Part shown: positions 1-64,000 of the stretch, one piece after another
How the letters are laid out: each line of letters starts with the position of its first letter
Position numbering within the stretch: position 1 is the first letter of the stretch
Source: an uncultured bacterium
Lineage (GTDB): Bacteria > Cyanobacteriota > Vampirovibrionia > Gastranaerophilales > Gastranaerophilaceae
DNA length: 64,000 nucleotides
Reading direction: 5' to 3'
Assembly (NCBI GenBank): GCA_949296245.1
Contig: CASFNW010000002.1
Coordinates: 48,454-112,453, forward strand
Notes under the pieces: generated by a model
Database searches by the model: none
Told to the model about the DNA's origin: nothing
What the model saw: the letters and a program-made list of their open reading frames with translations, nothing else
Translations under genes and position numbers: made by a program

Positions 1-2
1 TG

Positions 3-2507
3 CAAGGAGGCGTACACACGCAGGTTTCTTTCAAGGGTTTTGCATTTGACGGTATAAAAAAGGCATTCAAACCTGTTGTAAAAGTTGTTCCTGATAATTT
101 GAAAAATAAAGTGTTTGATTCACTAATGCATATTAGTGATGTGCAATATAATACATATACAAAAATAAAAAATGAGTTTGTAAATTATGTTATTAAGCCA
201 GAAAATGCTGATTTTAGAACAAAAAACGGCATTGGTAATGATATTTTAAAGATTCTTAAAGACGGCAATGGAGAGAAACTGATTTACCTGCCAAAACAAA
301 CTATAGCCGCTAAATTTGTGAATCAGCTTCTGTCTCCTCTCAGAGCGTTATACCATTGGGGAGAAAAATTATTTTTATCTAAAGACTCGCCTGTTTTGAA
401 AAAAAGATATGAAAGAGACCGTATTTTAAAGAACTATGCTGCTTTAGAGGGATTATTTAAGTCCCATGAAATTTGGGAAAACGGCTACAGAAAAATGACA
501 GGTCATCCGAGGTTTAATGAGAGTAGTAATTTTTTAATACCTGACGATGTTTTATACAGCAAAATTAACAGAAGAAGAAATAAAGTAGTTGACCCCAATA
601 AGGGTAAATATTCTTCCAACTCTTTAATGATAGGTAACAGACTTATCTCAGGTATTGTTTATTCTTATTTTCTTGGTACAGACGCATACAATACAACAAT
701 GAGATATTCAAATGATAAAAATGAGGCTGTAAATCAAAGAAAATCACGTGTCGCGCAGGAATTTTCGAGAATCGGTATGAATATGTATATTCAGAATCTG
801 TTGTTCGGTACATTTGAAACAGCTGTTAACAGAAGTCTTTCTACAGCAATGTTTGTATCCGGTTCTACAGTTGCTTTTTCGGAAATTCTGGGAAGAAAAC
901 TTGTCGGAAAGCCAATAATGCCATCTAATAAAGAAAAGTTGGATAAAATGGAGCAGGAAATGGCTGAAAAGAAAGGGGTGCTTGCTTCAATAGGCAGACT
1001 TTTAACAAGCGTTAAGAAAAAAGATTCTCCAACTGCTTTACAATCTGCGTCTTTAAGTACTTTTTATAATAAAACACGTGCGAACCAAGAACTATTTTCT
1101 TCTTTTGCTGCAAAACAGCAACCAGATGCTCAATTACAGAATAGTTCTTCCGTTTTGCCGTCATTCAAGGGAGCTTTAAATTTAAATGCATTGTCTAAAG
1201 CGGAAAATTTTATAGACAAAGAAAAAGTTTCTTACCTGTTAAAAATTTTGGAAAATACTGATTCTAAAACCGCCTCAACTGTCAAAGAAACTATAATGAA
1301 ATCAGTAAGGAAATCTGATTATATAAAATCACAAAAAATTGTAATTCCGGAAAATATCGATGACTTGATGGCATCGTCAGAGATAGACAAAATTCCTCTC
1401 GGAAAAAAAGATACAATAGCTGGAAAATTTATAACAAGCATTTTGGTGCCGGTCAGATTTGTTAATAATCTATATAAATCGACAGTAAAGCTTATTAAAA
1501 CAATATATTATACAATTTCTAACAAAAAAGATAACTCTCTATATGATGAGCTAAATGAACTCAAACAAGGTATGAATTTAACTGATATAAATAAAATTGA
1601 TGATGAATTTAATAAGTTAAAATTGTCCTGGAAAAAAGAAAAATTTGATGGTAATAAATTGCCTAACGAAGAAAATATGCGTAATTTTATAAGACTTGAA
1701 AAATTTATAAAATTTTATAAAGACAGACTTAAGCTAGAGGCCTGGGACAAATCACCTTATTCAGCAGAAGAAAAACTCTTAAAAATATTTGCAGAATTTA
1801 AGAGTATAAAAAATAAGAATAAAGAAGACATACAGGGTGTAAAAAATATCCTGCTCTGGTTTGATAAACATTTGCAAAGAGAAGGCATAACTCCGGATAA
1901 AAACGGTAAGCTTACTGAAAAACAAATACAAAAAGCAAAAGAAATCCTTATGGAATCGGTAATGAAAGCTGATGGTGAAAAGCAGCTTGAATATGACGGG
2001 AATATACTGGCACAAACAAATATAAATCTCTCACGAGCTATTACAACATTATTCTTGATTACAGATTCATATAATCTTACTATGCAGTACAGTAATGACA
2101 ATAAAAAAGATGCAAGCAAGAGTGCTAAAAATCGTGCAGCTCAGGAAATTTCCAGAATTAGCGTTTCTGCTTATATAATGGCTTTTGTTCACAATCTTCT
2201 TTCAAAATTGTGCAACTCAAGCCTGACAGGTGCATTTACACTTACGGCGTTAACGTCTTCTATTAATGACTCGATTTCAAGAGAAGTTGTCGGTGTACCG
2301 TTAACCGCAAAAACTCAGCAGGAGCTGGAAGAAATTGATAAGAAAAATCAAATGTCTAAAAGTCCTATAAAAAAAGCTCTTGCTTATTCAATAGGCAAAA
2401 AATCAGCACTGCCGTCTTCATCATTAACAAAAACAAAAGCTTCAGTAAACAATGTGAAAACTGATTATATCAGCAATGACTTTTTTATAAATCCTGAAAT
2501 TAATTAA
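3..2507 (+). CDS. Large hypothetical membrane-associated protein, probably 5'-partial, built from two tandem copies of a ~350-400 aa module
   Basis: The ORF track start (99) is a TTG with no SD, and the same frame is open from nt 3 (QGGVHTQVSFKGFAFDG...). Module 1 (IYLPKQTIAAKFVNQLLSPL ... YSYFLGTDAYNTTMRYSNDKNEAVNQRKSRVAQEFSRIG) is mirrored by module 2 (IPLGKKDTIAGKFITSILVPV ... LFLITDSYNLTMQYSNDNKKDASKSAKNRAAQEISRIS). I recognise no family. Confidence 0.7.
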   Translation, partial: QGGVHTQVSFKGFAFDGIKKAFKPVVKVVPDNLKNKVFDSLMHISDVQYNTYTKIKNEFVNYVIKPENADFRTKNGIGNDILKILKDGNGEKLIYLPKQTIAAKFVNQLLSPLRALYHWGEKLFLSKDSPVLKKRYERDRILKNYAALEGLFKSHEIWENGYRKMTGHPRFNESSNFLIPDDVLYSKINRRRNKVVDPNKGKYSSNSLMIGNRLISGIVYSYFLGTDAYNTTMRYSNDKNEAVNQRKSRVAQEFSRIGMNMYIQNLLFGTFETAVNRSLSTAMFVSGSTVAFSEILGRKLVGKPIMPSNKEKLDKMEQEMAEKKGVLASIGRLLTSVKKKDSPTALQSASLSTFYNKTRANQELFSSFAAKQQPDAQLQNSSSVLPSFKGALNLNALSKAENFIDKEKVSYLLKILENTDSKTASTVKETIMKSVRKSDYIKSQKIVIPENIDDLMASSEIDKIPLGKKDTIAGKFITSILVPVRFVNNLYKSTVKLIKTIYYTISNKKDNSLYDELNELKQGMNLTDINKIDDEFNKLKLSWKKEKFDGNKLPNEENMRNFIRLEKFIKFYKDRLKLEAWDKSPYSAEEKLLKIFAEFKSIKNKNKEDIQGVKNILLWFDKHLQREGITPDKNGKLTEKQIQKAKEILMESVMKADGEKQLEYDGNILAQTNINLSRAITTLFLITDSYNLTMQYSNDNKKDASKSAKNRAAQEISRISVSAYIMAFVHNLLSKLCNSSLTGAFTLTALTSSINDSISREVVGVPLTAKTQQELEEIDKKNQMSKSPIKKALAYSIGKKSALPSSSLTKTKASVNNVKTDYISNDFFINPEIN

Positions 2508-2534
2508 AGTTTTTGTTTAATATACAATATAGTA

Positions 2535-3497
2535 ATGGAAAGCAGATATAAAGATCCTGAATTTGAGCACTATACAGTAATGGCAAATGAAGCCGTTGAT
2601 ATGCTGGATTGCAAGCCGGGAAAAATATATGTGGATGCAACATTGGGCGGCGGCGGACACAGTGAGCTGATACTTCGTAAAATTCAGCCGGATGGCAGAT
2701 TGATTGCATTTGATATTGATTCTGATGCTATTGAAGCAGCCGAAAAACGTTTAAAAGATTACAAAAATTTAACAATAGTTAAGGCGTCTTACTCTAATAT
2801 TAAGAAAGTTTTACAAGGTTTAGGAATAAATCAAATCACCGGAGGAATTGTTTTTGATCTTGGTGCATCTTATCATCAGCTTACAAAACAAGAACGCGGA
2901 TTTAGTTTTATGAAAGATGCGCCTTTAGATATGCGTTTTGACAAGGATTCGGATTTTAGTGCATATGATGTCGTAAACGGGTATTCAGAAGAGGATTTGA
3001 TTCGAATAATCAGTGAATACGGTGAAGAAAGATTTACCAAAAGAATTGTAAAAAATATTGTAAATTATCGTAAAAGCAAAAACATTGAAACTACGTGTGA
3101 ATTAGCCGATATAATAAAAAATGCAGTACCAAAAACAAAAGAGAAAATTCACCCCGCAACCCGCACCTTCCAGGCGATTAGGATTGAAGTGAACCAAGAA
3201 TTACAAAATATTAAAAATACTTTAAATGAAGTGCTTACTTTATTATCTGTTGGTGCTATAATTAGTATAATAAGTTTTCACTCTTTAGAGGACAGACTTG
3301 TTAAACAGTGTTTCAAGTATTATGCGTCAAAATGCCGCTGCAAGCCGACTGATCCGGTTTGTCACTGCAAGCCTCCAATGCTTGAAGTAATTAACAAGAA
3401 GCCAATAACGGCATCAGAATTAGAAATTAAGGAGAACCCTCCATCAAGATCGGCAAAATTGAGGGGTGCAAAAAAAATTTCGTCATGGGAGAACTAA
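2535..3497 (+). CDS. rsmH: 16S rRNA (cytosine1402-N4)-methyltransferase RsmH (MraW)
   Basis: 320 aa. Carries YVDATLGGGGHS SAM-binding motif, FDLGASYHQL and SFHSLEDR motifs typical of RsmH. Followed by an FtsL-like gene, as in dcw clusters. Confidence 0.93.
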   Translation: MESRYKDPEFEHYTVMANEAVDMLDCKPGKIYVDATLGGGGHSELILRKIQPDGRLIAFDIDSDAIEAAEKRLKDYKNLTIVKASYSNIKKVLQGLGINQITGGIVFDLGASYHQLTKQERGFSFMKDAPLDMRFDKDSDFSAYDVVNGYSEEDLIRIISEYGEERFTKRIVKNIVNYRKSKNIETTCELADIIKNAVPKTKEKIHPATRTFQAIRIEVNQELQNIKNTLNEVLTLLSVGAIISIISFHSLEDRLVKQCFKYYASKCRCKPTDPVCHCKPPMLEVINKKPITASELEIKENPPSRSAKLRGAKKISSWEN

Positions 3498-3978
3498 ATT
3501 GACAAGACCTGTAATTGACACTAAGAACAGTCAGAGACATTTGTATAATCAGTATAATTATCAAAATTCTCAAAATCCGATAAATCCGGTTATTGATGGT
3601 TATTTCCCGACTCATAAAACTTATAAAGAGATGGCTATTGCCAGGGTTAATAAGACTCTATGTGCAATACTTGTATTTTTTATTCTGCTTTCTGCAGTAA
3701 GTTATTATTTTGTTACGGCAAGCGAAATTACTCTGAACAAGTATAGAAAGCAGGTTTTGTCTTTAAATGATGAAAATGTAGAGCTGCAAAATAAACTTGA
3801 TTATCTTAAGTCATATTATAATGTTGATAAGGCTATGCAAAAGCAGCATTTGCTTCAAAAGGCTAAAAATGTTATAGAGGTTAAGAGTGCGCCTGCAGCA
3901 GCTCCTGTTAAAAATACTTCAGCTGCTAAAATTGCACAGTCATCTCAAAAACCTTTTCAATGGTCAATAGGCTTTTAA
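3466..3978 (+). CDS. ftsL: FtsL-like cell-division protein (single TM plus coiled coil)
   Basis: Sits directly after rsmH. Has one TM (LCAILVFFILLSAVSYYFV) followed by a coiled coil (LNDENVELQNKLDYLKSYY). The start is uncertain: ATG 3466 overlaps rsmH, and TTG 3499 (GGAG 7 nt upstream) or ATG 3631 are alternatives. Confidence 0.6.
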   Translation: MQKKFRHGRTKLTRPVIDTKNSQRHLYNQYNYQNSQNPINPVIDGYFPTHKTYKEMAIARVNKTLCAILVFFILLSAVSYYFVTASEITLNKYRKQVLSLNDENVELQNKLDYLKSYYNVDKAMQKQHLLQKAKNVIEVKSAPAAAPVKNTSAAKIAQSSQKPFQWSIGF

Positions 3979-3995
3979 ATTCAAGGTTTTTTATG

Positions 3996-4224
3996 ATGTC
4001 TCAGGCGGCCTCGCTTGTAGGAGTGTACACGGAGTGCAAATGACGCCACCAGGTAGGGGCATAACATCAGGCTTCGCTCTAGCTCAGCCGATGTTGCAGC
4101 CAGTCTAGCATTTTACGGAAGTGATCCCATGCACTTGTTGGCTGTGCCGGACTTATTTTTTAACAACGAACTTGTTTATTGCACAGGTTCAACAAGTAGT
4201 AGGAGTCAGTTGACGATATGAAAT
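3996..4224 (+). repeat. GC-rich modular intergenic element, copy A (compact scaffold form)
   Basis: Visibly GC-rich island in an AT-rich intergenic region. Shares four blocks with copy B: ATGTCT(C/G)AG 5' box; CTTGTAGGAGTG(G)TACAC; a 49-nt block at 4106-4154 that matches 13573-13621 at 47/49; AACTTGTTTATTG.ACAGGTTCA.CAAG; and the 3' block GGAGTCAGTTGACGATATGAAAT. Confidence 0.85.
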
Positions 4225-4547
4225 ATAAAAAATATAATGAGGAAATAAATAAACTTAGTAATGAAATTTCCCAAAAAGGTGATATCTGGGAGTTGTATTA
4301 CCAGAGAGGGTATTTGTATTTTTTAAATGATGAAGATGAAAAAGCAAAAGATGACTATAAACACGCAGTCAGCTTGGGACTCAATTTTATAGAAATACCA
4401 TATTACACTTTTTCAAATTCTAACAGCAAAAGAAGAGATTTTTTGCTTCCTGAAAAAATAATGGTATTTCTTGTTTTATTGATGGTTTTGGTGGCAATTT
4501 TCTTTCAGTCTGCTTCTTTTATTGCAAAAATTAAAGGTGTTTTATAA
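4218..4547 (+). CDS. Small hypothetical protein, TPR-like N-terminus with C-terminal TM anchor
   Basis: 109 aa. YYQRGYLYFLNDEDEKAKDDYKHAVSLG resembles a single TPR. C-terminal hydrophobic helix IMVFLVLLMVLVAIFF. Its ATG and the upstream AGGAG lie inside the conserved 3' block of repeat copy A. Confidence 0.6.
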   Translation: MKYKKYNEEINKLSNEISQKGDIWELYYQRGYLYFLNDEDEKAKDDYKHAVSLGLNFIEIPYYTFSNSNSKRRDFLLPEKIMVFLVLLMVLVAIFFQSASFIAKIKGVL

Positions 4548-5526
4548 CTTCACTGGTATATTCTGTTGTAGTTGCATTTCCGCCAAGATCTGCTGTTAAG
4601 ACTTTGCCTTCTTTTATAACATTGTAAAGAGCATTTTCTATTTTTTGTGCCGTTTCATTTTCTTCGATATGCTTGAGCATATTAACAGCGCAAATCAAAA
4701 GCGCAGTAGGATTAGCTTTGTTTTGTCCTTTTATATCAGGTGCAGAACCGTGAACAGGTTCAAAAACAGCGCATTCTGTTCCTATATTTGCACCCTGAGC
4801 AACACCCAGTCCGCCTATCAATCCGGCCGTCAAATCGGAAACTATATCTCCGTATAAATTCGGTAAAACCAGTACATCAAACTGCGAGGGATTTTGTACA
4901 AGCTGCATACAAAGATTGTCTACAAGAATTTCTTTGTATTCTATTTGAGGATAATCTTTTGCAACATGTCTGGCACATTCCAGAAACAGCCCGTCCGACA
5001 ATTTGCAGATATTAGCTTTTGTTACCGCATGGACTTTTTTCCTGCCGTATTTGAGCGCATAATCAAATGCATATTTCACTATTCTTGTTGATGCTTTTCT
5101 TGTGATAATTTTTATGGATTCGGCTGTATCATCGTCTATTTGTCGTTCAATTCCGGCGTATAAATCTTCTGTATTTTCTCTTACTACGACAAGATTAACA
5201 TTATCGAAAGGCGTTTTTATTCCTTCTATGTTCCTGCAGGGACGTATGTTTGCATACAAATCCAGTTCTTTTCTTAATGCTACATTTACGCTTCTGAACC
5301 CTTTTCCTATCGGAGTTGTGACAGGAGCTTTCAGTGCAACTTTGTTCTGTCTTATTGAATCTATGACTCTTTGAGGTAGCGGTGAGCCTTCTTTTTCTGC
5401 AACATCAGCACCGGCTGTTTGTACATCCCAGTCGATTTTTAATCCTGCAGCCTCTATTATTTTAGTTACAGCATTGCTTATTTCCGGACCTATTCCGTCT
5501 CCCGGTATAAGTGTAATTCTTTTCAT
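4531..5526 (-). CDS. NAD-dependent isocitrate dehydrogenase (isocitrate/isopropylmalate dehydrogenase family, IDH3-like)
   Basis: 331 aa. ITLIPGDGIGPEI N-terminus, GFRSVNVALRKELDLYANIRPC, VVVRENTEDLY, PNLYGDIVSD and HGSAPDI motifs of the beta-decarboxylating dehydrogenase family. Size and motifs fit short NAD-IDH better than LeuB. Confidence 0.8.
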   Translation of the reverse strand: MKRITLIPGDGIGPEISNAVTKIIEAAGLKIDWDVQTAGADVAEKEGSPLPQRVIDSIRQNKVALKAPVTTPIGKGFRSVNVALRKELDLYANIRPCRNIEGIKTPFDNVNLVVVRENTEDLYAGIERQIDDDTAESIKIITRKASTRIVKYAFDYALKYGRKKVHAVTKANICKLSDGLFLECARHVAKDYPQIEYKEILVDNLCMQLVQNPSQFDVLVLPNLYGDIVSDLTAGLIGGLGVAQGANIGTECAVFEPVHGSAPDIKGQNKANPTALLICAVNMLKHIEENETAQKIENALYNVIKEGKVLTADLGGNATTTEYTSEVIKHL

Positions 5527-6053
5527 TTTGTTTTTCCTTCCAAAAATTCTGCCAACAGTTTTATTGCATGTTTGGCAAACATATATTTAATCAGTAATCT
5601 CGGATACTTCGGGTTTACATTATATTTATACACCTTTGATTCTTTTTTTGACTCAATAGAAATATACACAAGCCCTACAGGTTTATCTTTTGTACCGCCT
5701 GCAGGACCGGCAATACCGGTTGTAGCTATTGCATAGTCAGATGAAGTTTCTTTAAGCAGCCCTTCTGTCATTTCGGAAGCGGTCTGCGCACTTACAGCAC
5801 CGAAATTTTTCAGAGTATCTTCTTTTACGCCGAGATATTTCATCTTTGCTTCATTTGCATAAGTAACAAAATTTGCTTTTATATATGACGAGCTTCCTGA
5901 AACATCCGTTAATAGAGAACTCAGCAATCCTCCCGTACAGGACTCGGCTACAGATATAACAGCATTTTGTTTAATCAATACTGCAGCTGATTTTTCTTCA
6001 TATTTTTTGTTAAATATAAGCTGTATTAGTTTTATATAATGACTTAGTAACAT
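5523..6053 (-). CDS. pncC: CinA C-terminal domain protein / nicotinamide-nucleotide amidohydrolase PncC
   Basis: 176 aa. AESCTGGLL motif, ATTGIAGPAGG and KPVGLVY motifs typical of the CinA/PncC deamidase domain. Stop/start overlap (ATGA) with the downstream IDH gene. Confidence 0.85.
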   Translation of the reverse strand: MLLSHYIKLIQLIFNKKYEEKSAAVLIKQNAVISVAESCTGGLLSSLLTDVSGSSSYIKANFVTYANEAKMKYLGVKEDTLKNFGAVSAQTASEMTEGLLKETSSDYAIATTGIAGPAGGTKDKPVGLVYISIESKKESKVYKYNVNPKYPRLLIKYMFAKHAIKLLAEFLEGKTK

Positions 6054-6094
6054 AACTATTTGTTTTGTATGTATCTAATTAATGCTTAGCAGGA

Positions 6095-6808
6095 TTAGTG
6101 CAGCGGGATATCCAGAGGCTGTGTCAGCATGATTTCAAATTCTTTACCCTGCAGCCAGTCAACCTCATTGCCTTTCATAAATAAATCAGCAACAGCCATA
6201 CCGACATAATAAGCAGCACCGCCTATTACACCGCCTGCCGCACCTAACGGTACACAAAGATACTGCATATTGTCGCCTGTACCTTTGCCCCATTCTATTG
6301 TTTTGTGGAAAATATCTTTGGTCTTTTGCCAGTTTTGCTGGATTGCATAACCATAGTTGCCTCCGTCATACACACCGCCGTCTAGTGTCAATTCTTTATA
6401 GTTATAAAGACCCGCATTAACGGGGATTTGTTTGCCTGTAGGTGTCACTACGTGGTCAAAACTGAAATACAATACAGCGCTTCTGGACAGGCGTTTGCTT
6501 GGAGTTAGTTTATTTATTGTACCTCTGATAATAGTCCCTGCAGGTAATGCTATTTGACCGTTTATTGCAATGTCCTGTTTAAGCATTGCGGAAAATTCAT
6601 CACCTATACTGCCTGCGTGCGATGATACAGGTTCTAAAATTTCCATTTTCATTGTTGTTCCTGCAGGAATTCTAATAGAACGAATGTCTGCTTTGACAGT
6701 TTTATTTACAGCAGCATTTGCACAATTACAGAATCCGAAATCAGAAACCAAAGCCGAACCAAATGTCAGACTCAAAACCAACAAGCCTGATGATATGAAT
6801 TTTTTCAT
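6095..6808 (-). CDS. Hypothetical secreted/membrane protein with signal peptide and C-terminal glycine-zipper helix
   Basis: Signal-like N-terminus MKKFISSGLLVLSLTFGSALV. Repeated IPAGT.. beta-strand motifs. C-terminal GAAGGVIGGAAYYVGMAVA glycine zipper. I recognise no family with confidence. Confidence 0.6.
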   Translation of the reverse strand: MKKFISSGLLVLSLTFGSALVSDFGFCNCANAAVNKTVKADIRSIRIPAGTTMKMEILEPVSSHAGSIGDEFSAMLKQDIAINGQIALPAGTIIRGTINKLTPSKRLSRSAVLYFSFDHVVTPTGKQIPVNAGLYNYKELTLDGGVYDGGNYGYAIQQNWQKTKDIFHKTIEWGKGTGDNMQYLCVPLGAAGGVIGGAAYYVGMAVADLFMKGNEVDWLQGKEFEIMLTQPLDIPLH

Positions 6809-6878
6809 AATAATCTCCTCAAAAAATTACTCTAATATCTGAATATTATTGTAGATTTCGAACACAGAAAATGCAATA

Positions 6879-7124
6879 TTATTTTATTTCTTCATACAAG
6901 GAAGCTGCCTCTTGCACGGAAATATTGCCTTCCGGTATTCGAATAACTTTAACACTAACCGATTTATTGAAATGTTCAATCTTTATAATATCGCCTTCTT
7001 TTAACTGTTTAGAAGGTTTTGCGGGATTTCCGTTCACAAAAACTCTTCCCTGATCGGAAACGTCATTTGCAACTGTACGTCTTTTTATTAATCTTGAAAC
7101 TTTTAAAAATTTGTCTAAACGCAT
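6879..7124 (-). CDS. S4-domain RNA-binding protein (YabO/RqcP/Hsp15-like)
   Basis: 81 aa. MRLDKFLKVSRLIKRRTVANDVSDQGRVFVNG...KEGDIIKI is the canonical S4 alpha-L motif. Size matches YabO/RqcP-type proteins. Confidence 0.8.
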   Translation of the reverse strand: MRLDKFLKVSRLIKRRTVANDVSDQGRVFVNGNPAKPSKQLKEGDIIKIEHFNKSVSVKVIRIPEGNISVQEAASLYEEIK

Positions 7125-7250
7125 AATTAAATATTACTAAAAATAAATAATAATTTAAATATTATATTTGTAATATAATATTTTTTAACTATATATAGCA
7201 AAAAAATTTTTTCAGTTGTATTGTATACATGAAGAAAAATCGAGATAATC

Positions 7251-7985
7251 ATGACTACATTAATAACGCCAACACCATATACTCCTTCACATCAGGTTAA
7301 GAGCGCAGGAGTAATAAAATATAACGAGAATCCTCTAAAAGGTCTTATTGCAAAAGATAAGGACGGACAGGTAAAAAGAGCGGCACTTGCAGGCAGTGCG
7401 GTTACTACGCTTGCATATTTATTTGTACTTGCAAAATCAGCAAAAAGAGGCAGCTTCAAAGTCAAAGACATGTTCAACATCGATTTTAAAAACATGTTTA
7501 AAGTTATGGGACTGGCTACATCAGCAGTAATCGGCGGATTGGCAGGCGGATTGATTGTTGATGATAAAAGAAACCGTAAAGCGAAAATAAAAGAAAGCAT
7601 ACACCAGTTTCTGGGCAATGTTGTTACTCCTATAACAATCGTTGGTTTTGCAGGTGAAGCTATCGAAAAAAGAAAATTTTCCAGAGCAAAAGAAATTTCA
7701 TTAAGTGCGCTTGCCGCTGTAGCTGGTGTTGCCGGCGGCGTCACAGGCGGAAACTGGGTTGCGTCAAAAGTAAACAAAGCTATTTTTAAAGAAGATGATA
7801 AAAGAAAAGTCGGAGTGAAAGATTTTTGTATTCACGTAGATGATCTTCTTACCGTGGCTGCATTGACACCTATTGGAGATAAGATTAAAGGGTTTATTTC
7901 AAAAGCGCTGCCTGCAATATTCTTGATTTGCGGATATGAAGCTGGTATTAAAAAAGCAAAACCTGAAGAAAAACAAAACGCATAA
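7251..7985 (+). CDS. Hypothetical multi-pass membrane protein (Gly/Ala-rich helices)
   Basis: 244 aa with several hydrophobic Gly-rich helices (GLATSAVIGGLAGGLIV, ALAAVAGVAGGVTGG) separated by Lys/Arg-rich loops (DDKRNRKAKIKE). No recognisable family. Confidence 0.6.
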   Translation: MTTLITPTPYTPSHQVKSAGVIKYNENPLKGLIAKDKDGQVKRAALAGSAVTTLAYLFVLAKSAKRGSFKVKDMFNIDFKNMFKVMGLATSAVIGGLAGGLIVDDKRNRKAKIKESIHQFLGNVVTPITIVGFAGEAIEKRKFSRAKEISLSALAAVAGVAGGVTGGNWVASKVNKAIFKEDDKRKVGVKDFCIHVDDLLTVAALTPIGDKIKGFISKALPAIFLICGYEAGIKKAKPEEKQNA

Positions 7986-8055
7986 ATAATATTTATTAAT
8001 TCTCATGAATTTTGATATACTTATACTTAATAAGTATAAAAAGTGAGAAATAGAT

Positions 8056-8913
8056 ATGAAAATATTAAAAAATTTGTTTTTGTTTTCTTCTGCAATTGTT
8101 TATATTTTATTTGCAGCAAATATGCCGTCTGCAGCAAAAGAAATTAATTTTGCTGTAGCATCTGATATACACTATACGGTTAACACAGAGTCTGGCAGCG
8201 GAAAATATGCTAACAGCACAAAAGCTTTAAGAGGCTTTGTTGACAGAGTGAATGAAAATGACTATGACTTTGTTATATTTCTCGGCGATAACATAGATAA
8301 ATCAAAATCTCAAAATCTTAAAGGATTTTTAAATATCGTCAGACATATAAACAGCCCTTATTATCTTGTTATGGGCAATCATGATGTCCATAAAATCAGC
8401 GGGTTGAGTAAAGAAGAATATTTAAAAATAGTATCTAAAAATAACAGGTACCAGAAAAAAACTCAAGGTTCATACTATTTTTATCCGACAAGAGATGTTA
8501 TTGTAATAGTGCTTGACGGAGTTTCATCAGGTATGCCCAGCGAGCATGGTATTTTTAGCGAAAAGACATTGCGCTGGTTAGATTCAGTACTCGAAAAAAA
8601 CAAAAACAAAAAAGCTTTGATATTTCAGCATGTACCATACAAAGAACCATATTATAGTCCGGAAAAAGAAATACTCGACAAGAACGAGTATGCTGCAGTT
8701 ATAAGGCGTTATGACAATATAATTATGATTTGTTCCGGACATTATCACAAAGAATTTGCGCAAAAAGACGAAAAAGATGTTTATCATATATCTGCTCCGG
8801 CAATGTTCGAAGCGCCGTACTATTATCTTGATATGCAGATAAAATATAAGAAATTTCCATTCATGAAAGCAAAAGATTTTGTAGTAGACGGAAATGCAAA
8901 ACCTGCTATATAA
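8056..8913 (+). CDS. Secreted calcineurin-like metallophosphoesterase
   Basis: Signal peptide. Metallophosphoesterase motifs DIHY, GDNID, GNHD and a GH..H-type (SGHYH) motif in canonical order. Confidence 0.85.
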   Translation: MKILKNLFLFSSAIVYILFAANMPSAAKEINFAVASDIHYTVNTESGSGKYANSTKALRGFVDRVNENDYDFVIFLGDNIDKSKSQNLKGFLNIVRHINSPYYLVMGNHDVHKISGLSKEEYLKIVSKNNRYQKKTQGSYYFYPTRDVIVIVLDGVSSGMPSEHGIFSEKTLRWLDSVLEKNKNKKALIFQHVPYKEPYYSPEKEILDKNEYAAVIRRYDNIIMICSGHYHKEFAQKDEKDVYHISAPAMFEAPYYYLDMQIKYKKFPFMKAKDFVVDGNAKPAI

Positions 8914-8917
8914 CAAT

Positions 8918-11900
8918 TTATTCTATCCAGCGGAAGTTTTTTACATATTTATCTTCATCAATTTTACCGTCAATTTTTACTGTAAATACTCTGTATTGCT
9001 GGTCGCTTAATTCAACACCGGGTATTTTATTCAGGTCTTGAATAATTTTAGCCTTATCTTCGTTTCCGAGCTTAAAACCGGGAATTTTGGAAAACAGTGT
9101 ATTAAATGAAAGATTGCCAATCTTGCCGAGAAGATTTGTTGCATGTTTAGTCAGCCTTCCGTATACTCTCATATTTGCATATTGTTGAAGTATATCGAAT
9201 TCACCGTTAATATAAATATTGAGGTTATTGCCTTTAGAGTATACTTCTATATTTTGAGCAACTCCGTTTTTTACAGTAAAGCTGCCTTTTATCGAATCAA
9301 AATATCCTGTTTTAATCGGAGCAATAAGGTCTAAAAAGTTACTGATACTTGCACCGGTAATGCCGCTTTTTATAAAATTGCCGGCTCTTAAGAGATATTC
9401 CACAGACCCGAGTTTTGGCATTTTTCCGTCAGCAATTTCAAAATAAACGTATCCGAACATATTTCTCAAACGTTCTTCTTCTGTATTGCCGCTTGTTGTT
9501 ATTGTTATATTTCCGTTTGCATTACCGAAAATCTGATCTTTAAATTCAAACATTGCAGAGGCAACTTTATTTGAATCCACATTTAAAGCGGTGACATTAG
9601 CTTTGATTTTTCCCGTAGAAAAGTCATATAATGCGCTGCCAGACATTTGTCCTGTCGTAACGTCAAAAGCAAGACGTTCCATGTTCAATAACATATCGTC
9701 TTTTAGTGAAAATTTTGCTTCATAATTACTTGCATTCAAATTCCTTATAGTTACATCTGATGCTTTCATTTTGCCTTTTTTAATACGAAAATCAGAAATA
9801 TTAAGAGGCAGAGCTGTTTGTGATTTATTGTTATCCACAAGCCTTACTGTTGTATCCGGTGTGGGTATTCTGGTTAAGGAATCGATAAATGCATCAATAT
9901 TCAGTTTGTTGGATTCCATATCCAGATTGTTTATTACAATCGGAGGTCTCAGATTGTTTTTCAACTCCGCAGATATTACAAAGTCTGAGTCAAGAACCGT
10001 TCCGTTTGTTTTAAGTTCTATTATTTTATTTTTGAAATTGAGAGAAATATCTTTTATAACAGTATCGTATAAAGGCATATCAAGATTGTCCATATATACG
10101 CTTCCTGTAACTTGCGGATATTTGATATCTCCTTTTATATTTAAATTACAGCTGAATTGGCCGTTTTTTAATACAGATTTTTTAAATATAATATTGAATA
10201 TTTTTGCATTTGCTTTATTTAGTGTTTTTACATTAAGATTTCTGATAAAAATATTTTGTTTTTTTAGCTGTATTATGCCGTTGGCCGTAAGAACCGTTAA
10301 CGGGTATGAGCGGGTATTTTGTGATGTCATGTATCTTATGTATTTAAAATTTTTCAGGTAATAAATATTGTTGTCCGCAATATTTATATCTGCATATAAT
10401 TCTCTGGCTTCATTTTCATCACCAAGATTTGCACCCATATAATATATATCTGACTCCGGTGCTAATTTTAATTTTGGCTGAAGTCTGATATTCTGCGCAT
10501 TTCCGCTTATATCGGCGGTTACTGTTATATCCCCTTTGGGTTTTATCGGGTATGTTAATCTGCTGTTAATATACTTGTTTACAAAGTTTTCGTTTATCTT
10601 TGCCGTTAAATATCCGTTTATCTTTGCTGTTTTATCCAAATCCCATACTGATAAATTTAAAAATACAGGTGTATTATCAACCTTAGCAATTATAGACCTA
10701 AGAGATGCTCTTTTACCTTCCAGCAGAATTTTTCCGCTATCGATTGTGACAGGGGTTTTGAAATAGCTGTGGTTAAATTGTATATCTTTTAAATCTATAT
10801 ACCCGTTTAGATTATTGTGCTTGCAGTCTATCAGTATGTTGGCAGTTCCGTCATAGTTTTCGTATGCATTGAGCAATTTATAAAGCGGCTGCGGCAGAAT
10901 CTGAAGAGTTTTTATTTTATTCAATGCGTTGATATTAAAATCAGAAACTTTTAAGTGTCCGTCAATCCTGTATGATTTGGAAAAGAAATTGTGTACTGTC
11001 CCTCTTGCATTAATCTGTGCACCGTAAAATTTTGCATTAAAATTGTTAAATGCCAGATTTCCTCTGTTTATTTCAAAATTTCCGGAGGAAATTATAAAAT
11101 CAGATTCTTTTTGATTAATTGGTGAAAAATAGCCTGTAGCGGACAAATTTTTTAAATCAAAATTATCGTTACTTGATTTATATCTTCCGTTAAATGTTAT
11201 ATAGGAATTTGTTTTGGGCAGGGATAATGTTTTTTCTTCACTGCTTAAAAGAATAAAAGGAATCAGCTCATCTGTTTTTAATTTATTTGCATTGATTTTT
11301 AAATCCGTTTTGCCGTTATTGCAGCCTCCCTGTATGTATATCGGCGAGGTACCTGTCAATCCGTTCAGCACAGCATGCCAGTTTGTATCATCAAAGTTTA
11401 TTTTTCCTTTCAAGTTCTGTGCATATACCGGTATATATTTTAATTTCCCTTTTATCCCTTTTAAGTCAATGACACCTGATATTTTGAAAGTGGGATTCTC
11501 TGCAATTTTGCTGAAATCTTTTACTATACCTTTGATTTTGATATCTGCTTTTACTTTACCGGATACAGATTCAACAGGATTAACCATAAATTTTTTGTTA
11601 TCTAAAATAACACTTGTTGTAAGAATATGGAACAAGTCAGAGATTTCTATATTTTCCGCGTCTACATCAAAATCGATATGTCCGTCGAGATTGGCTTTAC
11701 CGTCTATTTTTACGGGCTGATGCTTTATATAAGCTGAATTTGTATAAAAATGCATATTTTTGTGGTCAAATACAAGAGCGCCATTGGCGTTTTCTATTTC
11801 TGTATTCAACCCTTCAAGAGTTGCGTATGTATTTCGGAAGTTAAACTGACCGATAACATCACCGTCAAGTATTGTGCCTTTTGTTCTTATATCTATGTCG

Positions 11901-13390
11901 CCCTTGCCTTTTATGTCCATATAAGGAACCGGCCCCAAATCAAAGCCTATAACTTCATGTACCGGTACAAGCATATATTCGGCAGTGGATAAATCTACAT
12001 TTTTCGAGGATACAATATGAAAATCACCTGCACCGTAGAATTTCATTTCTGCAATGCCTTCTACGTCTACATACTCACCATGTCCGGCAAATACACGTGT
12101 TTTTACTTTTACATTGTCTTTTAAAAATTCAGCAAAGACTTTACAATGAGGGACAAGCGGATTGTCCTTCACTATATACACATCTTCTGCATTCAAATTT
12201 CCGTATATTTCAGGTTTTAATAAGCTTCCTTTTATTTGAAGATTGCCCTGTGCTTTGCCCCAGGCTCCGTACTTTTTAAATTTTTGCATTACATCAAACG
12301 GGTCATCTTTAATTGAAGGCACAAGCCAGTACATTGAATGAATATCTGATTTGGGGATATTTACAGACAAATCGGCTTTGGGATTTGATGACGTGTAATC
12401 TTTTATACTTCCGGAGAGATTTATCCGCCAGTCTTTTGCGTTTATTTTTGTATCGGTTATTTTAAGAGATTTTTTATCAAAGGAAAGTATAGAATCAATG
12501 TAAATAGTGCTGTTTGCACGGATATTATCAAGAGGATTTTTCATATTTATTGAAAAATCTGTTATTGCAGCGTCGGCTTTTATGGCATTACCACTGGAAT
12601 TAGCATTATGTGCATTTGTTTTAATATTTATAATCCCGCCGGATGATACAATGTCTTTATTTGCAAAAAATGCAAGGTATCCGGAAAAATCCGATAAATC
12701 AATATTTTCTATGTTGCAAAGACACCTTAAATCATTTTGTCTGAGACCGTGTTCTAACGGTAATTTTGAAGAAAAATCAATATTAACAGATGATTTTTGC
12801 TTGCCATTGACTAATATCTCTGAAATTATTTTTGCGGATACTTTTTTGTTCTTTTTGTAAGAAATATCAGCATTTACAATCCGGCTGTCGAGTTGTTTGT
12901 TTATAAGTTCATCTTTTAAAATAAAATCAGAGTTTGATATATGAAATGAATTTATATCTGCGTCTATTTTTTGTTTTGTATCTAAATTTAAAGGCAAGTG
13001 CCCGAGGTAAAACTTCTTATCTTTTTTTCTTGTTAATATAAACTTCAAATCATTCGCCGCTGCTGATTTTACCGTGATTTTTTTTAACAATAAAGAGGGT
13101 AAAAATAAAGAAATATCCGCATTTTTTGCACAAAGTATACTATTGTTATTTCTGTCTTTTAAAGAGATATTTTCAGCAAAAATTTTTATGCTGAGAGAAG
13201 GAGACATTTCTATTGCTGCACTCTTATAGGAGAGTTTAAAACCCGTTTTTTGTTCAACAGCAGCACTCAGCCTGTCTGTTTGCAGCAGTGAATTTAATTG
13301 TGCGGGCACAATCCATAAATACAATATTATGATTCCTGCTAACACAACCGGAAACATTATTAAAGAAATTTTTAGAATTTTTATATTCAT
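8918..13390 (-). CDS. AsmA/TamB-like giant envelope protein (N-terminal TM anchor, long beta-rich body)
   Basis: 1490 aa. Single N-terminal TM (ISLIMFPVVLAGIIILYLWIV), then a long repetitive beta-strand-rich sequence typical of AsmA-like/TamB lipid-transport proteins. Divergent from an Skp/OmpH gene. The family call rests on architecture and context only. Confidence 0.65.
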   Translation of the reverse strand: MNIKILKISLIMFPVVLAGIIILYLWIVPAQLNSLLQTDRLSAAVEQKTGFKLSYKSAAIEMSPSLSIKIFAENISLKDRNNNSILCAKNADISLFLPSLLLKKITVKSAAANDLKFILTRKKDKKFYLGHLPLNLDTKQKIDADINSFHISNSDFILKDELINKQLDSRIVNADISYKKNKKVSAKIISEILVNGKQKSSVNIDFSSKLPLEHGLRQNDLRCLCNIENIDLSDFSGYLAFFANKDIVSSGGIINIKTNAHNANSSGNAIKADAAITDFSINMKNPLDNIRANSTIYIDSILSFDKKSLKITDTKINAKDWRINLSGSIKDYTSSNPKADLSVNIPKSDIHSMYWLVPSIKDDPFDVMQKFKKYGAWGKAQGNLQIKGSLLKPEIYGNLNAEDVYIVKDNPLVPHCKVFAEFLKDNVKVKTRVFAGHGEYVDVEGIAEMKFYGAGDFHIVSSKNVDLSTAEYMLVPVHEVIGFDLGPVPYMDIKGKGDIDIRTKGTILDGDVIGQFNFRNTYATLEGLNTEIENANGALVFDHKNMHFYTNSAYIKHQPVKIDGKANLDGHIDFDVDAENIEISDLFHILTTSVILDNKKFMVNPVESVSGKVKADIKIKGIVKDFSKIAENPTFKISGVIDLKGIKGKLKYIPVYAQNLKGKINFDDTNWHAVLNGLTGTSPIYIQGGCNNGKTDLKINANKLKTDELIPFILLSSEEKTLSLPKTNSYITFNGRYKSSNDNFDLKNLSATGYFSPINQKESDFIISSGNFEINRGNLAFNNFNAKFYGAQINARGTVHNFFSKSYRIDGHLKVSDFNINALNKIKTLQILPQPLYKLLNAYENYDGTANILIDCKHNNLNGYIDLKDIQFNHSYFKTPVTIDSGKILLEGKRASLRSIIAKVDNTPVFLNLSVWDLDKTAKINGYLTAKINENFVNKYINSRLTYPIKPKGDITVTADISGNAQNIRLQPKLKLAPESDIYYMGANLGDENEARELYADINIADNNIYYLKNFKYIRYMTSQNTRSYPLTVLTANGIIQLKKQNIFIRNLNVKTLNKANAKIFNIIFKKSVLKNGQFSCNLNIKGDIKYPQVTGSVYMDNLDMPLYDTVIKDISLNFKNKIIELKTNGTVLDSDFVISAELKNNLRPPIVINNLDMESNKLNIDAFIDSLTRIPTPDTTVRLVDNNKSQTALPLNISDFRIKKGKMKASDVTIRNLNASNYEAKFSLKDDMLLNMERLAFDVTTGQMSGSALYDFSTGKIKANVTALNVDSNKVASAMFEFKDQIFGNANGNITITTSGNTEEERLRNMFGYVYFEIADGKMPKLGSVEYLLRAGNFIKSGITGASISNFLDLIAPIKTGYFDSIKGSFTVKNGVAQNIEVYSKGNNLNIYINGEFDILQQYANMRVYGRLTKHATNLLGKIGNLSFNTLFSKIPGFKLGNEDKAKIIQDLNKIPGVELSDQQYRVFTVKIDGKIDEDKYVKNFRWIE

Positions 13391-13448
13391 TACAGATATT
13401 ATTTGACTAATAATAATTAATTATATAATTAAACCCGATTTTTTTCAC

Positions 13449-13477
13449 TTGTCTTTACATATAATTATTGATAAAAT
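13449..13477 (+). promoter_or_regulatory. Candidate sigma70-type promoter (TTGTCT-17-TAAAAT) firing into repeat copy B
   Basis: TTGTCT at 13449-13454, a 17-nt spacer, then TAAAAT at 13472-13477. The predicted start falls on the conserved ATGTCTGAG 5' box of the element. Copy A has TATGAT (3992-3997) and copy C has TAGAAT at the same relative position. Confidence 0.45.
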
Positions 13478-13792
13478 GTCTGAGTGGGATTTCACTTGTA
13501 GGAGTGGTACACACTCTGCCGAGGAAATATGCCAGTGGCATATTTGCGAGAGGTAGCAAGTGGCGCCGAGTTTAGCATTCTACGGAAGTGACCCCATGCA
13601 CTTGTTGGCTGTGCCGGACTTGTTGTTAAATATTAAACTTGTTTATTGTACAGGTTCATCAAGCGGATTTTCGGACGGGTGAAACCCGGGGGGCGAGGAC
13701 ATTGAGCCGGCTTGTGCAAAGCACAAAAGGCGAAACTGTCCGAGCGTGAAGAAAATCCAAGACGTAGTCGGAGTCAGTTGACGATATGAAAT
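13476..13792 (+). repeat. GC-rich modular intergenic element, copy B (scaffold plus ~110-nt inserted domain)
   Basis: Same four blocks as copy A. It also carries a domain inserted between block 3 and the 3' block. That domain is closed by GGATTTTC (13665-13672) / GAAAATCC (13751-13758) and contains the hairpin ACGGGTGAAACCCG, which is also present in copy D. Confidence 0.85.
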
Positions 13793-13835
13793 TTATTAAA
13801 TTAACAGGCTTATTTTTAGTATAGAGGAATTATTT

Positions 13836-14321
13836 ATGAAAAAATTAAAAGCATTATTTATAGCAGCTGCAGCAATGTTTCTTATCGGAGCAGGGAATAA
13901 TATTTCTTCTGTAGCACAGGCGCAGACTATCGGTTATGTGAACTATAAAACAGTGGAATCAAACTATGAATATGCAAAACAGGCATATAAAGAAATTGAT
14001 ACAAAATATCTGGAATTGCAGCAGTATTTGATGGATAAGGAAAAACAATATAAAAATATTGATTCTCCTATAAATAAAAAGAACTTTGAAGAGCAGGTTC
14101 AAAAAGATTTCAAACTTAAAAATGATGAGTTTGATAAATTTAAACTGAAAAAAGCACAGGAAGTAGAAGGTAATATCCTGCAGGCAACAAAAGCAGTTGC
14201 TGCTGACAAAAAAATTGATGTTGTGCTGGATTACAGAGTGATTTTTACAGGCGGTGTCGATATATCACAGGATGTAATTAATTACCTTAATTCACCATCA
14301 TTTAAACCTGCGAAAAAATAG
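13836..14321 (+). CDS. skp: Periplasmic chaperone Skp/OmpH family
   Basis: 161 aa. Signal peptide ending ..SVAQAQ, then IGYVNYKTV start and a Lys/Glu/Gln-rich coiled-coil body typical of OmpH/Skp. Divergent from the TamB-like gene. Confidence 0.8.
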   Translation: MKKLKALFIAAAAMFLIGAGNNISSVAQAQTIGYVNYKTVESNYEYAKQAYKEIDTKYLELQQYLMDKEKQYKNIDSPINKKNFEEQVQKDFKLKNDEFDKFKLKKAQEVEGNILQATKAVAADKKIDVVLDYRVIFTGGVDISQDVINYLNSPSFKPAKK

Positions 14322-14327
14322 ATTTTT

Positions 14328-14358
14328 AAAAGCGGACTCACTGGGTCCGCTTTAGTTT
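14328..14358 (+). terminator. Rho-independent terminator after skp
   Basis: Stem AGCGGAC (14331-14337), loop TCACTGG, stem GTCCGCT (14345-14351), followed by TTTAGTTT. Confidence 0.75.
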
Positions 14359-14401
14359 CATGATTTAAGTGTGTAAAAAATACTGTTATGGAGTTTTTGG
14401 T

Positions 14402-15715
14402 TTGAGATTTGTCGATTTAATAGATAAAAAGAAAAAAGGACTTGAACACAGCAAAGAAGAAATTCAATATATTATTGATTCTTTAATGAACGGCAATGCA
14501 GAAGACTACCAGATTGCCGCATGGCTTATGGCCGTATATTTTAAAGGCATGACGCTGGAAGAAACAGCAAATTTCACAAAAGCAATTATTGATTCGGGTG
14601 AAACAATCGACCTTTCTGCATTACGAAATGAAAACTGTCATCATATAGCTGACAAACATTCTACAGGCGGTGTAGGCGATAAAATTACTTTAATTTTAAT
14701 TCCGATTCTAGCCGCCTGCGGTGTTCCGGTTGCAAAGCTGTCCGGCAAAGGGCTCGGACATACCGGCGGCACCATTGATAAACTGGAATCTATACCGGGT
14801 TTTAATACGGATTTAAGCATTGAAGAGCTAATTGAAAAAGTAAAAACAACCGGATTGGCAATATGCGCACAAACAAAACGCCTCACTCCTGCCGACGGAA
14901 AATTGTATGCTCTGAGAGATGTTACGGCAACAGTGGACTCAGTGCCTCTGATTGCAAGTTCTGTTGTTTCAAAAAAAATTGCGTCTGGTGCAGATTACGT
15001 TGTACTTGATGTAAAATACGGCTCAGGTGCTTTTATAAAAACTCCTGAAGAAGCCTGTGAACTTGCACAATGGATGGTTAATATCGCAGAAAAATTGGGT
15101 AAAAAATTCCACGCGGTTATAACCTCTATGGAACAGCCTCTCGGCAGAGCAGTGGGTAATGCAATAGAGGTTATTGAATCAATCGAATTTTTAAAAGGAA
15201 ATATGACGCCTGACATAAAACAGCTCACATACGAAATGGCGTCTCTTACTCTTTGTGAACTAGGAATTTGTTACAGTAAAGAAGAAGCTTTTTATAAAAT
15301 AGACGATGTGATTAATTCATCAAAAGCACTTGAATATTTTAGAAAGCTTGTAGAGTCACAGGGAGGAAATACAGTTGTAATAGATAATTACAGATTTTTC
15401 CCGCAGCCCAATTATGCATTCCGGCTTAAAGCTGAAAATAACGGTCATATCGATTATATTGATGCTTATAAAACCGCATATGCATGCAAACTTTTAGGAG
15501 CAGGCAGGGAGAAAAAGACGGATACTATCGATTATTCCGCAGGTATATACTTGAATAAAATATACGGTGAATACGTATCACAGGGAGATACACTTGCCAC
15601 AATTTATGCAAATAATCCTGACAAAGCTGAAACTGCACTGAGCTATCTTAAAGATGCTTTTGTAATTTCGCAGGAACAACCGCAGCAAAGAAATATGATT
15701 TATAGAGTAATATAA
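14402..15715 (+). CDS. pdp: Pyrimidine-nucleoside (thymidine) phosphorylase
   Basis: HSTGGVGDK, GKGLGHTGGTIDKLESIPG and LRDVTATVDS motifs. The ORF track starts at GTG 14369. TTG 14402 (GGAG 7 nt upstream) gives the canonical (M)RFVDLIDKKKKG N-terminus. Confidence 0.92.
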   Translation: MRFVDLIDKKKKGLEHSKEEIQYIIDSLMNGNAEDYQIAAWLMAVYFKGMTLEETANFTKAIIDSGETIDLSALRNENCHHIADKHSTGGVGDKITLILIPILAACGVPVAKLSGKGLGHTGGTIDKLESIPGFNTDLSIEELIEKVKTTGLAICAQTKRLTPADGKLYALRDVTATVDSVPLIASSVVSKKIASGADYVVLDVKYGSGAFIKTPEEACELAQWMVNIAEKLGKKFHAVITSMEQPLGRAVGNAIEVIESIEFLKGNMTPDIKQLTYEMASLTLCELGICYSKEEAFYKIDDVINSSKALEYFRKLVESQGGNTVVIDNYRFFPQPNYAFRLKAENNGHIDYIDAYKTAYACKLLGAGREKKTDTIDYSAGIYLNKIYGEYVSQGDTLATIYANNPDKAETALSYLKDAFVISQEQPQQRNMIYRVI

Positions 15716-15726
15716 TTCTTGCAAAA

Positions 15727-15935
15727 AAGCTGGCACACTCAAAATAGGGAGCAGCAGTCGTGCTCTTACAAAATGCTGCGGTGTCTGATTTCAAGCGAAT
15801 TTTGAACGAGTGGAGTCGAATGACGAGAGCCAACGCCCCTTGTGGCGCAGGACGTGACCCCGGTAGAATGTCTGATTTCAAGATGTCCGACGGCAACTGA
15901 GATACGCAGATTAGATTAAAAAGTTGCCGTTTTGC
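15727..15935 (+). repeat. GC-rich modular intergenic element, copy C (rearranged variant)
   Basis: Contains a 14-nt direct repeat TGTCTGATTTCAAG (15782-15795 and 15869-15882). Also has a block-4-like GGAGTCGAATGACGA, a CTTGTGG box, GTGACCCC, and a 3' block CGGCAACTG.GA.AC..AGATTAGAT shared with copy D. It ends in hairpin CGGCAACT (15891-15898) / AGTTGCCG (15922-15929) followed by TTTT. Confidence 0.75.
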
Positions 15936-16017
15936 AATAAAAATAAAAATTTTAGCAACTTTTAAAGATAACTTGCGTTTATTTATATATATAGGAAAGT
16001 GTAATTAAGGTTAAAGC

Positions 16018-17259
16018 ATGGCAATAATATTCAATGCAGCAAAAACTGTTCTTTGTAAAGCAAGCTCAAAAGGGGCTTCTCTTTTAAGAAAAGACATTGG
16101 TCTGGACATTTCAAAAGCAGCAAAAGACGGACTAAAAATTCCACAGGAGGCTGCATCTTTTGATGCGGTGAGAGTTGGAAGAAATTTTAATCCGGATGAA
16201 TGCTATACTGATATTTTTACTTTTCGTAATAAATCAGGTGAGGTTATTGAACAATTTATAAAAGAAGTCAATGGTAACGACATTAAAACCACAAAAAAAT
16301 GGTATGAAAAACTGTTTCCCTGGGAAAAAGATCTTGATGATTTTGGTGAAAAAGTTTTGAGTATTCCGGCAACAAAAGTCCGTTCTTATACTAGAGAAAA
16401 CGGAAAAATATCTCAAATAACAGAAGATGTTTTTGCTGTGACAGAGACAGAAAAGCCAATAGTTACACATTCTAAAAAAACTATTATGCCTGTATATGAT
16501 GATACCTACAAAAGAACAAATAATGAGTCATTTTTATTAGAGCAGAGACAAAATGGAAAATCTGCCAGATTTATAAAAAATGAATACGAAGTAGACCGAT
16601 ATGCAAATGGTAGTTTCAATCTAAACAAATCAGAGGTTTCCTCTCCGGAATTAAAAGAAATTGCAGAAAATTCTTATCTATTACCGTTTGTAAGCAATAA
16701 TAACAAATTTGCCTATAGAATGGCACAGGCAAATATTGAAGATGCATGTTTTATAGCTCCTCCTGAAATCAAATTATACAAAGAAAAATCCCAAAGGTTA
16801 GGATATTATTCCAGTTCAAATGAAGTTAATATAAATCTTAAAAACTCAAGAGATTTAAATGCACCTAGAAGTACCCTGACTAATACAATAGGACATGAAG
16901 TGGGGCACGCAAAATGGGATGAGAAATGTCTTCAATACGATATGTATAAAAATGGACTTATGGATGCAGACGAATTTTTTGCTATGAATTCAAAGTCAGA
17001 TATATCTTTGATAAAACGCTATCAGTATGCAATTGATAATTATGTACCTGCGAAAGTAAATAATGTTCTCTATCAAAATAATTTTGCAGAAGTTACAGCC
17101 AGAAAAGAAGGACGCAAATCTGTTAGAAAACTTTCGAAATTGCAGGAAAATCTGGATGAAGCTTTTCCTTATCAACACGGTTTTCAATTTAACAGACCAA
17201 ATGGTAAAGAAGATGATTTAGCCGATTTGATAACATTAATGGACAGCTGGACTAAATAG
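16018..17259 (+). CDS. Hypothetical protein with HExxH zinc-metalloprotease motif
   Basis: 413 aa. TNTIGHEVGHAKWDE (HExxH) with a candidate third ligand about 65 aa downstream (NNFAEVTAR). No signal peptide seen and no recognised family. Confidence 0.55.
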   Translation: MAIIFNAAKTVLCKASSKGASLLRKDIGLDISKAAKDGLKIPQEAASFDAVRVGRNFNPDECYTDIFTFRNKSGEVIEQFIKEVNGNDIKTTKKWYEKLFPWEKDLDDFGEKVLSIPATKVRSYTRENGKISQITEDVFAVTETEKPIVTHSKKTIMPVYDDTYKRTNNESFLLEQRQNGKSARFIKNEYEVDRYANGSFNLNKSEVSSPELKEIAENSYLLPFVSNNNKFAYRMAQANIEDACFIAPPEIKLYKEKSQRLGYYSSSNEVNINLKNSRDLNAPRSTLTNTIGHEVGHAKWDEKCLQYDMYKNGLMDADEFFAMNSKSDISLIKRYQYAIDNYVPAKVNNVLYQNNFAEVTARKEGRKSVRKLSKLQENLDEAFPYQHGFQFNRPNGKEDDLADLITLMDSWTK

Positions 17260-17380
17260 TTAGTTTAAGAAAAATTCAGGTAAGCTTTCCTGCCACATTT
17301 GTATTAAATATCTGTTTGTATTACCATGTTGGCATAATTTAGAATAGAGTTATGGTATTGAAAAGGAGGATATTTTAACT

Positions 17381-20300
17381 ATGCCAGCTAAAACAATAAC
17401 AGTTGATGGTAACTACGCTGCAGCGCATGTTGCGTATGCATTGAGCGAAGTATCAGCAATTTACCCTATCACTCCTTCTTCCACAATGGGCGAATGGGTT
17501 GATGAATGGGCATCACAACACAAAAAGAACATCTGGGGCAAAGAAGTGAAAGTAGCAGAAATGCAATCCGAAGCAGGTGCTGCAGGTGCAGTACACGGTT
17601 CTTTGGCTGCAGGTGCTTTGACTTCTACATATACAGCATCTCAGGGTTTATTATTGATGATTCCTGTAATGCACAAAGTTGCAGGTGAAATGCTTCCGCA
17701 CGTAATCCACGTATCAGCACGTGCTCTTGCTGCTCAATCACTCGCAATCTTTGGCGACCACACAGACGTTATGGGCTGCAGAAATACAGGTTATGCAATG
17801 CTTGCTGCTAACTCGGTTCAAGAAGAAATGGATATGGCTCTTGTTGCTCACCTTTCAACTTACAAAGCTAAAGTTCCTTTCTTGCAGTTCTTTGACGGTT
17901 TCAGAACTTCTCACGAAGTACACAAAATTGAAGAAATTTCTTACGAAGATATAGCAAAACTGGTTGAACCAAAATATATTGAAGAATTCAAAAAAAGAGG
18001 TATGAGACCGGAAGCTCCTGTATGTAAAGTCGGTGCACAAAACACAGACGTTTACTTCCAGGGCAGAGAAACAGTAAACAAATACTATGATGCTGTACCT
18101 GATATTGTTCAGGAATATATGGATAAAGTTGCTGCAGTGACAGGCAGACAGTATCATCCGTTCGATTATGTAGGTGCACTTGATGCAACCGATGTTATTG
18201 TTGCTATAGGTTCCGGCTGTGAAGCTATCGAAGAAACAATCGAATACCTCAATGCAAACAGAGGTACAAAATACGGTCTTGTTAAAGTTAGATTGTACAG
18301 ACCGTTTGATACAAAACGCTTTAACGCTGCATTGCCTGCATCTGTTAAACGTATTGCTGTATTAGACAGAACAAAAGAACCCGGTTCTATCGGCGAACCT
18401 TTATATATGGACGTTGTAGCCGCTCTTGAAAACAAAGACATCAGAGTTATCGGCGGACGTTACGGTTTATCTTCTAAAGAATTTACACCTTCTATGGTTC
18501 TTGCTGTATACAAACACCTTGAAAACAACGGTTTCCACGGCTTTACAGTAGGTATCGAAGATGATGTAACTCATAAATCATTAAAAATTGAAGAACACAT
18601 CGTTACAGAACCTGCCGGAACAACAAACTGTATGTTCTGGGGTCTTGGTTCTGACGGTACAGTCGGTGCTAACAAAAACTCAATCAAAATTATCGGTCAA
18701 TACACTAACAAAGATGCTCAGGCTTACTTTGCTTATGACTCTAAAAAATCTTTTGGTGTAACTGTTTCTCACTTGAGATTCGGCGACAAACCGATTAAAT
18801 CTACATACTTAATCACAGCACCGGATTTTGTTTCTTGCTCTGCTCATTCTTATATCGGCAGATATGACCTGTTAAAAGGTATCAAAGAAGGCGGTGTATT
18901 CCTCCTTAACAGCCCTTGGTCAAAAGAAGAAGCATTCTCTCACTTAACAAGAGATATGCAAGAAACTATCGTCAATAAGAAAATCAAATTCTATAACATA
19001 GACGCTGAAGCTCTTATTGAAAAACAACCGGGCTTAAGAGGCAAGGGTGCAAACACAGTAATGATGGTTGCTTACTTCAAAGTGTCAGGTATCATTCCTT
19101 TTGAACAAGCTTTGGAAGGTATGAGAGAAATGACTAAGAAAACCTTCAAGAAAAAAGGCGACGACGTTGTTAACATGAACCTTGCATTGATTGATGCAGC
19201 TGTTGATGCCTGCGAAGAAGTTGTTGTACCTTCTTCATTAGACGGTGTAGAAGCAGCAGCTCCGGTTAAATTCATCTCTGATGATGCATCAGACTTTGCT
19301 AAGAAAATCATCGAACCTTCAATGAGACAAAAAGGCGACGACATTCCTGTATCAGCAATGTCTAATGACGGTGTAATTCCGACTGGCACATCTTGTCTGG
19401 AAAAACGTGCAATTGCGCCGCGTGTTCCTCACTGGAATTCAGAAGCTTGTATCCAGTGCGGTATCTGTGCTTCTGCTTGTCCGCACGCTGCAATCAGAAC
19501 AAAACTTGTTGAAAAAGAAAATCTTGGCAATGCTCCAGAATCTTTCAACACAGTAGAAGCTAAACCTAACCTCAACGGCGAACACTTTAAAGTTCAGGTT
19601 TACTGCAAAGATTGTACAGGCTGCGGCGTTTGCGTTGACCAGTGTCCTGCTAATAAGAACCCTGAAAAACAGGCTCTTACATGGTCTTCTGTAGAAGCAG
19701 AAGAAGCTGCCGGCGAATGCGTAAACGAAAAATTCTTTGACGAATTACCTGACAACGTAATGGGCAAAAACACTACAAAAACAATCAAAGGTGCAATGCT
19801 CAGAAAACCGTTGTTTGAATTCTCAGGCGCTTGCGCAGGCTGCGGTGAAACACCTTACGTTAAACTTGTTTCTCAATTGTTCGGTGAAAATGCTATTGTT
19901 GCTAACGCAACAGGTTGTTCTTCAATCTACTCCGGTACATTCCCGACAATTCCTTATACTACAACTAAGGAAGGAAGAGGACCGGCATGGGCTAACTCAC
20001 TGTTTGAAGACAACGCTGAGTTTGGTTTCGGTATGAGATTGGCAGTTGATCAAAACAGAGATACTTTGAAAACTTATGTTGAAAAAGTTCTTGAAAATGA
20101 AAAAACACCTGCTGACCTTAAAGAAGCTTTAAATGAAGCAATGTCTCACTGGGATAATTCAAAAACTGACGAAGCAGTTGCTGCACAAAACAAAGCAAAA
20201 GAAGTTCTTGCAAAATATGCAGACTGCGGATGTCCTGATTTAGCAAAAGTAAGAGAGCTGGAAGACTACTTTACTGATAAATCAGTATGGATTATCGGTG

Positions 20301-20914
20301 GTGACGGATGGGCTAATGATATCGGCTACGGCGGTATTGACCACGTTCTTGCTCAAAACAAAAACGTTAACATCCTTGTACTCGATACAGAGGTATACTC
20401 TAACACAGGCGGTCAGGCTTCTAAGTCTACACCGACAGGTGCTGTTGCAAAATTTGCTACAGGCGGTAAACCGACCTACAAGAAAAACATGGGCTTGATG
20501 AGCATGTCTTACGGTTATGTATATGTTGCATCAGTTGCATTGGGTGCTGACAGAGCACAAACTCTTAAAGCATTCCAGGAAGCTGAAGCATACAACGGAC
20601 CGTCTATCATCTTTGCTTATGCTCCTTGTATCGCTCACGGTATCGATATGAGTAAAACTCAGACAGAACAAAAACGTGCTGTTGAGGCAGGCTACTATCC
20701 GTTATACAGATACAACCCTGCTAATGAGCAGCCGTTCACTTGGGATGCAAAAGATCCTAAAGAAAGCTATCAGGACTTTATCAGAAGCGAAGGCAGATAC
20801 AAACAGCTCGCCAAGACAAATCCTGAACATGCAGAAGAACTCTATTCTCAGGCAGAAAAAGATGCTGCTAAGAGAATGGCTATGTTCAAAGCAGTCGGTG
20901 AACTTGTAAAATAA
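17381..20914 (+). CDS. nifJ: Pyruvate:ferredoxin (flavodoxin) oxidoreductase, single-polypeptide PFOR
   Basis: 1177 aa. Two ferredoxin-type clusters (CIQCGICASACPHAAI and CTGCGVCVDQCP), TPP-binding GGDGWANDIGYGG...DTEVYSNTGGQ, and the canonical PFOR N-terminus TVDGNYAAAHVAYALSEV. Strong SD (AAGGAGGA). Confidence 0.95.
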   Translation: MPAKTITVDGNYAAAHVAYALSEVSAIYPITPSSTMGEWVDEWASQHKKNIWGKEVKVAEMQSEAGAAGAVHGSLAAGALTSTYTASQGLLLMIPVMHKVAGEMLPHVIHVSARALAAQSLAIFGDHTDVMGCRNTGYAMLAANSVQEEMDMALVAHLSTYKAKVPFLQFFDGFRTSHEVHKIEEISYEDIAKLVEPKYIEEFKKRGMRPEAPVCKVGAQNTDVYFQGRETVNKYYDAVPDIVQEYMDKVAAVTGRQYHPFDYVGALDATDVIVAIGSGCEAIEETIEYLNANRGTKYGLVKVRLYRPFDTKRFNAALPASVKRIAVLDRTKEPGSIGEPLYMDVVAALENKDIRVIGGRYGLSSKEFTPSMVLAVYKHLENNGFHGFTVGIEDDVTHKSLKIEEHIVTEPAGTTNCMFWGLGSDGTVGANKNSIKIIGQYTNKDAQAYFAYDSKKSFGVTVSHLRFGDKPIKSTYLITAPDFVSCSAHSYIGRYDLLKGIKEGGVFLLNSPWSKEEAFSHLTRDMQETIVNKKIKFYNIDAEALIEKQPGLRGKGANTVMMVAYFKVSGIIPFEQALEGMREMTKKTFKKKGDDVVNMNLALIDAAVDACEEVVVPSSLDGVEAAAPVKFISDDASDFAKKIIEPSMRQKGDDIPVSAMSNDGVIPTGTSCLEKRAIAPRVPHWNSEACIQCGICASACPHAAIRTKLVEKENLGNAPESFNTVEAKPNLNGEHFKVQVYCKDCTGCGVCVDQCPANKNPEKQALTWSSVEAEEAAGECVNEKFFDELPDNVMGKNTTKTIKGAMLRKPLFEFSGACAGCGETPYVKLVSQLFGENAIVANATGCSSIYSGTFPTIPYTTTKEGRGPAWANSLFEDNAEFGFGMRLAVDQNRDTLKTYVEKVLENEKTPADLKEALNEAMSHWDNSKTDEAVAAQNKAKEVLAKYADCGCPDLAKVRELEDYFTDKSVWIIGGDGWANDIGYGGIDHVLAQNKNVNILVLDTEVYSNTGGQASKSTPTGAVAKFATGGKPTYKKNMGLMSMSYGYVYVASVALGADRAQTLKAFQEAEAYNGPSIIFAYAPCIAHGIDMSKTQTEQKRAVEAGYYPLYRYNPANEQPFTWDAKDPKESYQDFIRSEGRYKQLAKTNPEHAEELYSQAEKDAAKRMAMFKAVGELVK

Positions 20915-20940
20915 CAAATAAACATAATTGTTATTTTCAT

Positions 20941-20976
20941 AAAAGATGAGATACCCAAAAGGTGTCTCATCTTTTT
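20941..20976 (+). terminator. Rho-independent terminator after nifJ
   Basis: GATGAGATACC (20945-20955) / GGTGTCTCATC (20961-20971), AAAA loop, then a T-run. An A-run upstream makes it potentially bidirectional for aroE. Confidence 0.8.
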
Positions 20977-21025
20977 AATTTATTTTATACAAAATTACTT
21001 CGGAGACTTCTGCACTTTTGTATTA

Positions 21026-21877
21026 TTAATCAGCAAGTTCTTCTAATGCTGCGATTTTCATTACATCCGGTTTTGCCTTTTCTCCTGTCCATATTTCAAA
21101 AGCTTTTGCGCCTTGATAAACCAGCATATCAAGACCGGTAATTGTTCTGTAACCGTTTCTGTTGGCAAGTTTTATAAATTCTGTTTTCAAAGGATTGTAT
21201 ACAATATCATAAACAGCTGCGCCTTCAGGCAGGGTTTTTATTATATCTTCATCAACAGGACTTATGCCGGGGGCCTTGCCTTTCATTCCTATAGGCGTTG
21301 AGTTTACAAGCATTTTTGAATCTGACAAATTCCTAAGGCTTTGCATTTGCTTAAGATTGAATGTTATATCAGAAAAACTTTCCCTTAAAAAATTCACCAT
21401 ATTGCTTGCATTGATTATGTTTCTTGCGTAGAAATCTATCTGAGATACGCCAATGTCACAAAGAGCAATCGATGCCGCTCTTGAAGCGCCTCCTGTGCCC
21501 AGTATAGAAACTTTTTGTCCTTTTAGCTCTTTCTGTAATTCAGGTGTTATTGCCTTTTGAAAACCGTATATGTCCGTATTGTATCCGTACAACGTTTTAT
21601 CAGGCATGATTTTTACTGTATTGGCACATCCTGCAAGGTCTGCAAGTTTGTCACATCCGTCTAAAAAAAGAGTAATAGGCACTTTATGCGGGATTGTTAC
21701 ATTAAAACCCATATATCCCTGTGATTTTAATTGTTTTATCCTTGTAACAAGATCTTCACTTTCTGTGTCTAAAAGTTCATAAGTACCTTCGATACCAAGG
21801 TTCTCCAGCATTGCATTATGCATAGCAGCAGACAATGACTGTGTCAGAGGATGTCCAATCAGTGCAAATTTAATCAT
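21026..21877 (-). CDS. aroE: Shikimate dehydrogenase
   Basis: 283 aa. NVTIPHK, GYNTD and ILGTGGASRA motifs. The start overlaps the topA stop by 8 nt. Confidence 0.9.
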   Translation of the reverse strand: MIKFALIGHPLTQSLSAAMHNAMLENLGIEGTYELLDTESEDLVTRIKQLKSQGYMGFNVTIPHKVPITLFLDGCDKLADLAGCANTVKIMPDKTLYGYNTDIYGFQKAITPELQKELKGQKVSILGTGGASRAASIALCDIGVSQIDFYARNIINASNMVNFLRESFSDITFNLKQMQSLRNLSDSKMLVNSTPIGMKGKAPGISPVDEDIIKTLPEGAAVYDIVYNPLKTEFIKLANRNGYRTITGLDMLVYQGAKAFEIWTGEKAKPDVMKIAALEELAD

Positions 21878-24212
21878 TAGAGCCTTCTTCCTGTTCTAAT
21901 GGTTTTGAAAAAGAACATTCATTATTTGAACAAACAAGCTTTGATTCTTTTTTTGTAATCTTTTTAACAAGATAAGCACCGCAATCAGGGCATTTTTCTT
22001 TTACCGGTTCATTCCAGGAAACAAAATCACAATCCGGATATTTGCTGCAGCCGTAGAATATTTTTCCGTATTTCGATTTTCTCTGGATTATTTCGCCTTT
22101 GCCGCATTTTGGACATGTAACTCCTGTTGAAACAACAAGACGTTTGCGGTGTTTGCATTCATCATTTGTGCATTGCAGATATCTGCCGTATGGTCCTGTT
22201 TTTATAATCATTTCAGCGCCGCATTTTTCACATTTTTCATCACTTTTTTCTTCAACCGGTGCTGCTGTGCCGTCTTTATTTAAAGGCAGCATTGTTTTAC
22301 ATTCGGGATATCCTGAACAGCCCAAAAACTGTGTTCCAAAACGGCTTGTTCTTACTATCATTTTTTTACCGCAATTCGGGCAAACTACATCTGACTCAAT
22401 AAGAACCTTTGGCATGTTCTGTTTTGCAGAATTTACAGTATCATTAAACGGTGTATAAAATTCTTTTAAAACGTCTGTCCATACAGCTTTTTCTTCTGCA
22501 ATGTCATCAAGCTTTGTTTCCATCTGGGCAGTGAATTGATAATTCATTATATCCGTAAAGTATTTAACAAGCTCTCTGCTCAAAGTTCTGCCAAGTATCG
22601 TAGGAGCAAGAGCTTTGTCCTGTTTTTCAACATAACCTTTTTGCTGAATTTTTGAGATAATTGGAGCATAAGTAGACGGTCTGCCGATTCCGTATTCTTC
22701 AAGCGCTTTTACAAGCGAAGCTTCTGTGTATCTTGGAGGAGGCTGTGTAAAGTGCTGCTTTGGATTAATATTTTGCAGTTTTATTTCATCACCCTGCTCA
22801 AGATCAGGAATTTTGCTGGAATCAGGCTCATCCTCATTTTCATTATAAACTTTTAAAAATCCGTCAAAGACAACTTTGCTTGTACCTGTTTTAAATAAAT
22901 AATCACCTGCTGTAATATCAACGGAGGTGTTTTTTACTTTTGCATTTTCCATCTGCGATGCAATAAATCTTGCCCAGATTAATTTATATAATCTGTATTG
23001 CTCCGAGGTTAAATATTGTTTTATGCTGTCAGGCGTTCTTTCTATGTACGAAGGTCTGATTGCTTCGTGTGCATCCTGTACGTTTTTTCCGCCTTTTACA
23101 TAATTGTTTGGAGTTTTCGGGTAATAATTGTCTCCAAAATTCTGCGTAATATACTCCTTGGCTGCAGTCTGTGCATCGTCAGAGATTCTGACAGAGTCTG
23201 TTCTCATATAAGTAATTAAACCGACAGGTTCACCGCCTATTTCAATACCTTCATACAGCTTTTGTGCTATCTGCATAGTCTTGGAAACGCCGTAACCGAG
23301 TTTACTGCTGGCTTCTCTTTGCAGAGTTGAAGTTATAAACGGAGCCGCCGGCTTTCTCTGTGTATCCCTGAATGTTACTTTTGAAACTTCATATTTTAGC
23401 CCTTTTTTATTTAGTTCCGAAACAATTTTGTCGGCTTCTTCTTTATTCTTTATTTCAATTTTTTTATCTTTATATTTTATAAGCTCCGCACTGAAAGGAA
23501 GTTTGCCTTTTAATAAATCCGCAGTAATTGACCAGTATTCGACAGGTTTAAACGCATCTATTTCATCTTCTCTTTCGCAAATCATTCGCAGTGCAACACT
23601 CTGCACTCTGCCGGCCGAGAGTCTGTAGTTTCTCATTTTTTCCCACAATACAGGGCTGATTTTATAGCCTACAAGTCTATCAAGAATTTGTCTTGTCTGC
23701 TGAGCTTTTACCCGCTCCATATCAATTTGTCTGGGGTGCTCTACTGCATTTTTTATTGCTTTTGGGGTAATTTCGTTAAATTCAATTCTGTTTATTTTGT
23801 CATCAGGTACATCAAGAACCTGTCTTACATGCCATGCAATAGCCTCTCCCTCGCGATCAGGATCGGATGCAAGATATATTTTATCTGATTTTTTTGCAAG
23901 TTCATTGAGCTTTTTTACAACAACTTTTTTTTCAGGTATGACAATAAATGACGGTTCAAAATTGTTTGCGACATCAAAACCAAGCACTTTGGGCGGAAAA
24001 TCTCTGATGTGCCCGTAACTTGCTTCAATCTGGTATGAGTCACCCAGTATTTTTTTTATCGTTTTTGATTTTGCAGGGGACTCTACTATAACAAGCGCCT
24101 TTTGTCCTTTTTTAAACTTTTGCGTTGGTTGAGAGTTTTCTTTTTCAGATTTTGTTTTTGCTGCCTTTGTTTCTTTTGTTTCCGGTACTTCTTTAGTCTT
24201 TGTTCTTGCCAT
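21870..24212 (-). CDS. topA: DNA topoisomerase I with C-terminal zinc ribbons
   Basis: TOPRIM (LVIVESPAKSKTI, DPDREGEAIAWH), active-site region ITYMRTDS, and four C-terminal C..C...C..C zinc-ribbon repeats. Confidence 0.95.
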   Translation of the reverse strand: MARTKTKEVPETKETKAAKTKSEKENSQPTQKFKKGQKALVIVESPAKSKTIKKILGDSYQIEASYGHIRDFPPKVLGFDVANNFEPSFIVIPEKKVVVKKLNELAKKSDKIYLASDPDREGEAIAWHVRQVLDVPDDKINRIEFNEITPKAIKNAVEHPRQIDMERVKAQQTRQILDRLVGYKISPVLWEKMRNYRLSAGRVQSVALRMICEREDEIDAFKPVEYWSITADLLKGKLPFSAELIKYKDKKIEIKNKEEADKIVSELNKKGLKYEVSKVTFRDTQRKPAAPFITSTLQREASSKLGYGVSKTMQIAQKLYEGIEIGGEPVGLITYMRTDSVRISDDAQTAAKEYITQNFGDNYYPKTPNNYVKGGKNVQDAHEAIRPSYIERTPDSIKQYLTSEQYRLYKLIWARFIASQMENAKVKNTSVDITAGDYLFKTGTSKVVFDGFLKVYNENEDEPDSSKIPDLEQGDEIKLQNINPKQHFTQPPPRYTEASLVKALEEYGIGRPSTYAPIISKIQQKGYVEKQDKALAPTILGRTLSRELVKYFTDIMNYQFTAQMETKLDDIAEEKAVWTDVLKEFYTPFNDTVNSAKQNMPKVLIESDVVCPNCGKKMIVRTSRFGTQFLGCSGYPECKTMLPLNKDGTAAPVEEKSDEKCEKCGAEMIIKTGPYGRYLQCTNDECKHRKRLVVSTGVTCPKCGKGEIIQRKSKYGKIFYGCSKYPDCDFVSWNEPVKEKCPDCGAYLVKKITKKESKLVCSNNECSFSKPLEQEEGSND

Positions 24213-24379
24213 AACCTTAACTTAAATAATTACAATAGATAAGCCTAGATATAATAACATTGAGAAAATTTTTACGCAAATTTTTTCGAATTTGGTATAA
24301 AAAGATGATTTTTTTTGTAAAAGTTAAACTTCTTAATTTTTTCCTCCGATGTCTTTAAAGACATGAGACTGAGGTAGGC

Positions 24380-26062
24380 ATGATTGAGCAACACAAAATG
24401 GATAATACAGGTGATACAGAAAATCTTGACGATTTAAAAAATAGGAAAGATATCGCAATAAAAACACTTGAGAAAGCCAGAATTTACCACGAAAAATATT
24501 TATTAAGATGCAATAGTTCGGATTTGGAAAACGCTGTAAATTATTATATACAGACAATCAAGCAAAATCCTGAAATTCCGGAAACATATTATCGTCTTGC
24601 CTGTCTTATGTTTGAAAACGGTCAAATTTCTTTGGATTCTGCTATAGAACAGTGTAAAGTTGCCGTAGATATTGATCCTGAAAATACTAATGCTCATTTG
24701 TATACAGGCTATTTCTTAAAGCTTGCAAGAGATTTCGATGCAGCAGAGAAAGAGTTTAGAAGAGCAATAAAGATTAACCCTCTTAATGCTGCGCGTCCGA
24801 GAATTATTCTTGCGTCTATGCTCTATGAAAAAATCAATAAAGTGAAGCCTGCTTTTACTGACTTTTTGAGAATGGTTTATTATGCATGCTCCGGGTGTTT
24901 ATCATTTCTGTGGGATTTTGCATCATTAAAAATGATGTATAAAAATATTTCAGATGACGCAATGGTCTTTATGTATAAGACTTACGGCGGTTTCTTGGAA
25001 AAAATTAAAAACAGCTCCATGGCAGTTGCTACTTATGATGTCGCCGCCGAAAATACAGGACGTGATGAATATTTTTATAACCGTATAGGTGATATATGTA
25101 TAAAAGAGCATGCCCCGGAGATTGCTCTTGAGGCATACAAAAAAGTTCTTGAGTCAAATCCATATGACAGAACAGCCCTTATAAAACTTGCAACTTTAAT
25201 TCAAACTCATTTCCCTGACAATCATGACGAAGCAATTGATTGTTATACAAAACTTCTGGAGATTGAGCCTGATAATGACAAAGTTTATTATGAACTCGGT
25301 CATTTATACCTTCAAAAAAATGAGAGTCTGCCGGCAGTAAATGCTTTTTCTATGGCTTTAGAAAAGGATGAAGAGAATCCTTTTTATCATAACAGCATGG
25401 CTTTTGCTCTTGTTCAGCTAGAACAGTATGATGATGCAATAGAACATTATCAAAAGGCTATTAATATAAATCCTGATCCATACTGGACATCTATTGTTTG
25501 TCAGGCATTGGGTTCAGTTTATATGGAAATAAAAAATAATCCGGAGGCAGCTATTGTTTTATATCAGACGGCTGCTGTCTTAAATCCTGATTCTGAAGAA
25601 AGCCAGATTGCAATAGGAGATACTTATTTTTCTATAGAAGATTATGATAACGCAATAAAGGCATATTGTGATGCTATAAAAATTAACCCTGAAAATGCCA
25701 AAGCTTATTGCAAATGCGGTATGGCTCTGTGGGAAAAGGATTATACAGAAGAAGCAATTGTTGCATATCACAAGGCTATAAATCTAAACCCGGAGTATGC
25801 TATTGCATATAACAATCTGGGGGTTATATATCTTGATGATATTGGAAATACACGTGAAGCAATATCGCTTTTTGAAAAGGCTGTATTATCTAACAGTAAT
25901 TATGCTCTTGCTTATTTTAATCTGGGAAGAGCTTTTGCTATTCTCGGCGAAAATACTAAGGCTGCCAAATATTTCCAACAGTCATTGGATTTGAATTCAT
26001 TGACTAATGAGCTGGATGAAGAAGATATTCTTTATAGATTACACAAATTGTTTGAAGTTTAG
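24380..26062 (+). CDS. TPR-repeat protein
   Basis: 560 aa with many 34-aa TPR-like repeats (A..Y.KAI.INPE.A.AY..LG...). SD GAGG 6 nt upstream of the ATG. Confidence 0.85.
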   Translation: MIEQHKMDNTGDTENLDDLKNRKDIAIKTLEKARIYHEKYLLRCNSSDLENAVNYYIQTIKQNPEIPETYYRLACLMFENGQISLDSAIEQCKVAVDIDPENTNAHLYTGYFLKLARDFDAAEKEFRRAIKINPLNAARPRIILASMLYEKINKVKPAFTDFLRMVYYACSGCLSFLWDFASLKMMYKNISDDAMVFMYKTYGGFLEKIKNSSMAVATYDVAAENTGRDEYFYNRIGDICIKEHAPEIALEAYKKVLESNPYDRTALIKLATLIQTHFPDNHDEAIDCYTKLLEIEPDNDKVYYELGHLYLQKNESLPAVNAFSMALEKDEENPFYHNSMAFALVQLEQYDDAIEHYQKAININPDPYWTSIVCQALGSVYMEIKNNPEAAIVLYQTAAVLNPDSEESQIAIGDTYFSIEDYDNAIKAYCDAIKINPENAKAYCKCGMALWEKDYTEEAIVAYHKAINLNPEYAIAYNNLGVIYLDDIGNTREAISLFEKAVLSNSNYALAYFNLGRAFAILGENTKAAKYFQQSLDLNSLTNELDEEDILYRLHKLFEV

Positions 26063-26118
26063 GTTGTTACAATCTTAACAGTTTTGTCTTTTCAAAAAAA
26101 GTTTTATAAACTTTTTAT

Positions 26119-26796
26119 ATGGATATGTTGAGTAATAATTTTAATGATCTGTGTGAAGTTTCAAAAATCAGATTTTTTGTTGCATCTGATTTAAAAAGAG
26201 CTAATTTGAATGATCTTTACGATACATATTGGCTTGAGATGGAAAATCGTTTTCTTGATGCATCTGAAAGAGTTAAAGAAAATCTTTTTGAAAAATTTTT
26301 GATAGATTATCTTACTATTCAAAGAAATGCTGTAATTCCTCAAAAAGACAGCTTATTTACCGAGTTTATTGATTTTTATCAAAATATTTCAAAATTTCAA
26401 AAAAAAGAAATTATTATTAAAAATATCTTTCGATATTCAGTTTATTATTTGAGAATTTATTTTGCTGATTTAAAAGATGATGAAATAAGGAAAAAAATCA
26501 AAACAATTAATGCGTTAAATGCAAATGACTCTTATCCGTTTTTAATGGAAGTTTTTGAGGATTATGAGTTTGCTCATATAAACAGAAGCATGCTTTTGGA
26601 AATTTTGGATACTGTCTTGCATTTTATTGATGAAAGAAACTCCAAAAAGCCTTCTCAAATTGCCTTGACATTTGCAGGTTTGAGCAATGAAATTAATAAG
26701 ATGCTTATTCTGAAAGATTATACGCCTAAATTTGTTGTTGATGAGGAAGAAATTTCTAATAAGTATGAAACAATAAATTCTATTACTGCTGTGTAA
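26119..26796 (+). CDS. Hypothetical protein; possibly a 5'-truncated remnant of a DUF262 (GmrSD N-terminal family) gene
   Basis: 225 aa. FLIDYLTIQRNAVIPQKDSLFTEFIDFYQ resembles the middle helical region of DUF262 proteins, but the N-terminal ParB-like DGQQR nuclease part is missing. Only 55 nt separate it from the upstream gene. Assignment from memory of family patterns only. Confidence 0.4.
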   Translation: MDMLSNNFNDLCEVSKIRFFVASDLKRANLNDLYDTYWLEMENRFLDASERVKENLFEKFLIDYLTIQRNAVIPQKDSLFTEFIDFYQNISKFQKKEIIIKNIFRYSVYYLRIYFADLKDDEIRKKIKTINALNANDSYPFLMEVFEDYEFAHINRSMLLEILDTVLHFIDERNSKKPSQIALTFAGLSNEINKMLILKDYTPKFVVDEEEISNKYETINSITAV

Positions 26797-28198
26797 TATT
26801 TGTCTGTTCTTTCTTTCCGTGTCGACGGTACATTGTTTTTGCAATTTCATCTTGCGGTTTATGCTTTTCTGCTTCTGTAAATTCTTGTAATCTCTTTGTT
26901 CTTGCAGCTTTTGCTTTTCTTATATCAAGTTTAGATGTATCTATAATAATTTGTCCCTCGGATTCAAGTCCCAATGGCATTTTTATATCGTTTGGCCAGG
27001 TATCGTATTCTGACAGAATACCTTTATTGATGAAATCTATGATTTCATCAATTTGTTTCTGTGTATTTTCCTGCATTTGCGGATTTTTATCGATGATTTC
27101 CGAATAGCTGTCAGTTTTTCTTTCGTGGTTGCATTTTCCGCACAGATTAAGATAATTTTTCTTGATACTTTGACCTTCATCTCCTTTTCTGTGTTCTGGT
27201 TTGACATGGTCGTTTGTATTTCGAAGTCTTTCTATAAGAATTTTATGGATTGCATTTTCACTTTTTCTGGAGTATTTGACCATAAATGCGTTTACATCAT
27301 TTTTTGAGTCAGGCAGCTTTTCCAGTCTTCTCATTATTAGTTTAGCAATTTCTTTGTCATTAGCGTTGTCTATATCTTTAAATGCTTTTTGGAATTTTTC
27401 AATAACTCTTGTTCTTTTATGCATAATATCCATACTTTCCGTATTGAATATTCTAAAAGATTCGTTTAATGCTGTTTCTGCTTTTGGAGCACATTCCGGA
27501 CTTAGCTGCTGTATAAGTGGGGTTACTTTTTTTAGTCTTGAATTCTGTTTTTTCTGAAGTTTTGCTAAATAGTGTTCTTTTATTTCAGGCTTATTTAAAA
27601 TATTGTGTATAGTTTCTGCAGGGTACAGTTTTGATAATAGTTTTAAATCCTGCAAAATAGCAGCTTCAGTTTTTTGAAAGTCAGGATGTAGTTTGTCAAT
27701 TTCATCAACAATATATTGTGAACTGTGGCTGACTCTTTTGCATCTGGTTTTTAATTCTTCTATAGCTGTTATTTGTTCTTTATTCGCTTTTTTTATATAT
27801 TCCTGCAGTTTAGGAGTTTTAATAAGCTCCTCAATATTTAAATTCGGATTCTGTGCCGCTTCTCTTGTTATAAATGTATATACTTTTTGCATTGTTGGCG
27901 ATTGCTCTTTTATTTGAAAGTTTTGCTCATGCGACAACCTTTTTAGCGCGGTATGTGCGGGAAAGTATATTTTTTTATTTATAAAATCATTAACGGTACT
28001 GTTTTTTAGCATTAATTTACCACACCCTGCACAGTGCAAGTCCAGTTCTCTTGTATCGTTAATAAACGGTGTATTGTCGTTTTTATTTCGTTTAAAAGAG
28101 ACAGTATCTTGTGACCGGTAATGTCTGGCAGCAGATGTTATTTTATTTGTTTGTGCTGATATATTTATTATTGGATTTATAATTGGTATTATTTTCAT
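26783..28198 (-). CDS. Hypothetical Lys-rich helical protein with C-terminal HNH-type (beta-beta-alpha-Me) nuclease motif
   Basis: 471 aa. NDHVKPEHRKGDEGQSIKKNYLNLCGKCNHERK fits DH..P...G...N....C..CN..K of HNH endonucleases. A lone CAGC pair lies about 270 aa upstream. The 3' end overlaps the convergent ORF 26119-26796 by 14 nt. Confidence 0.55.
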   Translation of the reverse strand: MKIIPIINPIINISAQTNKITSAARHYRSQDTVSFKRNKNDNTPFINDTRELDLHCAGCGKLMLKNSTVNDFINKKIYFPAHTALKRLSHEQNFQIKEQSPTMQKVYTFITREAAQNPNLNIEELIKTPKLQEYIKKANKEQITAIEELKTRCKRVSHSSQYIVDEIDKLHPDFQKTEAAILQDLKLLSKLYPAETIHNILNKPEIKEHYLAKLQKKQNSRLKKVTPLIQQLSPECAPKAETALNESFRIFNTESMDIMHKRTRVIEKFQKAFKDIDNANDKEIAKLIMRRLEKLPDSKNDVNAFMVKYSRKSENAIHKILIERLRNTNDHVKPEHRKGDEGQSIKKNYLNLCGKCNHERKTDSYSEIIDKNPQMQENTQKQIDEIIDFINKGILSEYDTWPNDIKMPLGLESEGQIIIDTSKLDIRKAKAARTKRLQEFTEAEKHKPQDEIAKTMYRRHGKKEQTNITQQ

Positions 28199-28250
28199 AT
28201 TAAATTAAGTATCGTGATAAAAAATTTTTGTTATTTATATTTTTTTCTAC

Positions 28251-28279
28251 AAAAAGGATGCGTAGTGAGCATCCTTTTT
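28251..28279 (-). terminator. Rho-independent terminator after the activase gene
   Basis: GGATGC (28256-28261) / GCATCC (28269-28274) flanked by A5 and T5 runs. Located 7 nt past the stop of 28286-29290 on the minus strand. Confidence 0.7.
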
Positions 28280-28285
28280 GTAAAT

Positions 28286-29290
28286 CTATGATATATCCCA
28301 TCTTCCGCAGGTGCCGCCCCATCTCGCGATGATGTTGCCTTTGATATCTTTAATATCTTTGGGGTGTACTTGCGGCATTTCACCTTCAACAATAGTAATA
28401 ACTTCACAATTGTTTGAGCAGCCGGTACATTGATTTGTAATAGAATTAAAATGCATATTGCCGACTTCCCAGCCTTTGAATTTTGTGGGATTTTCCGTAT
28501 ATTGATGATTTTCCATTGCAAGTAATGCTGCACCTATTGCACCCATTGTCTGGTGATTTTCCGGTACTACTACTTTGGTTCCAAGCGCTTCTTCAAAAGC
28601 TTTAACCATACCGGAGTTTGTCGCAACACCACCCTGGAAAGATACTGTCGGCAGCAACTCCTTACCGAGGGCAAGATTGCTAAGGTAGTTTCTTACAAGT
28701 GCCTGACAAAGACCGTATAAAAGATCTTCGACAGGATAACCGAGCTGCTGTTTATGTATAAGGTCACTTTCAGCAAAAACTCCGCATCTGCCTGCAATTC
28801 TGGCGGGATTTGTTGATTTCAGAGCAGTTTCACCGAATTGAGCAATTGGTACATTGAGTCTGTTAGCCTGCTGGTCAAGAAAGCTTCCGGTACCTGCAGC
28901 GCATACGGTATTCATTGCAAAATCTGTAACAATACCGTCTCTTAATATAATGATTTTGCTGTCCTGTCCGCCTATTTCAAGAATAGTCTGAACACCAGGA
29001 ACATAGGTGCTTGCCGCAACTGCGTGAGCAGTAATTTCGTTTTTTATAACATCAGCACCGACAAGTGCACCTGCAAGATTTCTTCCGCTGCCTGTTGTAC
29101 CAACACCCTGAATATTATATTCACACAAGGCTTTTTTTAGAAGTTCTCTCATACCCTCTTGAACTGCGAGAACAGGTTTACCTGCAGTTCTTAACATATA
29201 GCTGTCAACATATTTGCCTGATTCATCAACCAGTGCAAGTTTTGTTGTTACTGAACCTACATCAATCCCTAAATATACATTTAATGACAT
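28286..29290 (-). CDS. BadF/BadG/BcrA/BcrD-type ATPase (2-hydroxyacyl-CoA dehydratase activator-like) with Cys-rich C-terminal extension
   Basis: 334 aa. YLGIDVGSVTTKLALVD phosphate-1 motif, TGSGR, EIGGQDSK and NTVCAAGTGSFLD (cluster-bridging Cys region) typical of HgdC/YjiL activases. An extra C-terminal CTGCSNNC...GGTCGRW follows. Confidence 0.8.
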   Translation of the reverse strand: MSLNVYLGIDVGSVTTKLALVDESGKYVDSYMLRTAGKPVLAVQEGMRELLKKALCEYNIQGVGTTGSGRNLAGALVGADVIKNEITAHAVAASTYVPGVQTILEIGGQDSKIIILRDGIVTDFAMNTVCAAGTGSFLDQQANRLNVPIAQFGETALKSTNPARIAGRCGVFAESDLIHKQQLGYPVEDLLYGLCQALVRNYLSNLALGKELLPTVSFQGGVATNSGMVKAFEEALGTKVVVPENHQTMGAIGAALLAMENHQYTENPTKFKGWEVGNMHFNSITNQCTGCSNNCEVITIVEGEMPQVHPKDIKDIKGNIIARWGGTCGRWDIS

Positions 29291-29415
29291 ATTAACCTCA
29301 CTCTTTTCTTTTTATAGTAAATAAAACACACAGTAAGTTCAAACTTTATTTTTATTAATATTGGCTCTATAATAGTTTTATTGTTTCTGTGCAATTAATA
29401 CAAAAGGGGAGTCTT

Positions 29416-30009
29416 ATGGATTTTTCAAAAGGTGTCTTATTTGATCCGGGGTATTCAAAGTATACGCTTCCTTTTTCATCAAATATAGACGCAGCATACA
29501 ATATGTTGTTTACAATAAAATCTCCTCATCAGAGAAAATTTAAATTTCAGATGCTCTATCCTCAGCTTTTAAAGCTTCTGGAGCATACTGTTTCTTTTTA
29601 TCTCGGGTGTTTGTTGTGGGCGTCTTTTATTTCCAATAATTTTGCAGATAATCCGAAAGATATTCTGGAAAATTCTTATATCGGAAAAATTGTAAAAGAA
29701 GATGAAATGCTTTTTGAAGTTAATTATGCAATCAGTTATATAGAGAAGCTTAAAAAAGATTGTAAATATTATCTTGGCAAAAATTGTAATATTCCGGAAG
29801 ATTGGACAAAAATTCTGTCTGTTTATAAGGATTTTTTGACTTTAAACGAGTTTTTGATAAATGCCCAAACAACTGCAGACATAAAATTGCCGCCAATCTT
29901 GATAAAACCTTCTCAGGAAGATTTAAATGCTATTCTGGGTATAATAGAGTCTGTTGTGTCTTCCGGAAATCTGCCGGAGTTGTTTAACGCTCAAAAATTT
30001 ATTTTGTAA
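29416..30009 (+). CDS. Hypothetical protein
   Basis: The ORF track starts at GTG 29389. ATG 29416 is preceded by AGGGGAG at proper spacing. I recognise no motifs. Confidence 0.55.
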   Translation: MDFSKGVLFDPGYSKYTLPFSSNIDAAYNMLFTIKSPHQRKFKFQMLYPQLLKLLEHTVSFYLGCLLWASFISNNFADNPKDILENSYIGKIVKEDEMLFEVNYAISYIEKLKKDCKYYLGKNCNIPEDWTKILSVYKDFLTLNEFLINAQTTADIKLPPILIKPSQEDLNAILGIIESVVSSGNLPELFNAQKFIL

Positions 30010-30240
30010 TTTTTCTCGGACAAATTTTCTTGCATAATAAATATATCACTGTACTAAACTGTCACTGAATTATGTAATATATACAAAATGACGTAGTTTT
30101 TGAAAATTTTTGATGGAATTTGCTATATAAATCTCTAATATTTATACTTTTTTCTGTTTTATTCTGTTGTCCTTTGAGCTAAAATATTTATGACAAAATG
30201 TTTTTACACGGGTATCGTTATTAAATAAAGGACATAAATT

Positions 30241-31062
30241 ATGTGGGATTATACGGAAAAAGTAATGGATCACTATAAAAATCCGAGAAATGTCGGAGAA
30301 ATAGAAAATCCCTCTGCCGTCGGCGAAGCAGGCTCTCTTGTTTGCGGTGATGCATTGAAATTATATTTAAAGGTAGATGATAACGGCGTAATAACAGACG
30401 CTAAATTTCAAACATTCGGATGCGGCTCTGCGGTTGCTTCTTCCAGTGTTTTGACAGAAATGCTAAAGGGTATGACTATTGAGGAAGCTGCTAAAATTAC
30501 AAATCAGCAGATAGCGGACGCATTAGGCGGGCTGCCGCCGCAAAAAATGCACTGTTCTGTTATGGGGCACGAAGCACTTGAAGCTGCAATTGCTAATTAT
30601 AAAGGTGAAGATGTTGCTGCACACTGTGATGAAAAAATCATCTGCACATGCTATCACGTATCGGAAAAAGTTATAAGAGAAGCTGTAGAAGAAAATAATC
30701 TTACAGATCTTGAGGATGTTATGAATTATACAAAAGCAGGCGGTGCCTGCGGTCAGTGCCACAGTGCAATTCAAAAAATTATTGATGAAATCAAAAATAA
30801 AAAAGAAAAAGTCGACATAAAAAACATGTCTACTACTCAGCTTGTTCTTAAAATTAATAATGTTATAGAGCAGCATATAGCTCCGGAACTCAGAAAAGAC
30901 GGCGGCGATATAGAGCTTGTGGATGTAAAAGACAATAAGGTGTTTGTATCTTTAAAAGGTATGTGTAAATCCTGCAAATTTTCTTCAAACACGTTAACAA
31001 ACTTTGTCGAAGCTTCATTAAAAGAGCATATTTCTCCTGATATTGAAGTTGTGGAGGTATAA
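30241..31062 (+). CDS. nifU: Full-length NifU Fe-S cluster scaffold (IscU-like N-domain, BFD-like 2Fe-2S, Nfu C-domain)
   Basis: 273 aa. VCGDALKLYL, FGCGSAVASS and HCSVMG (three scaffold Cys). Central CTCYHVS...CGQCH. C-terminal GGDIELVDV...GMCKSC. Confidence 0.9.
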   Translation: MWDYTEKVMDHYKNPRNVGEIENPSAVGEAGSLVCGDALKLYLKVDDNGVITDAKFQTFGCGSAVASSSVLTEMLKGMTIEEAAKITNQQIADALGGLPPQKMHCSVMGHEALEAAIANYKGEDVAAHCDEKIICTCYHVSEKVIREAVEENNLTDLEDVMNYTKAGGACGQCHSAIQKIIDEIKNKKEKVDIKNMSTTQLVLKINNVIEQHIAPELRKDGGDIELVDVKDNKVFVSLKGMCKSCKFSSNTLTNFVEASLKEHISPDIEVVEV

Positions 31063-31064
31063 AA

Positions 31065-32267
31065 ATGACGCAAAAAGTTGTTTATCTGGATAATAATGCC
31101 ACAACAATGGTTGATCCTAAAGTTTTTGATGCTATGAAACCGTATTTTTGTGAATTATACGGCAATCCGTCAAGTATGCACAGGTTTGGCGGACAGGTTA
31201 TGCATGCCGTAGACAAGGCCAGAGAACAGGTGAAAGAATTTTTTGGTGCAAAGGATGCCAAAGAAATTATTTTTACAGGTTCGGGCTCAGAAGGCGATAA
31301 TATGGCAATTAGAGGTATACTTGAAGCCAATAAAAATAAAAAACATATTATTACAACAAAAATAGAACATCCGGCGGTATTGAACCTTTTTAAATATTTT
31401 GAAAAACAGGGCTATGATGTTACATATCTCGGTGTGGATTCAGTTGGAAATCTTGATTTAAATGAATTGAGCAATGCAGTCAATGAAGACACTGCGCTTG
31501 TCAGCATGATGTATGCAAATAATGAGACCGGTGTTATATTGCCTGTAGAAAAAGCAGCAAAAATAGTTAAACAAAAAAATCCTAAAACAAAAGTACATGT
31601 AGATGCTGTTCAGGCTGCCGGCAAAATTCCGTTTGATGTAAAAAATACGGATATCGACCTTATGTCTATAGCAGGTCATAAAATCCATGCACCAAAAGGC
31701 ATCGGCGCACTGTATATAAAAACCGGTACACTGCTTCCTGCTTTTATAATCGGCGGACATCAGGAAAGAGGAAAACGTGCCGGCACTGAGAATGTTCCTT
31801 ATATTGCTGCACTCGGCGAGGCCTGTGAAATTGCCCAAAAATCTCTTAATTATGAAATGCATGAGGTTAAAAGACTTAGAGACAAGCTGGAAAACGGTAT
31901 TTTAGAAAGAGTTTACAATGCAAAAGTGAACGGTTCTACAACAAACAGAGTGCCGAACACTACTAATATCGGGTTTCAGTATATAGAAGGGGAATTAATC
32001 CTTCTTCACCTGAGTGATTTAGGTATTTGTGCAAGTTCAGGAAGTGCCTGCACATCAGGGAGTCTTGAACCGAGTCATGTATTAAAATCTATGGGGGTTC
32101 CTTTTGAATCACTGCACGGAAGTATCAGATTCAGCCTCAGCCGATTTACAACAGAAGAAGAAATTGATTATGTGCTTAAAGTTCTGCCTGATGTAATATT
32201 TAAACTCAATAAAATTTCACCTTACCAGAAAGAGCTTAAAGCTTTAGAAGAGAAGTTTAGAAAGTGA
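31065..32267 (+). CDS. nifS: Cysteine desulfurase NifS (class V aminotransferase)
   Basis: 400 aa. Starts 3 nt after nifU. PLP-lysine region SIAGHKIHAPKGIGALY and active-site loop SSGSACTSG. Confidence 0.92.
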   Translation: MTQKVVYLDNNATTMVDPKVFDAMKPYFCELYGNPSSMHRFGGQVMHAVDKAREQVKEFFGAKDAKEIIFTGSGSEGDNMAIRGILEANKNKKHIITTKIEHPAVLNLFKYFEKQGYDVTYLGVDSVGNLDLNELSNAVNEDTALVSMMYANNETGVILPVEKAAKIVKQKNPKTKVHVDAVQAAGKIPFDVKNTDIDLMSIAGHKIHAPKGIGALYIKTGTLLPAFIIGGHQERGKRAGTENVPYIAALGEACEIAQKSLNYEMHEVKRLRDKLENGILERVYNAKVNGSTTNRVPNTTNIGFQYIEGELILLHLSDLGICASSGSACTSGSLEPSHVLKSMGVPFESLHGSIRFSLSRFTTEEEIDYVLKVLPDVIFKLNKISPYQKELKALEEKFRK

Positions 32268-32275
32268 ATTAAAAA

Positions 32276-32312
32276 AACAAAAACCCCTGAAATTAATTCA
32301 GGGGTTTTTGTT
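32276..32312. terminator. Bidirectional rho-independent terminator between nifS and speD
   Basis: CCCCTGAA (32284-32291) / TTCAGGGG (32297-32304) with an A-run upstream and a T-run downstream, between convergent genes. Confidence 0.85.
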
Positions 32313-32324
32313 TTATATAAAAAC

Positions 32325-32771
32325 TTAAAACTGTGTTGCTATTTCAAAAGGAGTTTCTGAAACATGAGAAGCAGCATCGATTTTGCCTCTTTTAAGTTCA
32401 GAAAAAGATGCTTTTGTAGAATTGAAAGCTTTTTTCAAAAATTCATAAGCAACTTTGGGGTCGCATTTGTCACCGCATGTGAATAAATCAACTGCTGCAT
32501 AACCGAGTTCCGGCCATGTGTGAATAGCAAGGTGACTTTCAGAGATAATAACCACACCGCTTACACCGTGCGGACTAAACATATGAAAACATTTTTGTAC
32601 AATTGTTGCACCGCATTCAAGTGCTGCATCAATCATAAGACTCTCAACTTTTTGTGCATTATTCAAAATATTTGGGTCGCATTCAAAAAATTCTGCCAAA
32701 ACATGCTGTCCGAGATACTTAGCGTTTGTATCAACATGATAAACATTCGGAACTGTCATAGATTTAGTCAA
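32325..32771 (-). CDS. speD: S-adenosylmethionine decarboxylase proenzyme (pyruvoyl, small bacterial class)
   Basis: 148 aa. ISESHLAIHTWPE self-cleavage motif and VDLFTCG motif. Confidence 0.9.
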   Translation of the reverse strand: MTKSMTVPNVYHVDTNAKYLGQHVLAEFFECDPNILNNAQKVESLMIDAALECGATIVQKCFHMFSPHGVSGVVIISESHLAIHTWPELGYAAVDLFTCGDKCDPKVAYEFLKKAFNSTKASFSELKRGKIDAASHVSETPFEIATQF

Positions 32772-32948
32772 TTCATTTATCTCCTTTTCTATTTGTACTG
32801 TTACCAGTGTAATTTTTACAATTAAAAATATATTACTATAAAAATTAAAAAAAATTAATTTTTGCGGCTTTTTGTATAATATCTTAAAATTTCTAAATAT
32901 TATAAATTATAATTCTATTTTTGTTATTATACAGATAGAGGAATCTGA

Positions 32949-33686
32949 ATGACATCAAAAGATAGAGGCATTATGAGTAAGATACTTGTTGTTGATGATG
33001 ATGAAGCGATAAATGAACTTGTAAAAATCAATCTTGAACTGTTAGGTTACGATGTGATAACAGCTTCTGACGGGATTCAGGGATTTACCCTCGCAAAACA
33101 AGAACTTCCTGATTTAATTGTTCTGGATGTAATGATGCCTGATGTTGACGGATATACAGTTGCCAAAAGGGTAAGAGAAAATACTTCCACAAAAGATATA
33201 CCAATTCTTATGCTGACAGCAATGGGGCAGCTTGAGGATAAAGTTAAGGGTTTTGATATAGGTGTAGACGATTATCTTGTAAAACCTTTTGAGATGGAAG
33301 AATTGCAGGTAAGAGTCAGGGCTCTTTTAAAAAGAGTCAATGCAATACCGGAGTCTCTTGCAACAAAAGAAATTCTGACAATAGGTGATATAACTCTGCT
33401 GCCTGAGATATACAGTGTAAAAATTCTTGATAAAACAGCAAAGCTTACTCCTATAGAATTTGATATTCTTAATCTGCTTGTACAAAATCATGACTGTATG
33501 GTTTCCTCTGCAAAATTACTGCATGATATCTGGGGGTACGGGCCTGAGGATGATGTTGAAACAATCAGGGTTCATATAAGACACCTGAGGACAAAGATAA
33601 AAAAGATATCAAACGGTAAAGAATACATAGAAACTATTTACGGCGGCGGATACAGATTGCTGCCTGAGGGTAAAGCTTCAAAATAG
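32949..33686 (+). CDS. OmpR-family response regulator (RpaB-like), no adjacent kinase
   Basis: Receiver domain (ILVVDDDE, DLIVLDVMMPDVDG, KPF) plus winged helix (IRVHIRHLRTKI...YGGGYRL). An alternative ATG at 32973 (MSKILVVDD) also has an AGAGG SD. Confidence 0.9.
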   Translation: MTSKDRGIMSKILVVDDDEAINELVKINLELLGYDVITASDGIQGFTLAKQELPDLIVLDVMMPDVDGYTVAKRVRENTSTKDIPILMLTAMGQLEDKVKGFDIGVDDYLVKPFEMEELQVRVRALLKRVNAIPESLATKEILTIGDITLLPEIYSVKILDKTAKLTPIEFDILNLLVQNHDCMVSSAKLLHDIWGYGPEDDVETIRVHIRHLRTKIKKISNGKEYIETIYGGGYRLLPEGKASK

Positions 33687-33792
33687 CTCTTTTTCTAAAC
33701 CTAAGTATTATTGATTAATTTTAAATTAAGCAGTTAAATATATATGAATATTATTTATTAAAAAAAACAGATATTAGCTGAAATAACAAAAT

Positions 33793-35064
33793 ATGTACAA
33801 AAAAGTTTTTCCGAAAGTCATATATTTTTTGATTATCATATTGATAAGCTTTGGCTTGTATCATTATATTTCCTTGCATAGTATTAAAAATACTCACAAT
33901 CCGGATTATGACAGCTCCTATCTTGTTAACAAGCAGGCTGCTGATCCGCGCCGTCTTTTTTTGAAATCCTGGAGAATAATTAAAACAAAATATTATGATC
34001 CTACTTTAAACGGTCAGGACTGGTCCAAATGGAACAGACGTTATGTTGACAAAATAAAAACAAAAGATGATGCTTATGTTGCGATTAATACTATGCTGGC
34101 AAGTCTTGATGATCCTTATTCAAAATTCATGAATCAGCAGGAATATGCCGAGCAAAATACCAGTATTGATGCAAGAATTGTCGGTATAGGCGTAAATATT
34201 ATGTCTGTGGATGGCAAAATTATTATTATCAGTGTTGTAGAAGATACTCCTGCGTTTATGGCGGGAATAAAAGCAGGCGATATCATTCTAAAAGTTGATA
34301 AAACCGATGTAAGCGGCAAAACAATAAGCGATGTTGCTTCTCTTATAAGAGGAGAAATGGGAACATCCGTAAACTTGGAACTTCTAAGAGACCGGAAAAA
34401 ATTGACGAAGGTTATTGGCAGAGATGAAATAAAAATAAAAAATATAAAAGCTTCTGTTGTTGATAAAAATATAGGATATATTCAAATAATCAGTTTTTTG
34501 AGTTCAGATATGACAACGGAATTTATCGATGCATTGAATAAAACACAAAATTGCGATGGTCTTATAATCGACTTGAGAGGCAATACAGGCGGTCTTATGC
34601 CGAATGCTGTTGTTATTGCTGATATGTTTTTGACACAGGGGCATATTGTAAGTGTTGTTGACAGGGACAATCAAAAATCTGATATAGATGCTCAGGCAAA
34701 ACCATATGCAATAAACAAACCGGTTGTTATTCTTATTGATGGGGCTACAGCAAGTGCCTCCGAAATTTTAAGCGGAGCATTGAAGGATAATCATAAGGCT
34801 ATTCTTGTGGGACAAAGAACCTTTGGAAAAGGTATGATTCAAAGGATATTCCCTCTTCCGAATCAAACAGGCATGAACCTTACAATTGCAAAATATTTAA
34901 CGCCGAAAGGTATTGATATAAATAAAAAAGGGATAACGCCTGATTATTCTGTCACTTATACGGAAAAAGACTTTATAAATAATAAAGACCCTCAAATGGA
35001 TGAGGCTAAAAAAATTATTAAAAAACTTATAAAAAGCAGGCGTGAGATAGCCAAAGCAGGCTAA
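33793..35064 (+). CDS. ctpA: Carboxyl-terminal processing protease (S41) with PDZ domain
   Basis: N-terminal TM, PDZ (GIKAGDIILKVD), and S41 motifs DLRGNTGG, GATASASEIL and TFGKG. Confidence 0.9.
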   Translation: MYKKVFPKVIYFLIIILISFGLYHYISLHSIKNTHNPDYDSSYLVNKQAADPRRLFLKSWRIIKTKYYDPTLNGQDWSKWNRRYVDKIKTKDDAYVAINTMLASLDDPYSKFMNQQEYAEQNTSIDARIVGIGVNIMSVDGKIIIISVVEDTPAFMAGIKAGDIILKVDKTDVSGKTISDVASLIRGEMGTSVNLELLRDRKKLTKVIGRDEIKIKNIKASVVDKNIGYIQIISFLSSDMTTEFIDALNKTQNCDGLIIDLRGNTGGLMPNAVVIADMFLTQGHIVSVVDRDNQKSDIDAQAKPYAINKPVVILIDGATASASEILSGALKDNHKAILVGQRTFGKGMIQRIFPLPNQTGMNLTIAKYLTPKGIDINKKGITPDYSVTYTEKDFINNKDPQMDEAKKIIKKLIKSRREIAKAG

Positions 35065-35066
35065 GC

Positions 35067-35100
35067 AGATTTATTAATATTAATAAATCTTTACAATGTT
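35067..35100 (+). terminator. Possible AT-rich terminator hairpin after ctpA
   Basis: Perfect 24-nt palindrome AGATTTATTAATATTAATAAATCT (35067-35090) 3 nt after the stop, followed by a T-rich tail. The stem is AT-only, so it is weak. Confidence 0.4.
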
Positions 35101-35231
35101 TTAAATCCCAGTAATAATTGCTGATAGCCTGGCATAGCAGTGAAAATATACGGAATTTTTTGCTAAAGACTTTTCGCACATATCCGATTCTATAAATATA
35201 TTAGTGAAGCAAAACAGGAAAGGATGTGCGT

Positions 35232-36926
35232 ATGGCTGGATTTAAAATCGGTGAAGGTCAAAAATATGATACAACTCAGGTCTCTCAAGACGGAGTAACC
35301 AGAGAGGAATCAACAAAGGATAAAAAGAAGCTAAATCAGATTTTTGATATTTTTGATAAAGATAAAAACGGAATATTAGACTCCAAAGAACTGGCAGATA
35401 TGGTCTCCGTATTTAATGCTTATGACAAAGATAATGACAAAAAACTCGAGAGAAAAGAGTTCAAAGCACTTGCTGATACATTAAACAAATATTTGCCGTA
35501 TGGCGATAATCTTTCCGGCAAAGATATAAGAAATTTCTTTAAAAAGATAATGAGTGCTCAAAAAGATGATGAAAAAATTTCTGTAACAGAAGTCAGTGCG
35601 CAAGAAATCCCCGAAATTGAACCGCCTAAAGTTGAAGAAGTACCTGTTGCAAGAACCGGACATGTCGAAGAGGCGCCGCAGGGCGTAACTCCTCCTGCAG
35701 AACATCCGGAAGAAAAACAGGAATTGCACAGTTATACCGTACAGGAGGGTGAACGGTATACGGATTTGATAATCAGGTCATTAAAAGCTCAGGGAATTGA
35801 AAATCCTACAGAAGAACAAATAAAAGAGGCTAAAGAAAACTTCGAAAAAAATAATCCGGGCGCAGTAAAAAGAACGAAAAAAGGCTATGAATACCTTCTT
35901 GTAGGTGCAAAAGTGCAGCTTGAAGGACAGCTTGAAGATAAAAATAATGCCAGGGAACAGATAAATCAATATATAGAAAAACATGTAAAACCTCTTGAGA
36001 ACGGAAATAGAGGTGTTCAGCACGCTGAGCCGGATCCTGAAGTAGTTCAAAAAGCAAAAGAAAAAGGCTATAGAGCTACACTCTCTCCTGATTATTTTTA
36101 CGATGAAGAAACTAAAAAACACTATCAGTATGACAAAGAAAAAGGTGAATTTGTTGAAGCTGAGAATGTCGTTTATGTGGGTGAAGACGGATCTTACAGA
36201 AAAGCAATTCCAAATGATGACGGCTCAATAAGAAGCATTACTTATGACAAAGACGGCAATATTACAGCAATGGATGCAAGAAATAATCAGAACCAAAAGT
36301 ATCTAAACAGCGATTACGCAGCTCAAAAACTCGGACTCAGAGAAACTTTTGCAACAAAATCCAAAGGTGTATACTACGATGAACAAACACAAACACATTT
36401 TAAATGGAATGATGAAAGACATGCGTTTGAAGCCATGGCTAAAGATTTTGCAATGGTAGGTAAAGACGGAACAAAATATAATGAAAACGGGCGAGCCGGT
36501 AACTGGCAATTAAAAACAGATGGTACTGATGTATATACTGACCCTGAAACAGGAAATACTGAAACCTATACATATGATGAAAACGGAAAGAGTACAAAAC
36601 GTGTAGATAAAGACGCTTCCGGAAATGTGACGCGTACAACAGAATTTACTCGTGACGAAAACGGCAAAGTAACATATCAAATTCAAAAATATTCTGACGG
36701 TACCTCTATTGAGTTCTGGAAGGATGAAAATGAAAAGAATACAAAACGTGTAGATAAAGACGCTGCCGGAAATGTGACGGGTATCTATTCCTTTACACGC
36801 GGCAAAGACGGTTCTTATATATCACAGCAGGTTGATGCACAGGGCAATATAATCGGCGAGCCGGCGTATTATGACAAAGACAATAATACATTGACAAAAG
36901 AACAGTACGAAGCACTTCAAAAGTAG
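35232..36926 (+). CDS. Hypothetical protein with two EF-hand-like loops, a LysM-like segment and YD-like repeats
   Basis: DKDKNGILDSKE and DKDNDKKLERKEF EF-hand loops. YTVQEGERYTDLI...VGAKVQL is LysM-like. C-terminal repeats include NTKRVDKDA(S/A)GNVT twice. ATG 35232 is preferred over GTG 35226 because of the AGGAAAGGA SD. Confidence 0.65.
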   Translation: MAGFKIGEGQKYDTTQVSQDGVTREESTKDKKKLNQIFDIFDKDKNGILDSKELADMVSVFNAYDKDNDKKLERKEFKALADTLNKYLPYGDNLSGKDIRNFFKKIMSAQKDDEKISVTEVSAQEIPEIEPPKVEEVPVARTGHVEEAPQGVTPPAEHPEEKQELHSYTVQEGERYTDLIIRSLKAQGIENPTEEQIKEAKENFEKNNPGAVKRTKKGYEYLLVGAKVQLEGQLEDKNNAREQINQYIEKHVKPLENGNRGVQHAEPDPEVVQKAKEKGYRATLSPDYFYDEETKKHYQYDKEKGEFVEAENVVYVGEDGSYRKAIPNDDGSIRSITYDKDGNITAMDARNNQNQKYLNSDYAAQKLGLRETFATKSKGVYYDEQTQTHFKWNDERHAFEAMAKDFAMVGKDGTKYNENGRAGNWQLKTDGTDVYTDPETGNTETYTYDENGKSTKRVDKDASGNVTRTTEFTRDENGKVTYQIQKYSDGTSIEFWKDENEKNTKRVDKDAAGNVTGIYSFTRGKDGSYISQQVDAQGNIIGEPAYYDKDNNTLTKEQYEALQK

Positions 36927-36941
36927 TATATAACAATAATC

Positions 36942-36968
36942 AAAAGGCAGATACATCTCTGCCTTTTG
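36942..36968. terminator. Bidirectional terminator between 35232-36926 and obg
   Basis: GGCAGA (36946-36951) / TCTGCC (36958-36963) flanked by AAAA and TTTT, between convergent genes. Confidence 0.75.
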
Positions 36969-37000
36969 ATTTATCGCTTTGTTTTAACTCTGCACACAGG

Positions 37001-38272
37001 TTAGTCATAATAATCAAACTGAATATGACCGATTTTTACAACATCTCCGTCTTTAATACCTGCCTGCTTTAGCGCCTCATATACATTCATAGACGCAAGG
37101 ATATTCTGGAATCTGTAGAGCTGGTCGATATTTCTCGTATCGGTTACATTGGCTAGGCGTATGAGCTTGCCGCCTTCTACGCTGTATGTGTTTTTATCAA
37201 TTTTGTATATTGCATAGTCGCTGTCATCGTTGTCAAATGCAGCAAGGTCTTCGTCTATATCAATTTTAAATTCCGGTTTGGGGATTTCTTCCACTTTTTG
37301 CATTACAAAATCCATAAACGGCTTTATATTTTCTTTTGTTGCAGCAGAAATTAAGAAAACATCAGGAGAATATATTTTAAACATTTTTAAATATTCTTCT
37401 CTTATTTCTGCATCAACACTGTCTATTTTATTAAGAGCAATAATCTGATAAAGATTGCCCAGTCTTTGTGAGTGTTTTTTTAACTCTTCATTGATTTTTT
37501 GGTAATTTGATACAGGATCTTCACCGGTTATATCAATTACATGTATCAAGAATCTGCATCTTTCCACGTGCCGTAAAAACTCATGTCCGAGGCCTATGCC
37601 TTCGCTGGCTCCTTCAATAAGCCCGGGAATATCTGCAACAACAAAGCCGTCACCTGATGGCTTTTTTACTACACCAAGGTGCGGCACAAGTGTTGTAAAA
37701 GGATAATCTGCTATTTTAGGCTTTGCTTCACTTATCACGCTTATTAAAGTGGATTTGCCGGCATTTGGCATACCGAGAAGCCCTACATCGGCAATCAGTT
37801 TTAGTTCAAGTTCCAATTCTCTTTCAATACCAGGTTCTCCTGGTTCACAAAATTGCGGCGCTCTTTTTTGTGCGGTTGCAAATCTTGCGTTGCCTCTGCC
37901 GCCACGTCCGCCTTTTGCGACAAGGACAGTTTGTTCGTGATGTGTCAGGTCGGCAATGATTTTGTCATTTTCTATGTCTCTTACAACTGTGCCCAGAGGA
38001 ACTTTTATGTATAAATCTTTTCCGCCATGACCGTGCTGGTTTTTCGGACGTCCGTTTTCACCGTTTTCTGCTTTAAATATAGACTGAAATTTAAAGTCCA
38101 TAAGCGTTGTCATAGATTCGTCGGCAATAAAATATACACTTCCTCCTCTGCCGCCGTCACCGCCTGCAGGGCCGCCTTTATCCACATATTTTTCTCGTCT
38201 CCAGGCAACGATTCCGTTTCCGCCTCTGCCCGAGAGAATTTTTATTTTTGCTTTATCTAAAAATGTCGTCAT
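37001..38272 (-). CDS. obg: GTPase Obg/CgtA with C-terminal OCT domain
   Basis: Gly-rich Obg fold (GGNGIVAWRREKY..GGPAGGDGGRGG), G1 GMPNAGKST, G3 DIPGLIEGA, G4 NKID, and a C-terminal OCT-like domain. Confidence 0.95.
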   Translation of the reverse strand: MTTFLDKAKIKILSGRGGNGIVAWRREKYVDKGGPAGGDGGRGGSVYFIADESMTTLMDFKFQSIFKAENGENGRPKNQHGHGGKDLYIKVPLGTVVRDIENDKIIADLTHHEQTVLVAKGGRGGRGNARFATAQKRAPQFCEPGEPGIERELELELKLIADVGLLGMPNAGKSTLISVISEAKPKIADYPFTTLVPHLGVVKKPSGDGFVVADIPGLIEGASEGIGLGHEFLRHVERCRFLIHVIDITGEDPVSNYQKINEELKKHSQRLGNLYQIIALNKIDSVDAEIREEYLKMFKIYSPDVFLISAATKENIKPFMDFVMQKVEEIPKPEFKIDIDEDLAAFDNDDSDYAIYKIDKNTYSVEGGKLIRLANVTDTRNIDQLYRFQNILASMNVYEALKQAGIKDGDVVKIGHIQFDYYD

Positions 38273-38343
38273 AGATATTAGGTTAGCATAAAATAAAAAT
38301 AAGAAAAAATAAAAAAGGGATTTATATAGAATTTCTGCTAAAA

Positions 38344-38545
38344 CCTCAGAATGACGTATGAATAGATTCTTCGGTCACTTCTTTTCCTCAGAATGACGAA
38401 TGAGACATGTCATAAAATAATACGTCATTCTGAAGCATCAAATGTGCTTTGTTATAATGATAGTGCTGTGTTCAGAATCTTACCAATCTGATATGTATAT
38501 CAAAAGCCGGTAAGATTCTGAGCTCGCTTCGCTTCTCAGGATGAC
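38344..38545. repeat. Cluster of TCAGAATGACG-type inverted/direct repeats forming two long hairpins
   Basis: CCTCAGAATGACG occurs at 38344-38356 and 38386-38398, with an inverted copy CGTCATTCTGAAG at 38423-38435. A second perfect 12-bp hairpin is CAGAATCTTACC (38473-38484) / GGTAAGATTCTG (38509-38520). Both hairpins have 24-nt loops. A degenerate unit CTCAGGATGAC lies at 38535-38545. Confidence 0.8.
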
Positions 38546-38663
38546 AACTTTTACATAATACATATTATCGATATATAAAAACTGTCATCGATTTACGCAA
38601 TATATGCATGAGTGACATTATAGCTGTATTTCAAGCATATTTGGTGTAAAGTTTATAAGTTCC

Positions 38664-38699
38664 ATAAAAAAGAAGAGATTTTTATTTTTTCTCTTCTTT
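38664..38699 (-). terminator. Rho-independent terminator after 38700-39083
   Basis: On the minus strand, directly after the stop: AAGAAGAG / CTCTTCTT 8-bp stem, 13-nt A/T loop, then a T-run. Confidence 0.7.
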
Positions 38700-39083
38700 T
38701 TAATCTATATAAAAGAAATCTTCGTTTTCATCCTGATAATCTTCCCAGAGAGGAATTTTGTCTTCCAGAAGTTTCTTTTTCTTTTCTTTCAATTTTTCTT
38801 CTGTTTCTTCCAATTGTGTTTTTTGTTCTTTTTTCTTCTTTATAATGTTTGCCACATTCATCATTGCAAGAGAATTTAGGGTAGCATTGAGCTGTGCGCT
38901 TCTGTCTACAAACTGAGATTCACTAAAGTTTTGTCCTTCTTCGCCCTGCTGCTGCAAAAAATATTCCATACCGGGGCTTTGTCTGTCGTCTGCTGTTTTT
39001 GCTGCAGTACCGGATATGTCGCCGCTTTTAAAATTAAAGCTGCCACCGATTCCGAAAAATCCAGCTGAACGATTGTCTACCAC
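38700..39083 (-). CDS. Hypothetical protein (Gly-rich N-terminus, Lys/Glu-rich coiled C-terminus)
   Basis: 127 aa. GTG start with AGGAG 10 nt upstream and its own terminator. No recognisable domain. Confidence 0.55.
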   Translation of the reverse strand: MVDNRSAGFFGIGGSFNFKSGDISGTAAKTADDRQSPGMEYFLQQQGEEGQNFSESQFVDRSAQLNATLNSLAMMNVANIIKKKKEQKTQLEETEEKLKEKKKKLLEDKIPLWEDYQDENEDFFYID

Positions 39084-39240
39084 TTATGAAAATCTCCTGT
39101 GTTTTTCTCTCTGTTAATGAAGATATTGTATAAAATTTGATATTTATTGTATTAAAACCCGGCAAAATATTTTTTGCTAGTTCTCATTTATATTTTAATG
39201 TATATTAACATTTGTTTACATCCGTCTTTTGATGTACATA

Positions 39241-39507
39241 CTACAAACCTAGTATGGATAGCATTCTTACAACAGCAAACTGTAAAATTTGTAGAAATAA
39301 CAGCGCAACAATGGGAGAAAAGTCCAGCCCGCCCATTGCCGGTATTATTCTTCTAAAAGGTTCAAGTACAATATCTGATATTAACGCCAGAAATTTATAC
39401 GGCTGTGAGTACCAGTTAATAGATGGTATCCAAGTTAAGAATATTCTGACTATAATTATCCAGAAATAAATATTGAATAAATCGTTTACTAAAGCAGCTA
39501 TACTCAT
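39241..39507 (-). CDS. yggT: YggT/Ycf19 family membrane protein
   Basis: 88 aa with two TM helices. IIVRIFLTWIP... and ..GGLDFSPIVALL match the YggT pattern. Confidence 0.8.
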   Translation of the reverse strand: MSIAALVNDLFNIYFWIIIVRIFLTWIPSINWYSQPYKFLALISDIVLEPFRRIIPAMGGLDFSPIVALLFLQILQFAVVRMLSILGL

Positions 39508-39534
39508 TTAGTATTTGTTCCTTTTGTGTTTTAT

Positions 39535-40338
39535 CTATACTCTTGAAGAGGATACAGTGTTTGCACAGTTGCATTTTGTTCTTTCAATAGGAAGTTTTTC
39601 AATCAGATTGAAAAGAAGTGCTTTTAGTTTTTCATTGTTATCGTTAAACACTTTGATTACCTCTGCATGCTGTACAGGGGGAACTTCTCCGACAAGTCCT
39701 GCATCGTAATCTGTTATCAATGATATATTCAATGGACACATATCCATCTCTTTTACAAGGTATGCTTCCGGGAATTGCGTCATATTAATAACTTCCCAGC
39801 CTTGAGATGTAAAGAATTTTGATTCTGATTTTGTTGAAAATCTGGGGCCGTTTATGACAACAACTGTTCCTGTTTCATGTACAGTAATACCCAGTTCTTT
39901 AGCCGTTGCAACAGCCGTCTGTCTCATTTCTTCACAATATGGATTAGCCGCACTGACATGTGTAACAACAGGCCCGTCAAAGAAAGTTGACTTTCTGCCG
40001 TCTGTCCAATCCACAAACTGGTCGCATATTACAAAGTGCCCGGGAGCAACGTGTTTTTGCAGACTTCCTGCCGCACAGGGAGATATCACCCTTTCACATC
40101 CGATTGATTTCATAGCCCAAACATTTGCTCTGTAGTTAATCAAATGAGGGGGAATAGTGTGGCTTCTGCCGTGTCTTGGCATAAAAGCTACTTTATGCTG
40201 TCCTATTTTTCCTATAAATACACTGTCAGAAGGAGCTCCGTATGGTGTTTCAACTTTTACTTCTTCTATATCATCCAGAAATTTGTAAAATCCTGAACCT
40301 CCAAACACACCTATATCGGCTAATTTTTTCTTTTCCAT
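39535..40338 (-). CDS. mtnP: S-methyl-5'-thioadenosine phosphorylase
   Basis: 267 aa. IGVFGGSGFY, FMPRHGRSH, NYRANVWA, GPRFST and EVINMT motifs of the MTAP/PNP family. Confidence 0.88.
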   Translation of the reverse strand: MEKKKLADIGVFGGSGFYKFLDDIEEVKVETPYGAPSDSVFIGKIGQHKVAFMPRHGRSHTIPPHLINYRANVWAMKSIGCERVISPCAAGSLQKHVAPGHFVICDQFVDWTDGRKSTFFDGPVVTHVSAANPYCEEMRQTAVATAKELGITVHETGTVVVINGPRFSTKSESKFFTSQGWEVINMTQFPEAYLVKEMDMCPLNISLITDYDAGLVGEVPPVQHAEVIKVFNDNNEKLKALLFNLIEKLPIERTKCNCANTVSSSRV

Positions 40339-40375
40339 TTATCTCTCTCCGTTTTTAATCATTAATATCTTTAGT

Positions 40376-41041
40376 TTATTTTACAGTAGTCGGATTTTTT
40401 ATCCATTCATAAGCCTTTGCTGACGTTTTGGGCACTGTAACTCTGCCGTCTTTGTATATTTTTATGTTATAACCATTGTTTTTGCCGGCGCAAGACGGAT
40501 CTACAGTAATTTCAAATGTTCCTTTTCCCGTTGTATCAACCAGATTCCAGTAGCATACACCGATAGATGATTTAAGGTTTTGTTCTGTATTATTTGCACA
40601 ATTAATTTTGCCGATTGTATTTATATGCTCTGCAATATAATAACAAACTGCATTAGACTGCTTCAAGTCGCTATCACAAGTAATATTTTCACTGTTATCA
40701 GAAGGACAGGCAGTCTTTTTTGTTCCTGAATCAATATATTCAATCTTTGCACTTGGCAAAGGATCATAAGAAAAATCCAGGTGCAGCTCACCCAGGCTTG
40801 TGTCTATATTGCCGTTTGCATAAATATTCTGGTCATATTTTGTATAGTCATTAATAGATGAACGCATGATTTCTTCTACTGCATGGTATGACTTTAAAAA
40901 CAGAAATTTATCTTTGTCGGGGTCTACACGTGCAACTGTTCTGATTAACAGAGACATCACAACACCTATTATCGCCATTGTTAAAAGCACTTCTGCAAGA
41001 GTAAAACCTGTTTTTATAAATGTTTTATTAGAGTTTTTCAT
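40376..41041 (-). CDS. Prepilin-type N-terminal cleavage/methylation domain protein (type IV pilin-like), paralog 2
   Basis: N-terminus KTGFTLAEVLLTMAIIGVV (G|FTLAE). Shares conserved blocks and Cys positions with the upstream paralog (LHLDFSYDPLPSAKI, NAVCYYIAEHIN, AKAYEWIKNP). Confidence 0.8.
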   Translation of the reverse strand: MKNSNKTFIKTGFTLAEVLLTMAIIGVVMSLLIRTVARVDPDKDKFLFLKSYHAVEEIMRSSINDYTKYDQNIYANGNIDTSLGELHLDFSYDPLPSAKIEYIDSGTKKTACPSDNSENITCDSDLKQSNAVCYYIAEHINTIGKINCANNTEQNLKSSIGVCYWNLVDTTGKGTFEITVDPSCAGKNNGYNIKIYKDGRVTVPKTSAKAYEWIKNPTTVK

Positions 41042-41063
41042 TAATAGCTCCTATTTTAGCAAC

Positions 41064-41780
41064 TTACTTAATGTCAGTTTGATCATTCATCCATTCGTAA
41101 GCTTTCTTTTGTCTTTCTCCGATACCATAATGCTCTTCAGGTACTGTCATTTTTCCGTCATGGAATATCCATATTACATAGCCTTGGTTATTGCATAAAG
41201 GGTCAATGACAGGATCATTAGAACCGTTAGGTTGACTGTCTGAGGCTCCGTCATAAACACCTACAAAATTTCTAAGACATGCTCCCTGAGATGTTTTCAT
41301 ATTAATAACTGATTCTTCTTCACAATTTACATCTCCGACAGAGTTTAGCTGGTCAGCTATAAAGTAGCACATTGCATTGTCTTTTGTTAGTTCTACATCA
41401 CAGCCTTGAGTGTCTACTGTACCATCACCTTTTGTTACTTTGGGACAGGCTGTTTTTTGTTTTCCGTCTTTTATAAATGTAACTTTCGCCGAAGGTAATG
41501 GTGTATATCGGAAATCTAAATGCAGGCTGTTTTTTTCTTCTGTGGTCATTTTGTCTATTTCACTGTCACTATAGTAATTTGGGCTGTACTTTGTCGAATC
41601 ATTAATAGTGTTGGCCATTACTGTTTCCAGTGCATGATATGTTTTTAGAAACAGAATTTTTTCTTTATCCGGATTAACTCTGTTTATTGCTCTAAGCATT
41701 AATGCCATGAGAACACCGGCTATAGTCAGAGTGAGCAGCGTTTCTGCAAGAGTAAAAGCAAAAGATTTATCATTTTTCAT
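41064..41780 (-). CDS. Prepilin-type N-terminal cleavage/methylation domain protein (type IV pilin-like), paralog 1
   Basis: N-terminus KSFAFTLAETLLTLTIAGVL (Ala instead of Gly at position -1). About 40-45% identity by eye to 40376-41041 over the whole length. Confidence 0.75.
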   Translation of the reverse strand: MKNDKSFAFTLAETLLTLTIAGVLMALMLRAINRVNPDKEKILFLKTYHALETVMANTINDSTKYSPNYYSDSEIDKMTTEEKNSLHLDFRYTPLPSAKVTFIKDGKQKTACPKVTKGDGTVDTQGCDVELTKDNAMCYFIADQLNSVGDVNCEEESVINMKTSQGACLRNFVGVYDGASDSQPNGSNDPVIDPLCNNQGYVIWIFHDGKMTVPEEHYGIGERQKKAYEWMNDQTDIK

Positions 41781-41865
41781 ATATCATATACTCCTATACT
41801 TTTTGACAATTATATTCTATATTCCACTAATTTGCAAAAATAAATCTTGCTTTACTTTATTTTAC

Positions 41866-42116
41866 ATCTAATCTAGTGTCGCAGTTGCCGCCGGCTGTCT
41901 TGTAATTCCTTCCCGCTCGTTGCTGCCGCTGACTACGCTTCGCTGCCGTCAGCTTCGCACTCGCTCAACGGGTTTCACCCGTCCGGAATTCCGCTCAACG
42001 CAGCCGGCACCTGCTCACCTTTTCAAATGACACTCAAAAATTTTGCTCTTCCCATCCATTTTGACTTGACATTTAGTCAACTCAAAACGGAGTCCTTCTT
42101 ATCGCAAAATTTTCTC
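41866..42116 (-). repeat. GC-rich modular intergenic element, copy D (minus orientation, upstream of the pilin-like pair)
   Basis: Read on the minus strand, it carries the same inserted domain as copy B: GGAATTCC-GGACGGGTGAAACCCG ... GGAATTAC-AAGAC. It has an extra outer helix GCCGGCTG (41890-41897) / CAGCCGGC (42001-42008) and the 3' block CGGCAACTGCGACACTAGATTAGAT shared with copy C. The TTGTCCGAGAAAA box lies at its 5' edge (42104-42116). Confidence 0.8.
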
Positions 42117-42190
42117 GGACAATATAAGGCAATTATTTTAAACAAAATGTTTTTATATATATAAGGTAGTAATGTAAGGTCAATATACTT

Positions 42191-42430
42191 ATGGTTAACG
42201 GAATCAACTCTTCTTATGTCCCTTATAACGGTTTTCCCGCGAATGCAACAGGGGCCACACAGGTAACAAAAGACATAGCGAGTTATTGCTATGATACACA
42301 ACGTCCGAAAATAGCAGAAACATACGGCTATCTTACATCTGATGAAAAGCCTGACTACAAATGGCCTGTAATCGGTGCTGTTGTATCTGCATTATCGCTT
42401 ATTGCTGTCAGATTCATAAAACGCGGCTAA
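42191..42430 (+). CDS. Small hypothetical tail-anchored membrane protein
   Basis: 79 aa with a single C-terminal TM (WPVIGAVVSALSLIAVRFI). No family recognised. Confidence 0.5.
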   Translation: MVNGINSSYVPYNGFPANATGATQVTKDIASYCYDTQRPKIAETYGYLTSDEKPDYKWPVIGAVVSALSLIAVRFIKRG

Positions 42431-42438
42431 AACTTAGC

Positions 42439-43677
42439 TTAACGGCTTTTGCAGTATTTGGCTAAAAATAAGAAAAGATTCATTACTTCCGGTATTTTTT
42501 CTTTTGTATTCTCTGCAAGTATTTCTGTTAATCCCTGATTTATACCAAGCAGACATGCCGGACAGGTTGTGAGTATAAAATCAACTTTTGCATCCAGATA
42601 GGACAGTGCTTTTTGTTTGGAAATTTTTCTTGAGATTTCCTGATTTTTTAGGGCAAATTTTCCTGAAAATCCGCAGCACTTATCATAGTCTTTTGCCTCA
42701 ATATATTCAATTCCCTTTATATTTTTTACAATATCAATAAAATCATACGTATCATGGCAAGGTTTGTGTACGGCTATACGACATGTTTTTTTAGATTCAA
42801 AAACACAATTCTTAATCAGGTCAGTAACCATAACAACGCTATCGGAAAGCTTTTGAGCTGCTTTTTCTCTGCTGTATAATTTATAATTTTTTAAAGTTTC
42901 ATAACAGGAGGCACAATCCGTGATTACATAGTCGTATTCCGTATCAAGTTTTTTTAAATTTCTGTTTAACAGATTCAAAAATTGTTCAATATCTCCGTCA
43001 TTTAAGTAACTCACGCCGCAGCATTCAAAATCTTTTTTGATAAGCTCTATATTTGATTCCTCCAGAATAGTTTTTACGGCTTCTTCAGTTTCTTTATTTA
43101 TGTACTTGTTAAAGCAGCCTTCAAAATATACTGCTTTTTTGAGTTTATGTTCTGATTTACGGAGTCTGCTTTTGTATCTGCAGTTAGCAAGTGAATTTAA
43201 TAGTAACAGCCGTTTGCCTAAAATTCCTGTTTTGCATAAGAACTTATCAAAATATTTTATAATTCCCGGCAGTCTAAAGAATCTGTAGACAGAAAAAAAT
43301 ATTCTGCCGGATAAAAGTCCAACTTTAAATAAAGTATAGGAATTTATAATTTTTTCAAAAAAAGATATGCTATTAGTTTTAAAATATTCCGCTTTTGCTG
43401 CGGTAAATATTTCTTTTACATCTATTTTGCTGGGGCAAAAGTCATGACAGGCATTACAGCCTGTGCATAAATCAAGATATTTTTTCACTGTTGAGTTAAG
43501 TTTCAATTCGCCTTTTATTATTCCGTTTAATATATTAAACTTGCCTCTTGAAACAGCACACTCGTTTAATGTTGCCTTATAAACAGGACATACGGACTGG
43601 CACAGTCCGCAGCGGGAACATTTGTATATTTCATCTTCATAATCTTTTAAGTTTTTCATATTATTAATTATATTCAC
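42439..43677 (-). CDS. (Fe-S)-binding oxidoreductase subunit, GlcF/heterodisulfide-reductase-like (two 4Fe-4S motifs plus two CCG domains)
   Basis: CSRCGLCQSVCPV and CTGCNACHDFCPS ferredoxin motifs. Two Cys-rich CCG-type regions (..FECCG.., ..DKCCGFSG..). Confidence 0.8.
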   Translation of the reverse strand: MNIINNMKNLKDYEDEIYKCSRCGLCQSVCPVYKATLNECAVSRGKFNILNGIIKGELKLNSTVKKYLDLCTGCNACHDFCPSKIDVKEIFTAAKAEYFKTNSISFFEKIINSYTLFKVGLLSGRIFFSVYRFFRLPGIIKYFDKFLCKTGILGKRLLLLNSLANCRYKSRLRKSEHKLKKAVYFEGCFNKYINKETEEAVKTILEESNIELIKKDFECCGVSYLNDGDIEQFLNLLNRNLKKLDTEYDYVITDCASCYETLKNYKLYSREKAAQKLSDSVVMVTDLIKNCVFESKKTCRIAVHKPCHDTYDFIDIVKNIKGIEYIEAKDYDKCCGFSGKFALKNQEISRKISKQKALSYLDAKVDFILTTCPACLLGINQGLTEILAENTKEKIPEVMNLFLFLAKYCKSR

Positions 43678-43731
43678 AAAGAATAATTTAGTGATAGAAT
43701 TTTCATTATTAGGGATCTAGAGAAAATTAAT

Positions 43732-44769
43732 ATGAGAACAGCAGTTGCTCAAAATCAAAAGATAGAAATAAAAGATGTTAAAATACCGGAACTCAAGGAT
43801 TATAATAACAAAGGCGCTATTGTAAAAGTGCTGGGCTGCGGGTTATGCGGTTCCGATATTGTAAAATTTTTACATGACGGCAATGAGAAAGTACTCGGGC
43901 ATGAAGTAGTAGGCGAGATAGTCGAAATCAAGCCCTCTTTTATGTCAAAGTTTAAAGTCGGGGACAAAGTTGTTTTAGGGCATCATGTTCCCTGTATGAA
44001 ATGCGATTACTGCGAGAATAAAAACTATTCTATGTGCAGACAGTTTAAAGAAACCAATATATTCCCCGGCGGCTTTTCTGAATATATCTATGTATCTCCA
44101 CTCCATTTAAAAAATACAGTTTTTAAAGTTCCAAAGAATCTTGATGATATGGAAATATCCTTTATGGAGCCTCTGGCATGCTGTATTAGAGCGGTAGAAA
44201 GGGCTGAAGTTAAAGAAGCATCTACCTCTCTTATAATAGGGCTTGGCTCTATAGGACTTTTAATGGGACAGGCAGTAAAAGCGTTTCAAGGAGATGTTAT
44301 AGGCTGTGATTTGATAGAAGAAAGAGTTGCTTTAGCCGGCAATTTGAATTTTGATGCGGCAATAAAGTTTGAAGATAACGATGCTACATCAGAAAAAATC
44401 AGAGAAATGACCTGCAAAATGGGTGTTGATATTGTGTTTATGACATCCGGTTCTGATAAAGCTATTGATTTTGCTTTGAAATCAGTGAGAGACGGAGGAA
44501 CTATTCTTGTTTTTTCTTCTGTTCCGAATGATACGGCAGGATATACAAACAATGATATTTACTACAGGGAATTAAAGATTTTGGGCAGTTATTCGCCTTC
44601 TCCTATGGATCTGGCACTTGCTCATAAATTGCTGACAAAAAAGAAAGTTGTTGTTAAGTATTTTTCAACAGCATATCCGCTGGAAAATCTTGCCGAAGCG
44701 ATACAGGATACAATAGAAAATAAAACACTTAAAGCTTATATAAAAATAAGTGATGATGCTGAAAAATAA
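43732..44769 (+). CDS. Zinc-dependent medium-chain alcohol/polyol dehydrogenase (MDR family)
   Basis: GLCGSD, GHEVVGEIVE, structural-Zn Cys cluster CMKCDYCENKNYSMC, and Rossmann GLGSIGLL. Confidence 0.85.
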   Translation: MRTAVAQNQKIEIKDVKIPELKDYNNKGAIVKVLGCGLCGSDIVKFLHDGNEKVLGHEVVGEIVEIKPSFMSKFKVGDKVVLGHHVPCMKCDYCENKNYSMCRQFKETNIFPGGFSEYIYVSPLHLKNTVFKVPKNLDDMEISFMEPLACCIRAVERAEVKEASTSLIIGLGSIGLLMGQAVKAFQGDVIGCDLIEERVALAGNLNFDAAIKFEDNDATSEKIREMTCKMGVDIVFMTSGSDKAIDFALKSVRDGGTILVFSSVPNDTAGYTNNDIYYRELKILGSYSPSPMDLALAHKLLTKKKVVVKYFSTAYPLENLAEAIQDTIENKTLKAYIKISDDAEK

Positions 44770-44801
44770 GCTTGTTTTAAACATTTTACGGTTGGTAAAG
44801 T

Positions 44802-45839
44802 ATGAAAATGAAAGCAATAAGATATTATGCGCCTCAGGATATAAGATACGAAGAGGTGGAAATAAAAGAACCGCAAGAAGGTGAAGTTCTTGTGAAAATA
44901 GAAGCTGCACTGACCTGCGGAACTGATATAAAAACTTTTCGACGGGGGCATCCTGTTTTGATAAAAAAGACACCTTCTGGCTTCGGGCATGAATTTGCGG
45001 GTGTTATTGAAAAAGTCGGGGCAGGCGTTGTGGATTTTAAGCCGGGAGACAGAGTCGTTGCTGCAAATTCGGCTCCATGCGGAAAATGCTTTTATTGCTT
45101 AAAAAAGCATTACAATCTCTGTGAAAATCTTGACTTATTAAACGGCGCATACGCAGAATACATAACAGTACCGGCACGAATTGTGGAAAAAAATCTGCTA
45201 AAAATACCGACGGGCTTAAGCTTTGAAAAAGCAGCTTTTACAGAGCCGCTTGCCAATGTAGTTCATGGTGTGGAACGCACCAATATTCAACCCGGTGATA
45301 CAGTCGGCGTAGTAGGTATCGGACCTATAGGGTTAATGTTTGCAAGACTTGCAAAGCTTAAAGGTGCAAAAGTTATTGCGGCCGGCAGGAATCCTTTGAA
45401 GCTCAAGCTTGCTGATGAATTTGCGCATGCCGATGAAATAATAGACTTAAAAAAATATCAGCATCCGGAAAAAATATTTAAATCTTTTACTGAAGACGGG
45501 CGCGGTCTGGATGTGGCTGTAGAGTGTGTAGGACTGCCCGAAGTCTGGGAAAAGATGTTTTCTCTTGTCAGAAAGGGCGGAAAAGTGCATCTTTTTGGCG
45601 GATGCAAGGGCGGTACGACTGTAAATATTGATACCCGCCGTTTGCATTATGATGAGGTGCAGATTATTAGCGTTTTTCACCATACACCTCAATATTTCAG
45701 ACAGGCTCTGGATTTAATAGCTGACGGGCATGTGGATGTTACAAAACTTATTACAAAAAAATATCCTTTATCACAGGCAAAAGAGGCAATTTTAGAGCAT
45801 GAGAGCGGTAAAGCGGTAAAAGTATTGTTAACTCCTTAA
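44802..45839 (+). CDS. Zinc-dependent medium-chain alcohol/polyol dehydrogenase (MDR family), second paralog
   Basis: TCGTD, GHEFAGVIEKVG, CGKCFYCLKKHYNLC and GIGPIGLM. Same length (345 aa) as its neighbour. Confidence 0.85.
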   Translation: MKMKAIRYYAPQDIRYEEVEIKEPQEGEVLVKIEAALTCGTDIKTFRRGHPVLIKKTPSGFGHEFAGVIEKVGAGVVDFKPGDRVVAANSAPCGKCFYCLKKHYNLCENLDLLNGAYAEYITVPARIVEKNLLKIPTGLSFEKAAFTEPLANVVHGVERTNIQPGDTVGVVGIGPIGLMFARLAKLKGAKVIAAGRNPLKLKLADEFAHADEIIDLKKYQHPEKIFKSFTEDGRGLDVAVECVGLPEVWEKMFSLVRKGGKVHLFGGCKGGTTVNIDTRRLHYDEVQIISVFHHTPQYFRQALDLIADGHVDVTKLITKKYPLSQAKEAILEHESGKAVKVLLTP

Positions 45840-46027
45840 TTAATTTGTTAAGTTTTGTATAGCATTTATTTATTGTTCAAAATACACTATTTTCGCCGTT
45901 GTTTGAGGCTTTTTCATGAATCGGGTGGATTGCTTTGAAAATTTAATATGCTAAACTAGCAAATAATGGAATTTACAAACTTTATACAAATGAAGTTTAA
46001 ATCACCTAAGACTTGTGAAAGAGAAAA

Positions 46028-46870
46028 ATGAAAATTTTACAAACGACAAAGGTTAATAAAATTCCGGCGCCCAGAGATTACAAATCGCATTTCGGGCAGG
46101 TTTCGGATTTTTCTCTTCATTCCTCTTTTGAGAACATGTCTCATGAGTCATTAAATTCTAAGTCTATTAATATTTCTAATAAAAATAAAAAGACCGCCAA
46201 TGTTATTTCATTTGGCGGTCTTTCTTTATCAGAAGTCCAAAAAATTAAAAATTCCGGTTTGTGGAAGTTTTTAAATGCCGGCTGGTTTGAGAAATTTATT
46301 GCAAAAGCAGATGCAAGTCAGACATTGTTTGATGCATTTTTTGCATTGTTCCTTACCTGTGCACTGCGCCCTGCTGCTATAATGGTTCAGGCGAATGAAA
46401 AAAATAAAAAGAAAAATACCAAGGCTGCTGCTCATTCGATTTCTTCGGGGTTAATCGGCTATGGCTTTGCAAAGGTTGTATTTTCTCCGATAAAAAATGC
46501 TATAGATAAAATAAAAGCTCATCCTGAGTTTTATGCAAAAGGTGCAGAAAAATTCTTCAGATATGCTGATAAATTTACAAATAAATCTATGTACAGAACA
46601 ATGAGTGCATCCAAAAGAATGCAGACATTTACAATGTTATTTAATAAATCTGCGGAAGTTCTTACAGCAAGTGTTCGTTCCGCTATAACTATCGCAATGA
46701 TTCCTTATATTGATAAATATGTATTAAACCCGTTGTTTGGTTCTTCTGAACCTGTTTCAACAAAGAAAGAGCTTCAAATGCCTGCTTATAAATATTCTTA
46801 TATAGTCAATTTTAAAAACAGCCAGGAGTCTGACAGAATATTCAAGAATTTTACAGGAGGGATTAAATAA
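46028..46870 (+). CDS. Hypothetical membrane protein
   Basis: 280 aa. Hydrophobic helices separated by a Lys-rich loop (FALFLTCALRPAAIMVQANEKNKKKNTKAAAHSISSGLIGYGF). Stop overlaps the next start (TAATG). Confidence 0.6.
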   Translation: MKILQTTKVNKIPAPRDYKSHFGQVSDFSLHSSFENMSHESLNSKSINISNKNKKTANVISFGGLSLSEVQKIKNSGLWKFLNAGWFEKFIAKADASQTLFDAFFALFLTCALRPAAIMVQANEKNKKKNTKAAAHSISSGLIGYGFAKVVFSPIKNAIDKIKAHPEFYAKGAEKFFRYADKFTNKSMYRTMSASKRMQTFTMLFNKSAEVLTASVRSAITIAMIPYIDKYVLNPLFGSSEPVSTKKELQMPAYKYSYIVNFKNSQESDRIFKNFTGGIK

Positions 46871-47838
46871 TGATTATAAACTCTTATAATCCTCAGGCAT
46901 ACAAATATAATAATCCTTCTTTTAAAGCAATCGATGCTGCAACATTGAGAAAAACAGTTAAGCAGGCTAAGATATATACAAACAATGCTTCTGACAGAGC
47001 TACAAGCTATATGGCTCTTGCTATAGGTAAGCTTGCCTCATTTAAATCAGTACAAAAAGTTGTTGATTGGTTTAAGGATAAGAATTATCAAGCACACCTC
47101 GCTGCAATTGTAGGCTGCATATTGTCAGGTTTTTATATGCTGGATACTGCACGTTCCAAGACAATTGAAAAAGATCAAAAGCTGCCGTTGATATTAAATC
47201 AAGGTGTTGTTTGTGCATTTTCTACAGCGGGGGCTTATACGCTGAATAGCTATCTTGATAAAAAAATTAATAATGTTGCAGAACTTTTTAGTATAGCTAA
47301 AATTAAGGATAAAAAATTACAGGAACATTTTTTGAAATACAAGGCAGACCCGCAATATGCAGATGTTGTTGAACGTGCTGCTTTAAAAAATGAAAAACTC
47401 GGCGGAATCTTGAAAAAGCTTGAAAGTAAATTTGAGTTTACAAACAATACACTTGTATTTATTAAGGATGAACTTAAAAAAGCAAAAGATGATACTGTTG
47501 CAAAGAATTTTATAAAGGAAATAAAAAATATAAATACACAGGGCAGAGACAAAGCTGATGTATTAAAAGAGTTATTTTTGAAACGGATGAAAGACAGTAA
47601 AGTATTAAAATCCGTTTATAACAGAGAATCGATGAATAATGCAATTAAATTATATGCAGGACAACCGCAATCAGGAAATCTGCCTAAATTATTGAACGGA
47701 TTCAAGACAGCAAAAGCACTAATGATATTTGCTTTGATATACAGATTTGTTTCGCCGGTTATTGCAACACCTATTGCAAATAAATTCAGCGAAAAATTTG
47801 AAGCAAAGAAAAAAACTAAAAATAATGAGGCAGCATAG
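46870..47838 (+). CDS. Hypothetical membrane protein, translationally coupled to 46028-46870
   Basis: 322 aa. NNPSFKAIDAAT near the N-terminus, a TM hairpin (IVGCILSGFYMLDTARSKTIEKDQKLPLILNQGVVCAF) and a C-terminal TM. Confidence 0.6.
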   Translation: MIINSYNPQAYKYNNPSFKAIDAATLRKTVKQAKIYTNNASDRATSYMALAIGKLASFKSVQKVVDWFKDKNYQAHLAAIVGCILSGFYMLDTARSKTIEKDQKLPLILNQGVVCAFSTAGAYTLNSYLDKKINNVAELFSIAKIKDKKLQEHFLKYKADPQYADVVERAALKNEKLGGILKKLESKFEFTNNTLVFIKDELKKAKDDTVAKNFIKEIKNINTQGRDKADVLKELFLKRMKDSKVLKSVYNRESMNNAIKLYAGQPQSGNLPKLLNGFKTAKALMIFALIYRFVSPVIATPIANKFSEKFEAKKKTKNNEAA

Positions 47839-47840
47839 CA

Positions 47841-47886
47841 AAAAAAATCCCGCATTATACCAGCGGGGATTGGTTAGGTTTTAGTT
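47841..47886. terminator. Bidirectional terminator between 46870-47838 and 47920-48972
   Basis: A7 run, ATCCCGC (47847-47853) / GCGGGGAT (47863-47870), then a T-rich tail, between convergent genes. Confidence 0.7.
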
Positions 47887-47919
47887 TATAATAGGTTATT
47901 AGTTTAATTTGACTTAAAT

Positions 47920-48972
47920 CTATGCGTTCATTTGTGCTAATAAAGCCTGTAGTTTATCTGCACCTTTTGCATTTGCTCCGATACTATAGCCTTTGTTAAA
48001 TGTTTCCGGCGTATGAGTTGTGTAAACTACATTTCCTTGTCTTGCAATATCCGGTCTAATCTCCGCTAATTTTTGGTTTGCTATATCTACATTACTTGGT
48101 GCCGGCAAGTAACCTTTAACACCTCGTTGAGGAATATTAAATGTCTGCTGCTGTTTAGGTAAATAGTTTTCAATAGAACCTAAATTTACTTTATTGTTTC
48201 CTGCAAGGACAGGTAAATTTTGTTGTCCTGCTACCGGAAGATAACCTTTTACTGAGTTATAAGCCGGTATCTCTACAAATGGTACATCAACAGCAATATC
48301 TTTGATATCTACTTTAGGTTGATGCGTTTTATTAGGTGTAGAATATATTACTGCAGGAGTATTTGGTGTTACCGGATTTTGATTAACCGGTGTAGTGTTT
48401 ACTGTATTAGTTGAATTTGGATTAATATTTGTTTGTGTATGTTGGGGCAAATATCCTTTAATTTTGGGAGCAGTTGGATTAACTGTTGTCGGATTAACCG
48501 GGCTTGGTTTTACCGTCGATGGATTAACAGTTGTCGGGTTTACCGGTACTGGATTTACGGGGGTATTAGTTCTTGGTCGTGCTCCTCTGCTTGGCCATTT
48601 AAACTTTTTGCCCTTTGCAAGAGCTAGTAATAAAGCAGCTGTACCTAATGCTGTACCAACAATACCAAGCATTGTCGGCGTTTCATCATGTTTTTTATGA
48701 ACAGCCACAGGTCTTGCATAATAGTTATTATTTCTATCATCGTTTTTTATTAAATAGTCAGCATTGAATTGACCAATTCCAACACCTGTCATCGGGCTCA
48801 TAAATCCCATGCCCATTCCCATGTAACCCGGATACATTCCTGCTCCGTAAGCGCCCATTCCCATACCTGCACCATAACCGCTGCCTATGGCATTGTAATT
48901 GGCTTGGACATTATACATCGGGCTCATTAAGCTCTGAAAGCTTGTGCTGTAATTGTCAAAATTCATAACCAT
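47920..48972 (-). CDS. Low-complexity hypothetical membrane protein (Gly/Met-rich N-terminus, one TM, Pro/Asn/Thr/Val repeats, KGYLP motifs)
   Basis: 350 aa. GYGAGMGMGAYGAGMYPGYMGMGMGF, TM LGIVGTALGTAALLLALA, VNPTTVNPSTVKPSPVNPTTVNPT, and three (V)KGYLP motifs. Confidence 0.65.
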   Translation of the reverse strand: MVMNFDNYSTSFQSLMSPMYNVQANYNAIGSGYGAGMGMGAYGAGMYPGYMGMGMGFMSPMTGVGIGQFNADYLIKNDDRNNNYYARPVAVHKKHDETPTMLGIVGTALGTAALLLALAKGKKFKWPSRGARPRTNTPVNPVPVNPTTVNPSTVKPSPVNPTTVNPTAPKIKGYLPQHTQTNINPNSTNTVNTTPVNQNPVTPNTPAVIYSTPNKTHQPKVDIKDIAVDVPFVEIPAYNSVKGYLPVAGQQNLPVLAGNNKVNLGSIENYLPKQQQTFNIPQRGVKGYLPAPSNVDIANQKLAEIRPDIARQGNVVYTTHTPETFNKGYSIGANAKGADKLQALLAQMNA

Positions 48973-49183
48973 GACCTATTCTCCAAACTACCTTTAATTT
49001 TTATAAATCTAACCTTACATTTATAAAAACAATCGATTTGGTAAAATTGCCTGAATTAGAAAATATGTTAAGAAATATTAAACAATTTTATTAGATAACT
49101 CTATTATTTTGTCTGTCAGCAGGTACAATAGACATAGGTTATAATTTATATATATATTTAGAGTATAAACAGAGGAGATTAGG

Positions 49184-50566
49184 ATGCTTGAATTTGACTA
49201 CAGAAATGTCAAAGCTGAAATTGTCGGTGAAGAAAACGGGTTAAATCTAGAAGAAGCCTTTAACAATTTCAATGACAAAATAGCCAGAATTATAAGCGAC
49301 TTAAACTCTAAAAAAGATAAGCCGGGACAATGGCTGCAATGGATGAATCTTGGCTATAGTGAAGAAACAGTGTGGCTTGTTAAAGAATATGCTGCTATGA
49401 CACAAGGACTGTTTGATAATGTTCTTGTGCTTGGTATAGGCGGTTCCGCACTTGGCGGTATGGCAGTTTGTGAGGCTTTGTTGCAGCCATATTGGAACTT
49501 GCTTTCCGAAGAGCAGAGAAACAATTTTCCTCGAATTTTTTTCCTTGATAATGTTGACCCGGATCAGATAAACGGATTGCTAAATATATTGGATTTAAAG
49601 AAAACTCTGGTCAATGTTATTACAAAATCTGGTTCTACAGCTGAAACAATGTCGCAGTTTATGATTCTCAAAAACAGACTGCAGGAAGAACTCGGAGATA
49701 ATTATGTCAGGCACATAGTTGCAACAACCGATAAAAATTCAGGTATATTAAGGCAGATTTCTAATGAAGAGGGATACAAAACTTTTGTAATTCCTGATGA
49801 TGTAGGCGGCAGGTTTTCTGTATTTTCTGCGGTTGGTTTATTGCCGTTTGCTCTTGTCGGTATAGATATAGAAGAGCTTGTGCAGGGTGTAAAAGATATG
49901 GATCTTGCGCTAAAAAATACTGATATATGGCATAATATTGCGGCACAGAATGCGCTTATTCATTACTTAATGGATACACAAAAAGGGAAGAATCTTTCTG
50001 TTATGATGCCATACTCTACAAGACTAAAATATGTGGCTGATTGGTTTGTTCAGCTTTGGGCGGAGAGTCTAGGCAAAGAAAAAGATAATGACGGAAATAT
50101 TGTACATATAGGTCCTACTCCGATAAAAGCTTTGGGTGCAACTGATCAGCATTCACAAATTCAGCTTTATAACGAGGGACCGAATAACAAGCTTATCAAT
50201 TTTATTCGTGTTAAGGAATTTGATACGACACTTGAAATTCCGAAAATTTTTGAGTTTACGGGTATCGGATATCTCGGCGGTAATACATTTAACTCGTTAA
50301 TAAATGCAGAAGCTGATGCAACAAAGGTTGCTCTTGTCGATTATCAAAGGCCAAATGTAACAATAACTCTTGAAAAAGTAAATCCTTATAATATAGGGCA
50401 GCTTTTATACATGTTAGAAGTACAGACAGCCATAATTGGTGAACTTTATAATATTAATACCTTTAACCAACCGGGGGTAGAACAGGCTAAAAATTATACA
50501 TACGCGCTTATGGGCAGGGCAGGTTATGAGGAATCTGCAGCGATGTTAAAAGAAAAAATGGCATAA
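49184..50566 (+). CDS. pgi: Glucose-6-phosphate isomerase (short bacterial type)
   Basis: 460 aa. VLGIGGSALG, KSGSTAET, DDVGGRFSVFSAVGLLP and GATDQHSQIQLYNEGP motifs. Confidence 0.9.
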   Translation: MLEFDYRNVKAEIVGEENGLNLEEAFNNFNDKIARIISDLNSKKDKPGQWLQWMNLGYSEETVWLVKEYAAMTQGLFDNVLVLGIGGSALGGMAVCEALLQPYWNLLSEEQRNNFPRIFFLDNVDPDQINGLLNILDLKKTLVNVITKSGSTAETMSQFMILKNRLQEELGDNYVRHIVATTDKNSGILRQISNEEGYKTFVIPDDVGGRFSVFSAVGLLPFALVGIDIEELVQGVKDMDLALKNTDIWHNIAAQNALIHYLMDTQKGKNLSVMMPYSTRLKYVADWFVQLWAESLGKEKDNDGNIVHIGPTPIKALGATDQHSQIQLYNEGPNNKLINFIRVKEFDTTLEIPKIFEFTGIGYLGGNTFNSLINAEADATKVALVDYQRPNVTITLEKVNPYNIGQLLYMLEVQTAIIGELYNINTFNQPGVEQAKNYTYALMGRAGYEESAAMLKEKMA

Positions 50567-50663
50567 AACCATATTGGTGTAACATAAAGTTACATATTTT
50601 TACATACGGTTATGTCTTTGCTAAAATTAAATACGGAGCTTTTTAATTAGAGAGTAGTTTTAT

Positions 50664-53153
50664 ATGGCAGACATTAATTCCTTTGAAATAATACAAAATA
50701 AACTGGACGCACTGGTTGAAAAAATAGTACAAAAAGAAAATTCCGATGAAGATTTTCGTATTACATATGCCCAGATTTTAGAAAAGATTAATACAAAAAT
50801 GGATCTTTTTTCTAATGATAATACTTATGAGCGTATTAACCTTATCGGGATTGAACTGAATAAACTTATAAAAGAACGTCAGGATGTAGTTGATGCAAAA
50901 TTTAATGCTGTAAAAGGCGAATTTGACAATCTTAATGAAGTATTGTTAAACTCTCTTAAAACACCTGAGCTTTTGGCTGCATTCAATAAAATCCAAAATC
51001 AAATACACTATTTTTCAGAAGAACTGGAAAGCCAAAAATTTGCATTTAATTCTATAATCTCTCATATTGAAAAGTCAGGAACGCTAGAAGAAACAAATGA
51101 TAGCATGAGAGCTAATTTTGCTATTGTTAAAGAGCAAAATACGATAATAAACGAAAACGTTAATAAACAGCTTGATTTATTAAATAAATATAACTCTCTT
51201 ATTGAAGAAAATAACCAAAAAGTCTTAGACGATTTGAATACAGTAATTTTGAGTGTCAGAGAGTTTTCTGAATTGATAAATAAAGATAGTGAAGCAGTCA
51301 AAAATTTTGTCGATGAAAAAATTACTTCTGTTTTACAAAAAGCCGAAGATGCTGACACTTTAATAAATGTTTTGAATAACAATCTTACTACTTTGATGCA
51401 GGTTGTTGGAAATATTTTTGACGATGAATCTTTTCAGGATGTTAAATCTGATGTTGCCGATATTCTTGTAAAAACAGCTTTTCTTTCTGAAGCAGTTACT
51501 AAAATTGCTACCAAAGATGAGTTGTTAAGTAATTCCGAAAAAAATAAGGAAGAAATTAAAGAAAACACAAAACAGCTGGTTAGTTCTTTGGAAGAAAAAC
51601 TTCTTTCTAAATTGGATTTTTCTTCTTTAGAAGATATTAAAAACTATACAGAAAAAATGTTCTTTCAGGGAACAGAGGTTCTTAAAGAGGAAATATGGGC
51701 TATAAAAGATACTGTTACTAATTTTAGTAAAGAATCTTTGAAAAAGTCAGATTTTGATAAAAAGCTGGAGTCGCTAAAAGAACTTAATAATACTATAAAA
51801 GAGGATTTAACTGATATAATTTCTGAAGAAAGCGTAGCTGCTTCTAATCAATTGAATGAGATATCAACATTAATAAGTACACTGAGAAATAATTTAGCAG
51901 ATATCGTTTTAAATGAGCAAAAAGAACAGATAGATAAATCCTTACAAGAACTCCAGACTAAATTTATTACACAGCTTTTGCAAATAGCAGATAATATCTC
52001 TTTTGTTGAAGACGCGGAGGAGATTAATGAAAATATTTATTCTGCATGCGAAAATATAAAAGAAAAAATTTCGTCTGATATTGATGATGTTAAAAACGAT
52101 TTAATTCAGCTAAAGGGCGAAGCTGCCGCTGAAAGCAGTAAAATTTTCGAACTGCTTTCAAAAATTGATTCGGCAATTAACAATGATATAACAAGTGATT
52201 TAAAAACGCTTATTTCCGGTTTTAAGCTTTTAACAAGCGGAATAAAAGGTGATAAGGATTATTTATATACTCTGCCTGATATAGAGTCGGATTTGTCTAA
52301 GATAAGAGTTGATATTAATAATCTTCAAAATACTCTTATTTCTTCATCAGATGAATCAACAGAGGAATGTGTAGATATTACTTCCAAAATTAATAATATT
52401 AAAAATATTGTTGAAAAAATACAACAAAGTCCGATAAATGATGAAATATCAGAAATCAAGGCTCTTTTTGACGGCTTAAATGAAGATATATCGAGCATAA
52501 GCAAACGTACAAATAAACTTATCATCGCGTCTGACGAGGTAAATAAAGCATTAAAGAATAATGTAATTACGTTTACTTCTTTAATAAATGAATTTGAAAA
52601 ACAAAGCAGAGAATTTTATAATTCTGCTTTTATGACTGAACTGAATGCAAGAATAGAGAATCTTTCTAAAATGACAGCTTCTGTCATGCAGTCTGATCAG
52701 GTTTTGAATGAAGCTTTTATGTATATGGGCGAGTGGATAGATTCTGCCAGTGATTCATTTGACGAAATCAAGGCGGATGTTTCGAAAATGAAAAAGACCC
52801 TTCTCTCTGATGAAACAGGTGCTGCAGAAAGATTGGAAGAAACTGTTAATGCTTTGAGCCGTAGGGTCGAACTTCAGGATGCAAAAATGGATGCTGTTGA
52901 GGAAAAACTTGATAAGCTTATTGAGCAGCAGCAGGAGTCAAAAGAGTTGAAATCTCTAATTGAGTATGTTGCATCTCAGGTAAGCCTCACTAACGAAAAA
53001 GTTGTTGAAAATGATAAACTTGCACAGAAGATTGCAAGTATGGAAAAACAACTTAAAAAAATCGAAAAAAATGTTGCTGCCATAACTGAATATATTGATG
53101 AAGAAGATACAGAAGAAGATGAATTCTTCGATGAAGATGATTCTGAAAATTAA
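50664..53153 (+). CDS. Large acidic coiled-coil protein
   Basis: 829 aa, Glu/Lys/Leu/Asn-rich heptad-like sequence throughout, with an acidic tail (EEDTEEDEFFDEDDSEN). No catalytic motif. Confidence 0.7.
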   Translation: MADINSFEIIQNKLDALVEKIVQKENSDEDFRITYAQILEKINTKMDLFSNDNTYERINLIGIELNKLIKERQDVVDAKFNAVKGEFDNLNEVLLNSLKTPELLAAFNKIQNQIHYFSEELESQKFAFNSIISHIEKSGTLEETNDSMRANFAIVKEQNTIINENVNKQLDLLNKYNSLIEENNQKVLDDLNTVILSVREFSELINKDSEAVKNFVDEKITSVLQKAEDADTLINVLNNNLTTLMQVVGNIFDDESFQDVKSDVADILVKTAFLSEAVTKIATKDELLSNSEKNKEEIKENTKQLVSSLEEKLLSKLDFSSLEDIKNYTEKMFFQGTEVLKEEIWAIKDTVTNFSKESLKKSDFDKKLESLKELNNTIKEDLTDIISEESVAASNQLNEISTLISTLRNNLADIVLNEQKEQIDKSLQELQTKFITQLLQIADNISFVEDAEEINENIYSACENIKEKISSDIDDVKNDLIQLKGEAAAESSKIFELLSKIDSAINNDITSDLKTLISGFKLLTSGIKGDKDYLYTLPDIESDLSKIRVDINNLQNTLISSSDESTEECVDITSKINNIKNIVEKIQQSPINDEISEIKALFDGLNEDISSISKRTNKLIIASDEVNKALKNNVITFTSLINEFEKQSREFYNSAFMTELNARIENLSKMTASVMQSDQVLNEAFMYMGEWIDSASDSFDEIKADVSKMKKTLLSDETGAAERLEETVNALSRRVELQDAKMDAVEEKLDKLIEQQQESKELKSLIEYVASQVSLTNEKVVENDKLAQKIASMEKQLKKIEKNVAAITEYIDEEDTEEDEFFDEDDSEN

Positions 53154-53353
53154 TTGTTACTCAAAACAAGCTTGAATGTTGCAAGATTTTTGATTGCGAA
53201 CAGTTTTGTTTTCATATTTTGTTCTTCATTGATTTTGAAAATTCTTATAATACGCTGGATTTCTTCAACATTCTTACGTGAAGAAATATCATAAACATTT
53301 TTTATCGGATCTGAAACAACATCCATTATTGTATTTAATTCATGTTCTTGCAT
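53150..53353 (-). CDS. Small hypothetical protein (67 aa)
   Basis: ATG preceded by AGAGGA SD. Divergent from 53560-53814. No family recognised. Confidence 0.45.
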   Translation of the reverse strand: MQEHELNTIMDVVSDPIKNVYDISSRKNVEEIQRIIRIFKINEEQNMKTKLFAIKNLATFKLVLSNN

Positions 53354-53559
53354 AATAGGTATTCCTCTAAGACTCTATATTTTTATAAAGTGAATTTCTT
53401 TATAAAAATTGCCTAATTTTTTATAAATTGTTAAGAAATATATATAAAGTATATAAATAATTCTTCTAATGTTAAGATATACTTGAAATAGTGGATAATT
53501 TCTTTGGGTTTTAGTATATAATAATAGACATATAGATATGATATAAAAAAGGAGACAAT

Positions 53560-53814
53560 ATGCTGCCAATAGTTTCTGAAGAGCATGCATCTTTGGCATT
53601 TGCAGAGATTTTTCAGGATGTCCACGGCTGGAGAAAAAAAATGATTCATTATATTAAAGATGAAAATCCTGAAATTAACAGTGCAATAATCGAAGCTGCA
53701 AATAATACGGATCTTGATCCTAAAGCAGTTGCTCTTGGCGCATATATGACATATATTTTGCTTGAAATGGCAGCTAAAGATGATGACAGCATTGGATATG
53801 ATATAGAAGACTAG
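53560..53814 (+). CDS. Small hypothetical protein (84 aa)
   Basis: Strong SD (AAGGAGA, 4 nt spacing). No family recognised. Confidence 0.55.
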   Translation: MLPIVSEEHASLAFAEIFQDVHGWRKKMIHYIKDENPEINSAIIEAANNTDLDPKAVALGAYMTYILLEMAAKDDDSIGYDIED

Positions 53815-53815
53815 T

Positions 53816-54181
53816 CTATTGCATTATTTTTATCTTAAAATTCTGTACGGGTTGGTTTGTTAAAAGTTTTTTCTGATTTTCCAAAGTATTTTTTATTGAA
53901 AATATCCAGCCTGTTTTTGGATTTACAAACAGGAAAAATGCTGCCTGACTTTCAATAATCCTTTGTTGTTTGTCTATGATTAATTCGCCTTTATCAGAAA
54001 GTTCAAAAACAGTAAAAGATAAAGCATTGGTTACATTGCTGTCAATATATGCATCAAACATTGTGTTGCGCAGCTTTGTCGTATCTTTTAAAACAGGCTG
54101 GCCTTTGTATGTTGTGCACCAGTGGTATAGTTTAGTGATAATTTCATCACGACCGCTGCTGTTTTGATTGTTTGTGTTCAT
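53816..54181 (-). CDS. Hypothetical protein (121 aa) overlapping the 3' end of the GGDEF/HD-GYP gene
   Basis: Its start lies 35 nt inside the upstream gene on the same strand, which suggests co-transcription. I see no RxxxR/DxSxxG PilZ motif. Confidence 0.5.
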   Translation of the reverse strand: MNTNNQNSSGRDEIITKLYHWCTTYKGQPVLKDTTKLRNTMFDAYIDSNVTNALSFTVFELSDKGELIIDKQQRIIESQAAFFLFVNPKTGWIFSIKNTLENQKKLLTNQPVQNFKIKIMQ

Positions 54182-56075
54182 TCATTAATCCTATAAATTC
54201 ATCAACGAGCTTTTCATTCCATTTTTTACCGGATTCAAGCTTTATTATTTCCAGTGCTTCGTCTTTTGTTCTTGCTACTCTGTAGGGGCGGTTTTGTATA
54301 AGTGCAAAATAAGCATCGATTAGTAATATAATTTGTGAAGAAACTGGTATGGAATCACCGCTTAGCTGCTGCGGATAACCTGTACCGTCCCAATTTTCGT
54401 GATGTGCTTCGATTATGGGAACTATATCTGCTATTGTGCTTATGGGTTTTAGTATTTTTCTTGCAGCAATTAACGGATGCTCTTTTATCTGTTTTTTCTC
54501 TTTTTCCGTGAGCGGTTCTTTTTTATTTAGAATCTCTTCAGGAATCATCAATTTGCCGATATCATAAAGAAGCATTGCAATTTTTAGCTTATCAATGTCT
54601 TCTTTTGTCATTTCCATCTTTCTTCCGAGTTCAATTGCCAGTGATACTTTTTCTTTGGTAAGTCCTCTTTTGTAATGATTGTTGTATGTTTGAGCAAGAG
54701 TATCCGCAACAGAAAAAATAGTATCTTTTGTTTCGGCTGTATTAATAGCTTTAAGCTTTGATGTAACTTCTTTGGCTATTTTGTCCGGTATAGGTACTTT
54801 TTGTTTTGTAAGTATGTCCATAAAAGCACCAAAAGCGACTTCATGCCATTCGGCTTCATCTTCTGCTGTTTTTGCGAGAGTTACCCTGTTTCTGCCGTTT
54901 ATCTTCGACTTATACATAGCCTGATCTGTTATATCAAGCAGTTCATCCAATTTAATTGAGTGTTCGGGGAATGTCCCTACACCAAGACTCGCCGTAATAT
55001 GTCCTATTGTATCAAGTTGCTGTGATTCAATTGCAGCACGGATTCTCTCTGCTGCAATCATTGCGCCCGCCGAATCTACACCTGGAAGCAGTACAGAGAA
55101 TTCTTCGCCTCCGAGCCTTGCCGGGACATCGATTGATCTTGCATTCTTTTTGAGAATATCTGCGATTGTTCTTATTGCAAGGTCTCCAAAGAAGTGTCCG
55201 TACGTATCATTAATTTTTTTAAGATAATCTAAATCAAGACTTATTATAGAAAAAGGCTGATGCAGGCGTATAGCACGTTCTGCTTCTTTTTGCAGTGCCT
55301 GATTAAAATATCTTCTGTTATACAGTTCTGTTAATGAGTCTGTAACAGCTTCTTTTTTAAGATTTTCAAACAGGTTTGCTATAGTAATAGCCATTTCTAC
55401 CTGGTTGCCGAACAGTGTAAGAAAGTTTAATTCTTTATCAGTTACTTCTTCTCTCGGAGAAAATATCATCATAACTCCAAATGGTTTGTTTGATGGATTT
55501 AATGGTATGCATATTACGCTTTTGCTTACACCCAATTTATTTATAGAGTCAATGTATTCCGATTTAAAGTCATACAGGAGACTGTTTATTACATCAAGGT
55601 ATTCTGTTGTATGTAATATACTTTTTTCCTCAATAGCTTTAGTAATAAACATTTTTTTGTCATATTTTAAATGATATTCGTGTATATCTATCTCTTTTTC
55701 TTTTAAATATTCTGTAATTTTTTTTAAAATGGGACTTTCTGAAAAGGCTTTTACTTTATAATATTTTCCTTTTTCATCATCACAAACTTGCAGTATTGTA
55801 CTGTTTATATAGCCCATTTCTCCGTGCAGGGAATTTACAAGTTTTTGCAACACACTTGATAACGGCTCTGATGAGTTCATTAATTCCCAGACATGTTTTA
55901 ATGTTAAAAAAGCTTTATTTGCCTGATCAAGCTCCTGGGTTCTTTGCACAATCTCTTTTTCTAAAGCAAGATTTCGTTCGTAAATTTCAATAAATTCTTT
56001 TTTATTATTAGATATACTGTATTCTATTTCATTTAGTTTTCGTGTATATTCTTTGAATTTTTTTAATAAATCCAT
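54147..56075 (-). CDS. Composite c-di-GMP enzyme: coiled coil - GAF-like - GGDEF - HD-GYP
   Basis: 642 aa. Active-site RLGGEEFSVLL with an upstream DxLT..YNRR region. C-terminal HD-GYP (LLYDIGKL, HHENWDGTGYP). Confidence 0.9.
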   Translation of the reverse strand: MDLLKKFKEYTRKLNEIEYSISNNKKEFIEIYERNLALEKEIVQRTQELDQANKAFLTLKHVWELMNSSEPLSSVLQKLVNSLHGEMGYINSTILQVCDDEKGKYYKVKAFSESPILKKITEYLKEKEIDIHEYHLKYDKKMFITKAIEEKSILHTTEYLDVINSLLYDFKSEYIDSINKLGVSKSVICIPLNPSNKPFGVMMIFSPREEVTDKELNFLTLFGNQVEMAITIANLFENLKKEAVTDSLTELYNRRYFNQALQKEAERAIRLHQPFSIISLDLDYLKKINDTYGHFFGDLAIRTIADILKKNARSIDVPARLGGEEFSVLLPGVDSAGAMIAAERIRAAIESQQLDTIGHITASLGVGTFPEHSIKLDELLDITDQAMYKSKINGRNRVTLAKTAEDEAEWHEVAFGAFMDILTKQKVPIPDKIAKEVTSKLKAINTAETKDTIFSVADTLAQTYNNHYKRGLTKEKVSLAIELGRKMEMTKEDIDKLKIAMLLYDIGKLMIPEEILNKKEPLTEKEKKQIKEHPLIAARKILKPISTIADIVPIIEAHHENWDGTGYPQQLSGDSIPVSSQIILLIDAYFALIQNRPYRVARTKDEALEIIKLESGKKWNEKLVDEFIGLMNEHKQSKQQRS

Positions 56076-56302
56076 ATTTTTAGTTTAATTTAGCTTGTAT
56101 GTACCGTGGAGTTTATTATACTACTTTTCTTATATAAATGTAAGATGCTTACAATTGGATTGATATAACAGTTTACACTAAAACAGCTAAAATTGTCATC
56201 CCTTTTATACGTTACGTAATTCGGCGACAGTTCTGTATAGTGATAATAAACATTATCACTATAAATACATCTATTTTTTAATTTGTTATTTCTAATATAA
56301 AT

Positions 56303-56347
56303 AAAAAAAACCTCTTTGCGCAAATTAAAAAGTAATAGCGAAAGAGG
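56303..56347 (-). terminator. Orphan minus-strand rho-independent terminator with no annotated upstream gene
   Basis: On the minus strand: CCTCTTT(C)GC ... GC(G)AAAGAGG stem followed by T8 (plus-strand A8 at 56303-56310). The nearest gene to the right (56567) is on the plus strand. Confidence 0.65.
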
Positions 56348-56566
56348 TGAGCACTAAGTACAAGCAATCAGAAGAGTTGAGGATTTACCTGTTTATAATA
56401 GCGTGTATCTTATGTTTTATCATTGGAGAAAACTACTATGTTGCAATTTTATACTTTCGGGCTATAAATGTTAAGTATCTGCAAATTAAATTTGATTTTT
56501 GTCTTTTTTCGCTGATATAATTGGAAAGATAAAGTTAAATAGTTAAAAGTTTACGTAAACAGGGGA

Positions 56567-57568
56567 ATGAATATGACGACAAAAGTCGCTGTTTTGGGCG
56601 CAGGTATCTGGGGAAAGAATTTAGTCAGAAATTTTTATAATCTGAATTATCTTCATACCGTGTGTGATATGGATGAAGAAAACAGAAAAAAAGTTAATGC
56701 AGATTATCCTGAAATTTATACAACTCCTGATTTTAATGAGGTCTTGAACAATAAAGAAATTAATGCAGTAGTTGTTGCTACACCCAGCCATACACATTTT
56801 AAACTGGTAAAAATGGCATTAGAGGCCGGTAAAAATGTATATGTCGAAAAGCCTATTGCAACAGCAAGCGAAGAAGCTCTTGAGTTGAAAGAACTTGCTG
56901 AATCCAAAGGACTGGTCTTGATGGTAGGACACCTTCTTTTATATCATCCGGCAGTTAACCGCCTCAAAATGATAGTAGAGTCAGGTGAATTGGGCGATAT
57001 CAAGTATGTACAGTCCGATAGATTAAACATAAACTATTTTAAAAACGACAGAAGTGTTATGTGGGATTTAGCTCCGCATGATGTTTCTATGGTCAGCTAT
57101 ATACTCGGAGAAGAACCCAAAAGAGTAATTTCAGCTATGGGTGTAAGCTCAGAAGGTAATGAGATTATGGATATTACTCATATCGAAATTGAGTACGAAT
57201 CAGGCTGTGTTGCTCATATATCAGACAGCTGGATTCATCCGCAAAAAAGAGTAAACCTTATGCTCAGAGGAACTAAAGGTTCTGCAATGTTTGATGATAC
57301 ATTGAAAGAAAATAAGCTTCAGGTATTTAAAAATGATAAACCTAACTCCGGCAGTAATATAGCACTGGATTATATTGAAATTGAACCTCTAAAACTAGAA
57401 TGCGAGCATTTTGTAAAATGTATTGAACAGCATAAAAAAGCAAGAAGTGACGGAGAAAACGGATATTTTGTCGTAAAAATCCTTGAGGATGCAGAAAAAA
57501 TGATGCTCGGTGATAAGTTGAAACTATTAGAACACCACAATTTTGCTTCTTCACGCAGTAAACAATAA
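56567..57568 (+). CDS. Gfo/Idh/MocA family NAD(P)-dependent oxidoreductase
   Basis: VAVLGAGIWGKN Rossmann N-terminus, EKP motif (VYVEKPIA), and a C-terminal alpha/beta domain typical of the family. Confidence 0.85.
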   Translation: MNMTTKVAVLGAGIWGKNLVRNFYNLNYLHTVCDMDEENRKKVNADYPEIYTTPDFNEVLNNKEINAVVVATPSHTHFKLVKMALEAGKNVYVEKPIATASEEALELKELAESKGLVLMVGHLLLYHPAVNRLKMIVESGELGDIKYVQSDRLNINYFKNDRSVMWDLAPHDVSMVSYILGEEPKRVISAMGVSSEGNEIMDITHIEIEYESGCVAHISDSWIHPQKRVNLMLRGTKGSAMFDDTLKENKLQVFKNDKPNSGSNIALDYIEIEPLKLECEHFVKCIEQHKKARSDGENGYFVVKILEDAEKMMLGDKLKLLEHHNFASSRSKQ

Positions 57569-57598
57569 AACATAAATTATAAACACGAGGAGTTTAAA

Positions 57599-58270
57599 AT
57601 GGCTAATCTAATTACTATTATCAGAATGATAATTGCTTTTATTGCAATATGCCTGTTATTTTATCAGACACCGGCATGTTATATTACAGCTTTTGTTTTG
57701 ACGATCATTGCAATCTGGTTTGACGGACTGGACGGTTTTGTCGCAAGACTGCTTAATGAAAGTTCTAAATTCGGTGCTGTGCTTGATATTCTGGGAGACA
57801 GAATTGTAGAAAATATTTATTGGATAGTTTTTGCCGTACTGGGCTGGATACCTGTCTGGGTTCCGTTGATTGTTGTAACAAGAGGCATCTTAACTGACGG
57901 TGTAAGAAGTATTGCTCTGGAACAGGGTTATACAGCATTCGGCGCTACGACAATGATGAAAACAAAACTCGGACATTTCCTTGTTGCCTCAAACTTTTCA
58001 AGAGGTTCTTATGCTGTTACAAAGGCGCTTGCTTTTGCATTGATGATACTGTGCAATTTCCCGTTTGCAACAATGCAGTTATTCTTGCAGGGTGGAGATC
58101 CGACACTGTCAGAACAAGCTTCTTCTGCTTGGGCGACATTTCATAATGTTTGCATAACAATTTGCCCGTTTGCACATTTCTGTGTATATGCAGCGGTTGT
58201 ATTCTGTGTATTAAGAGGTCTGCCCGTACTGATAGAAAGCAGAAGATTTTTTGTAGAGGATAAAAAATAA
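57599..58270 (+). CDS. CDP-alcohol phosphatidyltransferase family protein
   Basis: DGLDGFVARLLNESSKFGAVLDILGDR matches D(x2)DG(x2)AR(x8)G(x3)D(x3)D. Multi-pass membrane protein. Confidence 0.85.
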   Translation: MANLITIIRMIIAFIAICLLFYQTPACYITAFVLTIIAIWFDGLDGFVARLLNESSKFGAVLDILGDRIVENIYWIVFAVLGWIPVWVPLIVVTRGILTDGVRSIALEQGYTAFGATTMMKTKLGHFLVASNFSRGSYAVTKALAFALMILCNFPFATMQLFLQGGDPTLSEQASSAWATFHNVCITICPFAHFCVYAAVVFCVLRGLPVLIESRRFFVEDKK

Positions 58271-58362
58271 ACCAAAAATATATAAAAAAAGAAAACCTGC
58301 CGGTTTTATTGCACATGTGATAAAATGAGAGCAGGTTTTTTAGTGAATACGGTTAAGTAATA

Positions 58363-58827
58363 TTGGACATTAAAACAAAACTGAATATAGTGCTTTATGA
58401 GCCGGAAATTCCTCAAAATACAGGCAATATAGTCCGTCTGGCAGCCTGTACAAATTGTGATGTGTATCTTGTCGGCAAATTAGGTTTTTCAATAGACAGC
58501 AGACACCTAAAACGTGCGGGGCTTGATTACTGGGATTCTGTAAATATAAGAAGAATCGACAAAATAGATGACTTGTGGCAAGAGTTTCCTGACAGTGATT
58601 TTTATTATCTGACAACAAAAACAAAAAATTATTATACTGATGTGAAATATAAAGACGGAGATTTTCTTGTATTTGGGCCGGAAACAAGAGGCCTGCCGGA
58701 AGATTTGATTTTTTCAAAAGGTAATCATTCAATTACAATACCGATGCAGGAAGGTCAAAGAAGCCTCAATCTTTCAAATTCCGTAGCAATAGTTGTGTAT
58801 GAGGCATTAAGACAAACGGGTTATTAA
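58363..58827 (+). CDS. trmL: tRNA (cytidine/uridine-2'-O-)-methyltransferase TrmL (SpoU family)
   Basis: 154 aa. LYEPEIPQNTGNIVRLAA, LVFGPETRGLPE and SLNLSNSVAIVVYEALRQ motifs. TTG start. Confidence 0.9.
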   Translation: MDIKTKLNIVLYEPEIPQNTGNIVRLAACTNCDVYLVGKLGFSIDSRHLKRAGLDYWDSVNIRRIDKIDDLWQEFPDSDFYYLTTKTKNYYTDVKYKDGDFLVFGPETRGLPEDLIFSKGNHSITIPMQEGQRSLNLSNSVAIVVYEALRQTGY

Positions 58828-58829
58828 CT

Positions 58830-59717
58830 ATGGACTGTAAAGAAATTACATTATCAGAGGCAAAATTACTTTTACCTGAAAGACCTCAGGATAGTAACAA
58901 AGGTACATTTGGCAAAGTCTTAAACATTGCAGGATGCTACGAGTATGAGGGTGCAGCATACCTGTCCTCGGTATCAGCATTGAAGACCGGAGCAGGACTT
59001 GTGACACTAGCAGCAATAGAATCGGTTATAAACAATATTGCCGGCATCTGTCCGTGGGTAACATACTATCCGCTCAGAGATTATTACGGTAAATGTATAG
59101 CATCTGATGCTTTCTCGGATTTAAAAGAAATAATAGAGAAATACAATGTTGTTTCTGTCGGACCGGGGCTTTCTGACAGGCCTGCAATATCAGCGTTTGT
59201 TGAAGATTTAGTAAATTATCTGAACAACACAGATAAAAAAGTTGTTATAGATGCAGATGCGATAAATGTTCTTGCAAAATCAGAAATCAAAAAACTGCCT
59301 TCAAATTCCGTTATTACCCCGCATCCTGTAGAATTATCCAGACTTATAAAGGTTCCTGTAGAGATTATTCAGTCTAACAGGACAAAATATGCCGCATTAA
59401 CGGCGAAGCAATTCGGCTGCTGTGTTGTTTTAAAGGGGAATAAGACTGTTATTGCAACAAAAGAAGGAGAAATCCTTATTAACACTAGCGGCAACAGTGC
59501 TCTTGCTAAAGCCGGAAGCGGTGATGTACTGACAGGCATGATTTCCGCATTTACGGCACAGGGCTTGTCTGCCAAAGATGCAGCTATACTCGGCGTTTAT
59601 ATGCACGGACTTACAGGAGAAATTGCATCAGCTGATTTGACGGAATATTCCGTACTCGCAACAGACCAGATAGACTATATTCCTGCTTCTTTCAAAAAAT
59701 TACTGGAGGCTGTATAG
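58830..59717 (+). CDS. nnrD: ADP-dependent NAD(P)H-hydrate dehydratase (YjeF C-terminal domain)
   Basis: KGTFGKVLNIAG, GAAYLSSVSALKTGAGLV, VGPGL, LKGNKTVIA and GSGDVLTGMI motifs. Confidence 0.88.
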   Translation: MDCKEITLSEAKLLLPERPQDSNKGTFGKVLNIAGCYEYEGAAYLSSVSALKTGAGLVTLAAIESVINNIAGICPWVTYYPLRDYYGKCIASDAFSDLKEIIEKYNVVSVGPGLSDRPAISAFVEDLVNYLNNTDKKVVIDADAINVLAKSEIKKLPSNSVITPHPVELSRLIKVPVEIIQSNRTKYAALTAKQFGCCVVLKGNKTVIATKEGEILINTSGNSALAKAGSGDVLTGMISAFTAQGLSAKDAAILGVYMHGLTGEIASADLTEYSVLATDQIDYIPASFKKLLEAV

Positions 59718-60434
59718 TTGGCTGCGTATTTTATCCCATACAGCGTTAATACCGGTAAATACAATATGGATTTTGATGAGTGTATTTTAAATACAGCTAT
59801 TGAGAAAACTTTTGATGAGCCTGTATTAAGGTTTTACGGCTGGTCACCCGCTTGTGTGTCTCTTGGAAGAAACCAGCGAGATAGCCATATCAATAAAGAT
59901 TTTTGTAAATATCACAAAATAGACATTGTAAGAAGGCTTACAGGCGGCAGAGCATTATTGCATGATAATGAGCTTACATATTCTTTTGTGTGTCCAGTAA
60001 AATATTTGAAATACGGAGAATCTGTTATAAATTCCTATAAAGAAATCTCCGGCGCGCTTGCTCTGGGCTTAAAAACAGCAGGAATTAATGCGGATTTTCC
60101 TAAAGATAAAAGAGCTTCTGCAAGCTTTGAATACTGTATGTCTCTTTCTACAGGTGCGGATTTGAGTTATAACGGCAGAAAAATAGCAGGTTCTGCTCAG
60201 TTTAGAAAGCAGGGCTATATTTTGCAGCACGGTTCTATTATGTTTAGCTATAATCCGGACTTGATTCAAAACATTTTTGGCGAAGAGCCGCAGGCTGATA
60301 AAATTACAACGTTAAACGAAATTGCTCCAAATCTAGATCTGGAGCAATTATGTAAATTTTTAAAATCAGGTTTTGAAGAATATTTTAATGCAGACTTTTC
60401 GCCTTGTTCTTCAGCGGCTTTTGAAAAACCATGA
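59718..60434 (+). CDS. Lipoate-protein ligase / octanoyltransferase family (BPL/LPL catalytic domain)
   Basis: RRLTGGRALLHD and GRKIAGSAQFRKQGYILQHGSI (catalytic Lys region). TTG start abutting the nnrD stop. Confidence 0.75.
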   Translation: MAAYFIPYSVNTGKYNMDFDECILNTAIEKTFDEPVLRFYGWSPACVSLGRNQRDSHINKDFCKYHKIDIVRRLTGGRALLHDNELTYSFVCPVKYLKYGESVINSYKEISGALALGLKTAGINADFPKDKRASASFEYCMSLSTGADLSYNGRKIAGSAQFRKQGYILQHGSIMFSYNPDLIQNIFGEEPQADKITTLNEIAPNLDLEQLCKFLKSGFEEYFNADFSPCSSAAFEKP

Positions 60435-61326
60435 TATATTCGTGTTTAAATATATAAAAACCTCCGTAAAGTGCTCTGTATCTCCACAGATTTGCCTGTT
60501 TCCCTTTAGCTTTTTCGTTTCCTTCAATATTTTTAACAATTATTGCTTTTGTAACAAATCCTGCACGATTCATTCTCTCCATACAGCCAAAACTTAAGGG
60601 ATAATATTCGCCTTTAGCATATTTATCTCCGATAATAAGAGCTGCAAATCTGCCGTTTTCAAGCTGTTCATAACCGTTTCTTGCAACTTCTTCAAACAAA
60701 TCATAAAATTCATCAGTTGTTGCACAGTTAGACAAATCTTCTTTTTTATCCGAAAACTTGATAATATCGTCATAAGGCGGATGAAGCACTAAAAACTGTG
60801 CCTTATCAGCACCCATTACAGCAAGCCTGTCCTGTATTTTTACACCGATATCAGAAGAAGCACTGTCTCCGCAGATAATGTTAACATCGGTTACAAGGGT
60901 TTTAGGTTCAAATTTGTTGCTGACATAATCGACAAGTTCCTGTTTGAGCTCAACTCCGATGCATCTTCTGCCCATATTAACTGCTTCTATACCTGACGTG
61001 CCTGAGCCAAAGAACATATCAAGAACAATATCACCTTTTTTTGTAAATCTTTCATACAGCTGCTGTGCAATTTGAGGGATGTAATTTCCGTGATAATCAT
61101 AAGAATGACCGTTGCTTTTATCCCGGGATTGAAATTCCCATAATGTATCTGTCAAAACATGGGAGTAGTCTTTCCAGTTATTTAAATCTATGTCATTATA
61201 CGGTTTTGTAAGAGGCTTTTTAGGTACCTCTGCAACACGCAAATCAGGTTTTTGCTGTATTTTTGTTTTTAAATTTGATTTTTTAACTGCCAAAATCATA
61301 TCCCTCACTTTAGTATCTACAACCAA
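60385..61326 (-). CDS. SAM-dependent DNA (N6-adenine or N4-cytosine) methyltransferase, orphan, with motif I preceding the (D/H)PPY motif
   Basis: TDTLWEF...HGNYIPQIAQQLYERFTKKGDIVLDMFFGSGTSGIEA..GRRCIGVE resembles the C-terminal half of N4/N6 MTases. About 80 aa later comes FLVLHPPYDDII. No restriction gene is adjacent. The start is uncertain (TTG 61326 or ATG 61299). Confidence 0.65.
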   Translation of the reverse strand: MVVDTKVRDMILAVKKSNLKTKIQQKPDLRVAEVPKKPLTKPYNDIDLNNWKDYSHVLTDTLWEFQSRDKSNGHSYDYHGNYIPQIAQQLYERFTKKGDIVLDMFFGSGTSGIEAVNMGRRCIGVELKQELVDYVSNKFEPKTLVTDVNIICGDSASSDIGVKIQDRLAVMGADKAQFLVLHPPYDDIIKFSDKKEDLSNCATTDEFYDLFEEVARNGYEQLENGRFAALIIGDKYAKGEYYPLSFGCMERMNRAGFVTKAIIVKNIEGNEKAKGKQANLWRYRALYGGFYIFKHEYIMVFQKPLKNKAKSLH

Positions 61327-61379
61327 AGTATAAGGAATTGTGAAGAAATATGAATCATAATAATAGATGAAATTTGAAA

Positions 61380-63146
61380 CTATACTGTCCTATGGAAGAA
61401 TGAGGCAATTTCTTTTTCACTGAAAGAGTGCACAATAGGCCGTCCGTGCGGGCATGTATACGGCATTTTTGTCGTTTTCCATTTTTTTATAAGCTCTTCC
61501 ATCTGCCATAAGTTAAGCTCAGCTCCCGCTTTAACAGCAGCTTTGCACGACATTGTAACAAGCATTTGTTCCTCGAGATTATTTAAATCGCCGTGGAGAT
61601 TTTCCAGTATATCAGCAAGAATATCTTTGACTTTTACATGTGATATTACCTGAGGAATTTTCTTAAATACAATTTCATTTTCGGAAACCTTTTGTATTTC
61701 ATAGCCAAAGCGTTTCAGCTTTTCGCTGTTGTCAACCAAAAGCTGGACATCTGCGGGTTCTAAGTTCAACACATCTGATATCAATAAGAGCTGAGACGGA
61801 ATATTTTCTTTTTTTAAATTCTCTTGAAGCTGTTCAAATATATATCTTTCATCTGCAATATGCTGGTCTACTATTTTCAGCTCCGTGTCTTCTTCAAATA
61901 TAATATATGTGTTTCTGTACTGTCCTATTATATTTATTGTTTCTTCAACATGTACAGTTTTTTGTAAATCCAAATCAATTTGTTTCACTTCTAATTCAAA
62001 TTGCCTTGAATTAGACTGTTTTATTTCATCAAATCTGTCATCAGATATGTAAACAGTGTCATCGTCCTTTTTATCCTGTTCTATCCCATGAGTGTTTATT
62101 GTGTTGTAATTTCCGAAAGGAATAACCACATTATCAGTGGTATCAGGTTTTTGTATTTTGAAATTTGACAGGGCATCAATAATAGAGCCGTAAATAAAAT
62201 TGAATATCTGGTTTGGATTTTTGTACCGAACTTCCTTTTTAGTCGGATGAACATTAACATCAACATCGCATGCCGGAATTTCAAGATTTATGCAGACAAA
62301 GGGGTACTTCCCTGCAGGAAGCATATTTTTGTATGCAGTATCAATGGCTTTTAGGATAACAGGACATTTTACAACTCTGTTGTTTACAAAAACGTAAATG
62401 GATTTTTTTGTAGAACGTGTAAAATCAGGTGTGGAACAGAATCCTGTTGCATGAAGTTTTGACAGTTCATCTTTTTTATTTATCTTTTTCAACTCACCTG
62501 CAATTGAATTTGAATAAATTTCTGTCAGTACACACAATAAATCCCCGCTTCCGGATGTTTTAAGAGGAGTTTTTCCTTCATTTATAAGGGTAATCGAAAT
62601 ATCGGGATGCGCAATAGCTATGCTTTGCAGAATTTCTGCAATATATGAGAGTTCTACTTTTTCCGATTTTAAGAATTTTTGTCGAACAGGTGTATTATAA
62701 AAAAGGTCATTAACCTCCATTGTAGTTCCAATTGCACAGGCCGCAGGTGTGGATTTTACATTGGATTCTTCACATTCAACCTTTGTACCGGTTTCAAAAT
62801 CTTTTGTTCTTGTAGTACAGATTACTTTTGCAATTGATATTATACTTGCAAGTGCTTCTCCTCTAAAACCCATTGTATGTATGTCAAAGAGGTCATCAGC
62901 ATTTTCTATTTTGCTTGTAGCATGTTTTGAAAAAGCAAGCTCTATATCATCAGGGTGAATTCCGGATCCATTGTCTGAAACACGTATTGACAGACAATCT
63001 TTGCTTATTTCAACTTCAACACGTGTAGCACCTGCGTCTATTGAATTTTCGACAAGTTCTTTTACAACGGAAGCCGGTCTTTCTATTACCTCTCCCGCTG
63101 CTATCTGGTTTATCAGTTGTCTTGATAACTGCTTAATTCTTTTCAT
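61380..63146 (-). CDS. mutL: DNA mismatch repair protein MutL
   Basis: GHKL ATPase motifs (IAAGEVIERPASVVKELVENSIDAG, DNGSGI, GFRGEAL), C-terminal dimerisation domain, and the CPHGRP motif. Confidence 0.95.
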   Translation of the reverse strand: MKRIKQLSRQLINQIAAGEVIERPASVVKELVENSIDAGATRVEVEISKDCLSIRVSDNGSGIHPDDIELAFSKHATSKIENADDLFDIHTMGFRGEALASIISIAKVICTTRTKDFETGTKVECEESNVKSTPAACAIGTTMEVNDLFYNTPVRQKFLKSEKVELSYIAEILQSIAIAHPDISITLINEGKTPLKTSGSGDLLCVLTEIYSNSIAGELKKINKKDELSKLHATGFCSTPDFTRSTKKSIYVFVNNRVVKCPVILKAIDTAYKNMLPAGKYPFVCINLEIPACDVDVNVHPTKKEVRYKNPNQIFNFIYGSIIDALSNFKIQKPDTTDNVVIPFGNYNTINTHGIEQDKKDDDTVYISDDRFDEIKQSNSRQFELEVKQIDLDLQKTVHVEETINIIGQYRNTYIIFEEDTELKIVDQHIADERYIFEQLQENLKKENIPSQLLLISDVLNLEPADVQLLVDNSEKLKRFGYEIQKVSENEIVFKKIPQVISHVKVKDILADILENLHGDLNNLEEQMLVTMSCKAAVKAGAELNLWQMEELIKKWKTTKMPYTCPHGRPIVHSFSEKEIASFFHRTV

Positions 63147-63186
63147 TTCTCCGCCCTCAATCTTTATTCTATAATAATTCCTCAGT

Positions 63187-63924
63187 ATGTGCTATATTGT
63201 AGCCATGAATACCTTACAAAACGAAATAATTAATACAAGAAAAATCTATAAAGAACTGTTTCACAATGCACAGCTTGCAATTGACAAGCAGCTTATGAAT
63301 TTAAAAAAAGCCTCTCTTTGCAATCACTGTAAAGCTGATTGTGATATAGATTTTAATAAAATAACGCTGTTTCAAAAATTTCCGGATGGCTGCAGATACA
63401 AATTCTGGCAGGAAGCAGCTATAGATTGTCTTGAAAATAAAATTTCAAAAGATATCCTTGAAAAAATACAAAAAATCGAAGAAAGAAGAAAATGCTATAA
63501 CTGCGGGTGCTGTTCTTCCTGCTGTAAGCTGGCAAGCTCGGAATATTCATATGAAGAATTAAAGCAAAGGGCAAATAACGGTGACAAATTTTCTAAAGAA
63601 TTTGTAAGTGTTTTTGTTCCGTATACTTCTTTTGATGAGCCGCAAAAGCTTTATCCTGATTATGTAAAGCTTTTAAGAGAACATTTTAATGACAAAGATT
63701 TGTATTTTTATTACTGCCCGAAATTAGGCAAAGACGGATTGTGCACGGATTACGAAAACAGACCGTCTATATGCAGAGATTTTCCGAATAATCCGCTTGT
63801 TGCTCTGCCTTTAGGCTGCTCTTTTAATGAGTGGAAACAGGAAGTCGAAATCACTGCACTGACATTGCATGCCCTGATTGATATTGCAGGTTTTTACAAA
63901 GATAAAATAAAAGCTGTTTTATAG
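63187..63924 (+). CDS. YkgJ-family (UPF0153) cysteine-cluster protein
   Basis: CYNCGCCSSCC cluster and C-terminal YYCPKLGKDGLCTDYENRPSICRDFP, typical of YkgJ zinc/iron-chelating domain proteins. Confidence 0.75.
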   Translation: MCYIVAMNTLQNEIINTRKIYKELFHNAQLAIDKQLMNLKKASLCNHCKADCDIDFNKITLFQKFPDGCRYKFWQEAAIDCLENKISKDILEKIQKIEERRKCYNCGCCSSCCKLASSEYSYEELKQRANNGDKFSKEFVSVFVPYTSFDEPQKLYPDYVKLLREHFNDKDLYFYYCPKLGKDGLCTDYENRPSICRDFPNNPLVALPLGCSFNEWKQEVEITALTLHALIDIAGFYKDKIKAVL

Positions 63925-64000
63925 CTGTTCGTTTACCAAATCCGAACGCAAAATCTTTGCTGCACCGAGATAGATATGTTTTATTTCATCCTGTTTTTTA
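63919..64000 (-). CDS. Possible 3' end of a minus-strand gene running off the window
   Basis: The minus-strand frame is open from the window edge: KKQDEIKHIYLGAAKILRSDLVNEQL*. Its stop overlaps the ykgJ-family stop by 6 nt. Too short to identify. Confidence 0.3.
   Translation of the reverse strand, partial: KKQDEIKHIYLGAAKILRSDLVNEQL

Follow-up and report, generated by a model that had tools for sequence, protein, structure and literature searches.

A GC-rich island at the skp promoter of an uncultured Gastranaerophilales bacterium is probably a copy of a gene-less mobile repeat family with optional structured modules

The GC-rich island upstream of skp

The Gastranaerophilales are an uncultured gut lineage, sister to the Cyanobacteria. 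In the 64,000-nt stretch of DNA that was analysed from one member of this lineage (the window; GC content, 35%), a tamB-like gene, represented by a 1490-aa ORF of the DUF748/YhdP type, is separated from an OmpH/Skp ORF by a gap of 445 nt. Most of this gap is taken up by an island (13491–13784) with a GC content of 0.50, against 0.35 for the window, as had been noticed in an earlier reading made from the letters alone (the sequence-only reading). What, then, is this island, and how did it come to lie between a promoter and skp? The features of the gap and its borders are as follows.

8918–13390, minus strand: DUF748/YhdP-type ORF, 1490 aa
13449–13477, plus strand: native skp promoter, with −35 TTGTCT (13449–13454), a 17-nt spacer and −10 TAAAAT (13472–13477)
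13477–13792, plus strand: element B, a 316-nt family-1 copy, 5′-TGTCTGAG...ATATGAAAT-3′, inserted after TAAAA of the −10 box
13836–14321: OmpH/Skp ORF

The TTGTCT-17-TAAAAT promoter, which the sequence-only reading had placed at the start of the island, was recovered by a promoter scan and hexamer scoring and is conserved in sister species that do not carry the element. The final T of its −10 box (T13477) is also the first base of element B. The boundaries of element B were set by the family alignment, a filled/empty pair of loci and the empty site in sister species (described below); the limits proposed earlier, 13476–13792, were exact at the 3′ end, and the 5′ end lies one base further to the right. 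From the position of the promoter, the skp transcript is predicted to carry the whole of element B, 316 nt, as a structured 5′ leader. Both strands of the element folded better than shuffled sequence (z about −3), and the plus strand was much more stable than the minus strand (−106 vs −83 kcal/mol).

Scanning the whole window against Rfam 15 at the gathering thresholds gave no matches, and a search for tRNA and tmRNA in the window found none. In E-value mode (E up to 10), element B, copy D and a unit from locus L027 (see below) gave chance matches only, namely SNORD78 and miRNA models on a terminator hairpin. The earlier statement that the island matches no known RNA class is thus borne out by the Rfam scan. 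Hammerhead and group I/II intron ends were considered and rejected: the order of GUC (5′ end) and GAAA (3′ end) does not fit, stem I is lacking and there is no Rfam match.

The island is not unique within the window. Similarity to a second copy, copy A, runs from 13454–13663 (matching 3974–4196) and from 13758–13801 (matching 4190–4233), and includes the 49-nt block TAGCATTCTACGG...CCGGACTT, in which only two positions differ; the shared blocks reported by the sequence-only reading are therefore real. The string GGACGGGTGAAACCC was seen twice in the window, against 0.06 occurrences expected by chance.

Beyond the window, one genome was scanned for each GTDB species with exact patterns; this found 32 loci, all of them in Candidatus Gastranaerophilales metagenome-assembled genomes (MAGs) of five species. 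At least 20 copies are present in E09__bin203 (GCA_944324245.1), whose Skp protein is identical to that of the window. A metagenome scan yielded 48 loci, of which 46 were true and two were chance matches, and about 45 copies occurred in a single genome at roughly 50× coverage (assembly ERZ1643251). A profile search of about 0.77 Mb of fetched loci returned 112 hit groups, of which 59 had both ends; about 100 copies lie in these loci, beside unrelated housekeeping genes. Copy identity was 0.91–0.92 within a genome and 0.87 between genomes. As far as seen, the family occurs only in Candidatus Gastranaerophilales. Plasmid and phage collections contained nothing similar to the element, and the 21-mer core had no match in viral-contig scans, in which two matches to the hairpin 17-mer proved to be unrelated terminators. 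Nothing relevant was found in the literature on repeats and ncRNAs of Gastranaerophilales or Melainabacteria. Several contigs of the E09 MAG end inside the element, as is typical when a repeat exceeds the k-mer length of the assembler; one consequence of these elements is that they break MAG assemblies, and another would be that essential genes of the envelope acquire 5′ UTRs that are long and structured.

Ends, empty sites and insertion points

In the family alignment, the copies have sharp shared ends, 5′-TGTCTGAG and GGAGTCAGTTGACNATATGAAAT-3′, between which the last ~110 nt are nearly invariant and the 5′ half is variable. The modular body of family-1 copies is 135–330 nt long. Internally deleted minis of 33–80 nt keep both termini; head-to-tail copies and solo or 5′-truncated 3′ ends are also present.

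The insertion event can be read at base resolution from two assemblies of one species that are one copy apart, with a flank identity of 99%. The filled locus (L086) reads ...GCAATAAA[ TGTCTGAG...ATATGAAAT ]ATACGAC..., where the inner part is the element, and the empty locus (L028) reads ...GCAATAAAATACGAC..., which places the insertion point at GCAATAAA^ATACGAC. This pair permits a single parse, in which the element runs from the T of TGTCTGAG to the T of GAAAT and no base is duplicated. Models with a target-site duplication or a shared core (AAA, AAT or AAAT) fail on it. Terminal inverted repeats were found neither by a repeat search nor by inspection of the alignment, and when the 5′ end, TGTCTGAGGCGG, is set against the reverse-complemented 3′ end, ATTTCATATCGTCAACTGAC, only CTGA is common to both. 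The ends of the family are thus fixed and asymmetric, with no terminal inverted repeats and no target-site duplication.

Orthologous loci of sister species were fetched via homologues of the flanking proteins. In sister species whose Skp is 80–86% identical, the order of the tamB-like gene, skp and the pyrimidine-nucleoside-phosphorylase gene is kept, the spacer measures 117–132 nt and the element is absent, leaving a short skp leader of about 25–50 nt. This spacer is conserved up to ...TTCACTTGTCTTTACATAYAATTATTGMTAAAAT and then runs straight on to skp. Since the conservation extends to the insertion point after TAAAA, the promoter is the native skp promoter. The insertion of element B parted the A and the T of the −10 box of skp, and the T with which the element begins completes TAAAAT again.

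The window holds three further copies.

3997–4224, plus strand: copy A, a 228-nt family-1 element without module iv, directly after ATGA at the native start codon (3993–3996)
41867–42121, minus strand: copy D, a 255-nt family-2 element, 5′-TGTCCGAG...CACTAGATTAGA-3′, with module iv at 41897–41994; its boundary is ambiguous by an AT dinucleotide, and the 3′ end may alternatively be written TAGATTAGA(T)
15770–15915 (approximate), plus strand: copy C, family-2-like and degenerate; its module iv, at 15795–15884, is decayed

Copy A was inserted within the second codon of a TPR-like gene. An in-frame start is supplied anew by GGAG...ATGAAAT at the 3′ end of the element, where the ATG at 4218 opens the ORF, which begins MKYKKYNEE. 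In sister species, the spacer between the ftsL-like and the TPR-like gene is 3–16 nt long and copy A is absent. Copy D follows ...AATAT, upstream of a conserved pilin-operon promoter, and is likewise absent in sister species. Copies B, A and D are therefore lineage-specific insertions, and their empty sites in sister species agree with the absence of duplication. Copy C carries the 3′ end motif and is related to copy D by nhmmer (E = 0.0045).

The sites read at the empty/filled comparisons were TAAAA^, ATAAA^, TATGA^ and AATAT^, and the right end was GAAAT. In a set of 63 distinct flanks upstream of the element, the adjoining five bases followed W-A-W-A-W, with A at the second position in 79%, and C and G were nearly absent. 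Adding the first T of the element to the flank pentamer gives a −10-like hexamer. As for orientation, about 30 copies run in the same direction as a gene lying shortly downstream, and in 26 the gene ahead is convergent. The match of the junction hexamer to TATAAT averaged 3.9 in co-oriented copies and 3.1 in convergent-facing copies, against 2.6 for background hexamers ending in T from the same flanks. The difference between the two classes was significant by the Mann–Whitney test (p = 0.009); some of the 5′ boundaries underlying these scores were mis-picked, which adds noise. These data indicate that the family inserts in a single orientation, directly after A/T-rich, −10-like pentamers. They fit either a preference for real promoters or one for A/T-rich TAWAW sites.

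Optional modules and a three-way junction

The body of element B, and of the family, is divided as follows.

13513–13555, plus strand: optional module i, ACTCTGCCGA, with a 10-bp hairpin AAATATGCCA/TGGCATATTT and then GAGAGGTA; k-turn-like by eye
13590–13662, plus strand: 3′ core block GACCCCATGCACTTGTTGGCTGTGCCGGACTT...ACTTGTTTATTGYACAGGTTCAWCAA, nearly invariant in the alignments, including one of 58 copies
13663–13763, plus strand: optional module iv, a 101-nt three-way junction, which is the insert of the sequence-only reading
Helices of module iv: Pa, GGATTTTC/GAAAATCC; Pb, CGGGT/ACCCG; Pc, GGACA...TGTCC with GCC/GGC and TTGTGC/GCACAA
13764–13792, plus strand: conserved 3′ terminus GTAGTCGGAGTCAGTTGACGATATGAAAT, invariant in more than 80 copies

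Module i is present or absent among copies and is found at two different sites, where it replaces GRAGT. The 3′ core block contains four ACTTGTT motifs, three direct and one inverted, and its invariance is partly imposed by the search patterns that were used. The 3′ terminus GTAGTCGGAGTCAGTTGACGATATGAAAT holds the palindrome AGTCA-GT-TGAC, a TTGACN hexamer and GGAG...ATG, and is retained even in the mini copies of 33–80 nt. When the terminal TTGACN was considered as an outward −35, no enrichment of −10 hexamers was found at a spacing of 16–18 nt (3.05 vs 3.02 in the control).

The alignment shows that optional blocks distinguish the copies and that the places at which these blocks are inserted are fixed. 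In addition to the modules listed above, three blocks were seen: one of 55 nt that follows CGCTTGTA, one of 52 nt in copy A and one of ~75 nt between CATGCAC and TTGTTGCC; the site of the 101-nt module iv lies between CAAG and TAGTCGG. The family body is thus a mosaic of optional modules.

Module iv illustrates this best. It is present at the skp locus of the window and of two other assemblies and absent from that of three, all six of which encode identical Skp proteins. Copy A shows the opposite pattern, in that module iv is missing in the window and present in E09. The module also occurs in the family-2 elements copy D and L036, and twice, in other settings, at locus L027, where one unit has a long closing helix, module i inside it and an intrinsic terminator after it. 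Matches to a covariance model place module iv in three different host elements; the same model did not detect the decayed module of copy C.

The sequence-only reading had described a perfect 8-bp inverted repeat closing the insert (13665–13672 / 13751–13758), and this was confirmed. It was equally right about copy D, in which the same insert has variant arms (GGAATTCC/GGAATTAC), a hairpin CGGGTGAAACCCG identical to that of element B and a GCTGAC/GTCAGC hairpin of its own. Modules of the B, L034 and D types fold independently to the same three-way junction. For a test of covariation, nine variants of module iv were aligned on a structure drawn by hand. In this alignment, 93% of cells were paired, and double changes were seen in 8 of the 29 pairs; the two compensatory changes that had been noted in the closing stem are real, and grew to these eight pairs once more variants were added. 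The covariation score was 0.243, against ≤0.09 with the partners slid, and none of 500 shuffles reached the observed score. The signal comes from four separate helices and from only ~4–5 independent sequence lineages. These results indicate that module iv is a three-way junction under structural selection, with helices kept by compensatory changes.

The earlier conclusion that the island is a selected fold rather than repeat debris accordingly holds for module iv and does not extend to the core, where no clean base-pair covariation was found outside the module. RNAalifold proposed a long-range helix and a GAACTTG/CAGGTTC hairpin for the core; double changes were absent from both, and the mutual information between core columns was dominated by subfamily-linked changes rather than by pairs. 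For these reasons a core fold is not claimed. Part of the conservation of the core could be due to a function at the level of the host instead of recent spread.

Between strains, patches within the element match other copies while the flanks are near-identical. Such mosaic patches beside near-identical flanks suggest that modules are passed on chiefly through ectopic gene conversion among the many paralogues; independent mobility of the modules would be the alternative.

Origin of the family and its relation to known elements

Taken together, the evidence makes it very probable that element B is a copy of a non-autonomous, gene-less family of mobile DNA that is, as far as seen, limited to a clade within Candidatus Gastranaerophilales. 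The sequence-only reading had set its leader against a known MITE or REP; the family is of that kind, a small non-autonomous mobile repeat, while the family itself has not been described before. The puzzling GC-rich “leader” of skp is explained in this way as a mobile element, and for a repeat family of uncultured Gastranaerophilales the exact ends, an empty site and the preferred target are now available.

No copy was found to have a transposase, recombinase or reverse transcriptase beside it. An all-against-all BLASTP comparison of the ORFs at the loci, made for recurrent neighbour proteins, returned only ORFs spanning the repeat and a VWA/LprI family. The enzyme for transposition would act in trans and make no staggered cuts; the likeliest candidate may be a single-strand pathway of the HUH/Y1 type or a site-specific recombinase pathway, acting on a folded single strand. 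Such a folded single-strand pathway would explain the conserved strand-specific fold. The mimicry of expression signals at both ends would make insertions at the 5′ ends of genes tolerable to the host, and the end sequences may rebuild host expression signals either by chance or through selection. A more far-reaching scheme is that an undescribed transposition system recognises a folded single strand of DNA or RNA and integrates it, without duplication, into −10-like sequences, perhaps on the melted non-template strand of open complexes. In that scheme, restoration of the −10 box and the offer of SD/ATG would be evolved properties of the element, and the swappable domains would serve as functional pieces of RNA, such as a guide or scaffold for the enzyme. 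We put this forward as speculation and consider it, as a whole, rather doubtful. If the mobilising enzyme is new, it would represent a target-selective integration system that leaves no duplication.

Four other explanations were weighed against a gene-less mobile repeat. The copies might be multicopy functional RNAs, either trans-acting sRNAs or scaffolds for protein binding, which are transcribed from the −10 at the 5′ junction and whose modules are RNA domains, mobility being secondary. The enrichment of −10-like hexamers at the 5′ junction, the placement of modules at predicted loops or junctions, and the more stable plus-strand fold with its many G-U pairs are all consistent with such a function, and the L027 unit, with its closing helix and its own intrinsic terminator, resembles an sRNA gene. 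However, the −10 hexamer comes from the flank and not from the element, the family-1 copies have no terminator, and ~45% of copies aim at the end of a convergent gene. Many copies are moreover decayed, 5′-truncated or reduced to minis, and the core varies by subfamily-linked changes without base-pair covariation. We therefore regard a primary role as functional RNA as unlikely.

Alternatively, the family could consist of PATEs of an IS200/IS605-type insertion sequence, the 3′ half combining a right end with an omega-RNA scaffold for a TnpB or IscB encoded elsewhere. Like PATEs, the copies are short, non-coding and numerous, have structured ends and a conserved strand-specific fold, show neither inverted repeats nor duplication, and keep a fixed orientation to a flanking motif. 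Insertion takes place 3′ of a motif that abuts the left end, always in one orientation as in IS200/IS605, and the boundary of the element coincides with the end of the conserved structured 3′ half; ISGst elements are known to have PATE-like copies devoid of genes (PMC10055086). What sets the family apart is above all the motif. IS200/IS605 elements require a strict TAM of 4–5 nt, and single-base changes in it abolish activity (PMC10055086), whereas the left-end motif here is a degenerate W-A-W-A-W that varies among TAAAA, ATAAA, TATGA, AATAT and others; a strict TAM with a related right-end TEM was not found. Because of this variation, the family is not filed under IS200/IS605. Paired left-end and right-end hairpins were likewise not seen, the body is made of swappable modules, Rfam gave no match to HEARO or IS605-associated RNAs, and tblastn with TnpA and TnpB over the ~0.77 Mb around copies gave no match, which is a weak test owing to the approximate query sequences and the limited stretch covered. 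There is, in our view, a small chance that the family belongs here.

A SINE-like retroelement, whose RNA is copied into A/T-rich nicked sites by a reverse transcriptase recognising the conserved 3′ half, seems improbable to a high degree. It would account for the A/T-rich targets and the strand-specific fold, and also for the fact that the 3′ end is always intact, several copies being 5′-truncated and none 3′-truncated; this last count is biased, as the loci were fetched with patterns from the 3′ half. The route is disfavoured because a transcript from the junction −10 would lack the first ~6 nt, yet all full copies keep TGTCTG exactly. Neither a target-site duplication nor an A-tail is present, and no reverse transcriptase gene was seen.

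Least credible of all is the dedicated cis-regulatory leader first proposed (a riboswitch, attenuator or thermosensor for skp and outer-membrane biogenesis genes, with the 101-nt insert as an added sensor), which is largely refuted because the element is absent at orthologous loci and which, despite the exact position between a conserved promoter and skp, the strong fold (z about −3) and the covariation of the insert, has to contend with about 100 copies beside dozens of unrelated genes in both orientations, with insertion polymorphism, with an insert that is optional among strains with identical Skp and with the lack of an Rfam match.

As a gene-less mobile repeat, the family can be compared with several known systems. 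It shares with classical MITEs, which are derivatives of DDE transposons, a small, non-coding, multicopy nature and insertion polymorphism between strains and species, but has neither their terminal inverted repeats nor their target-site duplication. BOX elements of Streptococcus pneumoniae and ERIC/IRU elements of enterobacteria are intergenic, often co-transcribed, fold into stable RNA structures and have no transposase of their own. BOX is modular (boxA-boxB(n)-boxC), and ERIC variants carry internal inserts at fixed sites; the ends of both are complementary or inverted, and ERIC duplicates TA. By this description, the present family differs from both in its asymmetric ends and lack of duplication, in rebuilding a −10 and in supplying SD/ATG, and no sequence relation to either is known.

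Small dispersed repeats of cyanobacteria, which Elhai and colleagues reportedly described in 2008, are said to be nested mini-elements with units of 21–27 nt. REPINs are REP doublets served by RAYT transposases (PMC3116915). The likeness to our family lies in the host, whose lineage is sister to the Cyanobacteria, in nesting within repeats, in structure backed by compensatory change and in mobility that is, or may be, provided in trans; the differences are the size of the modules (40–100 nt, including a three-way junction), the 135–330-nt carrier and the defined ends. The family is set apart from PATEs, BOX, ERIC and the cyanobacterial mini-elements by four features in combination: asymmetric ends; the absence of duplication; insertion at −10-like sites with restoration of the signal; and a modular, structurally constrained body. 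Among small bacterial repeats it is unusual to sit in promoters and start codons and yet restore the disrupted signals, to lack inverted ends and duplication, and to carry structured modules that are optional, with clear structural selection on one of them at least.

OLE, GOLLD, ROOL and HEARO belong to the large ncRNAs that stand out by their GC content from AT-rich genomes. The family shares with them a strong fold and a GC-rich sequence in an AT-rich background; unlike those RNAs, it has no Rfam match and shows insertion polymorphism. Screens for GC-rich islands could mistake these elements for riboswitches or ncRNAs.

A second repeat family and possible further relatives

Family 2, the second repeat family, has the termini 5'-TGTCCGAGAAAA...GGCAACTGCGACACTAGATTAGA-3' and was found at the following positions in the window and in other Gastranaerophilales loci:

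window 41867-42121, minus strand: family 2 member (copy D)
window ~15770-15915, plus strand: degenerate, family-2-like member (copy C)
L019, L025 and L036: also family 2 members

The 5' octamer type, modules i and iv (optional blocks in the repeat bodies) and a v-like block are common to family 2 and family 1, the gene-less mobile repeat family, and family 2, like family 1, is missing from the orthologous site in sister species. Further repeat families start at the 5' end with TGTCTGAGGC/GG and have different bodies (e.g. TGTCTGAGGCTGTTTTAACAGCCGAGTTG...), which suggests a superfamily with a common 5' terminus. Their minus-strand coordinates are approximate conversions:

L014 ~6544 (minus), L028 ~3424 (minus) and L083 9991: further repeat families
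L078 ~1682 (minus) and L083 6249: further repeat families

Surroundings of copies A, D and C

window 3993-4224: copy A (family 1) and the disrupted start region of a TPR-like gene, insertion in codon 2
window 41781-41866, minus strand: pilin-operon promoter TTGCAA-17-TATAAT, downstream of copy D

Codon 2 of the TPR-like gene is split by copy A, and a short dead ORF now begins at the native ATG (3993-3995); an in-frame start is re-supplied by the GGAG...ATG of copy A (4218), giving a product that begins MKYKKYNEE. Because the pilin-operon promoter, which sister species retain, lies downstream of copy D, this copy is outside the operon leader. The segment between the pyrimidine-nucleoside-phosphorylase and pyruvate:ferredoxin oxidoreductase genes is swapped between strains (window 15716-17380 versus L003 4881-6450): the window version contains copy C and, at 16018-17259, an ORF of 413 aa that carries an HEVGH motif, and the version in the E09 MAG contains a family 1 copy flanked by two small membrane-protein ORFs.

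Modules and solo 3'-end fragments

window 13513-13555: module i (equivalent block in L015, L027 and L033)
L027 343-533, plus strand: module-iv unit
L027 1148-1293, minus strand: module-iv unit that is closed by a long helix and has an intrinsic terminator

Module i, laid out as CUCUGCCGA-stem-UGAGAGG, replaces GRAGT at each of two different positions within the family. Its tandem G-A/A-G beside a 3-4-nt bulge resembles, by eye, a kink-turn. Both module-iv units lie with a family 1 copy in a 2.5-kb region containing few ORFs (L027 1-2600); the minus-strand unit, with its helix and terminator, resembles a stand-alone sRNA gene.

Solo fragments of 16-40 nt with the 3' end CAGTTGACTATATRA were found at several sites in L068, L058, L059, L079 and L085, directly 3' of the stop codons of unrelated genes. 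Either these are leftovers from copies that have been lost by deletion, or the palindrome AGTCA-GT-TGACT could be a site with a function of its own.
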